A DNA stretch of 64,000 nt, taken from the NCBI GenBank assembly GCA_028718605.1, contig JAQULM010000003.1, positions 16,971-80,970 of the forward strand. Reading direction: 5' to 3'. This document shows positions 1-64,000 of this stretch, one piece after another; within the stretch, counting starts at the first letter, position 1; every line of letters begins with the position of its first letter. The position numbers and the translations under genes were made by a program. The notes beneath the pieces were generated by a model. It had not been told where the DNA came from. It made no database searches and saw only the letters and a list, made by a program, of their open reading frames with translations. The DNA comes from Patescibacteria group bacterium (GTDB lineage Bacteria; Patescibacteriota; Patescibacteriia; UBA10025; JAHIVO01).

Positions 1-1
1 G

Positions 2-132
2 TGGGCTTACGGAGCCGTTGGGATCACGGTTCTCGCTTCAGCAGTAACTTGCTTCTGGAGCTGGGAAGTCGCGCTTGCGGTCCTCTGTATCGGGATAGGG
101 ATTACGATTTTCTTGAATAGGAGGGGCAAATA
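2..132 (+). CDS. 3' end of a membrane protein gene (partial, C-terminal hydrophobic helices)
   Basis: Frame 2 translates to WAYGAVGITVLASAVTCFWSWEVALAVLCIGIGITIFLNRRGK followed by TAA. TM-like composition. The gene is truncated by the window edge. Confidence 0.35.
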
Positions 133-220
133 ATCGTAACGCATGAAGCGTCTGATGGGTTGGGAGTTGCGACAATCCCAACGGGACAATGGGCTCCGCT
201 TGAACAAACGACAGCGGAGC

Positions 221-556
221 TCACATTTTTATTAAACAAGGACACCCTTTCTCGCGCAGCATTTTCATCTGCCGCAGCGGCGTGTCGACATACACGTTTT
301 GGCGGGAACTCCCGCGTGCTCTCCGATGATCGAGCGGTGAACGGTGCCGATAACCACGCAGTGTCATTTCACGGACAAGCAAAGAATGGCGCGCATAGAG
401 TGCTTTGAGTTTTCCGGACCACCGGACAGTTTCAGGATGGCGGCGATACCCTCGCTTATTCTGCGTCAGTACCACCCAAATGGCATGAAGCTCCCGATGT
501 TCCCCGAGGAGGTGCTGCCGGCAAAGATGCTTCGGATGGATATCCCAAATCCGCAC
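221..556 (-). CDS. pyrimidine dimer DNA glycosylase (Pyr_excise / T4 endonuclease V-like)
   Basis: MRIWDIHPKHLCRQHLLGEHRELHAIW resembles the conserved N-terminus of the Pyr_excise family (MRxWSLHPxYLD...L..EYREL). It starts 12 bp downstream of the heliorhodopsin stop on the same strand. Confidence 0.7.
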   Translation of the reverse strand: MRIWDIHPKHLCRQHLLGEHRELHAIWVVLTQNKRGYRRHPETVRWSGKLKALYARHSLLVREMTLRGYRHRSPLDHRRARGSSRQNVYVDTPLRQMKMLREKGCPCLIKM

Positions 557-568
557 GTGAGACTGCGA

Positions 569-1366
569 TCAAACGGGACGGAGCGTGCCTGCCCACACCT
601 GCCACGCGAGCAGCGACTTCGCGACGAGGCTCAAGATGATATACGCACGTTCGCCATACAGGTAATCCCGCCACTTACCGGTCTTCTTGTACTGGAGCAC
701 CATGTTCGCAGCAAATACGTTGAAGAAGAGGAAAATAGAAAAATAAATCCAGTATACGAATGTCGGCGGCTTTGCGTCACCCTCGCCGGCGCTGAACAAA
801 TAGAGCGCAACTGCTACCCACGGAATTGCTCCGGCAATGCAACCAAAAATATATGAAGTCCAGTTTGTTCTTGCGGTTGTTTGGTTATGCAGCTCCATGA
901 CCCAGCCAAACAGTATCATCATCGCGTTGAGAAAGAAAAGAAGCATCAAGCTGATGCCGTCGTAAACGCCGACGAGCAATGCAATAACCACGATCATCAG
1001 GGACGAGCTGAATGAGTATTCAACCCAGCGTGCGAGATTCATTCCCTTCAGCAGGTTGCGGTTGTACCATGCATGAATGCCAGGAACCAAGGAGATGGAC
1101 GCGTGCGCGATCGCTGATAAGAACAGAAAGGCGGCAACGAGCGGCCCGATCGGGATGTCAAAAAGCGTATTGAGAGACGGCTGGAGTTTGCCGGAGGCGA
1201 AATCCATCTTCACGAATGCCGTTGTCACGGGGACGCTAAAATCCGAACTCAGTATGAGCATAAGGACACCTTGCACAGCGTGCAAAAATGCCATGATGAT
1301 ATTGAACCGTTTGAGCTTCTTTAGTTTAATTTCCTCGGGTTGAGGTACGGTTGTTGCTGTTTCCAT
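569..1366 (-). CDS. heliorhodopsin (7-TM retinal protein)
   Basis: 265 aa with 7 TM segments. Strong similarity to heliorhodopsin 48C12: RWVEYSFSSSLMIV (counterion Glu), MILFGWVMELHNQ, FGCIAGAIPW, GERAYIILSLVAKSLLAWQVWAGTLRPV (retinal Schiff-base Lys in SLVAKS). Confidence 0.9.
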   Translation of the reverse strand: METATTVPQPEEIKLKKLKRFNIIMAFLHAVQGVLMLILSSDFSVPVTTAFVKMDFASGKLQPSLNTLFDIPIGPLVAAFLFLSAIAHASISLVPGIHAWYNRNLLKGMNLARWVEYSFSSSLMIVVIALLVGVYDGISLMLLFFLNAMMILFGWVMELHNQTTARTNWTSYIFGCIAGAIPWVAVALYLFSAGEGDAKPPTFVYWIYFSIFLFFNVFAANMVLQYKKTGKWRDYLYGERAYIILSLVAKSLLAWQVWAGTLRPV

Positions 1367-1447
1367 AATGTTTAAAATTATTTGGTAACACTATAATATT
1401 ACCTAAAAATACAGACATGTCCAATTCGTGCATTTGCGCGTTTTAAG

Positions 1448-1494
1448 AGATAAAAATAACGCCCGCCGTGAATCACGATACCACAGCGGGCGTA
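1448..1494 (-). terminator. rho-independent terminator downstream of the 1498..2013 gene
   Basis: Hairpin acgcccgc ... gcgggcgt immediately after the stop codon, followed on the minus strand by TTATTTTTAT. Confidence 0.5.
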
Positions 1495-1497
1495 TGC

Positions 1498-2013
1498 CTA
1501 ATACTCGGAGCGGCGGAATCGCCGTATAACCCTCTTCACGAAGTCCGTCCGCAGCCACACAAAAAACTTTTTCATGTACGGTGCGCCAAGGAACATGGAT
1601 AAATCGGAAACGAGGACACCGAAGATAATTCCGGTGTTGAATCCGCTGATCCAGTGTATGCCCAAATCTACGAGCGCTGGACGTAGGAAAAGAGTGTCGA
1701 TGATTTCAATCCCAAGATACTCTTCTGATATATCGCGGATCGCCTTGAAAATGGTCCGTAGGTACTTCCCATTGTCCGGCTTATAGCGCTCATGTTTCCA
1801 GTGGTAACAGAGGGCCATAGTAATCGCGCATATATAGAAAGCGATGAGATCAGACCATGAAATCACCTCGTCAATCACGATACGATTATCTGTATATTGA
1901 ATGACGATGTTACCGCCGATGAGCGCCCCGAGGACACTTGCGACGATTTGGTTTCTATACCTTCGTAGGCGCTCCTCAAACCATCTGATAAGAGAAACCC
2001 ATACGCGTTTCAA
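1498..2013 (-). CDS. hypothetical membrane protein
   Basis: 171-aa ORF with hydrophobic segments. It is followed by a terminator. No recognisable family. Confidence 0.45.
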   Translation of the reverse strand: MKRVWVSLIRWFEERLRRYRNQIVASVLGALIGGNIVIQYTDNRIVIDEVISWSDLIAFYICAITMALCYHWKHERYKPDNGKYLRTIFKAIRDISEEYLGIEIIDTLFLRPALVDLGIHWISGFNTGIIFGVLVSDLSMFLGAPYMKKFFVWLRTDFVKRVIRRFRRSEY

Positions 2014-2191
2014 AGGACCTCCTGTTTGTCTTTGTTGAATTTATCAAGAGAGTGTACCTCACAATTTGCTCCCTGTCAAGGGCAAGGGATAAATTGACAA
2101 TTCATCGAATTATGCGATACTTGGATAAACTTTGACATTCACTATACCGCTGCCATGAATATGGCGGTAAACCTGTAGTATCGGAGGAAGT

Positions 2192-2587
2192 ATGCCGGAA
2201 ATCACCGACATAACGACAGACAAGGTGCACAAACCTCTTGGGCACTATGTGGCGGCAAAAGTAATCCCACCCGAAAAGAAGCTCGTGCTTCTTTCGGGCG
2301 TGCTGCCCATGGACAAGGATGGGGATGCCGTGCTTCCGGGGCATGCGTACGATTCGGCAACACTGGCGCTGAAGATCGGCCTCACGATCATCGAGGAAGC
2401 AGGGGGGACCATTGAGAGTTTCGCCAAGATCACGGTTTACCTCAACGATCCGAGATTTTCGGAGTTGGTCGACAGAGCGTTCGACGATTTCTTCGGAACA
2501 CATTTCACCGCGCGTGTCATGATCGCGGTGAGCGGCGGCATTCCGAAAGGCCTGGATTTGGAGCTCGACATCACGGCTGCCGTGTAG
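2192..2587 (+). CDS. ridA: RidA/YjgF family reactive-intermediate deaminase
   Basis: 131 aa, typical RidA length and sequence (HYVAAKVIP..LLFLSGVLP..ITVYLND). GGAGG RBS 6 nt upstream. Confidence 0.85.
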   Translation: MPEITDITTDKVHKPLGHYVAAKVIPPEKKLVLLSGVLPMDKDGDAVLPGHAYDSATLALKIGLTIIEEAGGTIESFAKITVYLNDPRFSELVDRAFDDFFGTHFTARVMIAVSGGIPKGLDLELDITAAV

Positions 2588-2672
2588 TATTGGCCGAGCT
2601 CGAACGAAAACTGGCACCCAAAAAGGACTGCGTGGTATCAACTGCGCAGTCCTTCATCATTTTCTATCAAGT

Positions 2673-2960
2673 TTATGACAACTCCCTGAACATCGTTCGT
2701 TCCCACTCAGGAAAATATGTAGAAATATCTTCAATTTCAAATTCGCTCAGTATCGAATTTTGATTCTCGCGCTCGAGCAGAAATTCTATCGACTTTCGAA
2801 GAAGCTTGTCGGCTTCCGTATCATTGCCAGTAATGCGCCGGCATGTCATAAGCGGTACCGCGACAATATGTTCCGTCGAATTATTCCCATCAGAAATCCG
2901 TACGGTATATTGCCACCCGCTGTCGTTTTCGGTCTTTTTAATAATATGAATGTCGGCCAT
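2673..2960 (-). CDS. hypothetical protein
   Basis: ORF with no family assignment. The start is placed at the internal Met (MADIH) because the longer ORF would overlap the upstream terminator hairpin. Confidence 0.3.
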   Translation of the reverse strand: MADIHIIKKTENDSGWQYTVRISDGNNSTEHIVAVPLMTCRRITGNDTEADKLLRKSIEFLLERENQNSILSEFEIEDISTYFPEWERTMFRELS

Positions 2961-3016
2961 AGAAAATTTATTACTGCATCTGCAGTATATACAATCTATC
3001 AGCAATTTACCATATA

Positions 3017-3051
3017 CTAAAACTGCCCGCTGATTCACGCGGGCAGTTTTG
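3017..3051 (-). terminator. bidirectional hairpin terminator downstream of 3062..3799
   Basis: ctgcccgc tgattcac gcgggcag flanked by A-run and T-run. Confidence 0.5.
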
Positions 3052-3061
3052 TGGGAGACAT

Positions 3062-3799
3062 TTATTGCTTCGGCTGCTGCGAGCGCAATTGCGCTGTCTT
3101 CCGTTTGATCAGAATATAAATGACGATTAAAAGCGCCAGGACGACAAATACCAGCACGATGCGCATCGCCTCATCGCCGCCATCTTCATCATCATCTGCG
3201 GTTCCGGCCGTCGTATTCACGTTTTCATCTGCATTCGTGTTTACATTCGAATTTGAGCCAGCGATTAAATTCACGTTCGTATTCGAATTCCCATTCTCGT
3301 TCGTCGGCGATGGCGCAATCAAGCTCGGCTCCTCATTCGTATTCCCTGCCGCAATGCCGTACAAACGCACGGTACCAGTGCTGCCTGGCTTCAGGCACTG
3401 GTATGCATTCGCAATTTTGGTGGTGTAGGCGCCTGCGGGAAACGCCTTATTAATTGTATAATCCGCGTTGCACCAGGATGTCTGGTACGGATCACAAGCT
3501 GACCGTAGTGCGGTAAATGACGCGAAATCAGCGCCGTCTTTTGTAACGGTCACGGGAAGCTCTGTTTCCCCTGTCTGCCACTTGTACCACAGCTGAATCT
3601 TGGTGACGTTTAAATCCTCGCTCAGTGTCCATTCGGATGTATCGGTTAATGAACACCCGCCGAGGTAGTTGTCCGTCGAGTCGAACAATGTGACCTCAGC
3701 TGCTGTGTTTGTCTGGGCAAAACCCGCTGGTGCGATAAAGAATGCCGCAGCGACGATGCCCAGGATAATCCATGTTTTTTTCATTTCTTTCTTTGCCAA
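3062..3799 (-). CDS. secreted, C-terminally membrane-anchored surface protein (hypothetical)
   Basis: N-terminal signal peptide (MKKTWIILGIVAAAFFIAPAGFA), globular domain, Asn/Thr-rich low-complexity linker, and a C-terminal TM helix followed by a basic tail (KRKTAQLR). Confidence 0.6.
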   Translation of the reverse strand: MAKKEMKKTWIILGIVAAAFFIAPAGFAQTNTAAEVTLFDSTDNYLGGCSLTDTSEWTLSEDLNVTKIQLWYKWQTGETELPVTVTKDGADFASFTALRSACDPYQTSWCNADYTINKAFPAGAYTTKIANAYQCLKPGSTGTVRLYGIAAGNTNEEPSLIAPSPTNENGNSNTNVNLIAGSNSNVNTNADENVNTTAGTADDDEDGGDEAMRIVLVFVVLALLIVIYILIKRKTAQLRSQQPKQ

Positions 3800-4283
3800 T
3801 TATTAATTAATCCCCCTGAACGCACAAGGGCAGCATATGTAAAAAATCTGTTGAAGCCTCCTCCCGTACCATTATGGAGCAATTTAATTAAATAATCAAC
3901 CTCAATCTTTTGGATAAATAAAAAAGGTGCCGGGAGAACAGCGATCCGTAAAGGAGGATCCTCACGCAGCCGGCACACACTACAAGATTCGCTTTAAGCG
4001 AGACGAGGGCGGGGCATCGCGCACACAACGGAGGCGATGCGGCCCCACTATGGCGAATCCCGGCTGGCTGCTCTCCCGGGCTTTCTGGACTCACGCGCCA
4101 GTGAATACGGCGATCCCTTTCACCGCCCATACATACAGATCGCGCCTGCACCGTAGCATTCCAACCTGAGCGTTGTCAATGGCAACCCACCGCAAACCGA
4201 TTCCTGTTGACTTATCTCCGACTGTACTGTAGGATACTACGATGCACCAAAACCAAAGAGATAAACAGTAAACCTATAGCCCA

Positions 4284-4700
4284 TTGGGGGGAACCATGGA
4301 ACCAGTGAGTAGTTGTGACAAGACACGGTACTTATCCGTGGAAGCGCTCGGAGCGGACTACACCGTTACGTGCCGAGAAGGCGAAACAGTGGTCGGGCAA
4401 TTTCGATGCTCGGCCGGCACCATTAGCCTGATCGTGTACTTCCTGCAACATCGGCTACTGCAGAAGGTTTCGATCGGCGTCACCGATCTTATGGTGTATA
4501 ATCTGATGCGTGATCTGCGCATCGAGCACCTGGATCCGAGCCATCAGGAACAGTGCACGCTGTTTTTCCCGGGGGTCGAGGACAAGCCGACGACAGTGCT
4601 GGTCGCAGATATGATTGCCCTCCTGGGTTCTTGCCCCCACGTCCAGATGCCGCAGTTCTGGGATCCAGGAATGGTGCCTGTCAGCCATCCGCAGTTCTAA
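4284..4700 (+). CDS. hypothetical protein
   Basis: 138-aa ORF followed by a clear terminator. No family recognised. Confidence 0.4.
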   Translation: MGGTMEPVSSCDKTRYLSVEALGADYTVTCREGETVVGQFRCSAGTISLIVYFLQHRLLQKVSIGVTDLMVYNLMRDLRIEHLDPSHQEQCTLFFPGVEDKPTTVLVADMIALLGSCPHVQMPQFWDPGMVPVSHPQF

Positions 4701-4719
4701 GTGCACCATCAGCAATACC

Positions 4720-4749
4720 GACCCGCGCCTCCGGACGCGGGTCTTTACT
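4720..4749 (+). terminator. rho-independent terminator
   Basis: gacccgcg cctccgga cgcgggtc followed by TTT. Confidence 0.55.
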
Positions 4750-4762
4750 TTCTTATACAGCA

Positions 4763-4792
4763 AACAGGCTTGCGTTTTCGCAAGCCTGTTTA
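4763..4792 (-). terminator. hairpin terminator downstream of paralog 1
   Basis: aaacaggcttgcg tttt cgcaagcctgttt, a perfect 13-bp stem. Confidence 0.45.
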
Positions 4793-4818
4793 ATTATTAC
4801 GTACCGTTGACCGAACTA

Positions 4819-5963
4819 TTACTTCCCGAAATTCACCCCGCCGCGGAAACCGATCGGAAACACCCAGAACCAGTCTTTGAGCACCCCGGTGTCGGTGTCG
4901 TAGTCATACACCCGGAGATTCGGGCCGCCGTGGGATGCCGGGGAGGTCATGACCTCGTCAAACCCGTCAGCGTCGACGTCGTTCACGAACAGGTTAACGC
5001 CACCCATGAAATGGGCGTCGTACGCCATGAATGAATCAACTTCTTCGAAATCGCCCCCCTGGTACCGCAACACCTTCACTGTGGAATCGCCAAGCGTCTT
5101 GGGGGCAAGCACCACCTCATTGGAGCCGTCACCGTCCGTATCCCCCACCTGCATGGACAGGGTGCCGCGATAGGAGCTGTCGTACGCCATGAGCCAGTCG
5201 AGGAGCTCCAGCTCGTCACTGCCATTCAGTGTGTAAATGCGGATGTTCGGGCCGCCGTTCAGGAAGGGCGCGACGATGATGTCGTCGTTCCCGTCAGAAT
5301 CCACATCCCCGGTAGCCACCTGCACACCGCCAAAGAAGGTGTCTTGGTACGCGGTAACGCTATCGACTAAATCAAACTCCTGGTCTGCGGCGCTATAGCG
5401 GAATACCTTTACAATGGGCGCCATCGCGCCGCGCGGGGTTACGATGAGCTCGTCAACACCGTCGGAATCCAGGTCACCCGATGCCAGGTTGACCCCGCCG
5501 CGGAACTCCTCGCTGTAGCCAAAAAACCAGTCCATGAGCTCAAATTCCTCTTCAGCGACATTGTACGTATAGATGCGGATGTTCGGGCCGCCGGCGCCGA
5601 TCGGCGTCACGGCAATGTCTTCCTTGTGGTCGCCGTCAAAGTCGCCCGTGGCAAGGTTGACGCCGCCGGTAAATCCCTCGTTGAACGCGAGGGTATTCGC
5701 CATTTCCGTGCCATCGAGCTCAAACGCCTTGATGCGGGACTCAACCCCGGCGCCGGGGGTGATAACAATTTCATTCACGCTGTCTGCGTCAATATCTGCC
5801 TGCGCAACTTCGAGGCCCATGCGCAAACTCTGGTCGTAGGCGAAGAACGACTCGATCTGGGTGCCGTCATCCTCGACGATGCGCACGTTGGGGCCGCCTG
5901 CTGAGGCGGGGGTAACGACGATGCCGAGGGATGGGATCGCGTCTGAAGTCATAAAGGTCCATG
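4819..5963. repeat. ~1.14-kb near-identical direct repeat, copy A (3' part of paralog 1)
   Basis: Identical to 32513..33658 apart from 2 nt near the stop. Antisense ORF-track entries 4949..5173, 5573..5839 and 5626..5904 are identical to 32643..32867, 33267..33533 and 33320..33598. Confidence 0.85.
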
Positions 5964-7407
5964 CAGTTTGCGACTCGTTTCCCAGTTCATCACTTGCCGT
6001 TACCGCAACCTCAACAGTTTCGCGGTAATAAAAGTTATCATCTGGATTGATAGTCACCGTGTAACCGTGGGTGCCATTCCAGCCCATTGTACCACCATAC
6101 CCAGACTCATAAACTCCATCGGTAACCGCCCGATGGCCGTTTATGGTTACGTCAATCGAATAGGTATCAACTTCCCAGAGCTCGTCACTGACGAAAAAGC
6201 TCACGTCAGAATTTGGTGAAACGCCGGTTTCTGCGCTTCCCGGGCTCAAGTTGTCAAACGTCGGCCCTGTTGTATCGGCAACAAATCCGTCCCAAACGCC
6301 TGCGCCATCAACAGTATTCTCGGTACCGATATATAAATGATGGCCATGCTCGACCAATCCATACGCGCGCGTATTGCTGCTATCGCCGAATCCGTCATCA
6401 TTCACCTGGGCAAAGGTGTTACCATCGTACGTCCAGACCTCTGCACCAGTTACGAGGTTGCGCGTGCCAAACGTCAGTGTACTGTTGTACTTGGTAATCG
6501 CAAGCAAGGTCGCGTTATTCAAATCGCCGAAGCCATCATCACCGATCTGGGTAAAAGTACTGCCGTCGTACGTCCAGGCTTCCACGCCGGTCGTCGGGTT
6601 CCATGTCCCAATATACAATACGCTACCGTTTGCATAGAGGGAAAACGGCTCCAAATTATTGATGTCACCAAACCCATCATCGTTGAGCGCAGTCCAGGAT
6701 GTTCCGTCGTATTCATGGAGTTGCCCGCCGGTTACCACATTGCCCGCGCCTGCTAAAAGCTTCCCATTATACTCAACCAGGGAATCGGTGTACAAATTGC
6801 CAGCATCGCCGAATCCGTCATCGTTCACCTGGTTCCAGTCGGTGCCATCGTATGACCAAATCTCAGCGCCAGTCCAAAAATTGTACGAACCAACATACAG
6901 CTTTTCATCAAAGACGAGCATCGAAAAACCGCTAAAGTTGTGCACATCGCCGAAACCATTGGTATTAACCTGGGTCCACACGCTACTGCGGTACCGCCAC
7001 ACCTCGACGCCAGTAATTTCATTGTACGTAGCGACATACAGTGAGCCATTATATTCCGCCATGCTGCTAATAATAACATTGTTTGCATCCCCGAAGCCAT
7101 CAGTATTCACTTGGCTCCAGACATCACCATCATACGCCCACACTTCAGCGCCAGTTGTGGCATTTGATGTGCCGACATAGAGCTGATCAGAGCTCACCAG
7201 CGACATCGTACGGGTGTTATTCACATCACCGAACCCGCCACTGTCACTTTCTGACCAGGTAATTGCAGCGTGCACACTGGCCGGAACCAGCCACGCTGCA
7301 ACAGCAAAAACAGCCACGGCAATGAATGCCCTGACATTGTGTCCATTTCCCATACTCGTATGTTTAATTGTTATCCCTCTCGCATTCAGTATAGTATACA
7401 ATTCCAC
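4819..7407 (-). CDS. large secreted two-propeller protein, paralog 1: N-terminal YDG..W..QVN.DGFGD repeats, Ig-like middle domain, C-terminal FG-GAP-like repeats
   Basis: 862 aa with signal peptide. About 7 N-terminal ~50-aa repeats (..TG.E.W.YDG..W.QVN.DGFGD..N). 7 C-terminal repeats of GGVNLATGDFDGDHKEDIAV type (FG-GAP/integrin-alpha-like). Ends in FRGGVNFGK. Confidence 0.8.
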   Translation of the reverse strand: MELYTILNARGITIKHTSMGNGHNVRAFIAVAVFAVAAWLVPASVHAAITWSESDSGGFGDVNNTRTMSLVSSDQLYVGTSNATTGAEVWAYDGDVWSQVNTDGFGDANNVIISSMAEYNGSLYVATYNEITGVEVWRYRSSVWTQVNTNGFGDVHNFSGFSMLVFDEKLYVGSYNFWTGAEIWSYDGTDWNQVNDDGFGDAGNLYTDSLVEYNGKLLAGAGNVVTGGQLHEYDGTSWTALNDDGFGDINNLEPFSLYANGSVLYIGTWNPTTGVEAWTYDGSTFTQIGDDGFGDLNNATLLAITKYNSTLTFGTRNLVTGAEVWTYDGNTFAQVNDDGFGDSSNTRAYGLVEHGHHLYIGTENTVDGAGVWDGFVADTTGPTFDNLSPGSAETGVSPNSDVSFFVSDELWEVDTYSIDVTINGHRAVTDGVYESGYGGTMGWNGTHGYTVTINPDDNFYYRETVEVAVTASDELGNESQTAWTFMTSDAIPSLGIVVTPASAGGPNVRIVEDDGTQIESFFAYDQSLRMGLEVAQADIDADSVNEIVITPGAGVESRIKAFELDGTEMANTLAFNEGFTGGVNLATGDFDGDHKEDIAVTPIGAGGPNIRIYTYNVAEEEFELMDWFFGYSEEFRGGVNLASGDLDSDGVDELIVTPRGAMAPIVKVFRYSAADQEFDLVDSVTAYQDTFFGGVQVATGDVDSDGNDDIIVAPFLNGGPNIRIYTLNGSDELELLDWLMAYDSSYRGTLSMQVGDTDGDGSNEVVLAPKTLGDSTVKVLRYQGGDFEEVDSFMAYDAHFMGGVNLFVNDVDADGFDEVMTSPASHGGPNLRVYDYDTDTGVLKDWFWVFPIGFRGGVNFGK

Positions 7408-7443
7408 TTACATGCAATAAAAACGACAGTATTGGAATTTCTG

Positions 7444-8181
7444 TTATTTCTGTTTCACTCCCTCGACCATCAGGCTCTCGAGCGGAATGCCCTGGTATTG
7501 TTGTTTACTGATCTTTTTGTTCTCGGACAAAATTGTAACATTGAATCCAGCTTCTTCCATCATAGTAATATAAACGTCCTTCAACAAAGCACCGCCAACG
7601 CATCCTGCGATCAGCTCCTCGTTCTTCCGCTGCTCCGGCGTGAGCTCAGCAAGCAATACAATATCCGATACGTACATTTTGCCTTCTGGTTTCAGCACAC
7701 GATGCGCTTCTTTGAAAACTTTCAGCTTGTCCGGCGCTAGGTTGATGACGCAGTTTGAAATAATTACATCTACCGAATTATCTTCAACTGGCAGCTGCTC
7801 GATGTCTCCGAATCTGAATTCAACATTGGTAAAACGGCCTTTGTCAGCATTTGCTTTTGCAGTTTTGATCATTTTTTCTGTAAAATCAACGCCAATGACT
7901 TTTCCGGTTATCCCGGTCTTTTTAGACGCAAGGAAGCAATCAATACCGCCGCCACTTCCTAAATCAACAACGGTATCACCGGGCTTGATCTTGCTAAACG
8001 CGGTCGGATTGCCACACCCCAAACCCATGTTCGCATCGCCGACCGCTTTCAATTGTTCAGCGGTATAACCTATTTGTGAAGCAATCGCATCCTTGCTGTT
8101 GCATGAACATGAACAACCGCAGTTTGGTTTGTTCGCAATTTCAGAATATTTTCTTTTAATAATGTTTTTAGTGTTAGGCAT
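7444..8181 (-). CDS. arsM: arsenite S-adenosylmethionine methyltransferase-like (ArsM/Cyt19 family)
   Basis: SAM-MTase motif [11 protein letters not shown] and conserved Cys pairs (NCGCSCSC N-terminal, LGCGNP, CVGG). Typical ArsM length from the internal Met MPNTK. Confidence 0.7.
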
Positions 8182-8242
8182 GAATCGATTATAACATACA
8201 ATTGCAGGCTGAAAAATCCCCCCCAAAGCACAAAGATTGCAC

Positions 8243-10039
8243 CTACCCATTCCGCGCACGCTTGCGCTCATTGACAGTCAGATATTTCTTTCGCAATCGG
8301 ACGCTCTTCGGCGTAACTTCAAGATATTCGTCTTCCGCCATGATTTCCAGTCCCCGCTCAATGGTCAGCTCCATCGGCGGCGCAAGCTGGATGGATTCAT
8401 CGGTGCCGGACTCGCGCATATTCGTGAGGCGCTTGCCCTTGACCGGGTTCACCGCAATATCAACGCCTTTCGACGTATTGCCGATCACCATGCCTTCGTA
8501 AATTTCCGCGCCAGGCCCGATGTACAGCGTGCCGCGCTGCTGCAGCGTATCCAGCGAATACCCGAGCGCCTTGCCGGTTGCCATGGAAACCATTGAGCCA
8601 GCGTCACGCTTATTAATGTCACCTGCCAGCGGACGGTAACCGATAAAACGGGAACACAAAATCCCCTCACCCCTCGTATCAACGATAAATTCGCTCCGGT
8701 ACCCCAGAAGTCCGCGGGTCGGGATTTCAAACAGCATCCGCAAGACGCCGGCGGTGTGTTCAATGTGAGTCACGATTCCCTTGCGCTTGCCGATTTTTTC
8801 CATCACGATACCGGATGACACTTCCGGCACATCAACCGTCACCTCTTCAAACGGTTCCATTTTTTTGCCGTCGATTTCCTTAATGATGACCTGAGGCTGC
8901 GACACCTGCACTTCGAAGCCTTCGCGGCGCATATTTTCTATGAGTATGGCAACATGCAGTTCGCCCCTGCCGTATACCTTATAGGCGTCTGATGAAAAAT
9001 CGATCTTTAAGCCAACGTTTACTTCCAGTTCTTTTTCAAGCCGCTCCCGCAGCTGCCTATTGGTCACAAACGTCCCTTCCCTGCCGGCAAGCGGCGAGTT
9101 GTTCACGAGAAAATTGAGCGAAATGGTCGGTTCATCCACCGTAATGGCGGGTAACGCTTCCTGGTCCTCACGTTCGCACAGCGTCTCGCCAATATCAATA
9201 TTCGGGAAGCCGGCGATCATCACGATATCACCCGCATCCGCCCGCTCAACCGCTACACGCTGTATTCCTTTGAATGTAAACAGTTTCGTCACCTTGCCGT
9301 GCTGCCCAGCGCCATCAGGCTTTTTCAGCACAAGCGTACTGCCGGACTGTACCGTGCCCTCATACACGCGGCCGATTGCCAAACGGCCGAGGTAATTGTC
9401 GTAGCCGAGGTTGAACGGCTGGAACCGGAACGGTACCGAGGTATCAGCGGGCGCTGGGTGCACCTTCAGCAAAATCGTATCAAGAAGCGGGGCCAAATCA
9501 CGGGATTCGTCTTCGAGATTCAGTTTGGCGATCCCGTCGCGGCCGACGGCGTACACCGTCGTGAAATCCAGCTGCTCATCGCTCGCGCCAAGGTCGAGGA
9601 ATAACTCGTACACTTCTTCCTGCGCTAAATCCGGATCAGCGGCCGGCTTGTCAATTTTATTGATAACGACGATCGGCATAATTCCGAGTTCGAGCGATTT
9701 TTTCAAGACAAACCGCGTCTGGGGCATCGGGCCTTCTTGCGCATCGACGACCAGCAGCACGCTGTCGATCGAGCGCAGGACCCGCTCAACTTCTGAGCCG
9801 AAATCCGCATGCCCGGGCGTATCCACGATATTAATCTTCGTACCGCGGTAGAACACCGAGGCGTTTTTTGAATAGATGGTAATGCCCCGCTCTTTTTCCA
9901 GCGCATTCGAATCCATGCTGGCTGTTGCGTCGGTAACCATGCCGGTCTGACGCATAATGGCGTCAGTGAGCAGTGTCTTCCCATGGTCTACATGCGCGAT
10001 GATGGCGATATTACGTATTTGCATACTTTGTGATACCAA
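8243..10039 (-). CDS. typA: translational GTPase TypA/BipA
   Basis: 598 aa. [18 protein letters not shown] and NKID G-motifs. EF-G-like domains. Confidence 0.9.
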
Positions 10040-10082
10040 AAACTTTAACGCTTACCTAACAGAGGAGCGCTGATGGTTGATA

Positions 10083-11375
10083 TTAACGGTACCGGCGCCG
10101 GGTAAAACTTGAACGCGACCGGCGCTGATACCCGCGGTTACGCGAATCCACCCGTCCCCGTTGCCTGCCGTATGCCTGCCGGCTCATCGGGTGCCGCGGC
10201 TCATACCTGGCTGGTGGTAATTTCGGCAATGGTTTTACGGGGAGCGTGGCGCGTATAAAACGCTCGATGCTCCGGACATCCTGCTGCTGGTCAAACGTCG
10301 CAAATGACACTGCTCTGCCGGTCCTGCCAGCGCGCGCGGTCCGCCCGATGCGATGGACGTAATCTTCGGCATGCGTCGGCAGGTCAAAATTCACGACCGC
10401 CTCAATGCCGGTCACGTCGATACCGCGTGCCGCAATGTCAGTCGCAATCAATACCCGATACTTGCCGGACTTAAATCCGCCCATCGCGTCCTTGCGCTGG
10501 GGAAGGCTGCGGTCCGAGTGGATTTCGGCCGCCTCATGCCCCATGGTGCGGACCTTGTAGGCGAGGCGTTTTGCCCCGTACTTTGTCCGAGTAAATACTA
10601 ATACCGGGCCGATTGTTTGCTGCAGCAGCAATTCCAATAACCTGCCTTTATCCTCTTTTGAAACGAAAAAAAGTTCTTGCGTTACCTGGTCAACCGTGGT
10701 ACCCGGCCGTGCAATTTCCACGCTGATCGGGAGTTTCATATGGTGCTGGGCGATTGCCACGATTTCTTTGGGCATGGTCGCGGAAAACAGCATGGTCTGC
10801 CGATTACGCGGTACTGCAGCCAGAATTTTATTGATCTGCGGGGCAAATCCCATATCCAGCATCCGGTCCGCTTCATCGAGCACCAATACGCGTACGTCGC
10901 CCAGATCAATGAAATGCTGCTCCAGATGGTCGATCAACCGACCGGGAGTAGCAATGATGACGTGAGGTTTTTGCTTGATGTACTGCCGCTGGACGGACAT
11001 TGATGCCCCGCCGATGAGCACTGCAGTGCGCAGCCCAAATGAACGGCCAAGCTCTGTAAATGCTTCGTCAACCTGGATCGCGAGCTCACGCGTCGGCAAC
11101 AATACCAGCCCGCACCCGCCTACCTGCGCCAAACGCTGAAGCATGGGAATACCGAACGCAAGCGTCTTGCCCGTGCCTGTCTGGGCAATGCCGATCAGGT
11201 CCTTCCCCTCGATCGCGACTGGAATCGACCGCTCCTGGATCGGAGTCGGTTCGGTGAATTTCAGCCGATCAATTGCTTCGAGCAAGCGCGGCGCAATGCC
11301 AAGACCGTGGAATCCGTTCATTTTTGGATTCGCACTCGGTTGTTGTTCCTTTTCAGTTATTCTTCCGTTATGCAT
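10083..11375 (-). CDS. DEAD-box ATP-dependent RNA helicase
   Basis: Q-motif, AQTGTGKT, DEAD (VLDEADRM), SAT and HRIGRTAR motifs. Arg-rich C-terminal tail. Start codon uncertain (several in-frame Met). Confidence 0.85.
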   Translation of the reverse strand: MHNGRITEKEQQPSANPKMNGFHGLGIAPRLLEAIDRLKFTEPTPIQERSIPVAIEGKDLIGIAQTGTGKTLAFGIPMLQRLAQVGGCGLVLLPTRELAIQVDEAFTELGRSFGLRTAVLIGGASMSVQRQYIKQKPHVIIATPGRLIDHLEQHFIDLGDVRVLVLDEADRMLDMGFAPQINKILAAVPRNRQTMLFSATMPKEIVAIAQHHMKLPISVEIARPGTTVDQVTQELFFVSKEDKGRLLELLLQQTIGPVLVFTRTKYGAKRLAYKVRTMGHEAAEIHSDRSLPQRKDAMGGFKSGKYRVLIATDIAARGIDVTGIEAVVNFDLPTHAEDYVHRIGRTARAGRTGRAVSFATFDQQQDVRSIERFIRATLPVKPLPKLPPARYEPRHPMSRQAYGRQRGRVDSRNRGYQRRSRSSFTRRRYR

Positions 11376-11471
11376 AAAAATAAAAATCCTGGATGAGGAT
11401 TCTAGAGGCGCCGGAAGTATACTGCATAATGGGATATCTGTCAACAACACCCCTGGCATTCACTGGCTTTT

Positions 11472-13943
11472 TTGGAAGAACGCCTGGCTCCCACGCTTGC
11501 TTTTTGGTACACTGGGAACATTATGGGGCACCCTATGAGCAAAACCTCCAGCCAACTGAATTGGTACGTGCACCCGTCAATCATCTATGGCGTCGTTTTC
11601 GCTTCTGGTGCGGCTGCCTTGATGTATGAACTGCTCTGGATCCGGACGTTAAATTTGCTTTTTGGCGTCAGCAGCTTTGCCGTAACGACTGTCGTCAGTA
11701 TTTTCCTGCTCGGTTTGGGGCTCGGCGGCTATTTTTTCGGCCGCCAAACTGAAAAAACGCCAACTCCGCTCCGCCTCTACGCCTGGATTGAGCTCGGCAT
11801 CGCCGCGCTCACTGGATTGTCATTGGTGGCTGTGGAATACACTCCCCTGTTTTCCGGCCTGCACGCCCTGATCTACAACCACGCAAACCTCTACATACTT
11901 TCACTGGTGCGTCTTCTGATGACATGCGTCATCCTGTTTCCCGCAACTTTCTGCCTCGGAGGAACCGTGCCAATACTCTGCAAGTACTTTATTAAAAAAG
12001 ATGAGACGCTTGGATCAAGGTTTACCCTCTTGTACCTCCTGAACACGCTCGGCGGCTTTACGGGAGCGATTGCCGCTGGTTTCATTACCGTCCGCTTTTT
12101 TGGCACGACGGCATCATACCTCATGGCTATCGCGATGAATGTCGCGATTTTCTTCACCATACGGGCATGCAGGAAAATTTCAACTGCGCCACCGGAAAAA
12201 AGTGAGGACCACGCCGTACCCGACCGCCCTGAACCCCCTAAAAGAAATATGGGCCTGGCACTGTTCATTTCCGGTTTTATTGCCCTTGGTTTTGAAATCG
12301 TATGGATCCGCGTATTAACAAATTTTGGCTCAGGCACTACCTTGTCCTCCACGCTCATTCTGAGCGGTTTCTTGCTCGGGTTTGCAATCGGCAGCGTATT
12401 TGTCGTCCGGCTCATTGACAGGTCAAAAAATGTATTACGGCTTCTTGTAGCCTGTTTTATAACCCTCGGCACCGCCGCAACGCTGTCCTTTCTCGGATTT
12501 GGCATGCTCAACACATATTTCCCTGATCCGTTCATAAGTTACAAAGCCATGCTCGTCGAGTCGTTCGTTGGCTTTGGCTTTTCATTTGTCCTTGCAATTT
12601 TCATGGGGACGATTTTTCCGCTGAGCGTCCGGCTGTATGCCGGTACTGCGGCGATGATAGGCCGAAAATCGGGTTATGCATATTTCATTAATTCCCTTGG
12701 AACGGTAGCCGGGAGCATCACGGCTGGTTTTGGGCTTATCCCGTTTGTTGGAATCAGGAATTCCGGCCTGGTTCTTATCTCGCTGTGCTTTCTGACCGCT
12801 GGCTACCTGGCAATCCGGCTGATCCAGGGCCGCCGGCTCCTGATTGGCATCGCTGCTGTACTCCTAGTGGCTTCCTGCGCTTCGATCATGGCAAGCAACC
12901 AGGTTTTTCACCGCTTGTCTGCGGGGTCGAAGGAACTATTTTATGCTGAAGGATTATCTGCAACTGTTACCGTACAGGAAATTACCATGCTCTCGGAAAC
13001 GTACAAAACATTGAATGTGGACAGCGAAACCGTTGCAAGCACCCATCATACCGGCGTCGTCGATTCAAAATTATTAGCCCATATCCCACTCATGCTTATC
13101 GATGAACCGAAACGGGCAGTCACGGTCGGATACGGTTCGGGCGGAACGAGCCATAGCATGCTCCAGTACGGCTGCGAAGTTATTGCCCTCGAAATTGAGC
13201 GGCAGGTCATCGAGGCCAGCCGGGAATTTACCGACCTCAACCAGCACGCGGAGACAAATCCGAAACTGCAGATCATCATTGATGACGCGCGTAACTACCT
13301 GGCGAATACGGAAACCGCGTTCGATGCGATTGTGACCGATGTCACGAATTTGAAATACAAGAGCAACCCGTACTTATATACGCAGGAGTATTTCGAAGCC
13401 ATGCGAAACGCCCTTGCCCCGGACGGCGTCGCCGCAGCATGGGTACCGCTCGGCGGCCTCTCGTTCAGTGACCTGAAGATTCTCCTGAAAACGTTCCAGA
13501 CTGTTTATCCGCACACGACTGTCTGGTACGATTACTATGACGCCACAGGATTTCTTATTATTACCGGCACGCCTGAAAAAATGCTGTTTGATTTCGAAAA
13601 AGTGCACCAACGCATCCAGCGGGCAACCACCGACCTTGAATCCATCGAGCTCAGTGACGTGTACAGCCTCGGCTCTTTCCTCTTACTCGGGGAGCGTGAC
13701 GTCAAAATGCTCAGTGCCGGCTCGGCGGTCAATACAGACGACCGTCCGGTGCTGGAATTTACTGACCTCGATTCGTATTCGCGTCCCAACCAGTTTAAAA
13801 ACCTGGAGCAGCTCCTGGCATCCCAAAACGAAATACTCGAGAGTTACTATACGTTCAGCTCGAGCGATGAAGAAAAAATACTGCAAGCACTACACAACGG
13901 GCGCACCATCATGAACGGTTATATAAGCGGGATCGCCCCGTAG
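11472..13943 (+). CDS. fused membrane-domain / spermidine-synthase-like aminopropyltransferase
   Basis: 823 aa. About 14 N-terminal TM helices. C-terminal SpeE-like domain (VTVGYGSGGT..IIIDDARNYL..DAIVTDV). Confidence 0.7.
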   Translation: MEERLAPTLAFWYTGNIMGHPMSKTSSQLNWYVHPSIIYGVVFASGAAALMYELLWIRTLNLLFGVSSFAVTTVVSIFLLGLGLGGYFFGRQTEKTPTPLRLYAWIELGIAALTGLSLVAVEYTPLFSGLHALIYNHANLYILSLVRLLMTCVILFPATFCLGGTVPILCKYFIKKDETLGSRFTLLYLLNTLGGFTGAIAAGFITVRFFGTTASYLMAIAMNVAIFFTIRACRKISTAPPEKSEDHAVPDRPEPPKRNMGLALFISGFIALGFEIVWIRVLTNFGSGTTLSSTLILSGFLLGFAIGSVFVVRLIDRSKNVLRLLVACFITLGTAATLSFLGFGMLNTYFPDPFISYKAMLVESFVGFGFSFVLAIFMGTIFPLSVRLYAGTAAMIGRKSGYAYFINSLGTVAGSITAGFGLIPFVGIRNSGLVLISLCFLTAGYLAIRLIQGRRLLIGIAAVLLVASCASIMASNQVFHRLSAGSKELFYAEGLSATVTVQEITMLSETYKTLNVDSETVASTHHTGVVDSKLLAHIPLMLIDEPKRAVTVGYGSGGTSHSMLQYGCEVIALEIERQVIEASREFTDLNQHAETNPKLQIIIDDARNYLANTETAFDAIVTDVTNLKYKSNPYLYTQEYFEAMRNALAPDGVAAAWVPLGGLSFSDLKILLKTFQTVYPHTTVWYDYYDATGFLIITGTPEKMLFDFEKVHQRIQRATTDLESIELSDVYSLGSFLLLGERDVKMLSAGSAVNTDDRPVLEFTDLDSYSRPNQFKNLEQLLASQNEILESYYTFSSSDEEKILQALHNGRTIMNGYISGIAP

Positions 13944-13950
13944 CTATATT

Positions 13951-14280
13951 TTACGCCACGTCTACGAAAATATCGCCGCCTTCTGCCTTTACCGGGTAGC
14001 GCACGGCATCTTTGACTTTCAATTTCATGAACGCGACTTTTGCCGGACCGACATTTTTCCCAGTCGACAGGTCGAATGCTGCTCCGTGCTGCGGGCAGCG
14101 CGCAATGGTGCCCTCCAGCTTGCCCTCGGCGATCGAACCGCCCATATGCGGGCATCTGTTGTTGATCGCATAATACGCTCCGCCGACATTGGCGACGAGG
14201 ACTTCGACTCCGCCAATGTTCACGTGCTTCATGGTACCGGAGGGCAGGTCAGCAGCGCTCATGGCCTTTTTAAACGGCAT
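13951..14280 (-). CDS. Rieske [2Fe-2S] ferredoxin-type protein
   Basis: CPHMGG ... CPQHGAAF Rieske motifs in a 109-aa protein. Confidence 0.75.
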   Translation of the reverse strand: MPFKKAMSAADLPSGTMKHVNIGGVEVLVANVGGAYYAINNRCPHMGGSIAEGKLEGTIARCPQHGAAFDLSTGKNVGPAKVAFMKLKVKDAVRYPVKAEGGDIFVDVA

Positions 14281-14337
14281 ATTTTTATAAAAACCAATTA
14301 AATGCTTGGACGGGTATTTTTCTCTTCGACGATCCGA

Positions 14338-14961
14338 TTACTCCGTCTGCGCCGGCACTACCTTGAATGCGTCCATCACAAACGCTGCCGAGGTAGATGC
14401 GTCCTTTTCAATGGCAATGGTATTGCTGCCCTTCTTCAGGGAAATGTTGCCGAGTGAATACCATTTCCATCCCTTGGTGTCTTCGGAAATGTGCGTATAC
14501 CGCAGTACCGCGGTCCCGTTGACGCTGATCGTCGCATTCCGCGCGCCATTCTGGTGCAGGGCGTCATCCGATAGGCGCACTGACATGACATAGGTACCCG
14601 CCTTGATGACTGGCACGGAGTAGGTCACCGTAGCGCCGCCGTCGCCGAGATACGCTTCCCCGCCCCGCGCTGACGTCCCGACGTACGAATACGATCCTTC
14701 ATTGGTCAGCGCTCCGGACTCGCCCTCAACCTGGACTGAACCAATAGGAAACTCTCCCGTGGCATTAGCGTTGGCAGAGTCGGCATTGATAGTGCCCACG
14801 GCCGAATTGGTTGTCGCGGCATTCGAAACGACCGTATTGAGCAGTGTTGTATTCACGGCAGCGGCGTTCGTGTTCGCGGTGCTGGTCGCTTTCCCGCAAC
14901 CAGACAAGACGACAGCAAGTAAAACAACGCTTGCGAACAAAATTGCTTTTTTCATATGCAT
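14338..14961 (-). CDS. lipoprotein with beta-sandwich (carbohydrate-binding-module-like) domain
   Basis: Lipobox LAVVLSGCGK. Thr/Asn-rich linker. C-terminal ~130-aa beta-rich domain. Confidence 0.55.
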   Translation of the reverse strand: MHMKKAILFASVVLLAVVLSGCGKATSTANTNAAAVNTTLLNTVVSNAATTNSAVGTINADSANANATGEFPIGSVQVEGESGALTNEGSYSYVGTSARGGEAYLGDGGATVTYSVPVIKAGTYVMSVRLSDDALHQNGARNATISVNGTAVLRYTHISEDTKGWKWYSLGNISLKKGSNTIAIEKDASTSAAFVMDAFKVVPAQTE

Positions 14962-14965
14962 AGAG

Positions 14966-15370
14966 TCACTGGTTGATTACTGGCGGATTGCTCGGGCTTG
15001 GTTTAGCTTTCACGAACGCCGGACCGAGCGCAATGCCGACGAACACGAAATACACGCCCCAGTTGCCGAAAAACTTGGCTGTCGTCTGGTTTGGAATCGC
15101 AATCCCCAAAATGACAACAACGGCGATGACGGCCCAGACCACGCCGTGGGTAACCGCCTGTTTCCGGTTTGCCGGCTTCATGAACCGGCTGGCGAAAAAC
15201 GAGCACAAGCCCATGATCACGGCGAGAATAAGGAATCCGTGCGCAGGCGGGGGGTCAGTGTCGGGAACTCCCAGGATAAGCGAGAGGGCGAATGTCGCGA
15301 TGAAAAAAATAACCACCAGCACCAGCCCGAGGCCGATGAGCATGATTTTATTCACTGCTGCGCTTGTCAT
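14966..15370 (-). CDS. hypothetical membrane protein
   Basis: 134 aa, 4 predicted TM helices. Confidence 0.45.
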   Translation of the reverse strand: MTSAAVNKIMLIGLGLVLVVIFFIATFALSLILGVPDTDPPPAHGFLILAVIMGLCSFFASRFMKPANRKQAVTHGVVWAVIAVVVILGIAIPNQTTAKFFGNWGVYFVFVGIALGPAFVKAKPSPSNPPVINQ

Positions 15371-15541
15371 AGGGCATGTCTATTAATGCTTACACGCCCA
15401 GTATATGCCCCGCGGGGCAAAATAACAAACCGTATGCCATTATGAATGCTGATTGCCCGCAGAGTAACCGAGATATACAAATCGGCCATAATAAATCTTC
15501 CGTGCCTTCCATATGCCACGAAACCAACCGGCTCTGGAGTG

Positions 15542-18112
15542 CTATTTCCCGAAATTCACCCCGCCGCGGAATCCTTCCGGGAATGCCCAGAACCACGATT
15601 TCAACACGCGGGTGCCGGATTCCATGTCGTACACACGGACATTCGGGCCACCGAGGGAGGCGGGCGAAGTCATCACCTCGTCAATGCCGTCCCCGTCTAC
15701 GTCAGCGAGAAACAGGTTCACCCCGCCGCGGAACGCTTCGTCGTACGCCATGAACCAATCCATCAATGCGAGCGAATTATTTTCGTAACGGTAGATACGC
15801 ACGTTCGGGCCGCCCAACGACTGGGGAACGAGGGTTATTTCCCCCTTGCCATCGCCGTTCACGTCACCGACGGACATGGAGAGCGTGCCGCGGTACGTGT
15901 CTTGGTATGCCATGACCCAGGTCAAGAGCTCGAGGTCACCGTCAGCGTTCACGGTATACACGCGGATATTCGGGCCGCCATTCAGGTAGGGGGAAACGAT
16001 GACGTCGTCCGCACCATCGCCGTTGATGTCGCCCGTCCCGAGCTGTACGCCACCATGGTACGCCGACTGGTATGCCATGACGCTTGTCGTCAATTCAAAC
16101 TCGCCCCGTGAGGCGCTGTACTTGAAAACGCGCACGTCGGGGCCACCCTGGCCGCGCGGCGCGGTTATGATTTCGTCGATACTATCACCATCCAGATCCC
16201 CGGCAACCACGTTCACGCCGCCGCGGAACGCAGCATCATAGGCAAAGAACCAGTCAGTGAGGTCCAGCCCATCACCCGCCGCATTGAGCGAGTAGATGCG
16301 CACGTTCGGGCCGCCTGCGGATATCGGAGCGACGGCAATGTCTTCACGGTCGTCGCCGTCAAAGTCACCGGTTGCCACGGTCACGCCGCCGGTGAAGCCT
16401 TCATTGAACGCGAGCGTCGAAGCGATCTCGGTACCGTCAAGCTCAAATGCCTTGATGCGGGACTCAACCCCCTGGCCCGGCGTCACGACAATCTCATTTA
16501 CTGAGTCAGCGTCAATATCCGCCTGCGCAACCTCGAGGCCCATGCGCAACGACTGGTCATAGACGAAGAAGGATGAAATCTGGGCGCCTGCCTCGTCAAC
16601 AACGCGCACGTTCGGGCCGCCCTTGGATGCGGGAGACATGACAATGCCCAACGACGGCCGATCAGCCGTTGTGGTGAATTCCCACGACGGCGTACTCGCA
16701 TTCCCCCGTGCATCACTCACTGTCACGCTCACCGCTACGGGAGTGCCGTAGCCGTACCCACTGCTGGAATTTATTACCACGTGCAGGCTCCCGTCTTCAT
16801 TCGCGGTGACCGTCCCGAAATAGCCATCTTCAAACTGCCCAGCGCTCACCGCACGGTGGCCGGCCACGCTGACACCAAGCGTTGCGCTGTCAACATCATA
16901 CACCGCATCCGTCAGGGTGAAGGAAATGGCTACGCGGGGATCTACTCCGCGGTCACCGCCCGCGGGAGACTGCTCACTCGCCACTGGGCCGACGCCGTCA
17001 GGGAGGGATGTTTCCCAGATCTCCGTGCCACTATTCATGCCCGCCGTCCCAACGTAGAGTACCCCGCCGATCGTCGTCAGCATTGAGGAGCTAAAATTTT
17101 CGTGGTGTCCGAAGCCGTCCTCATTAACCTGCTCCCATGACGATCCGTCATACGCCCACAGTTCGGTGCCGGTAGTGGGATTCGTCGTGCCCGCATACAG
17201 CGTATGGTTATAATCAACTAAAGAAAATACGTCATAATTATTCGAACCGTCGCCAAACCCGCCGCTGCGCACCTCGGTACACGCCGTCCCGTCGTACGCC
17301 CACACTTCCCCGCCATCGGTCGAATTCCGCGTGCCGATAAAGAGTTGCCCGTCAAAAACCTGTACGTCAATGAATCCTAAGTTATCGGCATTGCCAAACC
17401 CGTCGGTGCACACCTGTGACCAGTCAGTACCGTCGTATTCCCACAGTTCGGCGCCTGTTCCCGGCGCTGCCCTGAGGGTACCGATGAACAGGTGGCTTCC
17501 GTACTCCTGCATGCTCATGCAGTAGGCATTGTTGGCATCGCCGAAGCCGTCCTCGTTCACCTGCGACCATGCATCGCCGTCGTACGCCCACATCTCGCAC
17601 CCGGCAACTTCATTCGTCGTGCCGGTGAAAAGGATATCGTCATATATAAACAGATTATACGACATCGTATTGAGTGGGTCGCCGAAGCCGTCCTCGTTCA
17701 CCTGCTCCCATGACGATCCATTATACGCCCACAGTTCGGTCCCGGTTACGTCATTGACCGTGCCGACGTACAGCATGCCTTCGAACACTTCGACGCTCGC
17801 CGCTTCAACATTATTTCCGTCGCCGAAGCCGTCCTCGTTCACCTGCTCCCATGACGATCCATCGTAGCGCCAGACCTCAGCGCCCGTCTCCCAGTTCGTG
17901 ACGCCCGTATAGAGGTCGTCATCGTACTCAACGAGCGAATACGAGATAGTATTAAACGAATCGCCGAAGCCGTCCTCATTACTCTGCGTCCAGGCAAGGC
18001 TCTGGGCACTGGCAATGCTTGGGACCATGGCCCAGACCGCAAAAAAACCCAGTGCAACAAGGCCTGCTACAATATAAACACCGCTGCTTCGCATTGGTAG
18101 TGATTGCTGCAT
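15542..18112 (-). CDS. large secreted two-propeller protein, paralog 2 (diverged copy)
   Basis: 856 aa with the same architecture as paralogs 1 and 3. The C-terminal FG-GAP-like region is roughly 75-80% identical to the other copies. Ends in FRGGVNFGK. Confidence 0.8.
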   Translation of the reverse strand: MQQSLPMRSSGVYIVAGLVALGFFAVWAMVPSIASAQSLAWTQSNEDGFGDSFNTISYSLVEYDDDLYTGVTNWETGAEVWRYDGSSWEQVNEDGFGDGNNVEAASVEVFEGMLYVGTVNDVTGTELWAYNGSSWEQVNEDGFGDPLNTMSYNLFIYDDILFTGTTNEVAGCEMWAYDGDAWSQVNEDGFGDANNAYCMSMQEYGSHLFIGTLRAAPGTGAELWEYDGTDWSQVCTDGFGNADNLGFIDVQVFDGQLFIGTRNSTDGGEVWAYDGTACTEVRSGGFGDGSNNYDVFSLVDYNHTLYAGTTNPTTGTELWAYDGSSWEQVNEDGFGHHENFSSSMLTTIGGVLYVGTAGMNSGTEIWETSLPDGVGPVASEQSPAGGDRGVDPRVAISFTLTDAVYDVDSATLGVSVAGHRAVSAGQFEDGYFGTVTANEDGSLHVVINSSSGYGYGTPVAVSVTVSDARGNASTPSWEFTTTADRPSLGIVMSPASKGGPNVRVVDEAGAQISSFFVYDQSLRMGLEVAQADIDADSVNEIVVTPGQGVESRIKAFELDGTEIASTLAFNEGFTGGVTVATGDFDGDDREDIAVAPISAGGPNVRIYSLNAAGDGLDLTDWFFAYDAAFRGGVNVVAGDLDGDSIDEIITAPRGQGGPDVRVFKYSASRGEFELTTSVMAYQSAYHGGVQLGTGDINGDGADDVIVSPYLNGGPNIRVYTVNADGDLELLTWVMAYQDTYRGTLSMSVGDVNGDGKGEITLVPQSLGGPNVRIYRYENNSLALMDWFMAYDEAFRGGVNLFLADVDGDGIDEVMTSPASLGGPNVRVYDMESGTRVLKSWFWAFPEGFRGGVNFGK

Positions 18113-18376
18113 ACGCGTAACCTCCGTTTAATTATTTATTACTATGTACTTAAGTATACGCCTGCTTTTCACATCAAACAACTGACCCATGCCTGCCCGC
18201 GGGTGAGATTGGATTGTTGCAGCTGGTCAACGCGCTTCAGTTACTCAAGTTCAGCCTTGAACGCACCAAGTTTTACTGCTGTCACATGTCGGTCGGGCTT
18301 TGACTGGGTATACGTACCTGGTTTTCGGATAGGAGCTCTCATGCCATTCTCAGTTTAACGCAAACGATTTCGGGAA

Positions 18377-18991
18377 TCATGCGCCAAATGCAATTGGACT
18401 TTTTTTCAAAAACCGGTACGAGCTGGAAACTATTACCGAAAAAATAAAAAGGCCTGCATACTGTATGAACATGGAATCGGGATATACACTGATAATGTCG
18501 ACGACCATCATCAGGCCATACACCAGTGCGAGCGCGACCACTAATACAATGCCCGCCCGTATTTGCCGTGGCCGTTGGCTGAGCCCAAAACGGTCTATCA
18601 TTTTGGCCTCCCCCAGCATAAACCCGATGCCAACAATCTGTACAATTGCGATACCGGGCGCGATGCCGATGACAAACAATAGATCGGTTATTCCGCCTGC
18701 GTGAATGAGGGCGAGCAGCAGCTTATCCGCGAGCACGCCGACAAAAAACGAGAGTACATAGAACTCCACGCCCAGGAAAACAGCCAGCGCCGGAATTTTC
18801 TTTGCGCGGTAGAGCGGTATATAGTTCTTCGCCAACCACGCGAGGAAACGAATGAGCGCCAGCCCCAGCGCCGGATACAGAAATTCAACGACGTGGAGTG
18901 CGTACGCAACGAGCACGAAAAAACCGGCGACCCCCCACAGTAGGACCCACCAGGAAAACGTTCTCTTTGTTTGCGTTGCATTGTTTGGCAT
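18377..18991 (-). CDS. hypothetical polytopic membrane protein
   Basis: 204 aa, about 6 TM helices. Confidence 0.5.
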   Translation of the reverse strand: MPNNATQTKRTFSWWVLLWGVAGFFVLVAYALHVVEFLYPALGLALIRFLAWLAKNYIPLYRAKKIPALAVFLGVEFYVLSFFVGVLADKLLLALIHAGGITDLLFVIGIAPGIAIVQIVGIGFMLGEAKMIDRFGLSQRPRQIRAGIVLVVALALVYGLMMVVDIISVYPDSMFIQYAGLFIFSVIVSSSYRFLKKSPIAFGA

Positions 18992-19898
18992 GCGTTTGAT
19001 ACATTATACCACGATCGCACATAGAAATAAAAAAAGCGGACCGCACACAGTGCGCGGCAGATAGTAATAAAAACAAAAAGCGCCCCAGCGCCTAATACGA
19101 GACTGTTGAATGTATTAGGAGGTTTTTGTTAATCCGGACTGCCACGCCACGTACATGAAAATTCCCGCGAAGAGCGAGACGGGCAGGATGAATTTGAAAA
19201 AAACTGACGCAACGGCTCGACCCATAGTTTTTCTTTTTGTTTTATTTTTGTACTTTCTACCACCATTATACCTTAAAAAAACACTTTTGTCAATCTCGAT
19301 GACGTATATCGCCCAGCAATATAAGAACATTTTTCATGCCTATTCCCCGGCACGTCCTCAAACGCATCATGCACCCACCAGGCGGAAATAATATTCTCGC
19401 CATCCGTAGAGCGCGATAAAACTGCCACCACGCTGGCGGCATGGATACTGTACGGCGTGGCGCTGTCCTTCCGCATCTGCCCTACGTGCAGCCGTGTTAC
19501 GGCGCGCGGTCGCCCTCCTGTTCTGCGTCTACATCATTTACGACTGGAACAGGGCGCTGCGACTACCCCGCACCATGGATAATGCCGTGGACTCCGCGGT
19601 GGCTATCTTCTTGGATGTCATCAACATCTTTGTCCGCATCGTGCTCATCCTGGGCAGGAAAAAGTAGCCACCCCTCGCTCCCCCCGGAACTTCCCAAGGC
19701 CTGCCTTCCCATGGCGGGCCTTTTGCTTTGCACTAAAAAAACCGCCCAACCTCGCTTTCGTATCCCCCGTACCTTTTGTACTGACTCCCCCTCGTCCATC
19801 GAGGCGGCACGCTTGACATGATAGTGATTATGCGCTATACTCTATAGCTACATTTTTTCCTATTACCATTCAATTTCAGCATTACGAGAGGCGTAGCG

Positions 19899-20114
19899 AT
19901 GAAAGTATTCGTTCTTGAAAAAACAAACGGAAGCTGGACGCCCGCAGAGGTGAATGCTATCGTCGCCGGTCAGGTCGAAGTGGAATCCTTGCCGCGCCTG
20001 CCTAACCGTCTGGTGGCCATAAACAAGCCCCTGACGGGTAAAAACTTCAAGCAGCTGCTCGGACACTCCAACTTCACCGAACGGGAAGTCGACTACGTCG
20101 TGCGGTGGGATTAA
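19899..20114 (+). CDS. small hypothetical protein
   Basis: 71 aa. GAGAGG RBS upstream and a terminator downstream. Confidence 0.4.
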   Translation: MKVFVLEKTNGSWTPAEVNAIVAGQVEVESLPRLPNRLVAINKPLTGKNFKQLLGHSNFTEREVDYVVRWD

Positions 20115-20137
20115 GCCGACACCAGCATCCGATCCTA

Positions 20138-20178
20138 AATCCGTCCCTTTGGCGTTGCTATCGGGGCGGATTTTTTTA
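20138..20178 (+). terminator. rho-independent terminator
   Basis: aaatccgtccc ... ggggcggattt followed by TTTTTTT. Confidence 0.45.
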
Positions 20179-20368
20179 TTCCCCTTCCCCGCGCCTCGAA
20201 GGACTCGTAGTAAAATTGGAGTGAAGAGGAGTAGTCCTGAGCTCCGCTCAGGATTTGATCCCGCTTACCTCCTACTGGGGGCGCCTGCCTATGGGCAGGC
20301 GTTCGGGTCAAAAACGACGCTGAGCCCAATTTTCAAGAGGACTGAGTCTGGCGCGGCGGTTCTTTTCC

Positions 20369-20396
20369 GCCGCTTTTCTTGCCGGCAAGAAAAGCG
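20369..20396. repeat. 28-bp perfect palindrome ccgcttttcttgcc|ggcaagaaaagcgg
   Basis: Related palindrome at 29086..29113. Confidence 0.6.
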
Positions 20397-20466
20397 GCAA
20401 TCTTGTCTTCCATTCAACTCAACCAAAAAACCGCCCCAAAAAGCGGTTATGCGTGCGTCCCGATGC

Positions 20467-21270
20467 CTACCGCCAATGCGCATTGATCCACGCGGCAACC
20501 TTGCCCATCTCGCTGTGCGGGAACGCGTGCCCCAGCCCGGGCACGATGTTAAATTCGATGTTGAGCCCCTGGCTCATTTCTTCAGCCAGGCGCCCGTCAT
20601 CCCCGAGCGCCCATGAGTCCTTGCTGCCAATAATGTTATAAATGGGTTTTGCTTTGGCGCCCTCGGATACCGCCTCGCTCGCCATGCAAAACGCGGCCAT
20701 CGGGATCATCCCGTCAACCAAATCGGGCATGGTCAGGCCGGCCGTGCAGCTCATGTACCCGCCGTTTGAAAATCCCGTCGTATACACGCGCTCAACGCCC
20801 TCCGCAGTCCGCACGCCCTGCAGGAACGACGCGATTTTTTCGCCCGTCCAATCCGGAACCGCAGCCAGCAAATATCCGTTCTGGTCAGCGACCCGCGCCC
20901 AATATCGTAAGTAGGTCATGTCCTCGTCCCCTTCTCCTGGCGGCAAAACAAGGACCAGGCGCTTCACGTCCGCCTTCTCGAACGAATCCGGCCGGTACAG
21001 TTCGTACGTACTTTTAACCTCAAGGGTGATTTCCTTCGGCGGCAGTGCGGCAGGGTTCAGGCTGCCCCACGGCGAATACCGGAGCCACGCATACACTGCT
21101 CCGCCGACCAGCATAAGGACGAGCAGGATAAAAATTGCAGCTAGTATTCCTTTCCGCGCTGAACGCCTCTCCGGACTGTTCGGCACCATCATTGAACTGA
21201 TCTCGTCAGGTGTTGGCATTGGTGTGTGGGTTTTTGTAATTGAATGAAAATCCTGATCCCATTTTCCCAC
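20467..21270 (-). CDS. secreted alpha/beta-hydrolase (esterase / PHB-depolymerase-like)
   Basis: N-terminal TM/signal anchor. GFSNGG nucleophile-elbow motif. C-terminal GHAFP. Confidence 0.6.
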   Translation of the reverse strand: MGKWDQDFHSITKTHTPMPTPDEISSMMVPNSPERRSARKGILAAIFILLVLMLVGGAVYAWLRYSPWGSLNPAALPPKEITLEVKSTYELYRPDSFEKADVKRLVLVLPPGEGDEDMTYLRYWARVADQNGYLLAAVPDWTGEKIASFLQGVRTAEGVERVYTTGFSNGGYMSCTAGLTMPDLVDGMIPMAAFCMASEAVSEGAKAKPIYNIIGSKDSWALGDDGRLAEEMSQGLNIEFNIVPGLGHAFPHSEMGKVAAWINAHWR

Positions 21271-21395
21271 TTCCCTGATGAAAAATCAAACCAAAAAACC
21301 CGCCTCAACTCGCGCACTTTTTGGGGGACCTTTACATACATAGATGTACTATGTATAATAGCTTTAGGTACATAATAAACTCATTGGCATGTACT

Positions 21396-21749
21396 ATGGA
21401 AATCAACAAAGACCTGATCGCGGCCTCCTCGACCCCAATTTTGCTGGCTACCCTGGCGAAACAGGAAAACTACGGGTATGCCATCATCAAGCACGTACAG
21501 GAAGCGTCGGCGCAAAAAATGGAATGGACCGACGGCATGCTCTACCCCGTCTTGCATCGGCTCGAGCGGCTCGGGTTCATCGCGGGGACATGGAAAGCGG
21601 CTGAGAGCGGGCGGAAACGCAAATACTACCGGATCACCCCGCGCGGAAAATCCCAGCTGGGCGAGGAGCTGAAACAATGGCAGGCCGTCGACGCGACCAT
21701 CCGCGGCATCTACCCGGCACTGCTCCGATCATTCCATCCTGCATCATAA
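21396..21749 (+). CDS. PadR family transcriptional regulator
   Basis: LLATLAKQENYGYAIIKHV..DGMLYPVLHRLERLGFI..KYYRITPRGK is the PadR winged-helix signature. Confidence 0.8.
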   Translation: MEINKDLIAASSTPILLATLAKQENYGYAIIKHVQEASAQKMEWTDGMLYPVLHRLERLGFIAGTWKAAESGRKRKYYRITPRGKSQLGEELKQWQAVDATIRGIYPALLRSFHPAS

Positions 21750-21762
21750 CTAAAAAAATACT

Positions 21763-23130
21763 ATGCACGAACACACAACCGACCAACTCGAGGAACAGAT
21801 CAGCCAATGGCGGAGTTTTCTCCAGCACCGGCAGGCCATCCATGCCACTGACGTCGCCGAATTGGAGGACCACCTCAGGGAGCAGATCGCCCGGCTGGCT
21901 AAAACGGGCCTGAGCGCTGATGAAGCGTTTCTGGTAGCGGTCAAGCGGCTGGGCAAACTCGACGAGCTGTCGAAAGAGTTCGCCCGGGAACATTCGGATC
22001 GCCTGTGGAAGCAGCTGGTCCTCACCTCCCAGGATACGGACCAGCCGGAACGCCGGAACCATACAGACGTCATCGCCGCATTGGGGTTCGCCCTCGTGGC
22101 GGCCGTGCTGGTAAAACTCCCGTCGTTGTTTGGCCTGGACATTGACCACGATACGGACTTCTACGTACGGAACATCAGCTTTTTCGTGCTCCCGGTTTTG
22201 GCGGCCTACTTCATCTGGAAACGGGGCGCTTCCCGTACGACGCTCATCCCGATGGCCGTCGGCCTGGCCGTCGCCGCGGCGTTCGCGAACATCTATCCGT
22301 TCGTTTCCGGAGGGTCGACCGAAACTCTCGTCGGCCTGCATATTCCGATCGGGCTATGGGTCGCCTTCGGCATGATTTACGCGGGCACGCGCTGGCGCGA
22401 AACAGCCGGCCGGATGGATTTCATACGGTATACCGGCGAACTGTTCATCTATTACGTCCTGATCGCCCTGGGCGGCGGTGTGCTGACCGGATTCATGGCC
22501 GCTATTTTTAATTCCATCGGTTTTGACCTGGAACCGATCGTCGGCACGTGGATCATCCCCTGCGGCGCTGCCGGAGCCGTCATCATTGGGTCGTGGCTGG
22601 TCGAAGCGAAACAGAGCGTCATCGAAAACATGGCGCCCGTCCTGACACGGCTGTTCACTCCCCTGTTCGCGATCGTGCTGGTCGTGTTCCTGGCGACGAT
22701 CGCCCTATCCGGCCATGGGATCGATACCGACCGGGATATCCTGATCGCCTTCGACCTGCTGTTAATCGTAGTGCTCGGCCTGCTCGTATACTCGATATCG
22801 GCCCGGACCCCCCAGGCCCGGCCCGGCGCCTTCGACGTACTGCAGGTGATCCTGCTCTCAAGCGCCCTCGTGGCTGATGCGGTCGCCCTCTGGGCCATCG
22901 TCTCGCGAATTTCCGAGTTCGGCTTCAGTCCGAACCGCGTCGCTGCGCTGGGAGTGAACGTCATCCTGCTGGTGAACCTGCTATGGTCAGTCGTACTGTA
23001 CGTGCGTTTCCTGCGCGGTCGGGCGGTCTTCTCGCAACTGGAACGCTGGCAAACTAATTATTTGCTCGTGTATTTGGCCTGGTCAGCGGTCGTGGTTATT
23101 GTGTTCCCACCGCTGTTCGGGTACAAGTAA
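21763..23130 (+). CDS. PadR-associated polytopic membrane protein
   Basis: 455 aa. Cytoplasmic helical N-domain (~95 aa) followed by about 10 TM helices. Overlaps or abuts the padR stop. Confidence 0.55.
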   Translation: MHEHTTDQLEEQISQWRSFLQHRQAIHATDVAELEDHLREQIARLAKTGLSADEAFLVAVKRLGKLDELSKEFAREHSDRLWKQLVLTSQDTDQPERRNHTDVIAALGFALVAAVLVKLPSLFGLDIDHDTDFYVRNISFFVLPVLAAYFIWKRGASRTTLIPMAVGLAVAAAFANIYPFVSGGSTETLVGLHIPIGLWVAFGMIYAGTRWRETAGRMDFIRYTGELFIYYVLIALGGGVLTGFMAAIFNSIGFDLEPIVGTWIIPCGAAGAVIIGSWLVEAKQSVIENMAPVLTRLFTPLFAIVLVVFLATIALSGHGIDTDRDILIAFDLLLIVVLGLLVYSISARTPQARPGAFDVLQVILLSSALVADAVALWAIVSRISEFGFSPNRVAALGVNVILLVNLLWSVVLYVRFLRGRAVFSQLERWQTNYLLVYLAWSAVVVIVFPPLFGYK

Positions 23131-23174
23131 AAAACCGCCCCCACCCGATACACTACACAGGGGGAGCACAAAAC

Positions 23175-24269
23175 CTAAGCGAGAATATACGCGGAAGCGG
23201 GACCCTTGCCAACTTGTTTGATTGTCCCCAGTTGCTTCAAACGCTGCAAGTGTAGCTGCGCGGTTCGCCTTGGGCAGCGCAGAATATCCACGACATCCTT
23301 CACGGTAATGCGCTGGTTCGTGTCTAAAAAATCCAAGATAGAAAGCTGATCATGGCCGAGGTATTGCTGCTGGCGCCCCTTGGTATCCACTTTTCGCACT
23401 GCCAGGTTTTGGACCAACCGCTGCACATTTTGAATTTCCACGGCAAATCCATTAACGAAGTACTCCAGCCACGGCGTCAGCTCCACCCGCCGTTCATCAT
23501 AGGTGGCGCCGGTATTGATGGCCGCATAGTACGCTGGCCGGTTCGTATTGTAGAAGTCCTCAAGCACGAAAAGCTTCCGAAAGTCGTATCCCCGCTGGTA
23601 GAGCACGAGGGTAGCGATCGCCCGAGCTGTACGGCCATTACCGTCGGCAAAGGGGTGGATGGCGGCGATTTCTTGGTGGATAATTCCCGCGGTAATGACT
23701 GGGTGTACCTCCGCATGGCTTGCCTGTCCAACCCATGCCAAAAGGTCTTGGACCAAACCTCGTACTCGCTTGGCATCGGGTGCGGTGTACATAACCTGCG
23801 GCGGGCTACCAACGCGACGGCGAATGACGTATACAGGCCGAGTTCGGTACTTGCCGCTCTGCTTTCCTGGCAGTGTATTTGCAGTAACCAGTGCATGGAT
23901 ACGGAGAAAAACCTTCTCTGTCAGGGGACGCTTTATGGCAACCACCTGCTCAATGTACCGCATCGCCTGCAAGTAATTTTCTACTTCGTGAATATCACGC
24001 TCCGGCGCATCCACCGTACGGCGTATTGACAGTGCTTCTACCTGCTGCAGGTTGAGCATGTTACCCTCGATGGCCGTAGAGCTATGGGTCATGCGAATGC
24101 GGGCCTGCCGACGCAGGCGGAGCTCTTGGCGCGGTAAAATTTTGGCACGCGTAATCACTGACCGAGCTTCGGCAATTACCGTAAGCTTTCGGACAATGCT
24201 GTTGGTGAGTGTGTACTTCGGCTTGAACATAGGCACGTACAGTATACCACCATACGAATAATCGCGCAA
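23175..24269 (-). CDS. Fic/DOC family protein (AMPylation-type) with C-terminal winged-helix
   Basis: Canonical Fic motif HPFADGNGRTAR. Fic_N-like TAIEGN motif. C-terminal HTH-like region. Confidence 0.85.
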   Translation of the reverse strand: MRDYSYGGILYVPMFKPKYTLTNSIVRKLTVIAEARSVITRAKILPRQELRLRRQARIRMTHSSTAIEGNMLNLQQVEALSIRRTVDAPERDIHEVENYLQAMRYIEQVVAIKRPLTEKVFLRIHALVTANTLPGKQSGKYRTRPVYVIRRRVGSPPQVMYTAPDAKRVRGLVQDLLAWVGQASHAEVHPVITAGIIHQEIAAIHPFADGNGRTARAIATLVLYQRGYDFRKLFVLEDFYNTNRPAYYAAINTGATYDERRVELTPWLEYFVNGFAVEIQNVQRLVQNLAVRKVDTKGRQQQYLGHDQLSILDFLDTNQRITVKDVVDILRCPRRTAQLHLQRLKQLGTIKQVGKGPASAYILA

Positions 24270-24420
24270 GAATCGCGCATCTATCGCGCAATGATTATCC
24301 CCCGCCCCCTCCCCATCCCCTTCTTCCTCCTTCTAACTTCCAAACCTACTTCATACTACCTCCAACCCACTTCTGTACTGAAGCACCCGCCGGCACAGTA
24401 CGCTTTCTCAACATTCTGGC

Positions 24421-24786
24421 TTATTGTTTTTTGAACTGCAGGGAAATGGAATTAACGCAGTAGCGGGTATCCTTCTCAGTCATCCGCTCGCCGGTAAAGA
24501 CGTGCCCGAGGTGCGCCCCGCAGCGCTCGCAGGTGATCTCCGTGCGCACGCCGTCGGCGTCCGGCACGCGCTTGACCGCGCCAGACACCGCATCGTCAAA
24601 GCTCGGCCACCCGCACCCGGCGTCGAACTTGTCATCTGACCTGAAGAGCTCGGCTCCGCACCGCTTGCAGACGTACGTCCCCCGCTCGAAAAATTGGTCA
24701 TACTGCCCGGAATAGGGAGCTTCCGTACCCTTGCGCACGATCACCGCTTCCTCTTCCCTGGTCAATTGATTAAATTTTTTCTGCAT
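24421..24786 (-). CDS. msrB: peptide-methionine (R)-S-oxide reductase MsrB
   Basis: CxxC...CxxC zinc site and catalytic CGWPSF...RTEITCERCGAHLGHVF. Confidence 0.85.
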   Translation of the reverse strand: MQKKFNQLTREEEAVIVRKGTEAPYSGQYDQFFERGTYVCKRCGAELFRSDDKFDAGCGWPSFDDAVSGAVKRVPDADGVRTEITCERCGAHLGHVFTGERMTEKDTRYCVNSISLQFKKQ

Positions 24787-24999
24787 GCCTGAAGTATACC
24801 GTCCGTATCCGCCACTGGCAAAACGTGTAATTACAAAAAACCGCCTCGAAAAGCGACGGCATTCTTCCTCCCTGCCCGCTTCGCCCATGCGAAGCACCCG
24901 CCTGAATCGCCGTTTCGGCGGGCAGGTGGCGGGCGGGCCTGAAATCGGCATTATACCCTTCTTTAAGTATTTTTTTTTACTATACTACTATTCAATTAT

Positions 25000-25830
25000 T
25001 TAATTATGTCTCGGAAATAACCCCCTCCAACTACGATTACTGACATGAAAAATTGGTAGTGAATTATTTGGACAATTATGCTGAAACACAACCATAAGTC
25101 CGCAATTTCCATGCCCAGCAGGTTCTTTACTATTTGCCTTTTTACAATAGTTTCTCAATCGATCTTTTTCAGAACCGGTAAAATGTTGACATTCATTTGA
25201 AAAAAAATTATCTGAATCATTTAGCTCATGACCTGATATTACAACTAACTCAGTCTCGGAATTAATTCGCTCACGTGCCTGTCGAGTTGAAGCAGTGACA
25301 CACAAATAACATCTACCAACACCAGTAACTAACATGGAAGTTGTTTTACCCCAGGCATCACAAACTTGATCCCCACTTCCGCAAAAATCATCGACAAATA
25401 CTATAGTATCCTCCGGTCCAAGTTTCTGTCCAATAATTTGACTAAGAGGAATAAACCACTCTTTATATTTTTTACTTTCGAGATTATTTGCTCTTCTAAA
25501 TTGATAAAGCATACTATCTCCACTCTCACCAGCACTTCCTGTTGAGTATGCAACAAATCGCCAACGTCCCGTAAGTTTCGAATGATCGTCATTCCATCCT
25601 GAAATTGATCTCAAGCATTGTTGATAAAGAGAATTTATCCGTTCCATGCTATAAAATTCCACTACATCTAGAGTACGCGCTGCTAAATCTTTATCTCGCG
25701 CTCGAAATTGATTAATCCAGTTATCGATTGAATATCGATCAATACTTGATCTATAAAGGCGAAATTGAGATAACCATGTATCTATTCGCCTTGAATCAAT
25801 TTGGGTATTTTGTTGATTGGGACTTTTCAC
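25000..25830 (-). CDS. hypothetical protein with PRTase-like (phosphoribosyltransferase type I) motif
   Basis: 276 aa. TIVFVDDFCGSGDQV matches the PRPP-binding loop pattern (hydrophobic-DD-x-x-SG). It overlaps the upstream gene by 4 nt. Confidence 0.45.
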   Translation of the reverse strand: MKSPNQQNTQIDSRRIDTWLSQFRLYRSSIDRYSIDNWINQFRARDKDLAARTLDVVEFYSMERINSLYQQCLRSISGWNDDHSKLTGRWRFVAYSTGSAGESGDSMLYQFRRANNLESKKYKEWFIPLSQIIGQKLGPEDTIVFVDDFCGSGDQVCDAWGKTTSMLVTGVGRCYLCVTASTRQARERINSETELVVISGHELNDSDNFFSNECQHFTGSEKDRLRNYCKKANSKEPAGHGNCGLMVVFQHNCPNNSLPIFHVSNRSWRGLFPRHN

Positions 25831-26804
25831 AATTCATTTCCTCGCCCTAACTTTTTTAACACATCACGTATAATAATTGAGAGTTTTTCTAGTTTTTCCC
25901 ACAACTTGTTCTGACCATAATATTGTTCCGTATCGATATTTTTCAAGCGAACTAATAATTTATCAACGTCTTGAGTTAATTTAGTAGCGTTCGATGCCGT
26001 TCTTGCTGATTCAATATTTAAATAATCTGGCGTCAAGCTAGGTTCGTCGGTAAATTCCTTGAATAATTTTGAAATTTCCTTCTTCTTTTTTGCCTTAACT
26101 GCATTATTAATATATTGCTTTACAATACGAAAATCTGTTATTGATTTAATACCTTTCACCTCGTACTTCTTAAGCATGGCAACCGTAACATGATCGTGAA
26201 GTTGTCTCTTTTTAAACCATGGGAAACTATTTACATTTCGATCATGCAATATTGGGTATAGCTCGATAAAAAAATCTGAATTTATACGTTTTTTTGGATC
26301 AGGATCAAGCATTAAGTCTTGAAATTTTCTCGGGAACGAAAGCAACTTCATGCACCTACTAATAAGCGACTCATTTAAACTTGTTAACACTGAAAGTCGG
26401 TGAACATTTTTATCTTTTACTTCGTTAATTAATAACTCCAGTTTTAGAGCTGTCGGCATTAGTTCCCAATCCATTCGTAACTTATGAATTTGGAACATCG
26501 TAATAATATTCCATACAAGTGTTGGTTCTGCCACTTCATTTGCTGGAATCGAATCGAGATTTAGCTCTTTTGCACATGTCCACCTTCTTTGACCATCCAG
26601 AATAGTAAAATCTCCGGTTTTTGAATCTTTATACACAGTGAGCGGCACAAGTATACCAACTTTCTTAATCGAATCTCGTAAAACTTTCATATCTTCCTCG
26701 TCGAAAAGTAGTCGAGGATTATGCGGATTCGGCTTTAAGTTTTTTGTCGGAATATTCTGAAGTCCAATTACTTGAGTGGAATTTTTTTGCTCAATGACAC
26801 TCAT
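25827..26804 (-). CDS. ParB/Srx-superfamily (DGQ[QH]R / DUF262-like) N-terminal domain protein
   Basis: KPNPHNPR and FTILDGQRRWTCAKELNL resemble the ParB nuclease-domain core (hP.NPR ... GERRwRAA) and the DGQQR/DGQHR motif of DndB/DUF262 proteins. Helical C-terminal half. Confidence 0.6.
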   Translation of the reverse strand: MSVIEQKNSTQVIGLQNIPTKNLKPNPHNPRLLFDEEDMKVLRDSIKKVGILVPLTVYKDSKTGDFTILDGQRRWTCAKELNLDSIPANEVAEPTLVWNIITMFQIHKLRMDWELMPTALKLELLINEVKDKNVHRLSVLTSLNESLISRCMKLLSFPRKFQDLMLDPDPKKRINSDFFIELYPILHDRNVNSFPWFKKRQLHDHVTVAMLKKYEVKGIKSITDFRIVKQYINNAVKAKKKKEISKLFKEFTDEPSLTPDYLNIESARTASNATKLTQDVDKLLVRLKNIDTEQYYGQNKLWEKLEKLSIIIRDVLKKLGRGNEL

Positions 26805-26815
26805 ATTTTTTTATC

Positions 26816-27625
26816 TTAAACATTTTTAAGCGGCATATTACTAATTAACAATTCATAAGCATTCTTTCTATACCTGCCAAAACCTGCCACATTACGTCGA
26901 ACTGGCAAGCGAATAAAATTCCACATCTTTGATATGTGCCTTGCTTCTAATGAATCAGCGTACGATACAATAAAATCAGCCCCAATTTTTTTTAAAGCGA
27001 GCAGTCTTTTTGAAAAACGGGGAATATCCGATATATTAAATAAGGTATGCCCGTATTCTTTAAAGATTCGACGCGAAGTCACTGCAAAGGGGGGGTCTAA
27101 GTATACAAAATCACCCATTCTAACTAAATCGAGTGTTTTTTCAAAATCACCATTTATTAGAGCAGCTTTACGTAAATTCTTTGCACTATTTATAAATTCA
27201 ACCTTAGCACCGTATTCTCCCGGTGCGTCGCCAAAAGGTACATTAAAATTCCCAGAGGTATTGGTACGATAGATTCCATTAAAACAATTACGATTCAAAT
27301 ACAAAAAACGTACAGCCCTCGTCTTTTTATCAAGTATATTTTCATCTAATTCATCTCTCCATTTATAATAAGTTGTTTTGTCACGCTTTAGCAATTTTAG
27401 TCGACGATATATTTCCTCCGGGTCGTTTCGGATAACCTTATAAAAATTAATTAATGACGCATTATTATCACCCAATATTGCCTCGTTGGGATTGATTTCA
27501 AAAAAAAGACATGCTGATCCTGCAAATGGTTCAACGTAACGGTTATGACGTGGCTGCCAATATAACTTAAGTCGACTAACTTGTTTTCGCTTGCTCCCAG
27601 CCCATCGTAATAAAGGTTTATTCAT
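26816..27625 (-). CDS. Dam-like (D12 class) N6-adenine DNA methyltransferase
   Basis: LRWAGSKRK, EPFAGSA and DPPF motifs in D12-class order. AGGAG RBS. Confidence 0.8.
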   Translation of the reverse strand: MNKPLLRWAGSKRKQVSRLKLYWQPRHNRYVEPFAGSACLFFEINPNEAILGDNNASLINFYKVIRNDPEEIYRRLKLLKRDKTTYYKWRDELDENILDKKTRAVRFLYLNRNCFNGIYRTNTSGNFNVPFGDAPGEYGAKVEFINSAKNLRKAALINGDFEKTLDLVRMGDFVYLDPPFAVTSRRIFKEYGHTLFNISDIPRFSKRLLALKKIGADFIVSYADSLEARHISKMWNFIRLPVRRNVAGFGRYRKNAYELLISNMPLKNV

Positions 27626-27666
27626 ATCCCCATTCTCCTCTTATTTCCCAAAAAAATCAACCACAC

Positions 27667-28782
27667 CTACCGCACCCCAAACAACCTCCCTAGTACCGAT
27701 ATCCTCCGTAGAATGAATTCATAGGCCAGGGCGACTCCGGCATACGACGCAATGGTTATTACCAGAAATTTCAGCCACACAGCCGCATCCCACTGGATCA
27801 CGTAATAGCCGACGCTGATGACAATGGGCAAATGGATGATGTACGCGGGGTACGACGCCGGCCCGAGGTACCTGACCGCGCGGGTCGGACGGTTGAGGAA
27901 GGCGTGGCCGAGGGCGAGGAAAGCCAGGATGGCTGTCCAGGCATACATGTCGTGCAATAAGTCAAAGGCGATCGTGCCCAGGGTGAATCCTCCCTGCCGC
28001 TCTCCCCAAGCCTGCAGCATGGTGTACACAACACCGAGAATCAACGCGAACGCAAGCAGGAAATACTTCTGGCGGTCGACGCGCTCCTGGAGCCGCTGGT
28101 CGGTCATCCAGATAAACCCAAAAAGCAGCAGGAGGAAGAAGCTCGCGGCGCTGCGGTCAACCACGTCGGGCACGCCGTCGAAGAGGAGGAGGAAAAACGG
28201 CACGATGAACAGCGCGCCTGGTTTAGCGAGGACCGTTGTTACCCGGGAGAGCAGCCGTGCGCCCCGCTCGCTCTTGAACCACATAAAAATCGGCAGAGCG
28301 ATAAGGGAGAGGACCAGGAGGAACAGGACGAACCATAGGTGGCCGGGTGAAAAGTGGCCGGCGTATCCCGTGTAGTCGCCGCCGTCCAGCGAAAAAAACG
28401 TAGGGTAGTAGCGCCAGAATGAAATGCGCTCACCGGTGGCAAACCGGTAGCCGTAGTACCCCATCACGGGGATGACCGTCGCTATTGCCACGACCAACGG
28501 CACGAGCAGGCGCAGCACGCGCCGGGCGATAAACTGCCGCCACGTATGCCGGCGCAGCATAAACCAGGCCGAAGCGCCGGCGACGAAGAAGAGGAGCTGC
28601 ATCCCCCACGCCCCCACGAAATCCGTGAACTGGGCGAGGAACACGCTGGACGCGCCGTTCTTCAGGAAGAACTCTCCGCCGACGTCGAACATGACCGCGG
28701 CGTGGAACGGGACAAGCATGGCAATCACTCCGACGCGAAGCCAGTCGAGATCATAGCGCCGGATGTTTTCTTGGGTATTCAT
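27667..28782 (-). CDS. acyltransferase 3 family membrane protein (OatA/OpgC-like)
   Basis: 371 aa, about 10 TM helices. N-terminal DLDWLRVGVIAMLVPFHAAVMF is typical of Acyl_transf_3. Confidence 0.7.
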   Translation of the reverse strand: MNTQENIRRYDLDWLRVGVIAMLVPFHAAVMFDVGGEFFLKNGASSVFLAQFTDFVGAWGMQLLFFVAGASAWFMLRRHTWRQFIARRVLRLLVPLVVAIATVIPVMGYYGYRFATGERISFWRYYPTFFSLDGGDYTGYAGHFSPGHLWFVLFLLVLSLIALPIFMWFKSERGARLLSRVTTVLAKPGALFIVPFFLLLFDGVPDVVDRSAASFFLLLLFGFIWMTDQRLQERVDRQKYFLLAFALILGVVYTMLQAWGERQGGFTLGTIAFDLLHDMYAWTAILAFLALGHAFLNRPTRAVRYLGPASYPAYIIHLPIVISVGYYVIQWDAAVWLKFLVITIASYAGVALAYEFILRRISVLGRLFGVR

Positions 28783-29085
28783 TACGTAATTTTTTCACTT
28801 TTTTACGTAAAAATCAACTCCCCACATTAACGTTTGTGTGGGAGCAGGCCCGCCCTCCTCCGCGCATCTCTTCTTCGTCCCCGCTCCCAGATTTACGCCC
28901 ATATAAAAAATGTTACGGAAATTGAGTGAGGAGGAATGCCCACCTCTAGGCGGACGCGGCATCTTGTTTGAGCGAACGCAGCGAAGCCCTGCCGGTGTAG
29001 GCGAAGCGAGGAGCGAGTTATGCCACGGAATGACGACGAGCCAATTTCTGTTAATTTTTTATCCTGGGCGGCACTTCTTTTCTGT

Positions 29086-29113
29086 CCACTTTTCTTTGTG
29101 CAAAGAAAAGTGG
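29086..29113. repeat. 28-bp palindrome ccacttttctttg tg caaagaaaagtgg
   Basis: Related to the 20369..20396 palindrome (shared CCRCTTTTCTT...AAGAAAAGYGG arms). A further palindrome gccatacgtatggc lies nearby at about 29167. Confidence 0.55.
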
Positions 29114-29274
29114 AGGGAAGTGAAGAGGCTAACCCCTCCACCTATCTTCCCCTGCCCGCCGCGCATATGCCATACGTATGGCGCAGGGGGCGTTTACCGA
29201 AAGGTACCCGCTACTTTTTTTCTATTTGCTTCGTGTCCGGCCCGGATACGCGAGGCCGCGTTTGGCGCATAAAA

Positions 29275-29622
29275 CTAATGCGGAAACAGTACTTCGCCTC
29301 CCGCAAACAGCACCCAGAAACCGCCGATTACGCACAGGATAATAAAAACGACGAGGTTCCAGGTACTCCTGTCTTTTATTTTGAAAATCGCCCGAATGTT
29401 GAGATACAGCGCAATAACAAAGAGGATGATTTCCAACACTACCATTGGAATGCTGCTCGAGCGCATCTGCAGAATGCCGCGGAAAATGCGGCCAGCAGGG
29501 ATCAGCAGCACGCCCCAGGCAATGGCGATGATCCCAAAGGTTAATGCCATCTTCCCCTCTTTTGTCCGAGGCATTGATTCTCTCGCGGGTTTTAACTGTT
29601 CCTGATTGTTTGGATTTTCCAT
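29275..29622 (-). CDS. small membrane protein
   Basis: 115 aa with 3 TM helices. Confidence 0.4.
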   Translation of the reverse strand: MENPNNQEQLKPARESMPRTKEGKMALTFGIIAIAWGVLLIPAGRIFRGILQMRSSSIPMVVLEIILFVIALYLNIRAIFKIKDRSTWNLVVFIILCVIGGFWVLFAGGEVLFPH

Positions 29623-29627
29623 ATTTT

Positions 29628-30026
29628 TTATGAACAGGTTGTAAAAAACATCGATGAAATCGTCTGGACAATGAGCAACCCGATAACCTGGCTTGAAACC
29701 ATCGCGATGTACTTCGCGTACCCGACGACCTGTTTCCCGTCTTTTGTCTTATTCTTCGCCCGCAGCTGCAGCACGCTGACGAAAAAGGTGATGCTCATGA
29801 CCATCAGTATGAGAAAAATCGCGCCGTAGAGAATGTTGTACCCTTCGTTCCTGTTCGCCTCAGGAGATGAACCGTCGTTAACGATGCACGGGTCGTAGAT
29901 GAACCAGTAGTCGATTGCCGCAAACACGGTCAGGATCCAGCCGGCGATGAAAAAAATGTTCAAGAACGTGGCGAGCCTGGGGAATGCGTCCTTGAATGGC
30001 ATTGTTGGTTGTGTTGATTGGTCCAT
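29628..30026 (-). CDS. small membrane protein
   Basis: 132 aa with 3-4 TM helices. Confidence 0.4.
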   Translation of the reverse strand: MDQSTQPTMPFKDAFPRLATFLNIFFIAGWILTVFAAIDYWFIYDPCIVNDGSSPEANRNEGYNILYGAIFLILMVMSITFFVSVLQLRAKNKTKDGKQVVGYAKYIAMVSSQVIGLLIVQTISSMFFTTCS

Positions 30027-30050
30027 ACGTGCACTATTTCTAATGGTTAT

Positions 30051-30623
30051 TTATGCGTATTTTGCGCGCATCTCCTTGAGCCACTCATGGTAGGCTTCGT
30101 GTTTGACTTCGCCAATCACGTCATGTTCGATCTTTTTAAATTCTTCCCAGAGCTTTTCTGCTTCAGGGGAGGCAAATTCCTTTTCCATGGCCGGAAACAG
30201 GCGCTCTGCCTCGGTCCTGATGTGTTTTTGCAAAAGATCGGCATACCCCGTGAGGCAGCGGCTAACATGGATCGCGTGCGGGTTGCCGGCGCTGTACTGA
30301 GGAAGTGAATCAGCGATGCCCCTGATGAAATCACGGCCGGCGATGTGCTCGCCGAGCAGTTCATTGACGAGGCCGGCGTACTCCTTTGATTTTTTTATTA
30401 ATTGGGGGAACACCTGGTCTTCTTCCTTGGCATGGTGGCACTTGTCTGCAAACGTCCGGACGAAATCAACGATGGCTTCCAGGTCTTTCTTGTTTACATC
30501 GTTACCTTCATCGAGCTGTTTCGCTAGTGCCCTGGCAATGATGAGAAATACAAGAATCGCGCCATGTTCGTTGCCGAGGTCTTTCGTTGGTTTGGTCATA
30601 CTGTCCCCCTCGTGATTATACAT
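30051..30623 (-). CDS. hemerythrin-like (HHE cation-binding) domain protein
   Basis: Repeated H..E / HxxxE spacing (NEHGAI, KCHHAKEED, HIRTEAERLF, EHDVIGEVKHEAYHEWL). Confidence 0.45.
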   Translation of the reverse strand: MYNHEGDSMTKPTKDLGNEHGAILVFLIIARALAKQLDEGNDVNKKDLEAIVDFVRTFADKCHHAKEEDQVFPQLIKKSKEYAGLVNELLGEHIAGRDFIRGIADSLPQYSAGNPHAIHVSRCLTGYADLLQKHIRTEAERLFPAMEKEFASPEAEKLWEEFKKIEHDVIGEVKHEAYHEWLKEMRAKYA

Positions 30624-30710
30624 ACAGTTTCCCTCTTTTACGTAAAAAAATCAATGCCAAAAGCAAAAGGCCGGAATAAACTCCGACCTTTGGTAATAGG
30701 CAAATGGAAT

Positions 30711-30914
30711 TCAGTACTTTTTGAATTGGTCCGCACCTGGAAATGGCTCACGATGGACAATCGGCCCTCCTTGCATCGGCCATCCGTCCTTCGGGCACGT
30801 CCGTTTACACACCGGGATGTCTGCCCCCAGAGAATCCCCATGGTAATGCCCGGTCTGTACTTCGTTGCATCCAGGTTTGGTACACGTCCACTGCCAATTG
30901 GGAGTCGGATACAA
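30711..30914 (-). CDS. small Cys-rich (zinc-ribbon-like) protein
   Basis: 67 aa. TTG start 8 nt downstream of GGAGG. CTKPGC...CKRTC cysteine pairs. Confidence 0.35.
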   Translation of the reverse strand: MYPTPNWQWTCTKPGCNEVQTGHYHGDSLGADIPVCKRTCPKDGWPMQGGPIVHREPFPGADQFKKY

Positions 30915-30977
30915 TATATACTCCTTCCGAAAAGGTTCTGTTTGCTATTTCTATTCTTGCCCTTTTTGCGAATAAAG

Positions 30978-31568
30978 TCAAAAAAGGCGGATGATGGCGT
31001 GCCGGTTGAAACGGCGGTACGGATGATGCCGGAATCGAGCGGGCAAGCCTGCTTTCCCGGGGTTATGTCCCATGTAGGCAATGACGGTGTGCAGGTATTT
31101 TCTGTTGCTAACAATGCGGGTGTAAAAGCGTTTTTGGAATACGGGATAATTCATATCGTACGAATCACGAATCGCATCGCAATAATACGATTTGATGCCG
31201 TGCATTACATCGGATATTGTATACCCCCGAGCGCGGGCCGCCGTGCCCGCGCTCCCATTTTTTAGGCGCACCGCACCCACAGCGGGGTGCGGTGGGAGGA
31301 TATTATATAGTAATAGATGAATATGGTCGGGCATTATTTGAAATGCTAGAACTTCGAATTGCTTCATATCGCACGTTTTGAATATCACCCGACACATCAA
31401 CCCCGCCAGTTCCCCATCCTCAAACATCGGAATCCCCTCCCGCGTGCGAAACGCGGTGAAATATGGATATCCATCTTGGTACACGCGCCGTTGCGTCATA
31501 CATAAATACCTTCCGTTTGTGGGGGAAGGCCTGTGCCTGCATCGTACCACGATTCTGGAAAATATCAA
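30978..31568 (-). CDS. tnpA: IS200/IS605-family Y1 (HUH) transposase, RAYT-like, containing in-frame REP-like palindromes
   Basis: FEVLAFQIMPDHIHLLL (HUH motif) and VFQKRFYTRIVSN..YLHTVIAYMGHNPGKAGL (catalytic Tyr region). A ~35-aa insert between these blocks is encoded by two GC-rich palindromes. Confidence 0.6.
   Translation of the reverse strand: MIFSRIVVRCRHRPSPTNGRYLCMTQRRVYQDGYPYFTAFRTREGIPMFEDGELAGLMCRVIFKTCDMKQFEVLAFQIMPDHIHLLLYNILPPHPAVGAVRLKNGSAGTAARARGYTISDVMHGIKSYYCDAIRDSYDMNYPVFQKRFYTRIVSNRKYLHTVIAYMGHNPGKAGLPARFRHHPYRRFNRHAIIRLF
31221..31295. repeat. REP-like palindromes (gagcgcgggc..gcccgcgctc and caccgcaccc..ggggtgcggtg) inside the transposase ORF
   Basis: atacccccgagcgcgggccgccgtgcccgcgctcccatttt is near-identical in its arms and flanks to 32179..32220. 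Confidence 0.65.
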
Positions 31569-32122
31569 TCCCCTGTCCTCGCTAAAATCTCCTTAATCTC
31601 CTCCGCCCCGTATCCTTTCTGTGCAAGAAACGCGTACAGCTTCCTTTTCACGGTATACTGTTCTTTTGCCCCAGGATGTTTTTCTTTGAGGCGTTCGTGC
31701 TTGCGCTGCGTCTCGCGGATTATTGCCGTGTAATCTTGCTTTGTCCCAGACTGTTTCCATTCACCCAACACTTTTTCAATAAGAGGGCGCGGAATAAGCC
31801 GGCGATGCATTTTTTGGCGTATGCGGTACAGCCCGTCTTTCCTGTCCTGGAGCTGGCGCAGCACGTCGCGGCAGTATTTCTCGTCATCGACTAAACCGAC
31901 AGCCGCAAGCTCATCAAGCACTTTCTGGACATGTTCGGGGGTATAAAAAAGATACCGCGCGGTCGATGGGTAGTTGCGTTTGAGGCTGGTCACTTTTTGC
32001 AGCAGCTTCTTTTCCGAAAATCCCTGGCGCGACAGGTAGTCCAGGATCTTGTCCTTGATGTGTTGGTAATCGTCGGGGGTGGGAGCGCTCATAGAATCAC
32101 AAACGGAAAAAGTTAACGGCAA
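31565..32122 (-). CDS. recX: recombination regulator RecX
   Basis: 185 aa, three-repeat helical RecX fold (KYCRDVLRQL.., AIIRETQRK.., KRKLYAFLAQKGYGAEEIKEIL). Confidence 0.75.
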   Translation of the reverse strand: MPLTFSVCDSMSAPTPDDYQHIKDKILDYLSRQGFSEKKLLQKVTSLKRNYPSTARYLFYTPEHVQKVLDELAAVGLVDDEKYCRDVLRQLQDRKDGLYRIRQKMHRRLIPRPLIEKVLGEWKQSGTKQDYTAIIRETQRKHERLKEKHPGAKEQYTVKRKLYAFLAQKGYGAEEIKEILARTGD

Positions 32123-32178
32123 AACGTTATATAGTAAGTGTACGCTGGTCTAGAAGCCAGGACAAGGAATGGATTTTT

Positions 32179-32220
32179 ATACCTCCGAGCGCAGGCGTCT
32201 CTGCCTGCGCTCCCCATTTT
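32179..32220. repeat. REP-like palindrome, second copy
   Basis: atacctccgagcgcaggcgtctctgcctgcgctccccatttt. Confidence 0.65.
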
Positions 32221-32297
32221 GGAGCTGAGCTTTGGTACTTTCTGTCGACAGTGAGTACAAGAAGAATATCCGAAATAGGAAACATCCCCCCCTTGCC

Positions 32298-32473
32298 TAC
32301 CCTTCAATCATCCGGCTCAGCTTGTACCCGACCCAAATGCCGAAGAACCCGCCAACGGCGCCGCCGATGATCGATTGGAAGCCTTAACTGCTGGCACCCC
32401 AGAGGGTCGGGAGGTACCCGCCAAGCGCTCCTCCGATAAAAACAAATATGTAAATAAATGCTTTGCTGCCCAT
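32298..32473 (-). pseudogene. GlsB/YeaQ/YmgE-family small membrane protein with in-frame TAA
   Basis: MGSKAFIYIFVFIGGALGGYLPTLWGASS*GFQSIIGGAVGGFFGIWVGYKLSRMIEG. The TAA at 32385..32387 interrupts an otherwise typical 58-aa Gly-rich two-helix protein. Confidence 0.45.
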
Positions 32474-32512
32474 TTGCCTCCTGCCGTTTTTTTTATAACT
32501 AAATGCGATGCG

Positions 32513-33658
32513 CTACTTCCCGAAATTCACCCCGCCGCGGAAACCAACCGGAAACACCCAGAACCAGTCTTTGAGCACCCCGGTGTCGGTGTCGTAGTCA
32601 TACACCCGGAGATTCGGGCCGCCGTGGGATGCCGGGGAGGTCATGACCTCGTCAAACCCGTCAGCGTCGACGTCGTTCACGAACAGGTTAACGCCACCCA
32701 TGAAATGGGCGTCGTACGCCATGAATGAATCAACTTCTTCGAAATCGCCCCCCTGGTACCGCAACACCTTCACTGTGGAATCGCCAAGCGTCTTGGGGGC
32801 AAGCACCACCTCATTGGAGCCGTCACCGTCCGTATCCCCCACCTGCATGGACAGGGTGCCGCGATAGGAGCTGTCGTACGCCATGAGCCAGTCGAGGAGC
32901 TCCAGCTCGTCACTGCCATTCAGTGTGTAAATGCGGATGTTCGGGCCGCCGTTCAGGAAGGGCGCGACGATGATGTCGTCGTTCCCGTCAGAATCCACAT
33001 CCCCGGTAGCCACCTGCACACCGCCAAAGAAGGTGTCTTGGTACGCGGTAACGCTATCGACTAAATCAAACTCCTGGTCTGCGGCGCTATAGCGGAATAC
33101 CTTTACAATGGGCGCCATCGCGCCGCGCGGGGTTACGATGAGCTCGTCAACACCGTCGGAATCCAGGTCACCCGATGCCAGGTTGACCCCGCCGCGGAAC
33201 TCCTCGCTGTAGCCAAAAAACCAGTCCATGAGCTCAAATTCCTCTTCAGCGACATTGTACGTATAGATGCGGATGTTCGGGCCGCCGGCGCCGATCGGCG
33301 TCACGGCAATGTCTTCCTTGTGGTCGCCGTCAAAGTCGCCCGTGGCAAGGTTGACGCCGCCGGTAAATCCCTCGTTGAACGCGAGGGTATTCGCCATTTC
33401 CGTGCCATCGAGCTCAAACGCCTTGATGCGGGACTCAACCCCGGCGCCGGGGGTGATAACAATTTCATTCACGCTGTCTGCGTCAATATCTGCCTGCGCA
33501 ACTTCGAGGCCCATGCGCAAACTCTGGTCGTAGGCGAAGAACGACTCGATCTGGGTGCCGTCATCCTCGACGATGCGCACGTTGGGGCCGCCTGCTGAGG
33601 CGGGGGTAACGACGATGCCGAGGGATGGGATCGCGTCTGAAGTCATAAAGGTCCATGA
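32513..33658. repeat. ~1.14-kb near-identical direct repeat, copy B (3' part of paralog 3)
   Basis: See copy A at 4819..5963. Identity ends at ...aaggtccatg, after which the two sequences diverge. Confidence 0.85.
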
Positions 33659-35071
33659 AAGTGAACTCTGGTTGGCCCCTGAATCGCTGACAGTAGCGGT
33701 AATCGAAACCAACTGGCCGTAATAGAAATCAGCCCCTGGTTGGATGGTTATTTCGTATGACCACGTTTCGTTCTGTGTAATCGTCCCGGAAAAATCTTCC
33801 GTTAATTCACCGTCGACGATTGCATACACGCCATCGACGAGCACATCCAAACTCGCGCTGTCAACGTCGAGGACTGCGTCAGTAATTGAAAATGTAATAT
33901 CAGTGCCCCGCGCTACGCCCCGAGCGGCATTTGCCGGAACAAGGTCGCTGACTACCGGGCCGGTACTGTCCTCGAGTTCTCCTTTCCACATTTGCGTCCC
34001 ATCGGAGTCGCTGTTCGTTCCAGCGTACAATATGTTATCGTACGCCGATAAAAGCGAGGTACTGTACCCATCGGTGCCGCCAAAACCATCCTCGTTTACC
34101 TGTGCCCATGAAGAACCGTCATATGACCACATCTCAGTGCCGGTCACCGCGTTCGTTGTGCCGGCGTATAAATGATGGGTAAGCGTCTCGAGGGAATACA
34201 CACCGGTATTGTGGTCATCATCAAACCCCGCATGCGATACGCGGGTGAATTCCGCACCGTCATACTTCCACACTTCTCCGCCGTTGGTCGGGTTCTCCGT
34301 GCTGATGTACAGCGATCCGCCGAACTCCTGCAAATCCATGAAACCTTCATTGGTTGCGTCACCAAAGCCGTCGGTTCCCACCATGGACCAGTCCGACCCA
34401 TCATACTTCCACAGCTCGGCGGGCTGGGTATCTTTATACGTGCCAACATAGAGTTCCCCCTGATACTCTTCCGAGGCCATACAATACGTATTCGAGTGAT
34501 CCCCGAAACCATCGGTATTAACTTGCGTCCAAGAATCGCCATCGTATTCCCAGAATTCGCAGCCAGTAGAAAAATTGCCGGTCGCGGCGTAGAGTTTATC
34601 GTTAAAAACCGTTACATCCATCACGATATAGTTTTCCGCATCGCCAAAACCGTCCGTATTGGCCTGGGACCACGTAGTGCCATCGTACGCCCAAACCTCG
34701 GCCCCAGTAATGAGGCGCTGGGTTGCGACGTACAGCTTGCCGTCATATACGGCAAGTCCGGGGCCCTCAACATTCATTGCATCGCCAAATCCATCGGTAT
34801 TGACCTGGGTCCACGTTGATCCATCAAGCCGCAGCACCCGAGTGCCGTCATTCCAGTTGGAAGTAGCAGTATAGAAATGGCCCTCGTATTCAGCAAGCGA
34901 GTATACAATAAGATTACCGGCATCGCCGAGGCCGGTCGTGCTTGACTGCGCCCACGTTATATCCTGGGCGTGTGCAATATTCGGAATGAGCACGCACGCA
35001 AACATACCACCCACGATCAAACGCAGAGCAACTGCAATGCCTGCATGGTGTTGAGCATGTAATTGTCCCAT
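32513..35071 (-). CDS. large secreted two-propeller protein, paralog 3
   Basis: 852 aa. The N-terminal repeat region is diverged from paralog 1. The C-terminal ~380 aa are identical to paralog 1 except for 1 residue. Confidence 0.8.
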   Translation of the reverse strand: MGQLHAQHHAGIAVALRLIVGGMFACVLIPNIAHAQDITWAQSSTTGLGDAGNLIVYSLAEYEGHFYTATSNWNDGTRVLRLDGSTWTQVNTDGFGDAMNVEGPGLAVYDGKLYVATQRLITGAEVWAYDGTTWSQANTDGFGDAENYIVMDVTVFNDKLYAATGNFSTGCEFWEYDGDSWTQVNTDGFGDHSNTYCMASEEYQGELYVGTYKDTQPAELWKYDGSDWSMVGTDGFGDATNEGFMDLQEFGGSLYISTENPTNGGEVWKYDGAEFTRVSHAGFDDDHNTGVYSLETLTHHLYAGTTNAVTGTEMWSYDGSSWAQVNEDGFGGTDGYSTSLLSAYDNILYAGTNSDSDGTQMWKGELEDSTGPVVSDLVPANAARGVARGTDITFSITDAVLDVDSASLDVLVDGVYAIVDGELTEDFSGTITQNETWSYEITIQPGADFYYGQLVSITATVSDSGANQSSLSWTFMTSDAIPSLGIVVTPASAGGPNVRIVEDDGTQIESFFAYDQSLRMGLEVAQADIDADSVNEIVITPGAGVESRIKAFELDGTEMANTLAFNEGFTGGVNLATGDFDGDHKEDIAVTPIGAGGPNIRIYTYNVAEEEFELMDWFFGYSEEFRGGVNLASGDLDSDGVDELIVTPRGAMAPIVKVFRYSAADQEFDLVDSVTAYQDTFFGGVQVATGDVDSDGNDDIIVAPFLNGGPNIRIYTLNGSDELELLDWLMAYDSSYRGTLSMQVGDTDGDGSNEVVLAPKTLGDSTVKVLRYQGGDFEEVDSFMAYDAHFMGGVNLFVNDVDADGFDEVMTSPASHGGPNLRVYDYDTDTGVLKDWFWVFPVGFRGGVNFGK

Positions 35072-35182
35072 AGGATGTCCCTCTCAATAATTAATTACAA
35101 TTATAAATATTTATTCATAGCGACACGTACGGTAGTGTACGTATGCACAGTTATGGTATATGTTCTTATGAAAAAACAATTC

Positions 35183-35917
35183 TTACTGACGCTCGCGGAA
35201 TGTGAACGAGCCGAGCACCGTGAGCCCAATCCCAAACAGTGCGAGATACCCGACGTTCTGCCAGTACGTGATGGCATCGAATCCGTATCTAACAGACGCT
35301 TCTGCGGCGAGGATCGCGTACCGGATAGGAAACGCATGCCCGAGGATCTCGGCCCAGCGCGGCAGCAGCGAGGTGTCGGCGAGCAGTCCGGATAGAAACG
35401 CAGGGAGCACGATTAAAAGCGGGATGAATGGGAATACCTGCGCTTCCCGGCGGGCAAACGTCGAGATGAATATGCCCAAGAGCACTGATACCACAGCCAG
35501 GAGAAATAATAGCCCGCCCAGCGCCAGAATTGCCTGCCAGTCGTAATCAAGCTTAAAGAGCCAAACGATCTCGGCAAGCACAAACGTTGCCTGAACGAGC
35601 GCGAGGGCGAGGTACCCGACGACGTATCCGATGATGATGTCAGTCTTATGGAGGCCATTGATCAGCATGCGGTTCAGGGTGCCGGTGGTGCGCTCCTGCA
35701 CAAGCAGGATCGCGCTCAGGAGAAAAGTCAGGAAATACACGATGTACGGCGTAAACGGCACGACAAACGCCTCACGCGACACAGCCGGCGGCAGGGTGTC
35801 AAAAAATAACTTCAGGAAGTAGCCCACGAGCAGCGGTACGATAATCATGAGCGCGAGGAACCGTTTATCGCGCCGGAGCTGCTGGAGCACGCGCAGGGCA
35901 ATAATCAGTATGTTCAT
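35183..35917 (-). CDS. ABC-2 type transporter permease
   Basis: 244 aa, 6 TM helices. Overlaps the upstream ATPase gene by 4 nt. Confidence 0.7.
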   Translation of the reverse strand: MNILIIALRVLQQLRRDKRFLALMIIVPLLVGYFLKLFFDTLPPAVSREAFVVPFTPYIVYFLTFLLSAILLVQERTTGTLNRMLINGLHKTDIIIGYVVGYLALALVQATFVLAEIVWLFKLDYDWQAILALGGLLFLLAVVSVLLGIFISTFARREAQVFPFIPLLIVLPAFLSGLLADTSLLPRWAEILGHAFPIRYAILAAEASVRYGFDAITYWQNVGYLALFGIGLTVLGSFTFRERQ

Positions 35918-36771
35918 AGTTTTGCCTTTCCTTGTTTCTCAAGTTTTGCAACCATGACATCTTCGAGGTTTTCAGCCTCAATCTCCACGCTCGCAATATC
36001 GTTCGATAATCCGTGGTGCTGGAGCGCTGCTGCAACCGCGGCCCCGTCAGCGGGAACAGTTTCTGACCATTCCCCCCTCTGCCCGCGGTATCGGAGCGTT
36101 GCGGTGCCGCTGGCAACGAGCGAGCGGGGCGTGTCATATGCCATGACCCGGCCATGCCGGAGCAGGATGACTGAATCGCACAGCATCGCCTCATCGATAA
36201 GGTGCGTGCTGACGAGCAGTGTCTTTCCCGCTTGCGCCAGCTGCTTGAACCACGACCAGAGGTGCCGTTTCAGGAGCGGGTCCAGTGCGGCTGTCGGCTC
36301 ATCGAGAATAAGCAATTCAGGATTGTGGACCAGCGCGCATGCCAGTGACACGCGCTTCTGCATGCCGCCGGAGAGCGTATGGACGGAACTGCCGAGCCGG
36401 TCACCAAGGTCCAATTCATTGAGCAATGTATCGGCACGCTTGCGCACTTCCGTGGAACGGTGGACGCGGGCGTAAAATACGACATTTTCCCTGGCAGACA
36501 GGTCAGTATAGAGCGCCGGTTCTTGCGGCATATACCCGATTTTCTTGCGAAGCGCCCAGCGTTGTTTGATCGGGTCCATCCCAAGCACGCGCACCGACCC
36601 ACCCGTCGGCCGGAGTGCGCCGACGAGCGCCTTGATAAACGTCGTTTTTCCCGCGCCGTTCGGGCCGACCAGTCCGGTGATATGGCCAACGGGGATATCC
36701 AAGCTCACATCCTGCAGCGCGTGGACTGGACCATAGTCTTTTGAAAGGTTTTGTACGGAAATTGCGTTCAT
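35914..36771 (-). CDS. ABC transporter ATP-binding protein
   Basis: Walker A GPNGAGKTT, signature LSGGMQKR, Walker B LILDEPT. Confidence 0.85.
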   Translation of the reverse strand: MNAISVQNLSKDYGPVHALQDVSLDIPVGHITGLVGPNGAGKTTFIKALVGALRPTGGSVRVLGMDPIKQRWALRKKIGYMPQEPALYTDLSARENVVFYARVHRSTEVRKRADTLLNELDLGDRLGSSVHTLSGGMQKRVSLACALVHNPELLILDEPTAALDPLLKRHLWSWFKQLAQAGKTLLVSTHLIDEAMLCDSVILLRHGRVMAYDTPRSLVASGTATLRYRGQRGEWSETVPADGAAVAAALQHHGLSNDIASVEIEAENLEDVMVAKLEKQGKAKL

Positions 36772-36898
36772 CTCTGATTATCAATGAATTGTTATAGACT
36801 TATTATATCCTAAAACAAACACAATGCCAGCATAATTACGAGAGGTCGTCATCGAGGTACCATTTGTTATTAATACTATATCAACCAAACTGCTTAAG

Positions 36899-37636
36899 CT
36901 ATTCCACTTGTAACAGTAAATACTTCCGGCGCTCCGGCTCTGGGAACCGCTCGATGGCATACCGCAGCATTGTCCGCGGCATACGTAGCGCGTAGGTGCC
37001 TAAAAACTGCCGCTCGGCATCGAGTGAAACGCGCTTCCCGACCTCGCGAAGCATCCAACCGACGACCTTATGAATCAGATCGTGTTTGTCGTGAAGCAGT
37101 AATTTTGCAATTGTTAACGTATCTTTCGCCTGGCCATGCTTGATGAATTCAAACGTGGCCATCATGGCAATCCGCCGCTCCCACAGGTTGGACGAGCGCG
37201 CGAGCTTTAGTAAAATTCCACGAGGTTTATACAGTAAAAAACCGCCGACAATCTCATGTGCCGACAGATCAACTAAATCCCAATTATTAATGTAACGGGT
37301 ATGCGCTAAATAGAATGAGAAGATTTTTTCCTGCACGGCCCCATCCCCCTTCTTAAAATTGTGCACCAGAATAAGCAACGCCACGAGCCGTGCTTCGTGG
37401 TATTTTGATGAAATGAGTTTCGCAATGTCTGCGAATGGCAGCGTTTTATACTTCAGCGCGATTTGGCGTGAAACCGGCACGGTGATACCCAAAAACACAT
37501 CGCCCTCGCCGTACTCACCCGGCCCGGTTTTGAAAAAACGCTGCAGGATTTTCGCTTTTGCCAGCGAGCCGAGTGACTGCAGCTTGTTATTGAGTTGGGC
37601 AAGTTGAGACATGGGGATACTATTACTTTTTTCCAT
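36899..37636 (-). CDS. DNA alkylation repair protein (AlkD/AlkC HEAT-like repeat glycosylase family)
   Basis: KAKILQRFFKTGPGEYGEGDVFLGITVP...WDLVDLSAHEIVG... is typical of the AlkD family. Start taken at the internal Met MEKSNS. Confidence 0.65.
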   Translation of the reverse strand: MEKSNSIPMSQLAQLNNKLQSLGSLAKAKILQRFFKTGPGEYGEGDVFLGITVPVSRQIALKYKTLPFADIAKLISSKYHEARLVALLILVHNFKKGDGAVQEKIFSFYLAHTRYINNWDLVDLSAHEIVGGFLLYKPRGILLKLARSSNLWERRIAMMATFEFIKHGQAKDTLTIAKLLLHDKHDLIHKVVGWMLREVGKRVSLDAERQFLGTYALRMPRTMLRYAIERFPEPERRKYLLLQVE

Positions 37637-38438
37637 TGCAGGTTTTCGGATCAATATCACGGTACCCGGCGTATGAATCGACCCCAATCGGAAATTCCCC
37701 GATTTTATACACGCGCCGCATCCAATCGACGCGGAAGCAGGTTGCTTCGGCAATAGGCAAACCGCTACCCAAAACCATGTACGCCACATACAGATCGTTG
37801 CCGTCTTTTACCTCTTTTACCGACTTCCCGGCAAAACTTTCCTGGTTTTCAAAATTCCTGAATTCCGGATACTCGATTTCAATTTGTTTGCGCTGGTTCG
37901 TTGCCGCCGCTTGTGCGGGTTCCGGGGCTTCCGTGAACAAAGGGATGTCCGGGGGACTAAAGGTAGCGATAAAGAATACAATCATGATAATCGCCACAAC
38001 GCTCGCGCTCGCGAACCACGGGATTCTGGCTGAAGGCAGCATTGTACCAATAATAATCCGGTAGCTTACGCATTTACCGACTACAACCGCCGCGAAAAAG
38101 GACGCGATATCAACGGGGAAGAATGAATGAACCCCAAGCGCTGAAGTATACGTATAGAAAAACGAGATGATAAACAGTATGCCAAAAACCGACTCGGCAA
38201 CCTTGGCAAGCAGCAACCGATTCCGGTCCCGAACGTACCGCAACTCGACAATCGTAAAAAACAATACGGGGAAAAAAAGCAGCTTCGTGTGCTCCCACAC
38301 GCTTTCGTTTATCGCGGAAAAAAGGCCGATCACGCGCGCCTCGCCAAACCATTGGTAGGTAAAATGCAAGAGTGAACCAATGATAATCCCCCACGCGGCT
38401 CCCCAGATTTCAATTTTTTTTATTTTTTCCATACACAA
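37623..38438 (-). CDS. hypothetical membrane protein
   Basis: 271 aa, 5-6 TM helices plus a C-terminal extracytoplasmic domain. Confidence 0.45.
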   Translation of the reverse strand: MCMEKIKKIEIWGAAWGIIIGSLLHFTYQWFGEARVIGLFSAINESVWEHTKLLFFPVLFFTIVELRYVRDRNRLLLAKVAESVFGILFIISFFYTYTSALGVHSFFPVDIASFFAAVVVGKCVSYRIIIGTMLPSARIPWFASASVVAIIMIVFFIATFSPPDIPLFTEAPEPAQAAATNQRKQIEIEYPEFRNFENQESFAGKSVKEVKDGNDLYVAYMVLGSGLPIAEATCFRVDWMRRVYKIGEFPIGVDSYAGYRDIDPKTCNGKK

Positions 38439-38482
38439 GACGTGCAGTGGATGAGAAAAAAATCCCGAGAACCTACAAAAAA

Positions 38483-39130
38483 CTAATTCTTCACCTCAAT
38501 GCCCCCGAAAAGCGCCGTACCTGAAACCGTCAATGTTTTTTTTGCACCTGCGTCAGGATTCGTCTTATTTTCGGACCCGCCGAATATCGGGGTGATTTTT
38601 AGCCGGACATGGACGTCACGCGGGACGATGATTTCAATTCCGCCGAATGACGCGTACGCATCAATCTCTGCGTTATCCGCGATATTCGCGCCCCGGAGAT
38701 CCATCTGCGTCCCGCCGAATGTCGCGGTCGTGCTGCCGCGTGAAAACTCACCGATGACTTTCTCGTTCCGTCCGCCAAATACTGCTGATACATTCTGTCC
38801 TGAACCGCCGGGATCTTGCCGGGATTTCCATGATTTCCCGACAAGAAATGAAAGCCCGATGAGGATAACGATGCCGGGCCAGATATAATCCCAGGAACTG
38901 CCCGGCAGTACCTCGTAATTCTCAAGGAGAAAAACAACGCCCACGATAATCAGAACCATCGGCCAGATAAACATACGCGGGTTTGATCTCCAGCTGAGGA
39001 TTCCCATGATAACAAAGATGACCGGCCACCAGTCGCCGAACGACGGGATGCCCTCAACGCCAGTCGCCGTAAGCAGAAGCTGAATGCCAATGATAATAAC
39101 GATAATGCCGATAATACTGCGCGTCGACAT
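38483..39130 (-). CDS. LiaF-like / DUF2154-type membrane protein
   Basis: N-terminal TM helices. The C-terminal beta-rich repeat region (FGG..., GGTQMDLRGANI..., FGGIEIIVP...) resembles the LiaF C-domain. Confidence 0.45.
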   Translation of the reverse strand: MSTRSIIGIIVIIIGIQLLLTATGVEGIPSFGDWWPVIFVIMGILSWRSNPRMFIWPMVLIIVGVVFLLENYEVLPGSSWDYIWPGIVILIGLSFLVGKSWKSRQDPGGSGQNVSAVFGGRNEKVIGEFSRGSTTATFGGTQMDLRGANIADNAEIDAYASFGGIEIIVPRDVHVRLKITPIFGGSENKTNPDAGAKKTLTVSGTALFGGIEVKN

Positions 39131-39152
39131 ACAGTTCGATTATTATAAATTA

Positions 39153-39488
39153 TTAAACCTTCGTACTGGACGGGGTACTGGTGGGATCATTTTTTTGTTT
39201 ACCCCTCGTCGCCCACCGGCGCTCAATGTACACGAGCCGCCACCACATCTTGCCCAAGCCGAGACCGCCAGCAATGCTGACGATGACGAGGCCGATTTGG
39301 ACCGCCGGATGCAGCGAACACCCCGCATACCATGTTATCGTGTGATCATTCTTGATGGCCCACTGGAGGTATATATCCTCCGCGACGGCATGAACGAGCA
39401 AACCGATAAGAAACCCAAAAACACCGGCGCTTATGATATACGCAGCGTGTTTTCCTGGGGTTGGGTTGATTCGAGCGTTTAGAAACAT
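39153..39488 (-). CDS. small membrane protein
   Basis: 2-3 TM helices. Start uncertain. Confidence 0.35.
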   Translation of the reverse strand: MFLNARINPTPGKHAAYIISAGVFGFLIGLLVHAVAEDIYLQWAIKNDHTITWYAGCSLHPAVQIGLVIVSIAGGLGLGKMWWRLVYIERRWATRGKQKNDPTSTPSSTKV

Positions 39489-39587
39489 GCACAAAGTATA
39501 CCATATTCTTATAGCGTAGAATATGGCATGCGGACAATCCAACTCACGAACAATCGGACAACACCCGTGGCTCTTCGGAACGGGTTA

Positions 39588-39977
39588 TCAACCTTTAAAG
39601 TAGCCGCTTGGCTCCTTCAGCAACTCATCAAACGCGCGCCCGCACAGCGGCACGAGATAATTCACGCCTTGGTCTCCTCTCTTTTCCACCTCATCGCCCA
39701 AACGAAGTACAAGAAAACGCGCCGCATCCATAATACGCTGCTCATGCTCATAGGGAATGTGCATTGACTCCGCCTCGACGGCTGCAGCTAGTTTCGACAG
39801 GATCGCCTGGTCGCCGTCTGCAGCCTCCTGGAATACGCGCAATGCCTGTTCGTAACGGTTTTGGGTCTCATTTGATTCACGGACCGTGCGATCTATTGTT
39901 TTTTCAAACTCTTGCTTGCTCGAATCAACCATTCTTTGGATTTCCTCGGGGAGCTCATTAGGATTTTCTTGGTTCAT
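39588..39977 (-). CDS. hypothetical protein
   Basis: 129 aa, acidic and helical. No family recognised. Confidence 0.4.
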   Translation of the reverse strand: MNQENPNELPEEIQRMVDSSKQEFEKTIDRTVRESNETQNRYEQALRVFQEAADGDQAILSKLAAAVEAESMHIPYEHEQRIMDAARFLVLRLGDEVEKRGDQGVNYLVPLCGRAFDELLKEPSGYFKG

Positions 39978-39999
39978 AGTCCGCGTGTTTAATGGAAAA

Positions 40000-41652
40000 C
40001 TACCGGGAAAGGAGTGACCGCATTAATTCGGTCAAACCATTGACAATGAGGATGAAAAAAATAGAAAAAAGAATGAAAAACCACTTTTTTGACGGATCAT
40101 ACGGCATGCATCTCCATGGTGAATATCCCCCGGCCTGCAGTTGTTTCAGGAGTGGCTGGTCTGCCTTATCGACGCGCCTCAAGAAGAGACCGACGAGAAA
40201 CAATGCGAGGACAATGAGGTACACGAAATATGTCTCATCGTCGAATAAAAATGGAAGGAATAATACGATCCAGGGGCTGCTCACCGCCAATAAAACCATT
40301 GCAATGCGGCGCTTAATGTAGTACCCCCGCTCTTTCATCTGCTTGATGAGCGGATCCATGGCAGGATTCGCCGGTTTTGTCCTCAACAAAAGGACGGCCA
40401 CCAAAACTCCATACAGAGTGAAAAAATTCGACAAGCCGATGAGAGCAAGCGCGCCAATCCGTTTTCGCATCGGCTGAAGGCACAGCATGCCGGCGAAAAT
40501 CGAACTGACAACCGACGCGAGTGCGACCAGGATCACGCTTGTTCCGAAACTGTGTTCAACGATAAATCTCGGAACCGAAACCCAGAAAGGCGTTTTCCGG
40601 ACGATCCAAAGGTCATCAGTAAACGCCTCCGACGGCGCCTCAATGGTTATTTTCGTATACCGGATGTCCTCGCCGTCGTTTACGTTGATAAAATCCTCCG
40701 CTCCGCGGGAAAGGGGCCCACTGTCGTATCCGAGGGTATAGTATTCAGTCGTCGTGTACTTCTCAATACCGGAAAAGACGTCGGGTGTCACGTGCCCCAG
40801 TACCCGTACCGTGGCGGGAATCGTACGGTTGCCATACACGCTCGTCGGTACGAGCGGGAAATACAGCTTGTCCGTTGGGAACGAAACGACCACGCCACGC
40901 TGGTACGATGTACCGCCCCCTGCCTTGGAAAGCCACGACACAACAAAGGAATAATCAGCGCCGATGTACCGTTCAAGCGCGCTGATCGATCCGGCTTTCA
41001 CATCCAGTCCTTTTGCGGCAAGATACGCGTTCAGGCCGTCGGCAGTCTTTGCAGCCAGCACTTCCACCGTTACCCCTTTTTTATCCAGGTGCTCAAACAC
41101 TGTCACGTCGACGGTTGGTTGGGCGCTGTCACTCGCGAGCGTATTCTTGCTTTCTGAAACAGCCCCCGTTTGGCCAACGTTGAACATGAGAAACGGAACT
41201 ATATACAGCTGCGTATACAGTGCACTATCGCGGACTGAGCCAAGTTCACTCTGGGCAGCGAGCGTAATTTCCTGCCCCATCAATTGCGGCTGGCTCTCAA
41301 GAACGTCAATCTCTACATCCTTCGGCTCTGAGGGAACCGGAAAAAGCCAGACCGCGCCTGACCCAGCGCCGGGACTGTATTCAACGCCGAGCGCCATTGT
41401 TTGCCGTCCGTTTTCGTATTTGATGACAGCCTGCTGGGAACTTTCATCCGCGTAGTCCCAGCGGTCAGCGTACGGGTCAGGCTCGAGCATCATGCCGTCA
41501 GCGTTGGTAACCAGCGGAAAACAAACAGTAACCAATGCAAAAACGGCGGCGATAACTATCTTGCGCCTCTGTGCATGCCCCCAGTCACCCTCCCTGCATT
41601 TCAATACGTGCGGTTTAACCTGGGATGCAAACTTTTTTTCATTGAATTCCAT
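40000..41652 (-). CDS. hypothetical secreted protein with C-terminal TM anchors
   Basis: About 550 aa. N-terminal signal anchor, large extracytoplasmic domain, and 3 C-terminal TM helices. Confidence 0.5.
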   Translation of the reverse strand: MEFNEKKFASQVKPHVLKCREGDWGHAQRRKIVIAAVFALVTVCFPLVTNADGMMLEPDPYADRWDYADESSQQAVIKYENGRQTMALGVEYSPGAGSGAVWLFPVPSEPKDVEIDVLESQPQLMGQEITLAAQSELGSVRDSALYTQLYIVPFLMFNVGQTGAVSESKNTLASDSAQPTVDVTVFEHLDKKGVTVEVLAAKTADGLNAYLAAKGLDVKAGSISALERYIGADYSFVVSWLSKAGGGTSYQRGVVVSFPTDKLYFPLVPTSVYGNRTIPATVRVLGHVTPDVFSGIEKYTTTEYYTLGYDSGPLSRGAEDFINVNDGEDIRYTKITIEAPSEAFTDDLWIVRKTPFWVSVPRFIVEHSFGTSVILVALASVVSSIFAGMLCLQPMRKRIGALALIGLSNFFTLYGVLVAVLLLRTKPANPAMDPLIKQMKERGYYIKRRIAMVLLAVSSPWIVLFLPFLFDDETYFVYLIVLALFLVGLFLRRVDKADQPLLKQLQAGGYSPWRCMPYDPSKKWFFILFSIFFILIVNGLTELMRSLLSR

Positions 41653-41759
41653 ACTGCAAGGATACGCCAAATTATCACGAAAATCAATTATTAATTATAT
41701 AAAAAGCGGCGCCCGAGAACGAAGATGTTCTCGGGCGGTTGTACTTTATGGTTGGGGTT

Positions 41760-42107
41760 TTAGAAATGTGTAGCGAGGTATGCAACGCTGGCGATGTATG
41801 TCATGCGTTCATACAGAGCATACAGCAACCCCCCGACAAAGAACAGAGCGCCAACACCGCCCATGGCGACGGTGAACAGGTGTATGGCGCGCATTTCCTC
41901 ACTGGCCCCGAAACAAATCGGGACTTCGATGCAGCCGAAACTGGCTGCACCGATCATCACCGCGAGCAGGCCGAAGCCAACTCCCATATTGATCCCGCTC
42001 ACCCACTTGATGGGTTTGAGATCTTCGGCGATGATAACCAAAAAGGAAAGAACGAGCCACGTACCCATGACGCCTAACACGCTCAGCAATCCAGGATCTT
42101 GATTCAT
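41760..42107 (-). CDS. small membrane protein
   Basis: Start chosen at MNQDPG, which is preceded by a GGAGG RBS. 3 TM helices. Confidence 0.45.
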   Translation of the reverse strand: MNQDPGLLSVLGVMGTWLVLSFLVIIAEDLKPIKWVSGINMGVGFGLLAVMIGAASFGCIEVPICFGASEEMRAIHLFTVAMGGVGALFFVGGLLYALYERMTYIASVAYLATHF

Positions 42108-42233
42108 GATGGACTCCTCCAGAAACGGTTTTTTCAGCTTTGCAACCGGCAATACTACCACATCCAGGCAATTTGTCAAGGGTGAGCACAAAACAAAAAA
42201 ACCCGGGGCGTAACAACGACTCCGCAATAGCAA

Positions 42234-42770
42234 CTAGTATGATAAAATACGTCGTGATTGTTTTACCCGCGGCAAAGCGATTTTCAGCCACACCGAATAC
42301 TTCCACGGCCGTTTCCTAATATCCCGTCGTAATGCTGGAATCGTCACCCATTTCCAATTCATGATCTCAGCAGGATTATCGTGCGGTATACCGTCGAAAC
42401 GTCCAACGTACACGCAATCGTATTCGTTTTCAATAAGCCCGTTTTGAAAAGGCGCCCGATATATAAAACAAAACGCCCGGCGCATCGGGCAATCAAAGCC
42501 CATTTCTTCACGCAATCGGCGGTGAACTGCTCGGGCGTACGTCTCACCCGGGCGCGGGTGGCTGCATACGGTATTTGACCATAAGCCGCCGGAGTGGTAC
42601 TTCGTCTTTTTGCGCTGCTGGATGAGCAGCTCCCCCCGCGAATTGAAAATAAAAATCGAAAACGCCCGGTGCAGGCTTCCATCGCGGTGCGCCTTGATTT
42701 TTTCCGCGACGCCGGTTTTCCTGTTTCGTGGATTAACGAGAACAACGTACTGTTTCTTCAAGCGTTTCAT
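42234..42770 (-). CDS. idi: isopentenyl-diphosphate delta-isomerase type 1 (NUDIX fold)
   Basis: LHRAFSIFIFN..GELLIQQR...YHSGGLWSNTVCSHPRPGE matches the type-1 IDI active-site region (Cys, Glu). Confidence 0.8.
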   Translation of the reverse strand: MKRLKKQYVVLVNPRNRKTGVAEKIKAHRDGSLHRAFSIFIFNSRGELLIQQRKKTKYHSGGLWSNTVCSHPRPGETYARAVHRRLREEMGFDCPMRRAFCFIYRAPFQNGLIENEYDCVYVGRFDGIPHDNPAEIMNWKWVTIPALRRDIRKRPWKYSVWLKIALPRVKQSRRILSY

Positions 42771-42799
42771 CGTGAAAAATTTTGTTTCTCAGTAAACGG

Positions 42800-44026
42800 T
42801 TATAAAAATTTTATCGACCTAATAATCTGTTTCAGGGAATCAAGCGGCAGCGCCGCCGTATCTCTGTCCCAAAAAGCGAAGCCAGGAAACGCAGTGCCTT
42901 TCAAGTTCAAGAGCGCACCATAGCTCCCCGCTCCCACCTCCAGCATGGGTCCGTCTGAAACGTCGCGCGCAGCGACAAAACTTTGGCCATCAAGCAATAA
43001 CACTGTTTGATTGTCTGCAGTGAGAATTTCAAGTGGCTCGAGCAGATACGTCGCGTCAATCACCGGCTTTGCTGAAACAAATTTGAAATAATACGCGGTG
43101 CCTTCAGTTTGATACCCCCGCGTGTCAAGAAATACGCCCGAACGGCCCTCTGCAAACTGGTCGTCAATGCCGCCAAAACTTACTTTGTCAGCATTGCTGA
43201 ATGTGCCGACGAATAACCTGCCGGAGTCAGAGCCGTCTCGAATGGTCAGCTCGACGTCACCGAGGTTTGCGGGATACTGGAATGAAATGCCAATCTCCTC
43301 GTTGCTGAACGTTTTCAGCTCCTGCTGGACGACGACGGGGTTTGTAGTGGTCTCGCTCACTGATGCTCCTCGTAGAACAAGCGAATCCTGAAGCTCACGG
43401 ATAATCCCACGGTACCGTTCAACCTGTGGCGTGCGAATCGTAATTTCAAGGAGTGCCCACCGCGCAGGTTCCTGCCCCGAAGATGCGAGCAGTGCGTATT
43501 TGGAAAAAATCGTAAAGTCAGCCTGTGCAGTACGGAGCTGAGCTTCGGTCGTGGCAGTACTTGCGCCGACCGTCGTATTTGTAAAAGTCATCTCCGGCTG
43601 CTGGCTCCGTGCGTGCGCGATATCGCCATCCACAATCTCAGCCATCGTTGCCGCGTTTCCGGTTGCCTGCTTTTCTGCCACGGAGAGAACGACTGGTTCT
43701 GGGTTGGTCGCGTAGTACACGATCTCATACCCATTGCGCTGCTCTTCAGTAATTGATTTTTGCACCTCGGACGGAGAAACGCTGGTCCACTCTTGGACAG
43801 TGTCAAAGGTATAGCCGCGCGTCGTATCCGTAAACGGTGAATACGTAACATTCGGAACATCAGAACTGGCGTTGGTTTGTGCGGTATTTAAGTTTGCTAT
43901 TGAATTCGTATTGTTGTTTTTATTAACGGCATTATTGTCTGACGACTGGGTACCAAACCAATATGCCCCGGCAGCAATCACGCCAACGCCCATAATGGCC
44001 GCGATGATGACAAAAATTTTTTTCAT
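42800..44026 (-). CDS. hypothetical secreted or membrane-anchored protein
   Basis: 408 aa. N-terminal signal anchor and an Asn-rich linker. Lies downstream of an ABC-2 transporter pair. Confidence 0.5.
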   Translation of the reverse strand: MKKIFVIIAAIMGVGVIAAGAYWFGTQSSDNNAVNKNNNTNSIANLNTAQTNASSDVPNVTYSPFTDTTRGYTFDTVQEWTSVSPSEVQKSITEEQRNGYEIVYYATNPEPVVLSVAEKQATGNAATMAEIVDGDIAHARSQQPEMTFTNTTVGASTATTEAQLRTAQADFTIFSKYALLASSGQEPARWALLEITIRTPQVERYRGIIRELQDSLVLRGASVSETTTNPVVVQQELKTFSNEEIGISFQYPANLGDVELTIRDGSDSGRLFVGTFSNADKVSFGGIDDQFAEGRSGVFLDTRGYQTEGTAYYFKFVSAKPVIDATYLLEPLEILTADNQTVLLLDGQSFVAARDVSDGPMLEVGAGSYGALLNLKGTAFPGFAFWDRDTAALPLDSLKQIIRSIKFL

Positions 44027-44173
44027 AAGATGCAGTTAGTGATTTCAATATATGCCATTATCGTACCGTATAATTACGTCAAAATCAACGCCCAATAAAT
44101 TTCCATGTACCGCAAAACATCCCACCAGAGCTTAAATCTGATGCTGTGTTGTGTTCGACGCCGCCAATCCGTG

Positions 44174-45313
44174 CTAATCCTTAAACTTGAAAATGCGCCA
44201 GGCAAGCACAAACGCGAGGACGATCCATCCGGCCATGAACGCAAGCTGCGTGTAAATGGCGCTCAATCCACTGCCATCAATGGACACTTTACGAAGCGCT
44301 TCGATCATTGGCGTCAGCGGCAGGTACTTCACGACGGAAGCGATAACCTTCGGCAGTGTCTCGGACGGGAAAAATACTCCCGAGAAAAACATCATCGGCA
44401 TGGTGATGACCTGGGACAGCGCTTCTGCTGTTTTCGTGTTCTTCGAATACCCGGCAACGGCAAAGCCCAGGTTGAGGAAAATGACGCTCCCGAGAATACA
44501 AATTAAGTACAGGAGGACATAATTGCCGTACACATGCACGCCAAACGCAACTTGTGCGACAAGAATGATGAGCGTGATCTGGATTAGATTAACAAATAAA
44601 TACGAGAGGACTTCAGCGATAAGGAAGTTCCGGATTTTAATCGGCGTTGCCGACAAGCGCTTCAGCAGCTTTTGTTCGCGGTACCGGCTGATGCCAGTTG
44701 ATATCCCGATGACCGCTGACGTCATGATCGCCATACCGAGAATGCCTGGCATGATAATATCGATATAGTTAATGTCCTTTGACTGGATATTCTCGGTGGT
44801 GTACGAGAAGAGCGTCGGCGCATTCGCCGCTTGGAGGTTCATCTGGTCAATAAATTTATCGATCACGCTGAGCGCGATCTGGTTGACGGTGATATTGGTC
44901 TCATCGTAGTATACCGCGATTGGCGAAATTGCCGGCACGCTTGGCGCTGCCTGCGCGTCAGTCGCTGCCGGCATTCCTGCGGCAGGATCCGCAACAGGCG
45001 TCGGTGCGGCAAAATCCGCTGGTATCACGACAATTGCCTGGATATCGCCGTTCGCGAGCATTGTCTTCGCAGCATCGAGCGACGCGGGGGTATCCTGTTT
45101 CTTCAGGAACTCCAGCTTGTCGAATCCCGCCTGCAAATTCGCGGACAATTCACTGTGGGCATTATCGAAGAGCACGTACTTGGTATCACCCATCCGCTCG
45201 AAGTCAAACAAGCCGAAAATGACGATAAACATGAGCGGGAACAGGAGCGACCAGAATATCGCCTGTTTATCGCGGAATGTCATCTTGATATTTGCCCAGA
45301 GCAGTTTCATCAT
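44174..45313 (-). CDS. ABC-2 family transporter permease (with large extracytoplasmic loop)
   Basis: 379 aa. TM1, then a ~150-aa loop, then 5 TM helices. Typical of ABC-2/YhgE-like permeases. Confidence 0.7.
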   Translation of the reverse strand: MMKLLWANIKMTFRDKQAIFWSLLFPLMFIVIFGLFDFERMGDTKYVLFDNAHSELSANLQAGFDKLEFLKKQDTPASLDAAKTMLANGDIQAIVVIPADFAAPTPVADPAAGMPAATDAQAAPSVPAISPIAVYYDETNITVNQIALSVIDKFIDQMNLQAANAPTLFSYTTENIQSKDINYIDIIMPGILGMAIMTSAVIGISTGISRYREQKLLKRLSATPIKIRNFLIAEVLSYLFVNLIQITLIILVAQVAFGVHVYGNYVLLYLICILGSVIFLNLGFAVAGYSKNTKTAEALSQVITMPMMFFSGVFFPSETLPKVIASVVKYLPLTPMIEALRKVSIDGSGLSAIYTQLAFMAGWIVLAFVLAWRIFKFKD

Positions 45314-45318
45314 AGAGT

Positions 45319-46257
45319 TTACTCGCGCAATTTCTTGCCGGTTAATGAAAGGAATACGTCTTCAAGGTCCGCGGATATCACCTCGAGGTCCATCATAAAT
45401 ACCCGAAACTGGTCTGCCCATTTATACAATTGCGGCAGAACTTCATTGCTTTTTGTTACTTTCAGATGGTACCTATTGTTGGAATTTTTTTCAGCCTCAA
45501 GCACGCCGTCGATCTGCTTCAATGTTTCGATGTCAAATGTTTCGTTGGCGGTAAAATGGATGCGTGCTGAAGAACGCAATTTGCGGATCAGGTTTTTGGG
45601 GGTATCAAGTGCGACTATCTTTCCCATATCCATAATACCGACACGGTCGCACAGGTACTCTGCTTCTTCCATGTAATGCGTGGTAATGACGATGGTTTTG
45701 CCCTGCTCATTGATCTTCCTGATGAATTCCCACATAGCCCGCCGCGCTTGCGGATCGAGCCCAGTCGTCGGCTCGTCGAGAAAAACAATCTCCGGGTCAT
45801 TGACGAGCGCTGCGCAGATGGAAAACCGCTGCTGCTGTCCGCCTGATAATTGTTTGATAAGGGCGTCCTTCTTGTCCTGGAGGCTTACGATTTCGAGCAG
45901 CTTGTCGGCAGGCATTGCTTTTTCATAAAAGCTCCCGAAGAGCTCAAGGATTTCTCCGAGTTTGAGGTACTCGTAATACGCGGATGACTGGAGTTGAATC
46001 CCGATCAGGTTTTTCACTTTATGGAGTTCTCGCTGGGTGCAGAACCCCTTGATGCGCGTTTCGCCGCCTGTAGGCTGCTGCAAGCCTTCGATTATTTCCA
46101 GCGTCGTCGTCTTGCCTGCGCCGTTGGGACCGAGCAAGCCGAATACTTCGCCTGCCTGTACCGCGAATGAAATGTGATTGACTGCAACGAGCTCACCCTG
46201 TCTTTTGGGCTGTTTGAACTTCTTTACCAGGTTTTGTACGTTAATGACCTCCATAAG
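45319..46257 (-). CDS. ABC transporter ATP-binding protein
   Basis: GPNGAGKTT, LSGGQQQR, IVFLDEPT. Start taken at MEVINVQNL. Confidence 0.85.
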   Translation of the reverse strand, partial: LMEVINVQNLVKKFKQPKRQGELVAVNHISFAVQAGEVFGLLGPNGAGKTTTLEIIEGLQQPTGGETRIKGFCTQRELHKVKNLIGIQLQSSAYYEYLKLGEILELFGSFYEKAMPADKLLEIVSLQDKKDALIKQLSGGQQQRFSICAALVNDPEIVFLDEPTTGLDPQARRAMWEFIRKINEQGKTIVITTHYMEEAEYLCDRVGIMDMGKIVALDTPKNLIRKLRSSARIHFTANETFDIETLKQIDGVLEAEKNSNNRYHLKVTKSNEVLPQLYKWADQFRVFMMDLEVISADLEDVFLSLTGKKLRE

Positions 46258-46396
46258 TAATTTATTGGTAATGTTCAATATATCATACGATATTACAGGG
46301 AGCAAGCGCTGGGGTGTGTTAAAGTTAAAAACAAAAAGGGCCGACTTCGCGTCCGAAGACACGTCTCGACCCTTCGATAGTTGCTCAGCGTATCCG

Positions 46397-46957
46397 TCAC
46401 GCTTTTTCAGCCGCCTCCTTTTCAGCCGCCTTCTTATGCAAATTCAGCTGTATGGCAAGCGCCCATACGCTCCCCACTCCGAGTGCGCCGACAACGAACG
46501 GTACGCCAGCCTCAAGCGCCGGTATCAACGCTTTCGCGAGCCACAAGTATACGACCGTCGTACCGAGCCCGACCAGCACACGGAAGAGGTGCTTCTTTGC
46601 GCTGTACTGGTACGACAGGATATAAATCAGCAACGCGATGGGCGGCTCAAGCCATTTGAGCCCCACAACGTACTGCTCCTTGGTGGCAATACCGAGCGCA
46701 ATGAGCGCGAGCATCGTGCCAATGTACCACCAGAAGAGGCAGAACAACCCGATGATGCACGCGGCTGGCGTATCCCCCTTGCGGATGCTGACACGAAGCC
46801 CGATTGTGTGCAGTACTCCTCCGAACAACAGGATGAGCAGGCCACCAGGGTGCGGCGGTAAGGATTTGACCTGCAGTCCAACGAACAGCGGACACAGGAC
46901 GACGATTGAACACAGTATAAAAATGACTGTGTTAATGTACTTTTTCGTATCTTCCAT
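46397..46957 (-). CDS. hypothetical membrane protein
   Basis: 186 aa, about 5 TM helices. Confidence 0.45.
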   Translation of the reverse strand: MEDTKKYINTVIFILCSIVVLCPLFVGLQVKSLPPHPGGLLILLFGGVLHTIGLRVSIRKGDTPAACIIGLFCLFWWYIGTMLALIALGIATKEQYVVGLKWLEPPIALLIYILSYQYSAKKHLFRVLVGLGTTVVYLWLAKALIPALEAGVPFVVGALGVGSVWALAIQLNLHKKAAEKEAAEKA

Positions 46958-47086
46958 ACGACCTCCGGAATTATTGTGTTTTTATCTTTACATTTCCCCA
47001 ATTCTATCTCAAAGTAGTCCAACACCGTACCATGGCACAGCGTTGAACGTCAAGTTGCACAAAGCATTTTAACGGTAAAAACTTCC

Positions 47087-47485
47087 CTATCCTTTCTTTC
47101 CTGGCAGCAAGCGCCGCTTGCGTTCCCACGCACGCACGTCGCGCTCGGTCATCCCGAGATAGTGCGCAACTTCATGATGCACCACATTGCGGATTACGCG
47201 GCGTACCGAAGCAGAATCAGAACCACCGATGCGTTCGATTGAACTTTGGAAAAGAGTAATTTTATCCGGCAGTACGCCGGAGTAGTACGCGCTTCGGTGG
47301 GGCAATGGTATGCCCTGGTATAAGCCGAGGAGGATGCCGCGTGTCCTAATCTGCCGTTCAGCCCGGCGTGCTGCGCGAGGATCGTCCTCGACGATAAAAG
47401 CAACGTTTCTGATTTGGCTGCGAATAGATTCCGGGATCTCACGGAATGCCTCGTGGACGCATTGTTCAAATTGTTCCCTCGTCAT
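47087..47485 (-). CDS. zincin-like metallopeptidase family protein (DUF1025-like)
   Basis: HEVAH (HExxH) near the C-terminus. MTREQFEQCVHEAFREIP N-terminus typical of this family. Confidence 0.6.
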   Translation of the reverse strand: MTREQFEQCVHEAFREIPESIRSQIRNVAFIVEDDPRAARRAERQIRTRGILLGLYQGIPLPHRSAYYSGVLPDKITLFQSSIERIGGSDSASVRRVIRNVVHHEVAHYLGMTERDVRAWERKRRLLPGKKG

Positions 47486-47792
47486 AGCACTACCATACCG
47501 TCCACCCGAAAAAAAGGCAATACCGCTTGACCAATAAAACATGCTGCGATAGGGTAACCCTGCAATGAAGTACCTTGCGAATCCCGGCCGTGCAGCAGCA
47601 AAAGAGCTTCTTTTTTGAGGGAGAAGCTCTGCAGTACGAAGCTTTTCATTTGTGAGGGTGCTTGGAGCACGCATGCCAGTGAGGGCCTTGTGTCTCGTAC
47701 AATGCGCGTTCGCAAGCTGCGCAAATTAAAAGTCCGCAAGGTACAGACGTACTGGCTGCTGCACGGACTTTTTTATTTATAGAAACAATCAA

Positions 47793-48224
47793 CTATTCAC
47801 GCACGCATCGGAGAGATTCGATATAGTCGATGACGGCCTGCACGTTTTCCTTTTTCACTTCCCCTGTCGGCATCGCCGATACAAACCTGCCGGGTAATTT
47901 AAAATACTTGATTCGATTCCGGATTTCTGCCGGTATACGCTCGAATGCTCGTATGCTGCACGCATTGTCCGCGGGGACGCTGCCGATAGCAATTGCGATC
48001 ACGCACTTATTCGCGAGCACGCCCCAGTGTTCCTCGAGATAATTAACAAGCGGCACCCATCGAAAATACGTACCCGACGCAACAATTACCATATCATATT
48101 CACCAAGCTTTTCGTCCGTTGCTTGCCGAAAAGTTAACAAATCTGCCTGAATGCGACTACTAAACCATGTCGCATATTTCTTTGTCGCCCCGAGGACGGA
48201 CTTATAGATGAATGCGGTTTTCAT
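47793..48224 (-). CDS. flavodoxin-like fold protein
   Basis: 143 aa. N-terminal beta-strand plus Ser/Thr-rich loop (IYKSVLGATK). Weak similarity. Confidence 0.4.
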   Translation of the reverse strand: MKTAFIYKSVLGATKKYATWFSSRIQADLLTFRQATDEKLGEYDMVIVASGTYFRWVPLVNYLEEHWGVLANKCVIAIAIGSVPADNACSIRAFERIPAEIRNRIKYFKLPGRFVSAMPTGEVKKENVQAVIDYIESLRCVRE

Positions 48225-48362
48225 GCTTATTTATTGGCTTTTTTATGCGTGGTGCGGCACACCATTGCTACTATTATACCCATCTATCATAAATTGCAAA
48301 GGAGAGCATGTTGAAAAGTCCTTGCGGTTGTTGCGCACGTCTTGATAAGCGATAGAGGTGAA

Positions 48363-48941
48363 TCAAACAGTTTTTCCCCCACGTTCAGAACTATCGGTGC
48401 GCCAATGGACCCAGGACGCGAGCGCCAGCATCAAAATCAATACAAACGCCGTAAGCGCCATGACGGGAATGGTAACATAGCCAAAATACTCTACCTGCTT
48501 TTGGCCGCAGGAAATGTCGGAAAAAATACTGCATACGCCAGCCGCTACTTCCGTCTGCTGCTCATACACGTGGTACCCAGCAATGGCGGCGCCGATCACC
48601 GACAGGATAAAGCTCGTGGTCAATGCACCCCGGTCCTTCTTCCATACCGCGACGGCAAAAAGTATAACGTGCGGGTACATCGCTATTCGTTGGAACCAAC
48701 ACAGCCTGCACGGCACGAGATGGGCAACCTCAGAAAAGAACAAACTGCCGGCAGTGGCTACCGACGCGACGATAAGTGAAAACAGGACGGCATGATCGCT
48801 AAAAAAACCTATAATTTTCGCCAACCCACTCTCCGCTTTTCGCGGGATACTGATTGCACCAGCGAGGAAAATAATAAGCGCCTGCGCAGCCATAGTCAGG
48901 ATTGAGAGTACTATCCCGATTGATTCGTTGAAACTTGTCAT
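48363..48941 (-). CDS. disulfide bond formation protein B (DsbB/BdbC family)
   Basis: 4 TM helices. CRLCWFQR CxxC motif in periplasmic loop 1, and a second Cys pair (SCGQ). Confidence 0.6.
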   Translation of the reverse strand: MTSFNESIGIVLSILTMAAQALIIFLAGAISIPRKAESGLAKIIGFFSDHAVLFSLIVASVATAGSLFFSEVAHLVPCRLCWFQRIAMYPHVILFAVAVWKKDRGALTTSFILSVIGAAIAGYHVYEQQTEVAAGVCSIFSDISCGQKQVEYFGYVTIPVMALTAFVLILMLALASWVHWRTDSSERGGKTV

Positions 48942-49017
48942 AATTTTAAAACTTTTTCAACTATAAACCAACGCTCTGTTTCGTGCAATCTACGAAAAAA
49001 CGTGCTTTTACAAATAT

Positions 49018-50262
49018 CTATTGAAGCTGCCCAATATGAGAACCGGCGCAGTACCCCGTACTCCAGCACATCTGGAGATTGAACCCGCCGGTCGGGCCGA
49101 CAACATCCAACACTTCTCCCGCTAACAATAAATTCGAAACGACTTTTGAATGCATTGTCCGCGGGTCTACCTCGCGTAAACTAACACCCCCCGATGTTAC
49201 GATTGCCCGATCAAAACCGGCAAGCGAATGAACAGTAAGAGTAAAATTCTTTACACGGTGGCTAATTCGCAACCGTTCCTCCCGAGTTATTTCGTGCACC
49301 TTTTTTTCCGGGTCAATGCCGCATAACCGAACCACGATGGGAATGGCTGTTTTGGGGAGCAAAAGGTGCAAACTGTTCTTGAACGCCTTATTCGAAAATT
49401 CGCTGAAGTCCTTCTGTATGCGCGCATCCAGTTCCTCGAGTGAAAGTGCAGGCTTAAAATCGACATTTAATGTCACCATCCCTTTTTTCAGTGCCTGGCC
49501 AATCGCCGTGCTCAGCGTGAGGACGACCGGGCCGGACAAGCCAGTGTCAGTAAAAAGAGCTTCTCCGAATTCTGACGCAACCCGTTTGCCTGCCAGGAGT
49601 ACGCTGACCGTCACGTTTTTCAGGCTCAATCCCTCAAGTTCTTTTACCCATGCTTCTCTTACATTGACGGGAGTAAGCGCCGGTTCCGGCGGCGTGATGG
49701 TATGCCCTATGTGCTGAAGCCAGCCATACGCGTCTCCGGTCGATCCTGTCTCGGGATGCGCTTTCCCGCCCGTGCATATCACATACTGCTCCGCACGGAG
49801 CTCTTCTCCGTTTGACAGGACAACGCACTGAATTGCCTTTCTGCTGAAGTTCAAGCGTTTCACCGCTGCTCCAGTCCGCACTGACACGCGATGTTCCTTC
49901 AGGTACCCGAGAAGCGCGTCGATGACGTCGTGAGAGCGGTCGTTCGAAGGAAAAACACGATTGCCCCGCTCGACTTTCGTCAGTACACCGTGGCGGTTGA
50001 AAAAATCGATCACATCCTGCGGTCCGAACGCGTGGAATGCGGAAAAAAGGAATTTTCCGTTCTTGCCGTATTTTGAAACCAACGCGCGCTCGTTGAATTC
50101 AGCGTTTGTAATATTGCACCTGCCCTTCCCGGTGATTGAGAGTTTGATTCCCGTCCTGTCTCTTTTTTCCAACAATAAAACATGCGCACCAAGCTCCGCT
50201 GCTCTGCCCGCGGCCATCATCCCTGCTGGCCCGCCGCCGATAACGATAAGATCGTATTTCAT
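49018..50262 (-). CDS. HI0933-like (BaiN/aminoacetone-oxidase-like) FAD-dependent oxidoreductase
   Basis: N-terminal GGGPAG Rossmann motif. ITGKGRCNITN and a C-terminal GG..L.E motif. 414 aa. Confidence 0.8.
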   Translation of the reverse strand: MKYDLIVIGGGPAGMMAAGRAAELGAHVLLLEKRDRTGIKLSITGKGRCNITNAEFNERALVSKYGKNGKFLFSAFHAFGPQDVIDFFNRHGVLTKVERGNRVFPSNDRSHDVIDALLGYLKEHRVSVRTGAAVKRLNFSRKAIQCVVLSNGEELRAEQYVICTGGKAHPETGSTGDAYGWLQHIGHTITPPEPALTPVNVREAWVKELEGLSLKNVTVSVLLAGKRVASEFGEALFTDTGLSGPVVLTLSTAIGQALKKGMVTLNVDFKPALSLEELDARIQKDFSEFSNKAFKNSLHLLLPKTAIPIVVRLCGIDPEKKVHEITREERLRISHRVKNFTLTVHSLAGFDRAIVTSGGVSLREVDPRTMHSKVVSNLLLAGEVLDVVGPTGGFNLQMCWSTGYCAGSHIGQLQ

Positions 50263-50306
50263 TGCCTTAGTATACCAAAAAACGCCTCACCAAACGAGAC
50301 GTTGGT

Positions 50307-50381
50307 TGGCGGGGCCACGAGGAGTCGAACCTCGATCAGCGGTTTTGGAGACCGCTATACTAGCCATTGTACTATAGCCCC
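50307..50381 (-). tRNA. tRNA-Trp(CCA)
   Basis: Cloverleaf with anticodon loop CUCCAAA. T-arm GGTTCGACTCC. CCA encoded. Confidence 0.85.
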
Positions 50382-50400
50382 TCGGGCGAAACAGCGTACG

Positions 50401-50556
50401 TTATTTCGTTTCCTTGTGCAACGTATGTTTGTCGCACCACTTGCAGAACTTCTTGAGTTCAATACGCTGCTTCAACGTTTTCTTATTTTTCTTCGAGTGG
50501 TAATTGATGCGATGGCATTCTTTGCACTCAAGCTTGATGAGATTTTCCTGTGACAT
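50401..50556 (-). CDS. rpmG: 50S ribosomal protein L33
   Basis: 51 aa with CKEC...CKWC zinc-ribbon. Classic position beside tRNA-Trp. Confidence 0.8.
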
Positions 50557-50691
50557 ATGTGTTATTAATGTTAATCTTCGAAGCACCCCGATGCCCGGAG
50601 AATCGGTGTTTTATCGGAACCATTCTTCATCGGGGGACCCCATCACGCTGATGCGGGATGGGGAAAGTGGGCTCGTTGCGAAGGGTGAAGC

Positions 50692-50854
50692 GGAGCCACC
50701 CGTCGGATTTGAACCGACGACCTACTGTTTACAAAACAGTTGCTCTTCCGGGGCATTCGGATCGCCTTCAGCGATAACCTCACGCCCGCCTCGATGGGCG
50801 CAACTGAAGCAGTTCAGTTGCTTTTGCCATCTCGGCCCACTGAGCTAGGGTGTC
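50692..50854 (-). pseudogene. tRNA-Thr(UGU)-like copy with ~88-nt insertion in the D-loop and acceptor-stem mismatch
   Basis: The 3' two-thirds is identical to the adjacent tRNA-Thr. The D-loop GGTA is replaced by a structured ~88-nt insert. Acceptor position 2 is A instead of C. The 3' end is CCG, not CCA. Confidence 0.5.
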
Positions 50855-50929
50855 TGGAGCCACCCGTCGGATTTGAACCGACGACCTACTGTTTACAAAA
50901 CAGTTGCTCTACCACTGAGCTAGGGTGGC
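50855..50929 (-). tRNA. tRNA-Thr(UGU)
   Basis: GCCACCCTAGCTCAGTGGTAGAGCAACTGTTTTGTAAACAGT..GGTTCAAATCC..GGGTGGCTCCA with anticodon UGU. Confidence 0.85.
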
Positions 50930-50932
50930 ACA

Positions 50933-51015
50933 TGGGTGGAGTAGGATTCGAACCTACGAAGCCCGGAGGCAACAGATTTACAGTCTGTCCCAGTTGACCA
51001 CTTTGGTATCCACCC
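50933..51015 (-). tRNA. tRNA-Tyr(GUA) (long variable arm)
   Basis: GGGTGGATACCAAAGTGGTCAACTGGGACAGACTGTAAATCTGT + long variable arm + GGTTCGAATCC. Confidence 0.85.
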
Positions 51016-51265
51016 GTGATTCCTCTTTTTTAAGTAACGTCGTGAACGCTTTACCGCCTTTGTATTTTTTTATCTGCATCTCCCTTTTGTAGGCATCCGT
51101 TTTGGATAAAAAAGATTCCGTATGAATTAATGTCCAAGGACGCCCATTTCGAGTCGAGTGCACTCTACCGCGATTATGCTGCATGAGTCGAGTGGATAAG
51201 GTACGTGTATGCCCAATATAATGCTTTCCTGTTTTTTCACTTTTTATAATATAGACGGTGTGCAT
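50978..51265 (-). CDS. GIY-YIG nuclease domain protein (small, standalone)
   Basis: MHTVYIIKSEKTGKHYIGHTRTLSTRLMQHNRG...RPWTLIHTESFLSKTDAYKREMQIKKYKGGK carries the GIY...YIG...R...E motifs. Its 3' end runs into the tRNA-Tyr gene. Confidence 0.6.
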   Translation of the reverse strand: MHTVYIIKSEKTGKHYIGHTRTLSTRLMQHNRGRVHSTRNGRPWTLIHTESFLSKTDAYKREMQIKKYKGGKAFTTLLKKEESRVDTKVVNWDRL

Positions 51266-51320
51266 GATGCACCAAGATTTATGCCGCCTCTGGCGGCACC
51301 CCGCCAAAGGCGGTGGCAGT

Positions 51321-51355
51321 CTGTCCCAGTTGACCACTTTGGTATCCACCCGTGA
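51321..51355 (-). repeat. duplicated 5' half of tRNA-Tyr (acceptor, D-arm and anticodon stem) with no 3' half
   Basis: 35 nt identical to the 5' half of the intact tRNA-Tyr (cagtctgtcccagttgaccactttggtatccaccc). Confidence 0.7.
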
Positions 51356-51395
51356 TAGCGATTTCAAACGAAGCATGCGATGCCCCCGCCGCCTC

Positions 51396-51471
51396 TGGAG
51401 CCGTTGGCCGGAATTGAACCGGCGACCTACTCCTTACCATGGAGTTGCTCTACCAACTGAGCTACAACGGC
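51396..51471 (-). tRNA. tRNA-Thr(GGU)
   Basis: GCCGTTGTAGCTCAGTTGGTAGAGCAACTCCATGGTAAGGAGT..GGTTCAATTCC..CCA. Confidence 0.85.
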
Positions 51472-51539
51472 AGAGGTGGCGGGGCCAACAGCGAGAAGCT
51501 GTTTAAACGAGAGGTCTCCCTACACTAAAACCATGAATA

Positions 51540-52430
51540 CTATGCTTTGTCAAGCTCTTGAATGCGCTCTTCCAATTCCTGAAGTTTTTCATTCTCCGGA
51601 TTTACCCCACGGAGCTTTTCCAAATACTCCGTGGCGACTGCTTTATTTTCGAGTTTCAGCGCTGTATCAATAACATGATCAAGATTTTTTGGATTGTTCG
51701 GCTCCAATTTTACCGATTCCTGGAAGCTCCCGAGAGCCTGCTCGGCATTACCGTCAAGAAGAAAAAGTTTTCCAATTTCGCGATGATATCCTGCAACTGC
51801 ATCATTCGTCGTCACGGAGTCCGCATTAAGATTGGCGCGGACGCTTCCCCCAACCGCGGTCCCCGCTCCGTGAGTTGAATTATCGGCATCACCGCTTGGT
51901 ACTGAGATTTTCAATAAATAGCGGTAAATCTCTTGCGCATGTTGGTAATCTTTCAGTTGCGTATATACCTGCGCAAGACCTTCATATGCTTCCACGCATT
52001 TTCTGTCGAGGCTGATCGCCTCAATATATTTTGACTCCGCTTCCTTATATTTATCCTGAGCAATAAAATCGGACGCTTCTTTCAGTAATATTCCTCTGCT
52101 CTTCTCATCAGTCGCATCCTGGGGCTCCAGTTCCTTAATTTTACGGCGGTACTTTTCTTCCATTTCCTTCAAAGAACTGTATAAATTCCGTACGAATGAA
52201 GCCTTCTTGGTGCTGGAGCTGTCGTGCTGGAATGCAGTCCGGAAAGTCAATGCTTGCAGTTTCCGCTTTAAGCGATGTTCAATGATATGCTTCTTCACTC
52301 GCTCTTGTTTATGTTTCGTGAGCGTATCGGTATTGATCGACGCAAGCGTCGGGAATTTCTTGACGATGATGCTGAGCACGACCCCGAAGCACACGACAAT
52401 AACGCCAATCGCAATATAGTCAATAATCAT
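51540..52430 (-). CDS. TPR-repeat protein with N-terminal TM anchor
   Basis: MIIDYIAIGVIVVCFGVVLSIIV TM anchor. Multiple TPR-like A..Y..A..Y repeats. 4-nt overlap with ricT. Confidence 0.55.
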   Translation of the reverse strand: MIIDYIAIGVIVVCFGVVLSIIVKKFPTLASINTDTLTKHKQERVKKHIIEHRLKRKLQALTFRTAFQHDSSSTKKASFVRNLYSSLKEMEEKYRRKIKELEPQDATDEKSRGILLKEASDFIAQDKYKEAESKYIEAISLDRKCVEAYEGLAQVYTQLKDYQHAQEIYRYLLKISVPSGDADNSTHGAGTAVGGSVRANLNADSVTTNDAVAGYHREIGKLFLLDGNAEQALGSFQESVKLEPNNPKNLDHVIDTALKLENKAVATEYLEKLRGVNPENEKLQELEERIQELDKA

Positions 52431-53224
52431 ATGCGTTTGATCTCCTTCAGCGGCACCTCGACAATTCCATCGTCGGTTGCCACGATAACGGTTTCCTTGA
52501 TGACATTGAATGAACTGACGGTGCCCTTGCCACGATTCGTGGACACTTTCGTGCCGGGACTGGGAAAACGCTTGCTCGCGGTTTGGTAAAATTCCGCTTC
52601 GTACGAGAGGCAACACATAAGCCGGCCACAAGCACCCGAGATCCGATCGCTTCCCCTGCTATGGACCTGCTGGACGCGCGCCAGATCGGTCGTAACACTC
52701 GTAAGATTTTTCAGGAATTGCTTACAGCACACCTGGCGACCGCAGGGGCCAAATCCGCCCATACGCCGCGCTTCATCGCGGATGCCAATCTGCTGGAGGC
52801 GGATCGATTTCTGGAACTGGCGGGCGAGATCTTTCACGAGCTCCCGAAAATCGATGCGCCCGTCAGCGGTAAACACAAACGTAATTTTACCGCCATCAAA
52901 TGAAAAATAACAATCCACAAGCTTCATGTCGAGTTGGTGCTTTTGAATGCATTCGCGGGCTTTCGCCAATACCTCAGCCCGTTTATCCTTTTGCGCGTGG
53001 CCTTTTGCCATGTCATCTTCCGTCGCACGGCGGACAATCATGGCCAGAGAAGCATCGAGCGTTCCTTCGTCGACTTCAGAAATGTGTACGATGGTGCCTA
53101 TTTCAACACCAGCATCGGTCCGCACGATGACGCTATCACCAATGGCAACCTGCGTATCACCAGGGTCGAAGTGATACACCTGGTCCCAAGGATTAAACTG
53201 GATCCCGATCGCACGCTTGATCAT
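52427..53224 (-). CDS. ricT: RicT/YaaT (PSP1 C-terminal domain) protein
   Basis: Typical YaaT N-terminus (IQFNPWDQVYHFDPGD). Conserved Cys cluster GPCGRQVCC...GACGRLMCCL. Confidence 0.75.
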   Translation of the reverse strand: MIKRAIGIQFNPWDQVYHFDPGDTQVAIGDSVIVRTDAGVEIGTIVHISEVDEGTLDASLAMIVRRATEDDMAKGHAQKDKRAEVLAKARECIQKHQLDMKLVDCYFSFDGGKITFVFTADGRIDFRELVKDLARQFQKSIRLQQIGIRDEARRMGGFGPCGRQVCCKQFLKNLTSVTTDLARVQQVHSRGSDRISGACGRLMCCLSYEAEFYQTASKRFPSPGTKVSTNRGKGTVSSFNVIKETVIVATDDGIVEVPLKEIKRI

Positions 53225-53808
53225 AATGCCATGCGCATAATATTCCGCACCTGGATGTTCTCCCCGAATTTCATTATTTTCGCCTGAATATGCTGCTCGA
53301 TCGTTATGCTGTCATCCTTAATAAACGGCTGCTTCAGGAGGCACACCTGGCTATAATATTTCGCGGCCTTACCGTCAATAATCCGATCCCACATTTTTTC
53401 CGGCTTGCCTTGTGTTTTGAGCTGTTCGCGCCAAATCGTCCGTTCCTCATCCAGTGCTGAAGCAGGGACATTATCCGGAGCAATGTACTGCGGATCCGCT
53501 GCGGCAACTTGCATCGCGAGATCGTGCGCAAGTTCCTGAAAATCAGGCGTGCGCGCCACGAAATCACTTTCGCACGCGAGGGCAACAAGCGCGGCAACGC
53601 TCCCGTTCGCATGGATATAGGAACCGATAGTCCCTTCTTTCGTCGTGCGCTCCTGCTTCTTTGCAGCTACGTGCTGGCCTTGCTTTTTCAGATACGCAAT
53701 CGCCGCGTCTACTGCGCCCCCGGATGCCTCGAGCGCTTTCTTTGAATCCATAATCCCGGCACCCGTCGCTTCCCGGACTTGCTGTATGAGTGAAGTTTTT
53801 GATGGCAT
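53221..53808 (-). CDS. tsf: translation elongation factor Ts (short form)
   Basis: LIQQVREATGAGIMDSKKALEASGG..AAIAYL, the EF-Ts UBA-like N-terminus and core. Confidence 0.85.
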   Translation of the reverse strand: MPSKTSLIQQVREATGAGIMDSKKALEASGGAVDAAIAYLKKQGQHVAAKKQERTTKEGTIGSYIHANGSVAALVALACESDFVARTPDFQELAHDLAMQVAAADPQYIAPDNVPASALDEERTIWREQLKTQGKPEKMWDRIIDGKAAKYYSQVCLLKQPFIKDDSITIEQHIQAKIMKFGENIQVRNIMRMAL

Positions 53809-53813
53809 ACGTG

Positions 53814-54566
53814 TTATTTCTCCGTCGGATTAGGTTCCAGTACCGCCGCTGGTTCTGGCTTCTGCGCTGCAGGGGCAGGCGTAATGCTTGCTTTGGCAGC
53901 CTTGATACTCTGGGCAACTATGTCCACGATCAGTTTGATGGATTTTGTCGCGTCATCGTTCGCCGGTATCGGGTAATCGATCATTTCGGGGTTACAATTG
54001 GTATCAACCATCGCTACAATAGGTACTTTTTTCTTCCGCGCTTCGCGAATCGCCGTTTTCTCGCGGCGTACGTCCACGACAAACATCGCGGCAGGCAACT
54101 GATTCAATGTCTCAATGCCACCGATAAGCTCCTCAAGTTCCTTGATTTCCTCGTCAAACTTGAGTTGTTCGTGTTTTGTATATTTTTCGAGTTCACCCCG
54201 ATCCCGCTGGGACCTCAGGTCTTTCAGGCGATGGATACGCTTGGAGATATTCTCGAAGTTCGTCATCGTGCCGCCGATCCACCGTTCTGTAACGTATGGC
54301 ATCCCGGTCTCCAACGCCGCACGTTTAACGATCGGCTGAGCCTGGCGTTTGCTGCCGACGAAGAGAATAACCCCGCCACGGCTTACCATGGAGGCCAAAA
54401 AATCGCACGCTTCGCGGAGCTTCAGCGCAGTTTGTTCAAGGTCGATGATATTGACCCCCGACCGCGAGGTGTAGATGAACGGCTTCATTTTCGGGTGCCA
54501 GCGCCGTTGCTGATGCCCAAAATGAACACCGCTCTTGAGCATGTCGAGCAGTGATGCTTCCTGCAT
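53814..54566 (-). CDS. rpsB: 30S ribosomal protein S2
   Basis: LLDMLKSGVHFGHQQRRWHPKMKPFIY. The rpsB-tsf arrangement is conserved. Confidence 0.85.
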   Translation of the reverse strand: MQEASLLDMLKSGVHFGHQQRRWHPKMKPFIYTSRSGVNIIDLEQTALKLREACDFLASMVSRGGVILFVGSKRQAQPIVKRAALETGMPYVTERWIGGTMTNFENISKRIHRLKDLRSQRDRGELEKYTKHEQLKFDEEIKELEELIGGIETLNQLPAAMFVVDVRREKTAIREARKKKVPIVAMVDTNCNPEMIDYPIPANDDATKSIKLIVDIVAQSIKAAKASITPAPAAQKPEPAAVLEPNPTEK

Positions 54567-54821
54567 ATACCTTTGTTCCTTTTTATTCCTCTGCTTTCGT
54601 CGTCCTCGTGGCCGCAAGACCGGGAACCTCACAAGGCAGGCACGCCGGCAAGGATGTGCGAACACGAGTCGGAAAGCATGAGAGATTAATGAATAATAAA
54701 AAACGCTGTAAATGAGCATAATGGAGTATACCATACTATAGAAATTATGCAAGGCTCTCGTGAGCCCTTGCGCAATCATGCGCTGTCTGGTACACTCAAC
54801 CGTACTGAATCATAACCGACT

Positions 54822-55085
54822 ATGAAGAAAAACATCCACCCCCAGTACTACCCGAAGGCAAAAGTGGTATGCGCGTGCGGCAACACATTTACCACCGGGT
54901 CCACGCTGCCTGAAATTCATGTCGAAATCTGCTCTCTGTGCCACCCGTTCTACACGGGCAAACAGAAACTCATGGATGACCGCGGCCGCGTTGAACGCTA
55001 CCAGCGTTTAATGCAGAAAAAGGCAAGCCTCAGAAAACCAAAGGCCACCCACGAAGCAGCCCGGAGCACGAAGAAATCTAAATAG
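54822..55085 (+). CDS. rpmE: 50S ribosomal protein L31 (Zn-ribbon type)
   Basis: [10 protein letters not shown]...CACGNTF...[10 protein letters not shown]. Confidence 0.85.
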
Positions 55086-55139
55086 CGGCTCCCCGGGGAG
55101 GCGCAGGCTTCCCGTCGACAACGCGGTTTTTTTGCGTGT

Positions 55140-56189
55140 ATGAATACAAAACGAGAAGAAGTTCAGGCACGATATGAGCAGATTGAGCGCGAACTGCAGG
55201 ATCAAACTGTTCTCAATGACCAGCAAAAGCTTGCCAAGCTCTCGCGGGAATACAGCGACCTTGGTGAGTTGCTTGGGCATTTTCAGGAATTGGACGGCGT
55301 TAACAAAAGCATCGAACAGGTCCAGCGGTCGCTCAAAGACGAGTCTGACCACGAATTACGCGAGATCGCCGCAGAGGAACTCGTTGATCTTGAACGGTGC
55401 AAGCGCGACCTCGACCATGCGATCAATGAAATAATCAATCCAGCCGATCCGCTCGACCGCAAGGATACTCTTGTTGAAATCCGTGCAGGCACCGGTGGCG
55501 AAGAAGCGGCACTTTTCGCAGCAGAATTATTGAGGATGTATTCACGGTACGCCGAAAAGCAGGGCTGGAAAACACACCTCGTCAATTCGAACACTACGGG
55601 CATCGGCGGGATCAAGGAAACAATATTTGAAATCAACGGATCGAACGTGTACAGCAGGCTTAAATACGAGAGCGGCGTGCACCGTGTCCAACGCGTGCCC
55701 GAAACCGAGAAAAGCGGCCGAATCCACACGTCTGCCGCGACCGTCGCGATCCTTCCCGCTGCCGAAGAAATTGACGTGGAGCTGAAACCGGAAGAAATTG
55801 ATATCGAGGCGACGACCTCATCAGGCCACGGCGGGCAATCGGTCAATACCACCTACTCTGCCGTTCGTATCGTCCACAAGCCGACCGGCATGACTGTCAT
55901 CTGCCAAGATGAACGTTCCCAACGCCAGAACAAGGAAAAAGCGCTTCAGGTACTTCGTTCCCGTCTGCTCGCCCTCGAGCAAGAACGCCAGCAAAAGGAA
56001 CGCTCGGAAAACCGAAAAAACCAGATCGGCACCGGAGACCGGTCCGAAAAAATCAGGACATACAATTACCCCCAGAATCGGGTCACCGACCACCGCATTA
56101 AAAAAAGCTACCACAATATCAGCGTCATCCTGGATGGTGATCTCGATCCTATCATCAACGACATTAAACAGGCAGAATCACGCGAATGA
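55140..56189 (+). CDS. prfA: peptide chain release factor 1
   Basis: GGQ motif (SSGHGGQSVNTT). RF-1 family domains. The prfA-prmC pair is conserved. Confidence 0.85.
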   Translation: MNTKREEVQARYEQIERELQDQTVLNDQQKLAKLSREYSDLGELLGHFQELDGVNKSIEQVQRSLKDESDHELREIAAEELVDLERCKRDLDHAINEIINPADPLDRKDTLVEIRAGTGGEEAALFAAELLRMYSRYAEKQGWKTHLVNSNTTGIGGIKETIFEINGSNVYSRLKYESGVHRVQRVPETEKSGRIHTSAATVAILPAAEEIDVELKPEEIDIEATTSSGHGGQSVNTTYSAVRIVHKPTGMTVICQDERSQRQNKEKALQVLRSRLLALEQERQQKERSENRKNQIGTGDRSEKIRTYNYPQNRVTDHRIKKSYHNISVILDGDLDPIINDIKQAESRE

Positions 56190-57034
56190 CAATCCGACGA
56201 GCTCTGCTTACCGCTATTACGACTCTTCGATCGTCCCACACTGCCTCAGCAACACTCGATGCTGAGGTGATTTTATCGTTCCTTCTCCATAAACCGCGAG
56301 GGTACCTGCTTGCATATCCGGAGCGTAAGTTGACGCCGAACCAAGCCAGCGTGTTTAAAAAGCTCATACGCAGACGTTTACGCGGCGTGCCAGTTGCGTA
56401 CCTCACCGGCCATCGTGAATTCTACGGCCTTGATTTCCTCGTAACGAATGCGACCCTGATCCCCCGCCCCGAAACAGAAACAGCGGTCGAGGAATCCATT
56501 CGGATCGGGCGGGCGATGGCTAAGGCCGCGCCAGATAAAAAAACTGCGATCGCAGACATTGGCACCGGTTCCGGATGCATCGCTATCACACTCGCAAAAT
56601 ACCTTCCGAGAGCGAAGCTGTACGCGGTAGATATTTCGAATAAAGCCCTTGCAATCGCAGAAAAAAACGCTCGACAGCATACGGTTGTGAAGCGGATTCA
56701 TTTTTTGCGTGGCAATTTACTGTCGCCTATACCGCGAAAAATAAAACTTGACCTGATTATCGCGAACCTCCCCTACCTGACGACGGACGAACTCCAAAAC
56801 GTCCCCTTTGAACCGAAGATCGCGCTTGATGGCGGCAAGCTCGGCCTCGAACTCATCGATCGGTTCATGGAACAGCTGCCGGATCGGCTCGCGCCAGGCG
56901 GCATAGCGCTCGTGGAAATCGCACCGAGCCAGGTAAAAGCCGTGGACTACTTTGTTGAACGGTCCATGCCAGAAAAAAAGGTAAACTTCTTAAAAGATCT
57001 TACCGGGCGAGATCGTGTGGCTAAAATCTACTGA
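56186..57034 (+). CDS. prmC: release factor glutamine N5-methyltransferase PrmC (HemK)
   Basis: SAM motif DIGTGSGCIAI and NPPY-type motif IIANLPYL. 4-nt overlap with prfA. Confidence 0.8.
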   Translation: MTIRRALLTAITTLRSSHTASATLDAEVILSFLLHKPRGYLLAYPERKLTPNQASVFKKLIRRRLRGVPVAYLTGHREFYGLDFLVTNATLIPRPETETAVEESIRIGRAMAKAAPDKKTAIADIGTGSGCIAITLAKYLPRAKLYAVDISNKALAIAEKNARQHTVVKRIHFLRGNLLSPIPRKIKLDLIIANLPYLTTDELQNVPFEPKIALDGGKLGLELIDRFMEQLPDRLAPGGIALVEIAPSQVKAVDYFVERSMPEKKVNFLKDLTGRDRVAKIY

Positions 57035-57108
57035 GATTTTTAAAACTCCTTAGGTATTTTTACCATGCGGGATGTTTTTCTGTACATAAAAAATGTGCAA
57101 CCAAATGA

Positions 57109-57136
57109 TTGACAATTGGCCGACAGAGAGTATATT
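57109..57136 (+). promoter_or_regulatory. sigma70-like promoter (TTGACA-16-TATATT)
   Basis: Consensus -35 TTGACA and -10 TATATT about 75 nt upstream of the 57211 gene, which has a GAGAGGAGG RBS. Confidence 0.4.
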
Positions 57137-57210
57137 CACAAGTGCAGCAAACGAAGCGCTGTAAATACAAACACCACACAACAGTGCACCTTGAGAGGAG
57201 GTGAATTGTA

Positions 57211-57624
57211 ATGCACAACTTGATGCATTTAACAGATTTTCTGGAATGGATTCGGACGCTCCCGCCCGGTACCCACATCGGCGATGCAATCCGTGACGCT
57301 TCTCCGCCAAAGCCCAGTTTCCGAGTGAATTCCCTGTCGCCGCTCTTTTTCGCGGTGCTCACGACAAACAACGGTGAATCTCACGCTGGGTTCGTCTCGA
57401 ATATCGAACTCGACTGTGCGGAAAATACATTTTCTGTCACATTCTATGAATCGGAGAAACTTCACAAAACCGTACGGCTTTCCGAGCTTCAAAGCTTCGA
57501 ACCCGTGCATGAACTGCCGAGGGGCAAAACCTCACGCCAGGAGAAATTAACTCCCAACGATAGGAGAACCCGTCCATGCCCAGAAACCGCCAGGGTAGAA
57601 GGATCCTCTGGGATCCATCTCTAA
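57211..57624 (+). CDS. hypothetical protein
   Basis: 137 aa. Strong RBS and a consensus promoter. No family recognised. Confidence 0.45.
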   Translation: MHNLMHLTDFLEWIRTLPPGTHIGDAIRDASPPKPSFRVNSLSPLFFAVLTTNNGESHAGFVSNIELDCAENTFSVTFYESEKLHKTVRLSELQSFEPVHELPRGKTSRQEKLTPNDRRTRPCPETARVEGSSGIHL

Positions 57625-57630
57625 CTGCGA

Positions 57631-57690
57631 AAAAGCCGCTGATCTCACTTGTTATCCTCGATAACAAAAACCAGCGGCTTTTCTATTTTT
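57631..57690. terminator. bidirectional nested-hairpin terminator between convergent genes
   Basis: aaaagccgctg ... cagcggctttt with an inner gttatcctcgataac palindrome. T-runs on both sides. Confidence 0.5.
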
Positions 57691-57718
57691 TACGTAGAGT
57701 TTCTCTCAAGAAACCAAT

Positions 57719-58864
57719 TTATTGATAGGTAACTTCCTGGGTCTTCGGAATAACGTGAATCCACACACTTCCGCGGTTGAACTCGACCTCGCGGCCCTCG
57801 GTATCATAGAACAAGGTCCGGTCAGTGCGCGAGGTTTTTTTCCACATTCCTTCGATCGCGATACCATCATGAAATATCCAGGCCTTGCCTTCACCACCGA
57901 CATATATGTCAAGCCGCCCCTTCTCCCCTGCAAGTTCGGGTTCCGAAACGAGCTGCACGACCACATTCTTTGCTGTTATTTGCTCCCCGGTATTCTTGTC
58001 GAGGTGCGGCTGGTCTGCATTGTACCGCCGATAGATATTCGCGTCGCGATCGTACGTAAAACCAACCTTATAGGACAGGCCGTATGAAAAATTGAAGCCA
58101 ACGGTCTTGCCCGTTTCGCCGCGCGCTTCGAGCGGTGCATCGTCTTTAAACTGCCATGGCCGGAAAACCGCTTCCTTGGTATCCAGCCCTTTATCACGGA
58201 GCGCGAAATTCATTTTTTCTGAAGATGTGACAAGGTTATGCGGCGCACCGATAGTTTGGTCGCGCCAGAAATAAACCGCATCGCGGGAGAGCGCCTCTAA
58301 GTTATTGATATCGGCATTCTCTTTGATTACGGTTAATGCTTTCGGGCTGCCGCCGGCGTGCGCATACAGCGCTCCGTATTCAGAAACCCACTCAATATAG
58401 TATGGCCGCGCAGAACGAACCGGCATGATTTCAGGGACAATACCTGACGGGTCGAAAACGGCCATAAACCGTGTCGCTCCGCCCTCTGCCAATGTCTCGT
58501 ACACCACCGACGCTTGTGATAATCCTTTCTGGGGCCGGACTGACGGCAAGTTTTCGATCATAACCGCATAGGGCCAGTAATGCGCTGTATCTTCCGCCAC
58601 CATCACGCCGTCGAGCAGCCGGGCAACGAGCCCCGTATCCCCCTGTGCAATATCAACCATCGCCGCTGATCCACCGGTGACGAAGCGGTTATCGCTGCCC
58701 CACAGGTAATAGCGCATCACGTGCGTCTGCGCAGCGGCGTATGAACAGCAGAACCACCAGGCAAATGCGGTCGCGATGCAAAAAAACACAATTGCAACCA
58801 GCGCAACATGGCGATGCTGTATCGAGCGGAGCGCAAAAGACACTGGCTGATTTTGTTTTTTCAT
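57719..58864 (-). CDS. DUF3048 (YerB-like) extracytoplasmic protein, paralog A
   Basis: N-terminal TM anchor. PYAVMIENLPSVRPQKGLSQASVVYETLAEGGATRFMAVF matches the DUF3048 N-domain. Confidence 0.6.
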   Translation of the reverse strand: MKKQNQPVSFALRSIQHRHVALVAIVFFCIATAFAWWFCCSYAAAQTHVMRYYLWGSDNRFVTGGSAAMVDIAQGDTGLVARLLDGVMVAEDTAHYWPYAVMIENLPSVRPQKGLSQASVVYETLAEGGATRFMAVFDPSGIVPEIMPVRSARPYYIEWVSEYGALYAHAGGSPKALTVIKENADINNLEALSRDAVYFWRDQTIGAPHNLVTSSEKMNFALRDKGLDTKEAVFRPWQFKDDAPLEARGETGKTVGFNFSYGLSYKVGFTYDRDANIYRRYNADQPHLDKNTGEQITAKNVVVQLVSEPELAGEKGRLDIYVGGEGKAWIFHDGIAIEGMWKKTSRTDRTLFYDTEGREVEFNRGSVWIHVIPKTQEVTYQ

Positions 58865-58886
58865 TTTATTTTTACCTGCTTATTAC

Positions 58887-59993
58887 TCACGCATCGTATT
58901 CCACGTCACGGTCAGTCGGGACAATCTCGACCCACGTCGTGCCGGCATTCAACTCAATCTCGTCCCCGTCCGCATCATAGTATCTCGTACGGTCGCTTAC
59001 CGAGGCTTTTTTCCACTGTCCCTCAATAGCTGTTCCGTCCCTGAAAATAAGCGCGACGCCCTCATCAACGGTATCCATGCCAAGCCGTTCGTCATCCAGG
59101 AGCCGTGTTTTAACTTTCTGGACAATGACGTTTTTCGCACGGATTGCGCTGCCCTCAGCGCCTTCGGCCGTCGGCTTATCACGGTGAATTTCAGTCGCTT
59201 GGTACCGTAGATAGTCATTTTGTTCACGATCGTATTGATACTCAACATTATAATTCATTGAGGAAAACTGGATGGATATTTTTTTACTTACGGTCGGACG
59301 ATCCGGAAGTGAGGCGTCGTCCTTAAATTTCCATGACTGAAAATCTCCACTGGCTGATGCTTCCAAATCCCGGAGTGCAAATGCAAGCTTCTCTCCTGAT
59401 GTATACAGGTTGTGGGGGGCAAGCCGATTACTGTCGCGCCAGTAATACTGCGAATTGAAAAATTGATTCAGGTCAAAGACGCCCTTAGACTTGATGTCTG
59501 CGATTGCTTGCGGACTGCCTCCGACGTGCGCGTACAACGCTTTGTATTCAAGCGCCCAGTCGAGATAGTAAGGGCGCGCTGACCGCACGGGACCAATTTC
59601 AGGCAAACCGTAGAGTTCCCCTGTGTACAGCGCCATAAACCTCGTTATGCCTCCTTCGGCAAGCGCCTCGTAAACAACATTCGCGTTGGAGAGACCCGAT
59701 GGGGGCCGCGAGGAAACAAGGTTTTCTATCATCACGGCGACTGGATAATGGTTCGACTGATCTGCGGGTACATAGACGCCGTCAATCGCGCGCCGGACAA
59801 GGGAATCAGATGAATTCGAATTATGGCTTTTGGTGGACAAACCGCCATTATCAGTCGGGTTAAACAAAAATACTCCACCGACGATGACGGCGACCACCGC
59901 AACGCTGATGCCTATGATCATCCATTTTTTATTCGTTCGCTTTCCCCAAATATAATCCTTCGATGGATCCTGTCGGTTTGGTGTATTTGCCAT
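58887..59993 (-). CDS. DUF3048 (YerB-like) extracytoplasmic protein, paralog B
   Basis: PVAVMIENLVSSRPPSGLSNANVVYEALAEGGITRFMALY. Start placed at MANTPN; the longer ORF overlaps rplY (see noticed_but_rejected). Confidence 0.55.
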   Translation of the reverse strand: MANTPNRQDPSKDYIWGKRTNKKWMIIGISVAVVAVIVGGVFLFNPTDNGGLSTKSHNSNSSDSLVRRAIDGVYVPADQSNHYPVAVMIENLVSSRPPSGLSNANVVYEALAEGGITRFMALYTGELYGLPEIGPVRSARPYYLDWALEYKALYAHVGGSPQAIADIKSKGVFDLNQFFNSQYYWRDSNRLAPHNLYTSGEKLAFALRDLEASASGDFQSWKFKDDASLPDRPTVSKKISIQFSSMNYNVEYQYDREQNDYLRYQATEIHRDKPTAEGAEGSAIRAKNVIVQKVKTRLLDDERLGMDTVDEGVALIFRDGTAIEGQWKKASVSDRTRYYDADGDEIELNAGTTWVEIVPTDRDVEYDA

Positions 59994-60006
59994 ATCGAAT
60001 AAGGAA

Positions 60007-60732
60007 TTATTGCGCTTTTTTCGCTGGTTTGTCCTTCGTTGGCGCCGGCGATGCCTCCTCTTTTGTTTCCTCACCTTCTTTCGGTTCTTTCTTGCCGACA
60101 ACTTCTACTTCAGATACCGCAGCCTTTTCGGCAGTTTCCTCAAGTGCACTCAATTCTTCCTCAGTGCGAGGCGGCTCAACCATCGCAACGACATCCTCGG
60201 CATCAACCTTCACGGTCACGCCGGGGGGGAGCTTCAATTCTTTCACGCGTATCATATCCTCAAACCCAGAAAGGGGCGTGATATCAACTGCAATCTCGTG
60301 AACAAGATCCTGGGGTAAGCACTCAATTTTTAGATGATCGAGATTCTTTACGAGCGTACCGCCAAGATCTTTCACGGCCTTCGATACGCCGGTAAAAATA
60401 AGCTGCACCTCAGCGGAAATACGCTCTGTCATCTTGACTTGGTATAAATCTGCGTGGATATTATTCCCTTTCAATGGGTCACGCTGAACATCATGAATCA
60501 ACACCTTGATAGGTTTGTCGCTGCCCACAACCAGGTCAATAAGGCTTGTGCCCCCGGCTTTTTTATATATTGATTCGAAAATCCGTTCATCAAGAACAAG
60601 ATTGATATTCTTGACTCCGTGTCCGTATAATACAGCGGGAATTTGCCGTTTTCCGCGAAGAGTACGGACTCCTTTTCCGGTTATCTCCCGCCGCTGGGCC
60701 TCAAGTCGTAAAGTTTCTTTCGTTTCTGTCAT
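60007..60732 (-). CDS. rplY: 50S ribosomal protein L25 / general stress protein Ctc (with Lys/Glu-rich C-terminal extension)
   Basis: LEAQRREITGKG..RLRGKRQIPAVLYGHG matches the L25 N-domain. Beta-barrel C-domain plus KE-rich tail. Confidence 0.85.
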   Translation of the reverse strand: MTETKETLRLEAQRREITGKGVRTLRGKRQIPAVLYGHGVKNINLVLDERIFESIYKKAGGTSLIDLVVGSDKPIKVLIHDVQRDPLKGNNIHADLYQVKMTERISAEVQLIFTGVSKAVKDLGGTLVKNLDHLKIECLPQDLVHEIAVDITPLSGFEDMIRVKELKLPPGVTVKVDAEDVVAMVEPPRTEEELSALEETAEKAAVSEVEVVGKKEPKEGEETKEEASPAPTKDKPAKKAQ

Positions 60733-60793
60733 AGTTCCGAGTACAAAAAATTGGCTAATTAAATTCCCCCTCTCCGGATGCTAACCTTCCTGT

Positions 60794-61180
60794 TTATCGC
60801 AAATTTTCCGATATCGGGCAGCGTGCCGCTAATTCGCAGTGCAATCGTAGAATGTCATCAGGCGAAATCGGATCTGCATCCTTAAACCGCAGCACATCGG
60901 TTTCGGTCAAATCACACGCAAGCCCGACTGAATGAACCCCCGTATCGTTCATGAGCAAGAGGATTACGATAGAGCTGCTGCAACGATTGCACGTCGCATG
61001 CAGTAACTGGGTTCTCGGCTCTTCCCCGATAATCGTAACCTCTTCGGGGTAAAAAGCAGCGCCACACAGCGGACAGGTGGTGATCAGCGAAGAAACCCCC
61101 ACAAACAGGTCGTTTTGCTTTTTCTTTTTGATTTGCATGCGAAAGTTCTTTTCTTTGTTTGCGTACTCATTATAGCACAT
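60794..61180 (-). CDS. hypothetical zinc-ribbon protein
   Basis: CPLCGAAF...CNRCSSS cysteine pairs. 128 aa. Confidence 0.4.
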   Translation of the reverse strand: MCYNEYANKEKNFRMQIKKKKQNDLFVGVSSLITTCPLCGAAFYPEEVTIIGEEPRTQLLHATCNRCSSSIVILLLMNDTGVHSVGLACDLTETDVLRFKDADPISPDDILRLHCELAARCPISENLR

Positions 61181-61207
61181 TTAAGGCAATCCGGTCAACA
61201 GGCTTCT

Positions 61208-62320
61208 TTACGCCCGCTGTAGCCTTCCCCGCACAATAATACTTTGAGCGACGCCGAGCCCGATTAAACTCGCGATAAGAGAGCTCCCTCCATAACTCAC
61301 AAACGGCAACGGTACGCCAGCGATCGGCAATAATCCAATATTCATCCCAATGTTTATTGTCCCCTGAATGATAATATACAGTGCAATACCTGATAAAACA
61401 AGCGTTCCGAAGTCATCCTTAGCCAGGCGTGCAGCCCGAATAAGCCGATACACCGCAAATGCGAAACAGGCCAGAACGAGAGCCGAACCGGTGAAGCCAA
61501 GGTCTTCCGCAATGACGGCGTAAATAAAGTCGGTTTCCTGAGCAGGCAAAAAGTTAAGTGTGCTCTGCGGTCCTAACCCGAGCCCTCGGCCTGCAATGTT
61601 CCCGGAACCGACGGCAATAATAGATTGCTTGATATTATAACCGCTCCCGTATGGGTCGCGCGAAGGATCCAAAAAACTTAAAACTCGGTCTTTCTGGTAA
61701 TCCTTTAATATGAAAAGCCAGCTAACCGTAACAACGACGAGTATAACTACGATGATAGCAACCCAGTACGCACGGCGGCGGATCACCAGCGCGAGCATGC
61801 CGAGTAATATCGCAAAAAGGATAATCGCTGAACCAAGATCCGGTTGGAGGAGCACGAGCGCAATAATCGGTATGGCAATTGTGAGTGTAATCAATAAGTG
61901 CTTCAAATGGACTATTTCCGCCCGCCAACCGGCAAAAAGCCGTGCGAGCAGGATGATGAGGAAAACTTTCACGAGTTCTACGGGCTGAAACGGCTGCCCG
62001 CCAAACAGGTTAAACCATCCTTTCGTCCCGCGAACAGTCGTGCCGAAGAGAAGAACCGCGACAAGCAGTAGCGCACCAAAACCGACCAACACATACGCGT
62101 AGGTCTTTAAGTATCGGTAATCGAGCATGCCAATGGTTACCATGAGGGCGAGGCCGATCCCCGCGAAAACAAATTGCTTCTTGAAATTGGCAAAACCTGA
62201 CGAAGGATTTGCCGAATCGATGCTATTGATGGCCATCAAGCCAAAAGCAACCAATAAGACCGCTACCAGTACCAGCTGCCAATCAAATTTCCTAAGATAG
62301 AAAAAAAATTTCTTGAGCAT
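61208..62320 (-). CDS. SEDS-family peptidoglycan glycosyltransferase (RodA/FtsW)
   Basis: 370 aa, about 10 TM helices. Conserved C-terminal PLPFVSYGGSS motif. Confidence 0.85.
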   Translation of the reverse strand: MLKKFFFYLRKFDWQLVLVAVLLVAFGLMAINSIDSANPSSGFANFKKQFVFAGIGLALMVTIGMLDYRYLKTYAYVLVGFGALLLVAVLLFGTTVRGTKGWFNLFGGQPFQPVELVKVFLIILLARLFAGWRAEIVHLKHLLITLTIAIPIIALVLLQPDLGSAIILFAILLGMLALVIRRRAYWVAIIVVILVVVTVSWLFILKDYQKDRVLSFLDPSRDPYGSGYNIKQSIIAVGSGNIAGRGLGLGPQSTLNFLPAQETDFIYAVIAEDLGFTGSALVLACFAFAVYRLIRAARLAKDDFGTLVLSGIALYIIIQGTINIGMNIGLLPIAGVPLPFVSYGGSSLIASLIGLGVAQSIIVRGRLQRA

Positions 62321-62335
62321 CGGGTATCGTAGTTC

Positions 62336-63166
62336 CTACGGGACAAAGGTATTGGTTGTATCGAGAATATTTACGTCTGGTGTGACAGCGACGCTTGTTA
62401 CGTCATCAGCGCCGATACCGTGCTGAACCATAATTGCTTGCGTCTCCCCTGCGTTAAATGGTTCAACCGTTGCATATTCAACACCGACAACTTGGTCGCC
62501 ATTGAAAAAAACAACAGCAAATCGCGCTTCCCAAAAATTGAGGAAAGAATCATTGGTTACATCAGCCGTAACCCGGTAGACCCCGTAATTACCAACGCTG
62601 CTCGTGCTGAATGAGATGTTATTGACGAGAAATAATTCTTGAGCAAGCGGGTCGGTATTATCGATGTGCTCCCAATCACATCCGAGAATGGCGACTCTCG
62701 CATCCTGCGCAGATGGAGTTTGGCCAAGCTCAACATTCGTGGCAACAAAAAACTTCTGCCCTTCAGGGAGGACAAAATCAACGTCGCTCTCGAGATCATA
62801 GCCTTGGATCGAAAACCGATATTCAACGCTTGCTGCCGCCCACTGAGCATTCGGGTTTCGAACGGGAGCGATAAGATCGTACCTGCCCTGCGATACAGAC
62901 ACGACGCTAATCGTTCCAAATTCGAGCGCCTGCGGCATATTTTGCTGCCGGATCGATGTATAATCGAGCGGGCTTGATGCCATTGAGCCGATCAGTGAGC
63001 TATAGTGGGGAGTATTGATGAGGTATAAAATGCCATTCGTGAATGCAAACACTACGAGGAACACGACAATAGCAATGAGCACAATAACCCACCACTTCCG
63101 CAAATCGTTCCGATGTGACAGGAAAAAGTAGCTTGTTTTCAACCAAATTGTACTTGCATCAAGCAT
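62336..63166 (-). CDS. hypothetical membrane-anchored extracytoplasmic protein
   Basis: Signal anchor (WWVIVLIAIVVFLVVFAF) plus a ~230-aa beta-rich domain. Sits immediately downstream of the SEDS gene. Confidence 0.45.
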   Translation of the reverse strand: MLDASTIWLKTSYFFLSHRNDLRKWWVIVLIAIVVFLVVFAFTNGILYLINTPHYSSLIGSMASSPLDYTSIRQQNMPQALEFGTISVVSVSQGRYDLIAPVRNPNAQWAAASVEYRFSIQGYDLESDVDFVLPEGQKFFVATNVELGQTPSAQDARVAILGCDWEHIDNTDPLAQELFLVNNISFSTSSVGNYGVYRVTADVTNDSFLNFWEARFAVVFFNGDQVVGVEYATVEPFNAGETQAIMVQHGIGADDVTSVAVTPDVNILDTTNTFVP

Positions 63167-63295
63167 AAATAATCATGCTCCAATGTTGCAATTGTACCAC
63201 ATTTAACGGCCAAAGGAAATCATTTGGCGTTCAGTGTGTTTTTATGGTATACTGTGCTTGGTTGAATTTACATTATCCCCTTTCTTACCATCTCT

Positions 63296-63622
63296 ATGTT
63301 TGAAACAAGCAAGGACATCCTTTATGTCGCACTGGCTCTGAGCGCGATTGTTCTGACTTTTTTCTTGTGCTGGGCGCTGTATTACATTGTCATGATGTTG
63401 AAAAAAGTCCACCTTGCCGTCAACCAGGTAAGCGATCTGATCACGAGCATCAGACAAAAAATCGATCGGCTTGAGCAGCTCATGTCGGCTGTCGAGGATA
63501 AATTGAAAGATTCCGCATCATACATTCCCCTCCTGCTGAAAGGCGTTTCTGAACTGATCGACTACTTCAAGCAGCGGAAAGCAAAAAAGGATAAAACAAA
63601 AGCAGGTTCACGTAACACATAG
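63296..63622 (+). CDS. hypothetical small membrane or coiled-coil protein
   Basis: 108 aa with one TM helix and a helical tail. Confidence 0.4.
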   Translation: MFETSKDILYVALALSAIVLTFFLCWALYYIVMMLKKVHLAVNQVSDLITSIRQKIDRLEQLMSAVEDKLKDSASYIPLLLKGVSELIDYFKQRKAKKDKTKAGSRNT

Positions 63623-63657
63623 CTTCTCCCCCGGAAAACCAGGAGTGAGGAATCCTT

Positions 63658-64000
63658 ATGGCGGACTTTGTTCACCTCCACGTCCATAGTCATTATAGTC
63701 TGCTCGATGGGCTCGCAAAGATCGACGACCTTATTGAAAAGGCCCGATCATATGGAATGCCTGCCGTTGCCCTAACTGACCATGGGGTCATGTATGGTGT
63801 TATTGAATTTTACCAAAAAGCGACAAAAGCGGGCATTAAGCCAATCATCGGAGTGGAAGCATACATCGCCCGCAATGGAATGCACAACAAGCGTGCACGG
63901 ATCGACGAACGTCCATACCATATTGTACTGCTGGCGCGTACGGCGGCAGGCTATCAAAACTTGCTGAAATTGACAGCCAAAGCGCACCTCGAAGGATTTT
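63658..64000 (+). CDS. dnaE: DNA polymerase III alpha subunit, N-terminal PHP domain (partial)
   Basis: MADFVHLHVHSHYSLLDGLAKIDDLIEKA..ALTDHGVMYGVIEFY is the hallmark DnaE N-terminus. Truncated by the window edge. Confidence 0.85.
   Translation, partial: MADFVHLHVHSHYSLLDGLAKIDDLIEKARSYGMPAVALTDHGVMYGVIEFYQKATKAGIKPIIGVEAYIARNGMHNKRARIDERPYHIVLLARTAAGYQNLLKLTAKAHLEGF

What the first reader, a model, noticed from the sequence alone, without database searches (positions are those of the whole stretch)
24990..27640. Low-GC island encoding a Dam-like MTase + ParB/DGQ(Q/H)R-like protein + PRTase-like protein: candidate uncharacterised DNA-modification or defence module
Three tightly packed minus-strand genes sit in a ~2.6-kb block at about 38% GC, in a genome that is otherwise about 55-60% GC. 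The spacing is 11 nt and then a 4-nt overlap. The genes are a D12-class N6-adenine MTase (LRWAGSKRK / EPFAGSA / DPPF), a 325-aa protein with a ParB/Srx nuclease-NTPase-type N-domain, and a 276-aa protein with a PRPP-loop-like motif. The ParB-type domain carries PNPHNPR and ILDGQRRW, which resemble the DGQQR/DGQHR motif of DUF262, DndB, SspE, GmrSD and DpdB. The PRTase-like motif is IVFVDDFCGSGDQV. ParB/DUF262-type domains recur in systems that sense or write DNA modifications, and PRTase-like domains are recurrent effectors in phage-defence systems. I do not recognise this exact three-gene combination as a named system. The island is inserted between msrB and an acyltransferase gene, next to a Fic gene, with no integrase and no obvious flanking direct repeats. 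The alternative reading is a phage-derived orphan MTase cassette.
Basis: partly seen in the sequence, partly recalled or inferred. Interest (0 to 1): 0.8.

Follow-up and report, generated by a model that had tools for sequence, protein, structure and literature searches.

The report
Methylase-ParB-PRTase three-gene candidate defence cassette
A 2.6-kb piece of foreign DNA carries three tightly linked genes (a DNA methylase, a ParB-type DNA clamp and a phosphoribosyltransferase-type "effector"). The same trio recurs as a self-contained cassette in bacteria of about ten phyla, so it is most likely an undescribed restriction-modification-like immune or addiction system that has no nuclease.

Summary
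Three intact minus-strand genes lie at 27625-25000. Island GC is 35.4% against 55-60% in the flanks (z = -6.5). The gaps are 11 nt and a 4-nt overlap.

- **The genes.** They are a Dam-family N6-adenine methylase, a canonical ParB/Noc/KorB-type protein (CTPase-fold N-domain plus HTH, not DUF262), and a full-length PRTase-CE protein. PRTase-CE is the effector family of type III-A retrons.
- **Conservation.** ParB and PRTase are adjacent in 71 of 80 PRTase-seeded genome loci. All 69 pairs with both sides on the contig also have a DNA methylase next to them. Five of five ParB-seeded loci show the same trio. Flanking genes are unrelated housekeeping genes.
- **Methylase exchange.** The methylase is swappable (short Dam-like, long D12, C5), while the ParB-PRTase core is constant and translationally coupled.
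- **Origin.** No close phage or plasmid copies were found, and no paper or PADLOC model describes the trio.
- **Best reading (inferred, untested).** The methylase marks self DNA. The ParB-like switch, whose two CTP-hydrolysis residues are replaced, reads DNA state. It controls a PRPP-consuming PRTase that arrests infection.
- **Extra finding.** Half of the relatives carry a selected 17-bp palindrome inside the ParB gene, a candidate loading site. It is degenerate in this window.

The parts
26816..27625 (-). Dam-family (D12 class) N6-adenine DNA methyltransferase, 269 aa; probable GATC specificity
   Evidence: Pfam MethyltransfD12 1.2e-43 and NCBIfam TIGR00571 dam at 198 bits (cut-off 114.85). 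The closest solved structures are DpnM, E. coli Dam and T4 Dam, all GATC enzymes. Residues aligned with E. coli Dam K9/Y119/N120/L122/R124/P134 are R7/F115/N116/I118/R120/P130 (the roles of these Dam residues are from my own knowledge).
25827..26804 (-). ParB-like protein, 325 aa: ParB/Srx CTPase-fold N-domain (about aa 13-110), HTH DNA-binding domain (about 112-165), and a family-specific all-helical C-terminal half (about 170-320)
   Evidence: ParB_N 2.8e-15 and TIGR00180 63 bits. The family profile matches Caulobacter ParB 6t1f at 1.4e-16, and also M. xanthus ParB, Spo0J and Noc. AF2 pLDDT is 81; Foldseek top hits are CTP/CDP-bound ParB, Noc and KorB. The M. xanthus catalytic residues Q52 and E93 correspond to N29 and Q72 here, and both are invariant in the family. 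There is no PADLOC hit.
25000..25830 (-). PRTase-CE family phosphoribosyltransferase-like effector, 276 aa, translationally coupled to the ParB gene (4-nt overlap)
   Evidence: Pfam PF24390 3.4e-51 over the full length; PADLOC PRTase_III-A 1.1e-39. AF2 pLDDT is 90.9 with a type I PRTase fold. The PRPP loop DD(147/148)-x-x-G-x-G-x-Q, the SAGESGD loop and G239-x14-PNN are invariant. The Gx14PNN motif is shared with retron effectors (PMC12746101). The ParB-stop/PRTase-start overlap is 4 nt in 43 of 62 loci.
26494..26510 (.). Degenerate copy (5 of 8 arm pairs) of the family's intragenic 17-bp palindrome AACATCGT-N-ACGATGTT, which encodes N-I-V-T-M-F (here N-I-I-T-M-F); candidate ParB loading or operator site
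   Evidence: One search gives the window copy, with 3 mismatches. The palindrome is perfect in 35 related loci and absent from 753 kb of flanks. 38 perfect copies were seen against 9.7 expected from each gene's own codon usage. The Thr codon is ACG in 49 of 69 loci against 31.5% elsewhere in the same genes, p = 2e-11.
27626..27666 (-). 41-nt leader between the acyltransferase stop codon and the methylase ATG, with a GAGGAG ribosome-binding site and no promoter-like site; marks the upstream edge of the low-GC island
   Evidence: Sequence read; promoter scan; GC profile.
24840..24857 (-). Terminator-like hairpin plus T-run downstream of the cassette, probably the acyltransferase gene's original terminator; the msrB promoter-like site (24821-24793) and the msrB ATG (24786) follow

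Best explanation
The region is a horizontally acquired, self-contained three-gene cassette that works on restriction-modification logic but has no nuclease. Step 1 (shown by homology): the Dam-family methylase methylates host DNA, probably at GATC. Step 2 (fold and residues shown; function inferred): the ParB-like protein is an NTP-switch DNA clamp. It keeps the nucleotide-binding arginines and the HTH but has lost both residues needed for CTP hydrolysis. It should therefore bind DNA and lock on rather than cycle, and it acts as the DNA-state sensor and/or autoregulator of the cassette. Step 3 (family membership shown; activity inferred from relatives): the ParB-like protein is made in fixed proportion with, and most likely complexed to, the PRTase-CE effector. 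When released or activated, the PRTase consumes PRPP or otherwise disturbs nucleotide pools, as reported for the Retron-Eco11 and ShosT PRTases. This stops replication of an invader, or kills a cell that has lost the cassette. Step 4 (inferred from comparative genomics): methylation by whichever methylase is present keeps the ParB-PRTase pair silent on self DNA. The signal could be unmethylated incoming DNA or loss or inhibition of host methylation. Which of these it is remains unknown.
For: Obligatory linkage: all 69 loci with both sides of the ParB-PRTase pair on the contig have a DNA methylase directly adjacent, and so do 5 of 5 loci seeded from ParB. The methylase is exchangeable while the core is constant. 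59 loci have a short Dam-like enzyme, 9 a long (about 400 aa) D12 enzyme and 1 a C5 enzyme. Position and strand vary, with at least 6 class changes and at least 4 position changes on the ParB+PRTase tree. ParB and PRTase are translationally coupled. The PRTase is an effector type: it matches retron III-A effector models. Relatives are fused to STAND, NB-ARC or AAA NTPases. Other relatives sit beside N6-methylases in two further architectures. Published activities are PRPP depletion by the Retron-Eco11 PRTase (PMC12746101) and disruption of purine metabolism by ShosT (PMC11961720, abstract). The ParB-like protein has the CTP-clamp fold with catalytic Q replaced by N and E replaced by Q. In M. 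xanthus ParB, Q52A and E93A keep nucleotide binding and ring closure but largely abolish hydrolysis and slow release from DNA. Mobility signature: cassette GC is below flank GC in all 68 ParB-PRTase loci that have flank data. Among 150 neighbouring proteins no family recurs more than 3 times. Several loci are decayed, for example L020, L044 and L048.
Against: There is no experiment on any member. Flanks are mostly housekeeping genes rather than defence islands, so guilt by association is weak. The ParB recognition helix is nearly invariant whichever methylase class is present. This argues against ParB reading the methylase's target sequence through its HTH, so how methylation is sensed is unexplained. 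GATC is neither avoided nor positionally conserved in the cassettes. The window copy has a degenerate palindrome and no visible promoter of its own, so its activity in this host is uncertain. One locus (L077) keeps an intact PRTase with no ParB and a truncated methylase, so the PRTase alone may be harmless.
Confidence: 0.5

Rival explanations
1. It is a true restriction-modification system in which the ParB/Srx-fold protein is itself the nuclease or nickase acting on unmethylated DNA. The PRTase would be an accessory or back-up effector.
For: Some ParB/Srx-superfamily proteins are reported to nick or degrade DNA (RK2 ParB and Osa, cited in PMC12839542). The methylase is obligatory and exchangeable, as in R-M systems.
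Against: The protein aligns over the N-domain and HTH with non-nucleolytic CTP clamps. No PD-(D/E)XK, HNH, GIY-YIG or PLD domain was detected in any of the three proteins. The HTH is invariant across methylase classes, whereas restriction enzymes co-vary in specificity with their methylase. The strict coupling to the PRTase makes the PRTase look central rather than accessory.
Confidence: 0.15
2. It is a purely selfish addiction (post-segregational killing) cassette. The methylase acts as antidote and ParB-PRTase as toxin, and there is no role against phages.
For: It is a compact mobile cassette with lower GC than every host, scattered insertion sites and frequent decay. It is not consistently found in defence islands.
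Against: This is not exclusive with defence, since classical R-M systems do both. Relatives of the effector act in proven anti-phage systems. No mobility gene travels with the cassette.
Confidence: 0.15
3. It is a DNA hypermodification pathway. By analogy with DpdA/DpdB (a transglycosylase plus a ParB-like ATPase), the ParB-like protein would help the PRTase to build or exchange a non-canonical base in DNA. The methylase would be part of that pathway.
For: ParB-like ATPases assist DNA base exchange in Dpd and regulate Dnd (PMC10164549 and PMC11662687, listed). PRTases make N-glycosidic bonds.
Against: No PRTase is known to act on DNA. The characterised close functional relatives act on PRPP and the nucleotide pool. 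A pathway enzyme would not tolerate replacement of an N6-A methylase by a C5 methylase. No restriction partner that would read such a mark is linked to the cassette.
Confidence: 0.07
4. It is a remnant of a plasmid or prophage partition/maintenance region: a ParB with an orphan methylase, as is common in mobile elements, plus a passenger gene.
For: ParB_N and TIGR00180 matches; PHROG ParB families match the N-terminal half. ParB-methylase pairings are common in phages (my own knowledge).
Against: No ParA, replication, integrase or structural gene recurs next to the trio among 150 neighbours. The PRTase has no relative in 2.9 million viral contigs and none above about 34% identity in PLSDB. Phage ParB hits cover only aa 1-167 at 30% identity or less (37% over one 100-residue fragment). 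The same three genes recur intact in about ten phyla.
Confidence: 0.05

Closest known systems
Type III-A retrons (for example Retron-Eco11): RT + msDNA + PRTase-like effector with a winged-helix DNA-binding partner
   Same: The effector family is the same (PADLOC PRTase_III-A 1e-39, Pfam PRTase-CE, shared PRPP loop and Gx14PNN motif). In both systems the effector is paired with a DNA-binding protein.
   Different: There is no reverse transcriptase and no msr/msd RNA (only three ORFs; no significant Rfam match). The DNA-binding partner is a ParB-type NTP switch rather than a winged helix. A DNA methylase is obligatory, which retrons lack.
Type II restriction-modification systems (and methylation-coupled systems such as BREX, DISARM and MADS)
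   Same: A compact mobile cassette, an obligatory but exchangeable DNA methylase in variable orientation, lower GC than the host, and frequent decay.
   Different: There is no recognisable nuclease and none of the BREX/DISARM/MADS signature genes. The predicted output is nucleotide-pool damage rather than DNA cleavage. The putative sensor does not co-vary with the methylase class.
CTP-dependent ParB-family clamps (ParB/Spo0J, Noc, KorB, VirB)
   Same: The N-domain fold, the GxRRxxA box, the conserved arginines and the HTH domain. A palindromic site inside its own gene recalls the parS site inside B. subtilis spo0J (my own knowledge).
   Different: There is no ParA partner. The catalytic Q and E are replaced by N and Q, and the ENxxR box by IHKLR. 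The C-terminal half is new and has no Pfam match. The protein is linked to an effector enzyme and a methylase.
ShosTA and DS-32 (PRTase toxin with a DprA-like or NADAR-type antidote)
   Same: A PRTase-type toxin or effector that acts on nucleotide metabolism and is held in check by a linked partner.
   Different: The PRTase subfamily is different (only 5e-4 and 19 bits to the NCBIfam DS32_1 model; no ShosT model hit in PADLOC). The partners are different.
PRTase-CE + ORC/Cdc6-like ATPase + CARF6-like protein + N6-methylase operons, and the N6-methylase + PRTase-CE pairs on Klebsiella IncFII plasmids (both seen here; apparently also uncharacterised)
   Same: A PRTase-CE effector next to a DNA methylase.
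   Different: The middle module is an ORC/Cdc6-like P-loop protein plus a CARF6-like protein, or is absent, instead of ParB. PRTase identity to the window protein is only 21-34%.

Membership tests
PRTase-CE (Pfam PF24390), the retron type III-A effector-like PRTases | Full-length match to the family model above the gathering score | tested here: met
   175 bits against a cut-off of 27, aa 35-274 on model positions 1-253 of 253; PADLOC PRTase_III-A 1.1e-39.
PRTase-CE (Pfam PF24390), the retron type III-A effector-like PRTases | PRPP-binding loop with an acidic pair, and the retron-type Gx14PNN motif | tested here: met
   IVFVDDFCGSGDQ, with D147, D148, G151, G153 and Q155 invariant. G239-x14-P254-N255-N256 is present and invariant. 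The motif is as described in PMC12746101; the tail here is PNNxxP rather than PNNxP.
PRTase-CE (Pfam PF24390), the retron type III-A effector-like PRTases | Type I PRTase fold | tested here: met
   AF2 pLDDT 90.9. Foldseek hits to UPRT, HGPRT and APRT at E 1e-4 to 1e-3 with probability 1.0 but low TM-scores (0.27-0.35).
Retron (type III-A) | Reverse transcriptase gene and msr/msd non-coding RNA next to the effector | tested here: not met
   The cassette holds only three ORFs and none is an RT. No Rfam family matched in 23000-30000 apart from one chance miRNA hit.
Dam family DNA-(adenine-N6)-methyltransferase (TIGR00571 / D12 class) | Score above the curated cut-off; motif I FxGxG and motif IV DPPY/F | tested here: met
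   198 bits against 114.85; EPFAGSA and DPPF are present.
Dam family DNA-(adenine-N6)-methyltransferase (TIGR00571 / D12 class) | GATC specificity | tested here: inconclusive
   The best solved relatives are all GATC enzymes and the E. coli Dam DNA-contact positions are conserved or conservatively replaced. Specificity cannot be proven from sequence. The score for the E. coli Dam equivalog NF008152 is far below its cut-off (124 against 441).
Type II restriction-modification system | A cognate restriction endonuclease (PD-(D/E)XK, HNH, GIY-YIG or PLD fold) linked to the methylase | tested here: not met
   No nuclease domain was found in either partner by Pfam, NCBIfam or PADLOC, and no restriction-enzyme model hit was found.
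ParABS partition system / canonical ParB CTPase | ParB N-domain with the GxRRxxA box plus an HTH DNA-binding domain | tested here: met
   ParB_N 2.8e-15; TIGR00180 63.1 bits against 58.45; the profile aligns over positions 12-165 with ParB 6t1f.
ParABS partition system / canonical ParB CTPase | Catalytic Gln and Glu (M. xanthus ParB Q52 and E93) and the ENxxR box needed for CTP hydrolysis and ring cycling | tested here: not met
   The aligned residues are N29, Q72 and I106-H107-K-L-R110, all invariant in the family. The roles of Q52 and E93 are from 10.1101/2021.05.05.442810.
ParABS partition system / canonical ParB CTPase | An adjacent ParA ATPase | tested here: not met
   There is none in the window cassette. 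No ParA/CbiA-type family recurs among 150 neighbours of related loci, and none appears in the 5 gene tables.
ParABS partition system / canonical ParB CTPase | CTP binding and a parS-type loading site | not testable with these tools
   A candidate 17-bp palindrome lies inside the gene in relatives. Binding needs EMSA, BLI or ChIP-seq.
   At E <= 0.1 only ParB_N was reported by Pfam. There is no PADLOC hit to any Dnd, Ssp, Dpd or GmrSD model. The neighbours are a methylase and a PRTase only.
Known or candidate defence systems in PADLOC-DB v2.0.0 | All components match the models of one system | tested here: not met
   The methylase hits only generic MTase_II/oMTase models, ParB has no hit, and the PRTase hits only the retron III-A effector models.

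The most novel reading that the evidence does not exclude
This would be a new class of methylation-coupled immunity in which the sensor is a hydrolysis-deficient ParB-type CTP clamp. The clamp loads at a palindrome inside its own gene and monitors the methylation or integrity state of DNA. The restriction step is not DNA cleavage but PRPP and nucleotide-pool collapse by a coupled PRTase. It would be one branch of a wider, unrecognised set of methylase + PRTase-CE systems. Other branches use ORC/Cdc6-like plus CARF6-like modules, or no middle module, and one of them is common on Klebsiella KPC plasmids.
Probability: 0.35. Interest if true: 0.85.

Novelty: new variant of a known kind. Interest (0 to 1): 0.68.

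Why it matters
If it is confirmed, four things follow.
- It would add a nuclease-free, restriction-modification-like defence or addiction system. That would link epigenetic self-marking to metabolic (PRPP and nucleotide) shutdown.
- It would give ParB-type CTP switches a first role as an immune sensor. So far they are known from chromosome segregation, nucleoid occlusion and gene silencing.
- It would supply natural hydrolysis-dead ParB variants for studying the mechanism.
- It would explain why PRTase-CE effectors sit beside DNA methylases in several architectures. One of these is a pair carried by well over a hundred Klebsiella conjugative plasmids.

The cassette is small (2.6 kb). An intact copy exists in a cultured strain, Sphingomonas caseinilyticus NSE70-1 (locus L068), so it can be tested directly.

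Tried and rejected
1. DUF262/GmrSD/DndB reading of the ParB domain: rejected. Only canonical ParB models and structures match.
2. Phage or plasmid origin. The PRTase has 2 distant hits in INPHARED (23% identity), none in IMG/VR, and no full-length hit above about 28% identity in PLSDB. Partial matches over the C-terminal half reach 34%. ParB hits in phages cover only the N-terminal half.
3. Empty-site search, to define the insertion. A metagenome scan with the flanking acyltransferase found one relative at 63% identity (L084). It is not syntenic, so no empty site was found.
4. Flanking repeats, an RNA gene or an own promoter: nothing beyond chance.
5. Defence-island association. Among 150 neighbours of related loci there is no recurrent family and only sporadic defence hits. 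This gives no support either way.
6. Co-variation of the ParB HTH with methylase class: none. The recognition helix is nearly invariant, so the simple "ParB reads the methylase's site" model is not supported.
7. GATC avoidance or conserved GATC positions in the cassettes: none.
8. The palindrome as a phage target. There are 11 exact hits in 2.9 million viral contigs, none of them in a ParB-family gene. By my own rough estimate that is about what chance would give.
9. Literature. Ten full-text searches found no paper describing methylase + ParB + PRTase. DS-32, Ophion, ShosTA and the retron papers describe other PRTase systems. The origin of the Pfam name "PRTase-CE" could not be traced.


Full report
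**1. Checking the observation**

- Methylase: 27625-26816, 269 aa.
- ParB-like gene: 26804-25827, 325 aa.
- PRTase-like gene: 25830-25000, 276 aa, GTG start.
- The gaps are 11 nt and a 4-nt overlap, and every quoted motif is present.

The composition signal is strong.
- GC is 35.4% across the island against 55-60% in the immediate flanks and 51.3% for the whole window.
- It is the only stretch of the window below 45% GC. The z-score is -6.5 against all other 2.6-kb windows.
- GC3 is 22-31% against 75-79% in the adjacent acyltransferase and msrB genes.

Pfam confirms the neighbours as SelR/msrB, Acyl_transf_3 and Fic.

The cassette is wedged between the acyltransferase stop codon (27667) and a terminator-like hairpin (24857-24840). 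The msrB promoter-like site and start codon follow that hairpin.
- No promoter-like site precedes the methylase gene, so the cassette is probably read through from the acyltransferase gene.
- There are no flanking repeats, no integrase and no Rfam match.

The identical PRTase is on record from an NCBI MAG labelled "Patescibacteria group bacterium" (GCA_028711455.1), with the same neighbours.

**2. What the three proteins are**

*Methylase.*
- It matches Pfam MethyltransfD12 at 1.2e-43 and TIGR00571 (dam) at 198 bits against a cut-off of 114.85.
- Its closest solved relatives are DpnM, E. coli Dam and T4 Dam, all GATC enzymes.
- The positions aligned with the E. coli Dam DNA-contact residues are kept or conservatively replaced: R7, F115, N116, I118, R120 and P130. 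The roles of these residues are from my own knowledge.
- GATC specificity is therefore likely but unproven.

*ParB-like protein.* It is not a DUF262/DndB/GmrSD-type protein.
- Pfam reports only ParB_N, and TIGR00180 passes its cut-off.
- A profile of 42 family members aligns over positions 12-165 (N-domain plus HTH) with Caulobacter ParB (1.4e-16), M. xanthus ParB, Spo0J and Noc.
- The AlphaFold model (pLDDT 81) is most similar to CTP/CDP-bound ParB, Noc and KorB.
- DGQRRW is the classical GxRRxxA box.

The two residues shown to be catalytic for CTP hydrolysis in M. xanthus ParB are Q52 and E93.
- In that protein, alanine variants still bind nucleotide and close the ring, but they hydrolyse poorly and leave DNA slowly (10.1101/2021.05.05.442810).
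- Here those positions are N29 and Q72.
- The ENxxR box is replaced by I-H-K-L-R.
- These replacements are invariant across the family, while the arginines R31, R73, R74 and R110 are kept.

I infer a nucleotide-binding switch that locks on rather than cycles. The C-terminal half (about aa 170-320) is helical, strongly conserved and has no Pfam match.

*PRTase.*
- It is a full-length member of Pfam PRTase-CE (3.4e-51).
- It matches the PADLOC models for the effector of type III-A retrons (1.1e-39).
- Its model (pLDDT 90.9) has the type I PRTase fold.
- The acidic pair of the PRPP loop (D147, D148), the SAGESGD loop and the retron-type G-x14-PNN motif are invariant (motif from PMC12746101).
- A search of 1.84 billion cluster representatives finds 3,446 relatives at E <= 1e-3 and 106 at E <= 1e-30.
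- Several of these carry the domain fused to STAND, NB-ARC or AAA NTPases, the usual architecture of an immune sensor with its effector.

**3. Is the trio a unit?**

*PRTase-seeded loci.* A scan of one genome per species (185,579 species) with a PRTase alignment confirmed 243 relatives, of which 80 loci were fetched.
- Systematic ORF calling and HMM/BLAST classification show the ParB-like gene immediately upstream of the PRTase gene in 71 loci.
- In all 69 of these where both sides of the pair are on the contig, a DNA methylase gene is directly adjacent.
- The arrangements are: Dam-like upstream on the same strand (55); Dam-like downstream (4, three of them convergent); a divergent D12 methylase of about 400 aa (4 upstream, 5 downstream); and a C5 methylase (1).

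*ParB-seeded loci.* Five loci seeded independently from ParB homologues on long metagenome contigs all read MethyltransfD12 - ParB_N - PRTase-CE.

*Hosts.* They include Planctomycetota, Acidobacteriota, Pseudomonadota, Bacteroidota, Chloroflexota, Nitrospirota, Verrucomicrobiota, Armatimonadota, Actinomycetota and Clostridia. Nearly all are environmental MAGs. One cultured strain, Sphingomonas caseinilyticus NSE70-1, has an intact cassette (L068).

*Linkage and mobility.*
- The ParB stop codon and the PRTase start codon overlap by 4 nt in 43 of 62 loci and are within 2 nt in the rest but one.
- Mean pairwise identity is 61% for ParB, 51% for the PRTase and 47% for the methylase.
- On a ParB+PRTase tree the methylase class changes at least 6 times and its position or strand at least 4 times.
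- Among 150 neighbouring proteins no Pfam family recurs more than three times, and most are housekeeping genes.
- The cassette has lower GC than its flanks in every ParB-PRTase locus with flank data (68 of 68).
- Several copies are decayed by frameshifts or insertions (L020, L044, L048, L071, L073, L074), or reduced to a lone PRTase (L077).
- The PRTase has no relative in 2.9 million IMG/VR contigs, two hits at 23% identity in INPHARED, and no full-length hit above about 28% identity in PLSDB (34% for partial matches). Phage ParB hits cover only the N-terminal half.

The trio is therefore an autonomous, horizontally moving chromosomal cassette. It has a constant ParB-PRTase core and an obligatory but exchangeable DNA methylase.

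**4. How it most likely works**

A methylase that is always present, in any class, position or orientation, is the signature of restriction-modification-type logic. Methylation neutralises the other component on self DNA.

Here the other component has no nuclease domain. It consists of a DNA-binding NTP switch and an enzyme of a family used as an immune effector.
- The effector of Retron-Eco11 depletes PRPP when triggered (PMC12746101).
- ShosT disrupts purine metabolism (PMC11961720).
- In type III-A retrons the PRTase also works with a DNA-binding partner, a winged helix that is either separate or fused (PMC7736814).

My best explanation (confidence 0.5) is as follows.
- The methylase marks the host genome.
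- The ParB-like protein reports DNA state.
- The ParB-like protein controls the PRTase, whose activation collapses nucleotide supply. That gives abortive infection, or post-segregational killing if the cassette is lost.

What is shown: gene identities, folds, residue replacements, linkage and modularity. What is inferred: the ParB-PRTase complex, the PRPP-directed activity, the protective role of methylation and the trigger.

The main difficulty is that the ParB recognition helix is almost invariant whatever the methylase class. ParB therefore does not seem to read the methylase's target sequence. GATC is neither avoided nor positionally conserved.

The rivals are listed separately with their tests.
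- ParB is itself a methylation-sensitive nickase.
- The cassette is a purely selfish addiction module.
- It is a Dpd-like DNA-hypermodification pathway.
- It is a remnant of a partition module from a mobile element.

**5. An unexpected feature: a selected palindrome inside the ParB gene**

A search for palindromes shared by the cassettes found AACATCGT-N-ACGATGTT. It encodes the invariant peptide N-I-V-T-M-F, just before the IHKLR box.
- Its arms are perfect in 35 loci, and it has no copy in 753 kb of flanking DNA.
- Codon choice there is abnormal. Thr is ACG in 49 of 69 loci against 31.5% elsewhere in the same genes (p = 2e-11), and ACC appears 4 times against 16.9 expected.
- It is the strongest synonymous outlier among the two- to four-fold degenerate conserved sites.
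- Complementary ATT/ACA pairs also occur.
- 38 perfect palindromes were seen where each gene's own codon usage predicts 9.7. None of 100,000 simulations reached more than 22.
- These tests ignore shared ancestry, although at about 60% protein identity synonymous sites should be saturated.

An odd-length perfect palindrome is typical of a dimeric HTH operator, and its invariance matches the invariance of the ParB recognition helix. I propose it is the loading or operator site of this ParB. This resembles the parS site inside B. subtilis spo0J (my own knowledge). It could give autoregulation of the distal ParB and PRTase genes, or a fixed platform that holds the effector.

The palindrome is not enriched in viral contigs: there are 11 exact hits, none in ParB-family genes. 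In this window the site is degenerate, with 5 of 8 arm pairs and the peptide N-I-I-T-M-F at 26494-26510. The window copy may therefore be regulated differently or be drifting.

**6. Comparison with known systems, and novelty**

The closest known systems are these.
- *Type III-A retrons.* They share the effector family, but the cassette has no RT or msDNA.
- *Type II R-M and other methylation-coupled systems.* They share the logic, but the cassette has no nuclease or signature genes.
- *CTP-dependent ParB clamps.* They share the fold, but the cassette has no ParA and its ParB has altered catalytic residues.

PADLOC-DB v2 has no model for the ParB component and no system that covers the trio. 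Ten full-text literature searches found no description of it. I could not query current DefenseFinder or REBASE, so prior description elsewhere cannot be excluded.

Distant PRTase-CE proteins also sit next to N6-methylases in two other architectures.
- One is a four-gene operon with an ORC/Cdc6-like protein and a CARF6-like protein (Moraxella, Burkholderia, Diaphorobacter, Rhizobium, Bradyrhizobium and Acinetobacter records).
- The other is a two-gene methylase-PRTase pair on Klebsiella IncFII plasmids.

This suggests a broader, unrecognised theme of methylase-coupled PRTase-CE systems.

I rate the finding a new variant of a known kind: methylation-coupled defence or addiction with a new sensor-effector pair. 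There is a realistic chance (about 0.35) that the mechanism is new in kind.

**7. Verdict**

It is right about a conserved, unnamed module with a defence-type effector. It is wrong about the DUF262-like nature of the ParB domain. The defence function itself is unproven. Interest is 0.68.

Noticed in passing
window 26494-26510; related loci, e.g. L001:5018-5034, L003:7333-7349, L016:3587-3603, L068:7333-7349: A 17-bp perfect palindrome, AACATCGT-N-ACGATGTT, lies inside the ParB-like gene and encodes NIVTMF. It is kept by synonymous-codon selection: 38 perfect copies against 9.7 expected, and Thr ACG in 49 of 69 loci. It is absent from the flanks and degenerate in the window copy. It is a candidate parS-like or operator site.
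   Followed up: partly
L094:3899-8754 (Moraxella osloensis plasmid p4); L093:3875-8644; L091:3914-8822; L095:3890-8713; L092:3710-7689; L081:4911-8805: Distant PRTase-CE genes head a recurring operon: PRTase-CE, then an ORC/Cdc6-like P-loop protein of about 620-680 aa, then a CARF6-like protein of about 310-330 aa, usually followed by an N6 DNA methylase. It looks like a second methylase-coupled PRTase-CE system and has no complete PADLOC system match.
   Followed up: partly
L083:3302-5444 (Klebsiella pneumoniae pBSI060-KPC2); Klebsiella accounts for 129 of the 157 plasmid records that match the PRTase: A two-gene pair, an N-6 DNA methylase (413 aa) directly followed by a PRTase-CE protein (297 aa), sits next to the IncFII replicon. 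I inspected only this one locus. The other listed Klebsiella hits match the same part of the query at the same identity, and most matching plasmids are conjugative, some carrying KPC.
   Followed up: partly
proteins P0354, P0357, P0370, P0375 (about 1,065-1,079 aa); P0374 (649 aa); P0368 (500 aa); P0388 (636 aa): The PRTase-CE domain occurs as a terminal domain fused to AAA/STAND NTPases (AAA_16, ATPase_2, nSTAND1, NB-ARC) and, in one case, to a HAD hydrolase. This is the architecture of sensor-effector immune proteins.
   Followed up: partly
L020, L044, L048, L073, L074 (frameshifted genes); L071:6478-8088; L077:8001-9295: Some cassettes are decaying. Genes are split by frameshifts. L071 has a 1.6-kb insertion between the ParB and PRTase genes. 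L077 keeps an intact PRTase with no ParB and a truncated methylase, which hints that the PRTase alone is tolerated.
   Followed up: no
L016:55-3178: The only cassette with a C5 cytosine methylase also has two extra upstream genes on the same strand: an unknown 333-aa protein and a Methyltransf_35 (PF20553) putative O-methyltransferase.
   Followed up: no
window 25827-26804: One public gene call for the ParB-like gene starts 38 codons too late (287 aa, P0121 and locus L096). This removes the conserved NPHNPR motif. The 325-aa start agrees with all homologues.
   Followed up: yes
window 23175-24269 and 30978-31568: A Fic/DOC-family gene with a C-terminal winged-helix region lies two genes downstream of the cassette. 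An IS200-like Y1 (REP-associated-type) transposase gene lies 3.3 kb upstream. Neither recurs next to related cassettes.
   Followed up: no
window 24858-24950: A GC-rich, hairpin-prone spacer (caggcccgcccgccacctgcccgcc...gcgggcagggagg) lies between the AT-rich end of the island and the terminator-like hairpin. Its function is unknown, and it may be part of the original 3' UTR of the acyltransferase gene.
   Followed up: no

What the first reader, a model, noticed from the sequence alone, without database searches (positions are those of the whole stretch)
50692..51471. tRNA cluster remodelled by a mobile insertion: GIY-YIG nuclease gene flanked by tRNA-Tyr and a duplicated tRNA-Tyr 5' half
Between tRNA-Thr(GGU) and tRNA-Tyr lies a ~90-aa GIY-YIG nuclease ORF. 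Its 3' end runs into the intact tRNA-Tyr gene. Upstream of the ORF there is an exact 35-nt duplicate of the tRNA-Tyr 5' half (acceptor through anticodon stem). Partial tRNA duplication bracketing a nuclease gene is the footprint of a site-specific insertion into a tRNA gene, of the homing-endonuclease or small-mobile-element type. The expected tufB between these tRNAs and rpmG is absent.
Basis: seen in the sequence. Interest (0 to 1): 0.6.

Follow-up and report, generated by a model that had tools for sequence, protein, structure and literature searches.

The report
Nuclease gene cassette splitting a tRNA gene
A tiny nuclease gene, preceded by a conserved double-hairpin DNA module, sits between a broken copy and an intact copy of the tyrosine tRNA gene; the same arrangement recurs next to tRNA-Tyr and tRNA-Ser genes in many uncultivated bacteria, and I found no published description of it.

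Summary
On the minus strand the order is tRNA-Thr(GGU), an exact 40-nt copy of the tRNA-Tyr leader plus nt 1-35, a 35-nt double hairpin, a 95-aa GIY-YIG ORF that reads into tRNA-Tyr, intact tRNA-Tyr, tRNA-Thr(UGU), and a second tRNA-Thr(UGU) copy split by an 87-nt structured insert.

The arrangement recurs widely. In 82 loci carrying relatives of the ORF, 74 have a same-strand tRNA within 120 nt, and 66 of those are Tyr or Ser. Most loci also carry a second, broken copy of that tRNA. The break lies inside the anticodon, after G34 or G35. A conserved module fills it: CCACCGCC-N4-GGCGGGG-T-SCCGCC-N4-GGCGGS-A. The module also occurs alone at non-tRNA sites, in both orientations and inside genes.

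A syntenic relative has the empty site (Thr, 25 nt, Tyr). Another keeps only a decayed ORF remnant.

The protein is a minimal Slx1/UPF0213-type nuclease with invariant catalytic residues, under strong purifying selection.

Best reading: a tRNA-targeting selfish cassette that restores its target by partial duplication. It works like phage SegB or fungal mitochondrial mobile ORFs but belongs to neither family. Cleavage specificity and the role of the module are inferred, not shown. The absent tufB is normal gene order for this lineage.

The parts
51396..51471 (-). tRNA-Thr(GGU); upstream boundary of the remodelled interval
   Evidence: ARAGORN; Rfam tRNA 72.1 bits.
51317..51356 (-). Orphan copy of tRNA-Tyr: 5-nt leader (ATCAC) plus nt 1-35, ending at G34, the first anticodon base
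   Evidence: Exact 40-nt direct repeat of 50981-51020. Unique in the window. The same kind of orphan ending at nt 34/35 is seen in about 28 of 62 loci with a downstream tRNA.
51282..51316 (-). Double-hairpin module M1: CCACCGCC-TTTG-GCGGGG-T-GCCGCC-AGAG-GCGGC-A, inserted after G34
   Evidence: Sequence. Conserved in 25 listed loci at the same place in the anticodon. Its junction core lies 32-61 nt upstream of the ATG in 47 of 82 loci. In alignment A3, 96.6% of cells are paired, 4 pairs show double changes, and 0 of 500 shuffles reach the observed value. Folded as single-stranded DNA, z = -3.2.
51275..51281 (-). Stub TAAATCT; equals tRNA-Tyr nt 35-41 (rest of the anticodon loop plus the start of the 3' strand of the anticodon stem)
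   Evidence: Read from the sequence. In other loci the stub matches the neighbouring tRNA type: Ser-GGA GAAAGCGC, Ser-UGA AAAACTGT, Pro GGAGCAG, Thr TAAACCAT. Caveat: a similar sequence (GAATCTGGTACA) follows the hairpins in L089, where the junction lies near nt 57, so part of the stub may be a conserved leader of the element.
50978..51265 (-). GIY-YIG nuclease ORF, 95 aa: an 82-aa domain plus a 13-aa tail encoded by the tRNA-Tyr leader and 5' half; the stop TAA overlaps the anticodon
   Evidence: Pfam PF01541 E 8.7e-15. Y5, Y16, R26, H30 and E62 are conserved in 99-100% of 80 relatives. AF2 mean pLDDT 84.6 with residues 86-95 below 50. Nearest folds are UPF0213 1zg2 and Slx1 7cq3. An identical protein is annotated in NCBI as a Patescibacteria GIY-YIG nuclease family protein.
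50933..51015 (-). Intact tRNA-Tyr(GUA); its leader and first 35 nt (51020-50981) are the second copy of the 40-mer
   Evidence: ARAGORN; Rfam 59.5 bits; repeat D2.
50855..50929 (-). Intact tRNA-Thr(UGU), with encoded CCA
   Evidence: ARAGORN; Rfam 74.3 bits.
50692..50854 (-). Second tRNA-Thr(UGU) copy, interrupted. The 5' piece is 50854-50837. An 87-nt three-hairpin insert (M2) at 50836-50750 sits in the D-loop. The 3' piece, 50749-50692, is 98% identical to the intact gene.
   Evidence: Repeats D1 and D3. The RNA fold keeps the acceptor, anticodon and T arms, with the insert closed by the D-stem, z = -4.3. Homologous inserts occur in L092 and twice in L082. RNAalifold on 4 copies gives 26 pairs, 13 with compensatory changes. 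ARAGORN and Rfam call only 50692-50765, as a weak tRNA at 32.1 bits.
50281..50556 (-). Downstream context: rpmG (50556-50401), tRNA-Trp (50381-50307), and the only terminator-like hairpin of the cluster (50303-50281)
   Evidence: Pfam Ribosomal_L33 E 8.9e-19; ARAGORN; terminator scan. No terminator-like site lies between tRNA-Thr(GGU) and tRNA-Trp, which fits one transcription unit (inference).

Best explanation
The interval is a small selfish cassette lodged in the tRNA-Tyr gene of a Patescibacteria (CPR) genome. The cassette is the double-hairpin module M1, a short leader and a minimal Slx1/UPF0213-type GIY-YIG nuclease gene.

Proposed sequence of events, with the status of each step:
1. The tRNA-Tyr gene was broken inside the anticodon, after G34. 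Shown: this is where the orphan copy ends and M1 begins, here and in many other loci.
2. The cassette was joined there together with a replacement copy of the leader and tRNA 5' half. An intact tRNA-Tyr is therefore rebuilt directly downstream of the ORF, and the original 5' half stays upstream as an orphan. Inferred. The mirror-image arrangement (intact tRNA, ORF, then M1 plus a 3' half) exists in other genomes. Both arrangements are what one crossover between an intact tRNA and a unit made of an M1-interrupted tRNA plus the ORF would give.
3. The ORF has no terminator in front of it and lies inside the tRNA operon, so it is probably expressed by read-through from the tRNA promoter kept by the orphan half. 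Inferred.
4. The nuclease most likely makes the initiating breaks in loop regions of tRNA genes, above all the anticodon loop. Recombinational repair then copies the cassette and generates the tRNA fragments and tandem partial copies that litter these loci, as shown experimentally for phage SegB. Inferred by analogy.
5. M1, and the 87-nt M2 in the neighbouring tRNA-Thr copy, behave as miniature palindromic insertion elements that also spread without the ORF. They may be non-autonomous partners or recognition sites of the nuclease. Speculative.
For: Anatomy in the window.

Family-wide association.
- 188 of 227 candidate stretches in GTDB species representatives encode relatives.
- In 82 loci, 62 have a same-strand tRNA just downstream and 12 just upstream; 66 of these 74 are Tyr or Ser.
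- The six apparent exceptions inspected (L017, L026, L030, L035, L063, L082) turn out to be masked or hairpin-broken tRNAs, or tandem units of broken tRNA, module and ORF.
- Partial copies of the same tRNA bracket the ORF.
- Fragment boundaries cluster in tRNA loops. Fragment ends fall at nt 34-35 (27 cases) and in the D-loop (24). Fragment starts fall at nt 35-36 (14) and in the T-loop, nt 56-58 (11).

The module.
- M1 sits exactly after G34 or G35 and is followed by a stub matching the neighbouring tRNA type in the 25 listed loci, which cover Tyr, three Ser isoacceptors, two Pro and Thr.
- Two-hairpin structure with compensatory changes.
- 62 of 81 loci have a GC-only hairpin in the 90 nt before the ATG, against 3.8% of control windows.

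Presence, absence and decay at the orthologous site: empty L090/L091, decayed L093, debris only L092, filled L089.

ORF-less footprints of the form 5' half, M1, stub, then 30-60 nt, then intact tRNA-Ser: L129, L135, L156.

Solo M1.
- 35 of 54 well-formed modules have no ORF within 700 nt.
- They show no orientation bias, and 18 of 32 lie inside open reading frames of at least 90 codons, several of them over 300.
- One is a clean insertion, without target duplication, in a tandem repeat (L171).
- Flanks prefer G before the module and AAA after it.

Protein.
- Catalytic residues are conserved in 99-100% of 80 members.
- dN/dS is 0.05-0.21.
- The fold is Slx1/UPF0213-like; Slx1 is a structure-specific nuclease (PMC1564403).
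- 2,824 cluster representatives at E <= 1e-10.

Precedents.
- SegB cuts inside tRNA genes and drives tandem amplification of tRNA plus truncated segB through double-strand breaks and homologous recombination (PMC13096335).
- Fungal mitochondrial mobile ORFs carry a replacement gene end and leave the native end as an orphan (PMC3630166).
Against: - No cleavage activity or target has been shown.
- The protein has no DNA-binding domain to read a long site.
- The rebuilt tRNA-Tyr has a normal anticodon loop, identical to that of the empty-site relative. A nuclease that cuts the tRNA gene at 34|35 should therefore also cut its own locus. Immunity would need a bipartite target that neither copy keeps whole, which is pure inference.
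- dS above 1 with dN/dS near 0.05-0.1 at the same locus and architecture (L060/L061, L010/L033) indicates long vertical residence under selection for protein function. This is unlike typical homing endonuclease genes, which decay after fixation.
- Orphan pieces usually stay 100% identical to the live tRNA. This needs gene conversion or function, not mere decay.
- The nearest relatives are only about 50% identical in the neighbouring TPR protein, so no population-level filled/empty polymorphism was seen.
- The protein tree is star-like and neither proves nor excludes horizontal transfer.
- Neither the family nor M1 was found in 2.9 million viral contigs, so no vector is known.
Confidence: 0.6

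Rival explanations
1. Resident, host-beneficial gene. The minimal GIY-YIG protein has a cellular role tied to tRNA genes or tRNA transcripts, for example recombination or repair that keeps tRNA copies homogeneous, or RNA processing. It is co-transcribed with the tRNAs. The orphan tRNA part plus M1 is a tRNA-like regulatory leader or operator for the gene, not an insertion scar.
For: - Strong purifying selection persists over saturating synonymous divergence at the same locus.
- There is an invariant family-specific motif, K-x-Y-K-G-G-x-A-F-x-x-L.
- M1 lies at a fixed distance upstream of the ATG.
- Orphan parts are kept identical to the live tRNA.
- A fusion of a prokaryotic Slx1-like domain to the tRNA methyltransferase TrmH has been noted as a hint of a role in RNA metabolism (PMC1564403).
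- No terminator lies inside the cluster.
Against: - The gene is patchy. Close syntenic relatives lack it (L090-L092) or hold a decayed copy (L093), and L063 is pseudogenised.
- It sits next to many different tRNA types, in two mirror-image arrangements and in tandem arrays.
- M1 occurs alone at non-tRNA sites, in both orientations and inside genes, which a leader element would not do.
Confidence: 0.15
2. The palindromic modules are the active agents and the ORF is a passenger. GC-rich hairpins (M1, M2 and single CCCCGCC-N4-GGCGGGG hairpins) invade tRNA-gene loops. They provoke replication slippage or recombination that duplicates tRNA segments. The nuclease gene merely persists in this unstable region, or is carried along by the duplications.
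For: - Solo modules outnumber ORF-linked ones in the metagenome sample, 35 to 19.
- L092 has modules and tRNA debris but no ORF.
- Hairpins are found in the D-loop, variable arm and T-loop of broken copies, sometimes reversed.
- GC hairpins are 8.5-fold enriched around the ORFs.
Against: - It does not explain why one protein family sits at about 90% of its loci beside a tRNA with M1 at a fixed 10-25 nt from its start codon.
- It does not explain why the catalytic residues are invariant.
- Passenger genes are not expected to show dN/dS of 0.05-0.2.
Confidence: 0.12
3. Remnant of a classical integrase-mediated island or prophage that integrated into the tRNA gene, with most of the element later deleted.
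For: tRNA genes are the usual integration sites, and integration leaves a direct repeat of part of the tRNA (established knowledge). A tyrosine recombinase gene lies about 3 kb from the homologue in L001.
Against: - The repeat is the 5' half ending in the anticodon, not the 3' end.
- Only 296 nt lie between the repeats.
- No integrase is near the window locus: the neighbours are TPR, PSP1, tsf and rpsB on one side and rpmG, HI0933-like and DsbB on the other.
- The same compact architecture recurs in more than 60 genomes.
Confidence: 0.02
4. An intron: a group I intron with a homing endonuclease ORF, or an archaeal-type tRNA intron, in the anticodon loop of tRNA-Tyr.
For: The insertion point lies in the anticodon, as for the tRNA-Leu(UAA) group I intron (own knowledge). 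Full-length tRNA copies carrying M1 in the anticodon exist in some loci (L078; near-full-length copies in L113/L149 and L145).
Against: - No Rfam intron or ribozyme match down to E = 1.
- Only 51 non-coding nt lie between the break and the ATG.
- In the window the downstream exon is truncated after 7 nt, and an intact, uninterrupted tRNA-Tyr follows.
- There is no bulge-helix-bulge motif, and the position is not 37/38.
Confidence: 0.02

Closest known systems
SegB and other Seg-type free-standing GIY-YIG homing endonucleases of T-even phages
   Same: A GIY-YIG nuclease gene embedded in a tRNA gene cluster. SegB cuts inside tRNA genes, and the breaks, repaired by homologous recombination, produce tandem repeats of tRNA genes plus truncated segB. 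segB homologues co-localise widely with tRNAs (PMC13096335).
   Different: SegB belongs to the I-TevI/UvrC branch and, from my own knowledge, is a larger protein with DNA-binding modules. It is phage-borne and shows no tRNA isotype preference. Our protein is an ~82-aa Slx1/UPF0213-type catalytic domain: TIGR01453 scores 19.8 bits against a cut-off of 56. It is chromosomal, with no viral hits, prefers Tyr and Ser, and comes with a conserved double hairpin that splits the anticodon.
Mobile endonuclease ORFs (mORFs) of fungal mitochondria (Allomyces atp6; Glomus atp6, atp9, cox2, nad3), with double-hairpin and GC-cluster elements of fungal and sponge mtDNA
   Same: An endonuclease ORF (GIY-YIG in atp9) is inserted in an essential gene together with a replacement copy of the displaced gene end, leaving the native end as an orphan (PMC3630166). 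Short, conserved, mobile hairpin and double-hairpin repeats populate the same genomes and insert into genes and rRNAs (PMC2800124).
   Different: The fungal targets are protein genes, where the replacement part can diverge at synonymous sites and so escape cleavage. Here the target is a tRNA and the duplicate is identical. The system is mitochondrial, not bacterial, and no fixed physical coupling of the ORF to a double hairpin has been described.
REP elements and their REP-associated tyrosine transposases (REPtrons); IS200/IS605
   Same: Short GC-rich palindromes are dispersed through the genome, and one protein gene is flanked by copies of them. Insertion is clean, without target duplication, next to a short motif (PMC2817692, seen; otherwise own knowledge).
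   Different: Those enzymes are HUH/Y1 transposases that form covalent DNA intermediates. A GIY-YIG nuclease does not, and no GIY-YIG-based prokaryotic mobile element of this kind is known to me. REPs do not target tRNA anticodons.
Prokaryotic Slx1-like / UPF0213 proteins (BH0048 1zg2, EF2693 1ywl; E. coli YhbQ)
   Same: The same minimal stand-alone GIY-YIG domain. These are the best sequence and fold matches, and they also lack the C-terminal Asn typical of the UvrC/I-TevI branch (PMC1564403).
   Different: That family is described as mainly vertically inherited and of unknown function. No tRNA-gene linkage, partial tRNA duplication or hairpin module is reported. Identity to 1zg2 is only 28%.

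Membership tests
GIY-YIG nuclease superfamily (Pfam PF01541) | GIY and YIG motifs on a three-stranded sheet, with catalytic Arg, His/Tyr and Glu | tested here: met
   Pfam E 8.7e-15, 55.2 bits against a cut-off of 22.6. Y5, Y16, R26, H30 and E62 are conserved in 99-100% of 80 relatives. The AF2 model has the beta-beta-alpha-alpha-beta-alpha order, pLDDT 84.6.
Slx1 / UPF0213 branch (minimal stand-alone domain) | Stand-alone domain of about 80-100 aa; no conserved C-terminal Asn; closer to Slx1/UPF0213 than to UvrC/I-TevI | tested here: met
   Profile against PDB: 1zg2 at 5.7e-6 and 1ywl at 6.6e-6, then Slx1 at 3e-3, then I-TevI at 0.03. Foldseek: 1zg2, then Slx1 7cq3 (rmsd 1.6 A over 73 columns), then I-TevI. 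No conserved Asn after E62. Criterion taken from PMC1564403.
Homing endonuclease gene (functional class) | Gene located at its own target site, with filled and empty alleles among relatives and decayed copies | tested here: met
   Filled: the window and L089. Empty: L090/L091. Decayed: L093. Pseudogenised: L063. This holds only at roughly family-level distance, not within a population.
Homing endonuclease gene (functional class) | Site-specific double-strand cut of the empty allele, with the filled allele immune | not testable with these tools
The intact tRNA-Tyr next to the ORF has the same anticodon loop as the empty-site tRNA, so immunity is unexplained.
Homing endonuclease gene (functional class) | Extra DNA-binding domain(s) that read a long target | tested here: not met
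   The 82-aa domain fills the protein, and the tRNA-encoded 13-aa tail is disordered.
Seg / I-TevI-type GIY-YIG homing endonucleases | Sequence membership (TIGR01453 or PHROG homing endonuclease models); phage or intron location | tested here: not met
   TIGR01453 scores 19.8 bits against a cut-off of 56.05, matching only residues 2-32. The PHROG hits are weak (6e-5 and 4e-3). No relative was found in IMG/VR.
Group I intron in a tRNA anticodon loop | Ribozyme core (Rfam Intron_gpI) between two complete exons | tested here: not met
   No Rfam hit other than tRNAs down to E = 1. Only 51 nt are non-coding, and the 3' exon is truncated after 7 nt.
Integrase-mediated tRNA-targeting island | Tyrosine or serine recombinase gene, with att repeats made of the tRNA 3' end | tested here: not met
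   The repeat is the 5' half. No recombinase lies among the neighbours.
REP/RAYT-like palindromic element system | Dispersed palindromic repeats plus a cognate HUH Y1 transposase flanked by them | tested here: not met
   Dispersed palindromes are present, but the linked protein is GIY-YIG, not HUH. Whether module copy number depends on the gene could not be tested.
Known RNA families (Rfam 15) for M1 and M2 | Covariance-model match | tested here: not met
   There are no matches to M1 or M2, although both show compensatory base-pair changes.

The most novel reading that the evidence does not exclude
A two-component mobile system of a kind not described in prokaryotes. A minimal Slx1-like GIY-YIG nuclease, with no DNA-binding domain, works on structured DNA. 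It recognises or mobilises cognate palindromic modules: the 35-nt double hairpin M1 and perhaps the 87-nt M2. These modules insert cleanly into hairpin loops. The autonomous copy parasitises class II tRNA genes by splitting the anticodon while supplying a replacement tRNA part and borrowing the tRNA promoter. Thousands of such cassettes would then be a hidden driver of tRNA-gene duplication, fragmentation and concerted evolution in CPR and other phyla.
Probability: 0.3. Interest if true: 0.88.

Novelty: new variant of a known kind. Interest (0 to 1): 0.78.

Why it matters
- It links a very large, uncharacterised protein family to a concrete genomic behaviour. The family is the minimal stand-alone GIY-YIG domain, with 2,824 50%-identity clusters at E <= 1e-10. 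The behaviour is residence inside tRNA-Tyr and tRNA-Ser genes, with a conserved anticodon-splitting module.
- It gives a testable substrate for an enzyme class whose prokaryotic function is unknown.
- It offers a cellular counterpart to phage SegB-driven tRNA amplification.
- It explains why tRNA clusters of CPR genomes are full of tRNA fragments and false tRNA calls, which matters for tRNA annotation and genetic-code inference in these genomes.
- If the nuclease really acts on the double hairpin, it would be a new, very small structure- or palindrome-specific nuclease and a new type of mobile element.

Tried and rejected
- Other copies in the window. There is no second GIY-YIG ORF (tblastn), no further 40-mer copy allowing up to 6 mismatches, and no second M1.
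- Rfam, permissive and gathering thresholds. Only tRNAs matched, so no intron, ribozyme or known RNA covers M1 or M2.
- Word-based protein search. It found only 4 relatives, so I switched to pattern-based locus retrieval.
- Close relatives of the host through the neighbouring TPR protein. The nearest are about 50% identical, so no population-level filled/empty comparison was possible.
- Neighbour-joining tree of 78-aa proteins against tRNA type and host. It is star-like, shows only partial clustering by tRNA type, and is inconclusive for horizontal transfer.
- L023 and L024 from the same MAG looked like structural variants. They are redundant scaffolds with N gaps.
- Flanks of solo modules forming a stem. 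The signal is weak: 12 of 34 against a control mean of 7.3 and a control maximum of 12.
- Orientation of solo modules relative to genes. There is no bias, which argues against a purely RNA-level role.
- Viral contigs. Neither the protein family nor M1 was found.
- PADLOC defence models. Nothing significant.
- Promoter scan. No sigma-70-like site on the coding strand, though CPR promoters may differ.
- The long single hairpin that ViennaRNA prefers for M1 in the window. I rejected it as the conserved fold because loop complementarity is not conserved in other loci, whereas the two-hairpin fold is.
- The automated architecture annotation under-detects bulged modules. I used it only for qualitative classes.
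Full report
**1. What is in the window**

Everything lies on the minus strand. The order is:
- tRNA-Thr(GGU), 51471-51396
- a 39-nt spacer
- an exact copy of the tRNA-Tyr leader (ATCAC) plus nt 1-35, 51356-51317
- a 35-nt module, CCACCGCC-TTTG-GCGGGG-T-GCCGCC-AGAG-GCGGC-A, 51316-51282
- TAAATCT, which equals tRNA-Tyr nt 35-41, 51281-51275
- nine further nt
- a 95-codon ORF, 51265-50978
- intact tRNA-Tyr(GUA), 51015-50933
- tRNA-Thr(UGU), 50929-50855
- a second tRNA-Thr(UGU) copy, 50854-50692, split in its D-loop by 87 nt
- rpmG
- tRNA-Trp
- the only terminator-like hairpin of the cluster

The direct repeat is 40 nt and exact, and it is unique in the window. The ORF is a GIY-YIG domain (Pfam E 8.7e-15). 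Its last 13 codons and its stop codon are supplied by the leader and 5' half of the intact tRNA-Tyr. Homologues stop about 13 residues earlier, and AlphaFold2 predicts the tail as disordered. A separate 3.7-kb contig from assembly GCA_028711455.1 is identical over the whole cluster. The organism is a Patescibacteria (CPR) MAG.

**2. The arrangement is a family trait**

A pattern search with four family proteins over one genome per GTDB species confirmed 188 relatives, of which 80 loci were kept. Most are Patescibacteria. Others are annotated as Ignavibacteria/Melioribacteraceae, Omnitrophota, Chlorobiota, Armatimonadetes and Bdellovibrionales MAGs.

With the window and L001 added, there are 82 loci:
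- 62 have a same-strand tRNA beginning within 120 nt after the stop codon. Most are within 20 nt, and 15 overlap the ORF as in the window.
- 12 have a tRNA ending just upstream of the ORF.
- 66 of these 74 tRNAs are tRNA-Tyr or tRNA-Ser.
- The six apparent exceptions I inspected (L017, L026, L030, L035, L063, L082) are masked sequence, tRNA copies broken by hairpins, or tandem units of broken tRNA, module and ORF.

Partial copies of the adjacent tRNA bracket the ORF in most loci. Three arrangements recur:
- 5' part, module, stub, ORF, intact tRNA. This is the arrangement in the window.
- Intact tRNA, ORF, module, 3' half.
- ORF, intact tRNA, module, 3' half. Some loci also carry a module upstream of the ORF (L083, L142, L150, L160).

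Boundaries of tRNA fragments cluster in the loops of the cloverleaf. Fragment ends fall at nt 34-35 (27 cases) and in the D-loop (24). Fragment starts fall at nt 35-36 (14) and in the T-loop, nt 56-58 (11).

**3. The module (M1)**

The sequence after the orphan half is conserved across very different genomes. Its consensus is CCACCGCC-N4-GGCGGGG-T-[G/C/T]CCGCC-N4-GGCGG[C/G/A]-A.

It begins directly after G34 (Tyr and some Ser-GGA) or G35 (other Ser, Pro, Thr). In the 25 listed loci it is followed by a stub that matches the rest of the anticodon loop and the 3' strand of the anticodon stem of the neighbouring tRNA. One caveat applies to the Tyr lineage: a similar stub follows the hairpins in L089, where the junction lies near nt 57, so part of the stub may be a conserved leader of the element.

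Structure and position:
- The two hairpins are supported by 96.6% paired cells and four pairs with double changes. The first pair of hairpin 2 occurs as G-C (9 sequences), C-G (8) and U-A (2). None of 500 shuffles reached the observed value.
- Its junction core lies 32-61 nt upstream of the ATG in 47 of 82 loci.
- 62 of 81 loci have at least one GC-only hairpin in the 90 nt before the ATG, against 3.8% of control windows.

M1 without the ORF: a scan of metagenome contigs with the module pattern returned more than 120 stretches. Of 54 well-formed modules, only 19 have a family ORF within 700 nt. The 35 solo modules have these properties:
- They mostly lie away from tRNAs.
- They show no orientation bias relative to neighbouring genes, and 18 of 32 lie inside open reading frames of at least 90 codons, several of them over 300.
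- They are preceded by G in 74% of cases and followed by AAA in 68-85%.
- In one case the module interrupts a tandem repeat cleanly, with no target duplication (L171).

Three loci show the ORF-less footprint: 5' half, M1, stub, 30-60 nt, then an intact tRNA-Ser (L129, L135, L156). M1 therefore behaves as a miniature palindromic insertion element as well as being the fixed 5' neighbour of the ORF.

**4. Orthologous sites**

The gene order rpsB-tsf-PSP1-TPR-[tRNA cluster] is conserved in relatives found through the TPR protein.
- L089 (50% TPR identity) is filled. Its cassette has a different build: the orphan runs to about nt 57, the hairpins differ, and the ORF is only 39% identical.
- L090/L091 are empty. 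tRNA-Thr(GGU) is followed after 25 nt by a tRNA-Tyr that is 95% identical to ours, with no duplicate.
- L092 has no ORF but holds tRNA-Thr and tRNA-Tyr fragments with hairpins.
- L093 keeps a remnant reading ...YKGGEAFNRLINKK* and a broken 5' part upstream of an intact tRNA-Tyr.
- L093's MAG also carries an intact family gene next to tRNA-Ser(GCU), in L069.

None of these relatives has tuf in this cluster. The 'absent tufB' is ordinary gene order for the lineage.

**5. The protein**
- Across 80 members, Y5, Y16, R26, H30 and E62 are conserved in 99-100%, and the motif K66-x-Y-K-G-G-x-A-F-x-x-L77 is near-invariant.
- dN/dS is 0.05-0.21, including pairs with dS above 1 that share locus and architecture.
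- Sequence and fold comparisons rank UPF0213 proteins and the structure-specific nuclease Slx1 above I-TevI and UvrC. This places the protein in the 'minimal' prokaryotic Slx1-like group of Dunin-Horkawicz et al. (PMC1564403).
- The family has 2,824 representatives at E <= 1e-10. Many were called with N-terminal extensions, as expected if gene callers read through the stop-free GC-rich module.
- It does not reach the thresholds of the homing-endonuclease models and has no significant match to the defence-system models. It is absent from 2.9 million viral contigs.

**6. Interpretation**

The insertion reading is well supported. A cassette made of M1, a leader and the ORF sits at a break in the anticodon of tRNA-Tyr, and a second copy of the displaced part rebuilds the gene.

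The logic matches two known cases:
- Fungal mitochondrial mobile ORFs carry a replacement gene end and orphan the native one (PMC3630166).
- Phage SegB is a GIY-YIG enzyme that cuts inside tRNA genes. Its breaks, repaired by homologous recombination, create tandem tRNA-plus-segB repeats (PMC13096335).

Both mirror-image arrangements follow from one crossover between an intact tRNA and a unit made of an M1-interrupted tRNA plus the ORF. The crossover falls in either the 5' or the 3' half.

Steps that are inferred, not shown:
- that this nuclease makes the breaks;
- that it prefers loop or structured DNA, as Slx1 does;
- that the ORF is expressed by read-through from the tRNA promoter;
- that M1 is its partner.

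**7. Problems with the interpretation**
- The rebuilt tRNA has a normal anticodon loop, so self-cleavage should occur unless the target is bipartite and split between the two copies.
- Long-term purifying selection, and orphan pieces kept identical to the live tRNA, indicate stable residence with ongoing gene conversion or function. They do not fit a transient invasion.
- No close-relative polymorphism was available.

A host-function reading and a reading in which the modules drive the rearrangements and the ORF is a passenger therefore keep some weight.

**8. Second module (M2)**

The 87-nt insert in the D-loop of the extra tRNA-Thr(UGU) copy is also a conserved element.
- It recurs at the same position in L092. 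It occurs twice in L082, once in the D-loop of a broken tRNA-Ser(GCU) directly after a family ORF.
- Four copies give 26 consensus pairs, 13 of them with compensatory changes.
- It has no Rfam match.

**9. Literature**

Nine full-text searches found no description of the three features: the tRNA linkage of this protein family, a double hairpin in the anticodon, or a GIY-YIG gene paired with palindromic repeats in bacteria. The library lacks most subscription-journal papers, so prior description cannot be excluded.

**10. Verdict**

The mobile-insertion interpretation is partly supported and considerably extended. The element works like a free-standing homing endonuclease cassette with target restoration, but it fails the membership tests for Seg/I-TevI enzymes, introns, integrase islands and REP/RAYT systems. 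I rate it a new variant of a known kind, with a substantial chance of being a new type of nuclease-plus-palindrome mobile system.

Noticed in passing
window 50750-50836 (-), inside the interrupted tRNA-Thr(UGU) copy 50692-50854; also L092 ~5315-5399, L082 ~2264-2350 and ~2680-2770: A second conserved insertion module (M2, about 87 nt, three hairpins, core GGCGGGCGTGAGGTTATCGC) sits in tRNA D-loops after ..GTGG. Four copies give 26 consensus pairs, 13 with compensatory changes. Hairpin 1 has a variable stem under a conserved AA-CTGC-TT apex. There is no Rfam match. Its function and its relation to the nuclease are unknown.
   Followed up: partly
window 50692-50765 (-): ARAGORN and Rfam (32.1 bits, just above the 29-bit threshold) call a tRNA-Thr(UGU) here. 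It is the 3' two-thirds of the interrupted copy joined to a spurious 5' arm. tRNA counts in such genomes are inflated by fragments of this kind.
   Followed up: yes
window 4819-7407, 15542-18112, 32513-35071 (all -): Three paralogous genes of about 855 aa with an internal ~141-nt periodic repeat. Two of them are 99-100% identical over at least 900 nt (4820-5727 and 32514-33421), which suggests recent duplication or gene conversion.
   Followed up: no
L013 1906-1991 and L016 1904-1987: The 'intact' tRNA-Tyr next to the ORF has the T-loop GGTGCAAATCC (G in place of the near-universal U55). In L013 the M1-interrupted copy downstream has the canonical GGTTCGAATCC. It is unclear which copy is the working gene.
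   Followed up: no
L030 ~317-1084, L035 ~1800-2486, L023 2355-2600, L083 2400-2700: Tandem arrays of whole units (broken tRNA, module, ORF) or of tRNA 3' halves carrying a hairpin. They resemble the SegB-type segmental amplification described in phage T6.
   Followed up: partly
L163, L123, L171, L103, L130 (solo modules): M1 copies of 34-37 nt lie inside long ORFs (328-690 codons), some within tandem-repeat regions. This recalls the in-frame Rickettsia palindromic elements.
   Followed up: partly
window 51282-51316 (-): In this genome the two hairpins of M1 are near-copies of each other, so the 35 nt can also fold as one 13-bp hairpin (the ViennaRNA minimum-free-energy fold). This alternative is not conserved in other loci. 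In duplex form each hairpin is an interrupted palindrome, CCGCC-N4-GGCGG. Its half-sites resemble the CCGC/GG site of the GIY-YIG restriction enzyme Cfr42I (abstract of PMC2241918, seen).
   Followed up: no
window 50262-49018 and 48941-48363 (-): tRNA-Trp is followed by an HI0933-like flavoprotein and a DsbB-like gene, not by secE-nusG. No tuf gene was found among the ORFs examined around the cluster.
   Followed up: partly
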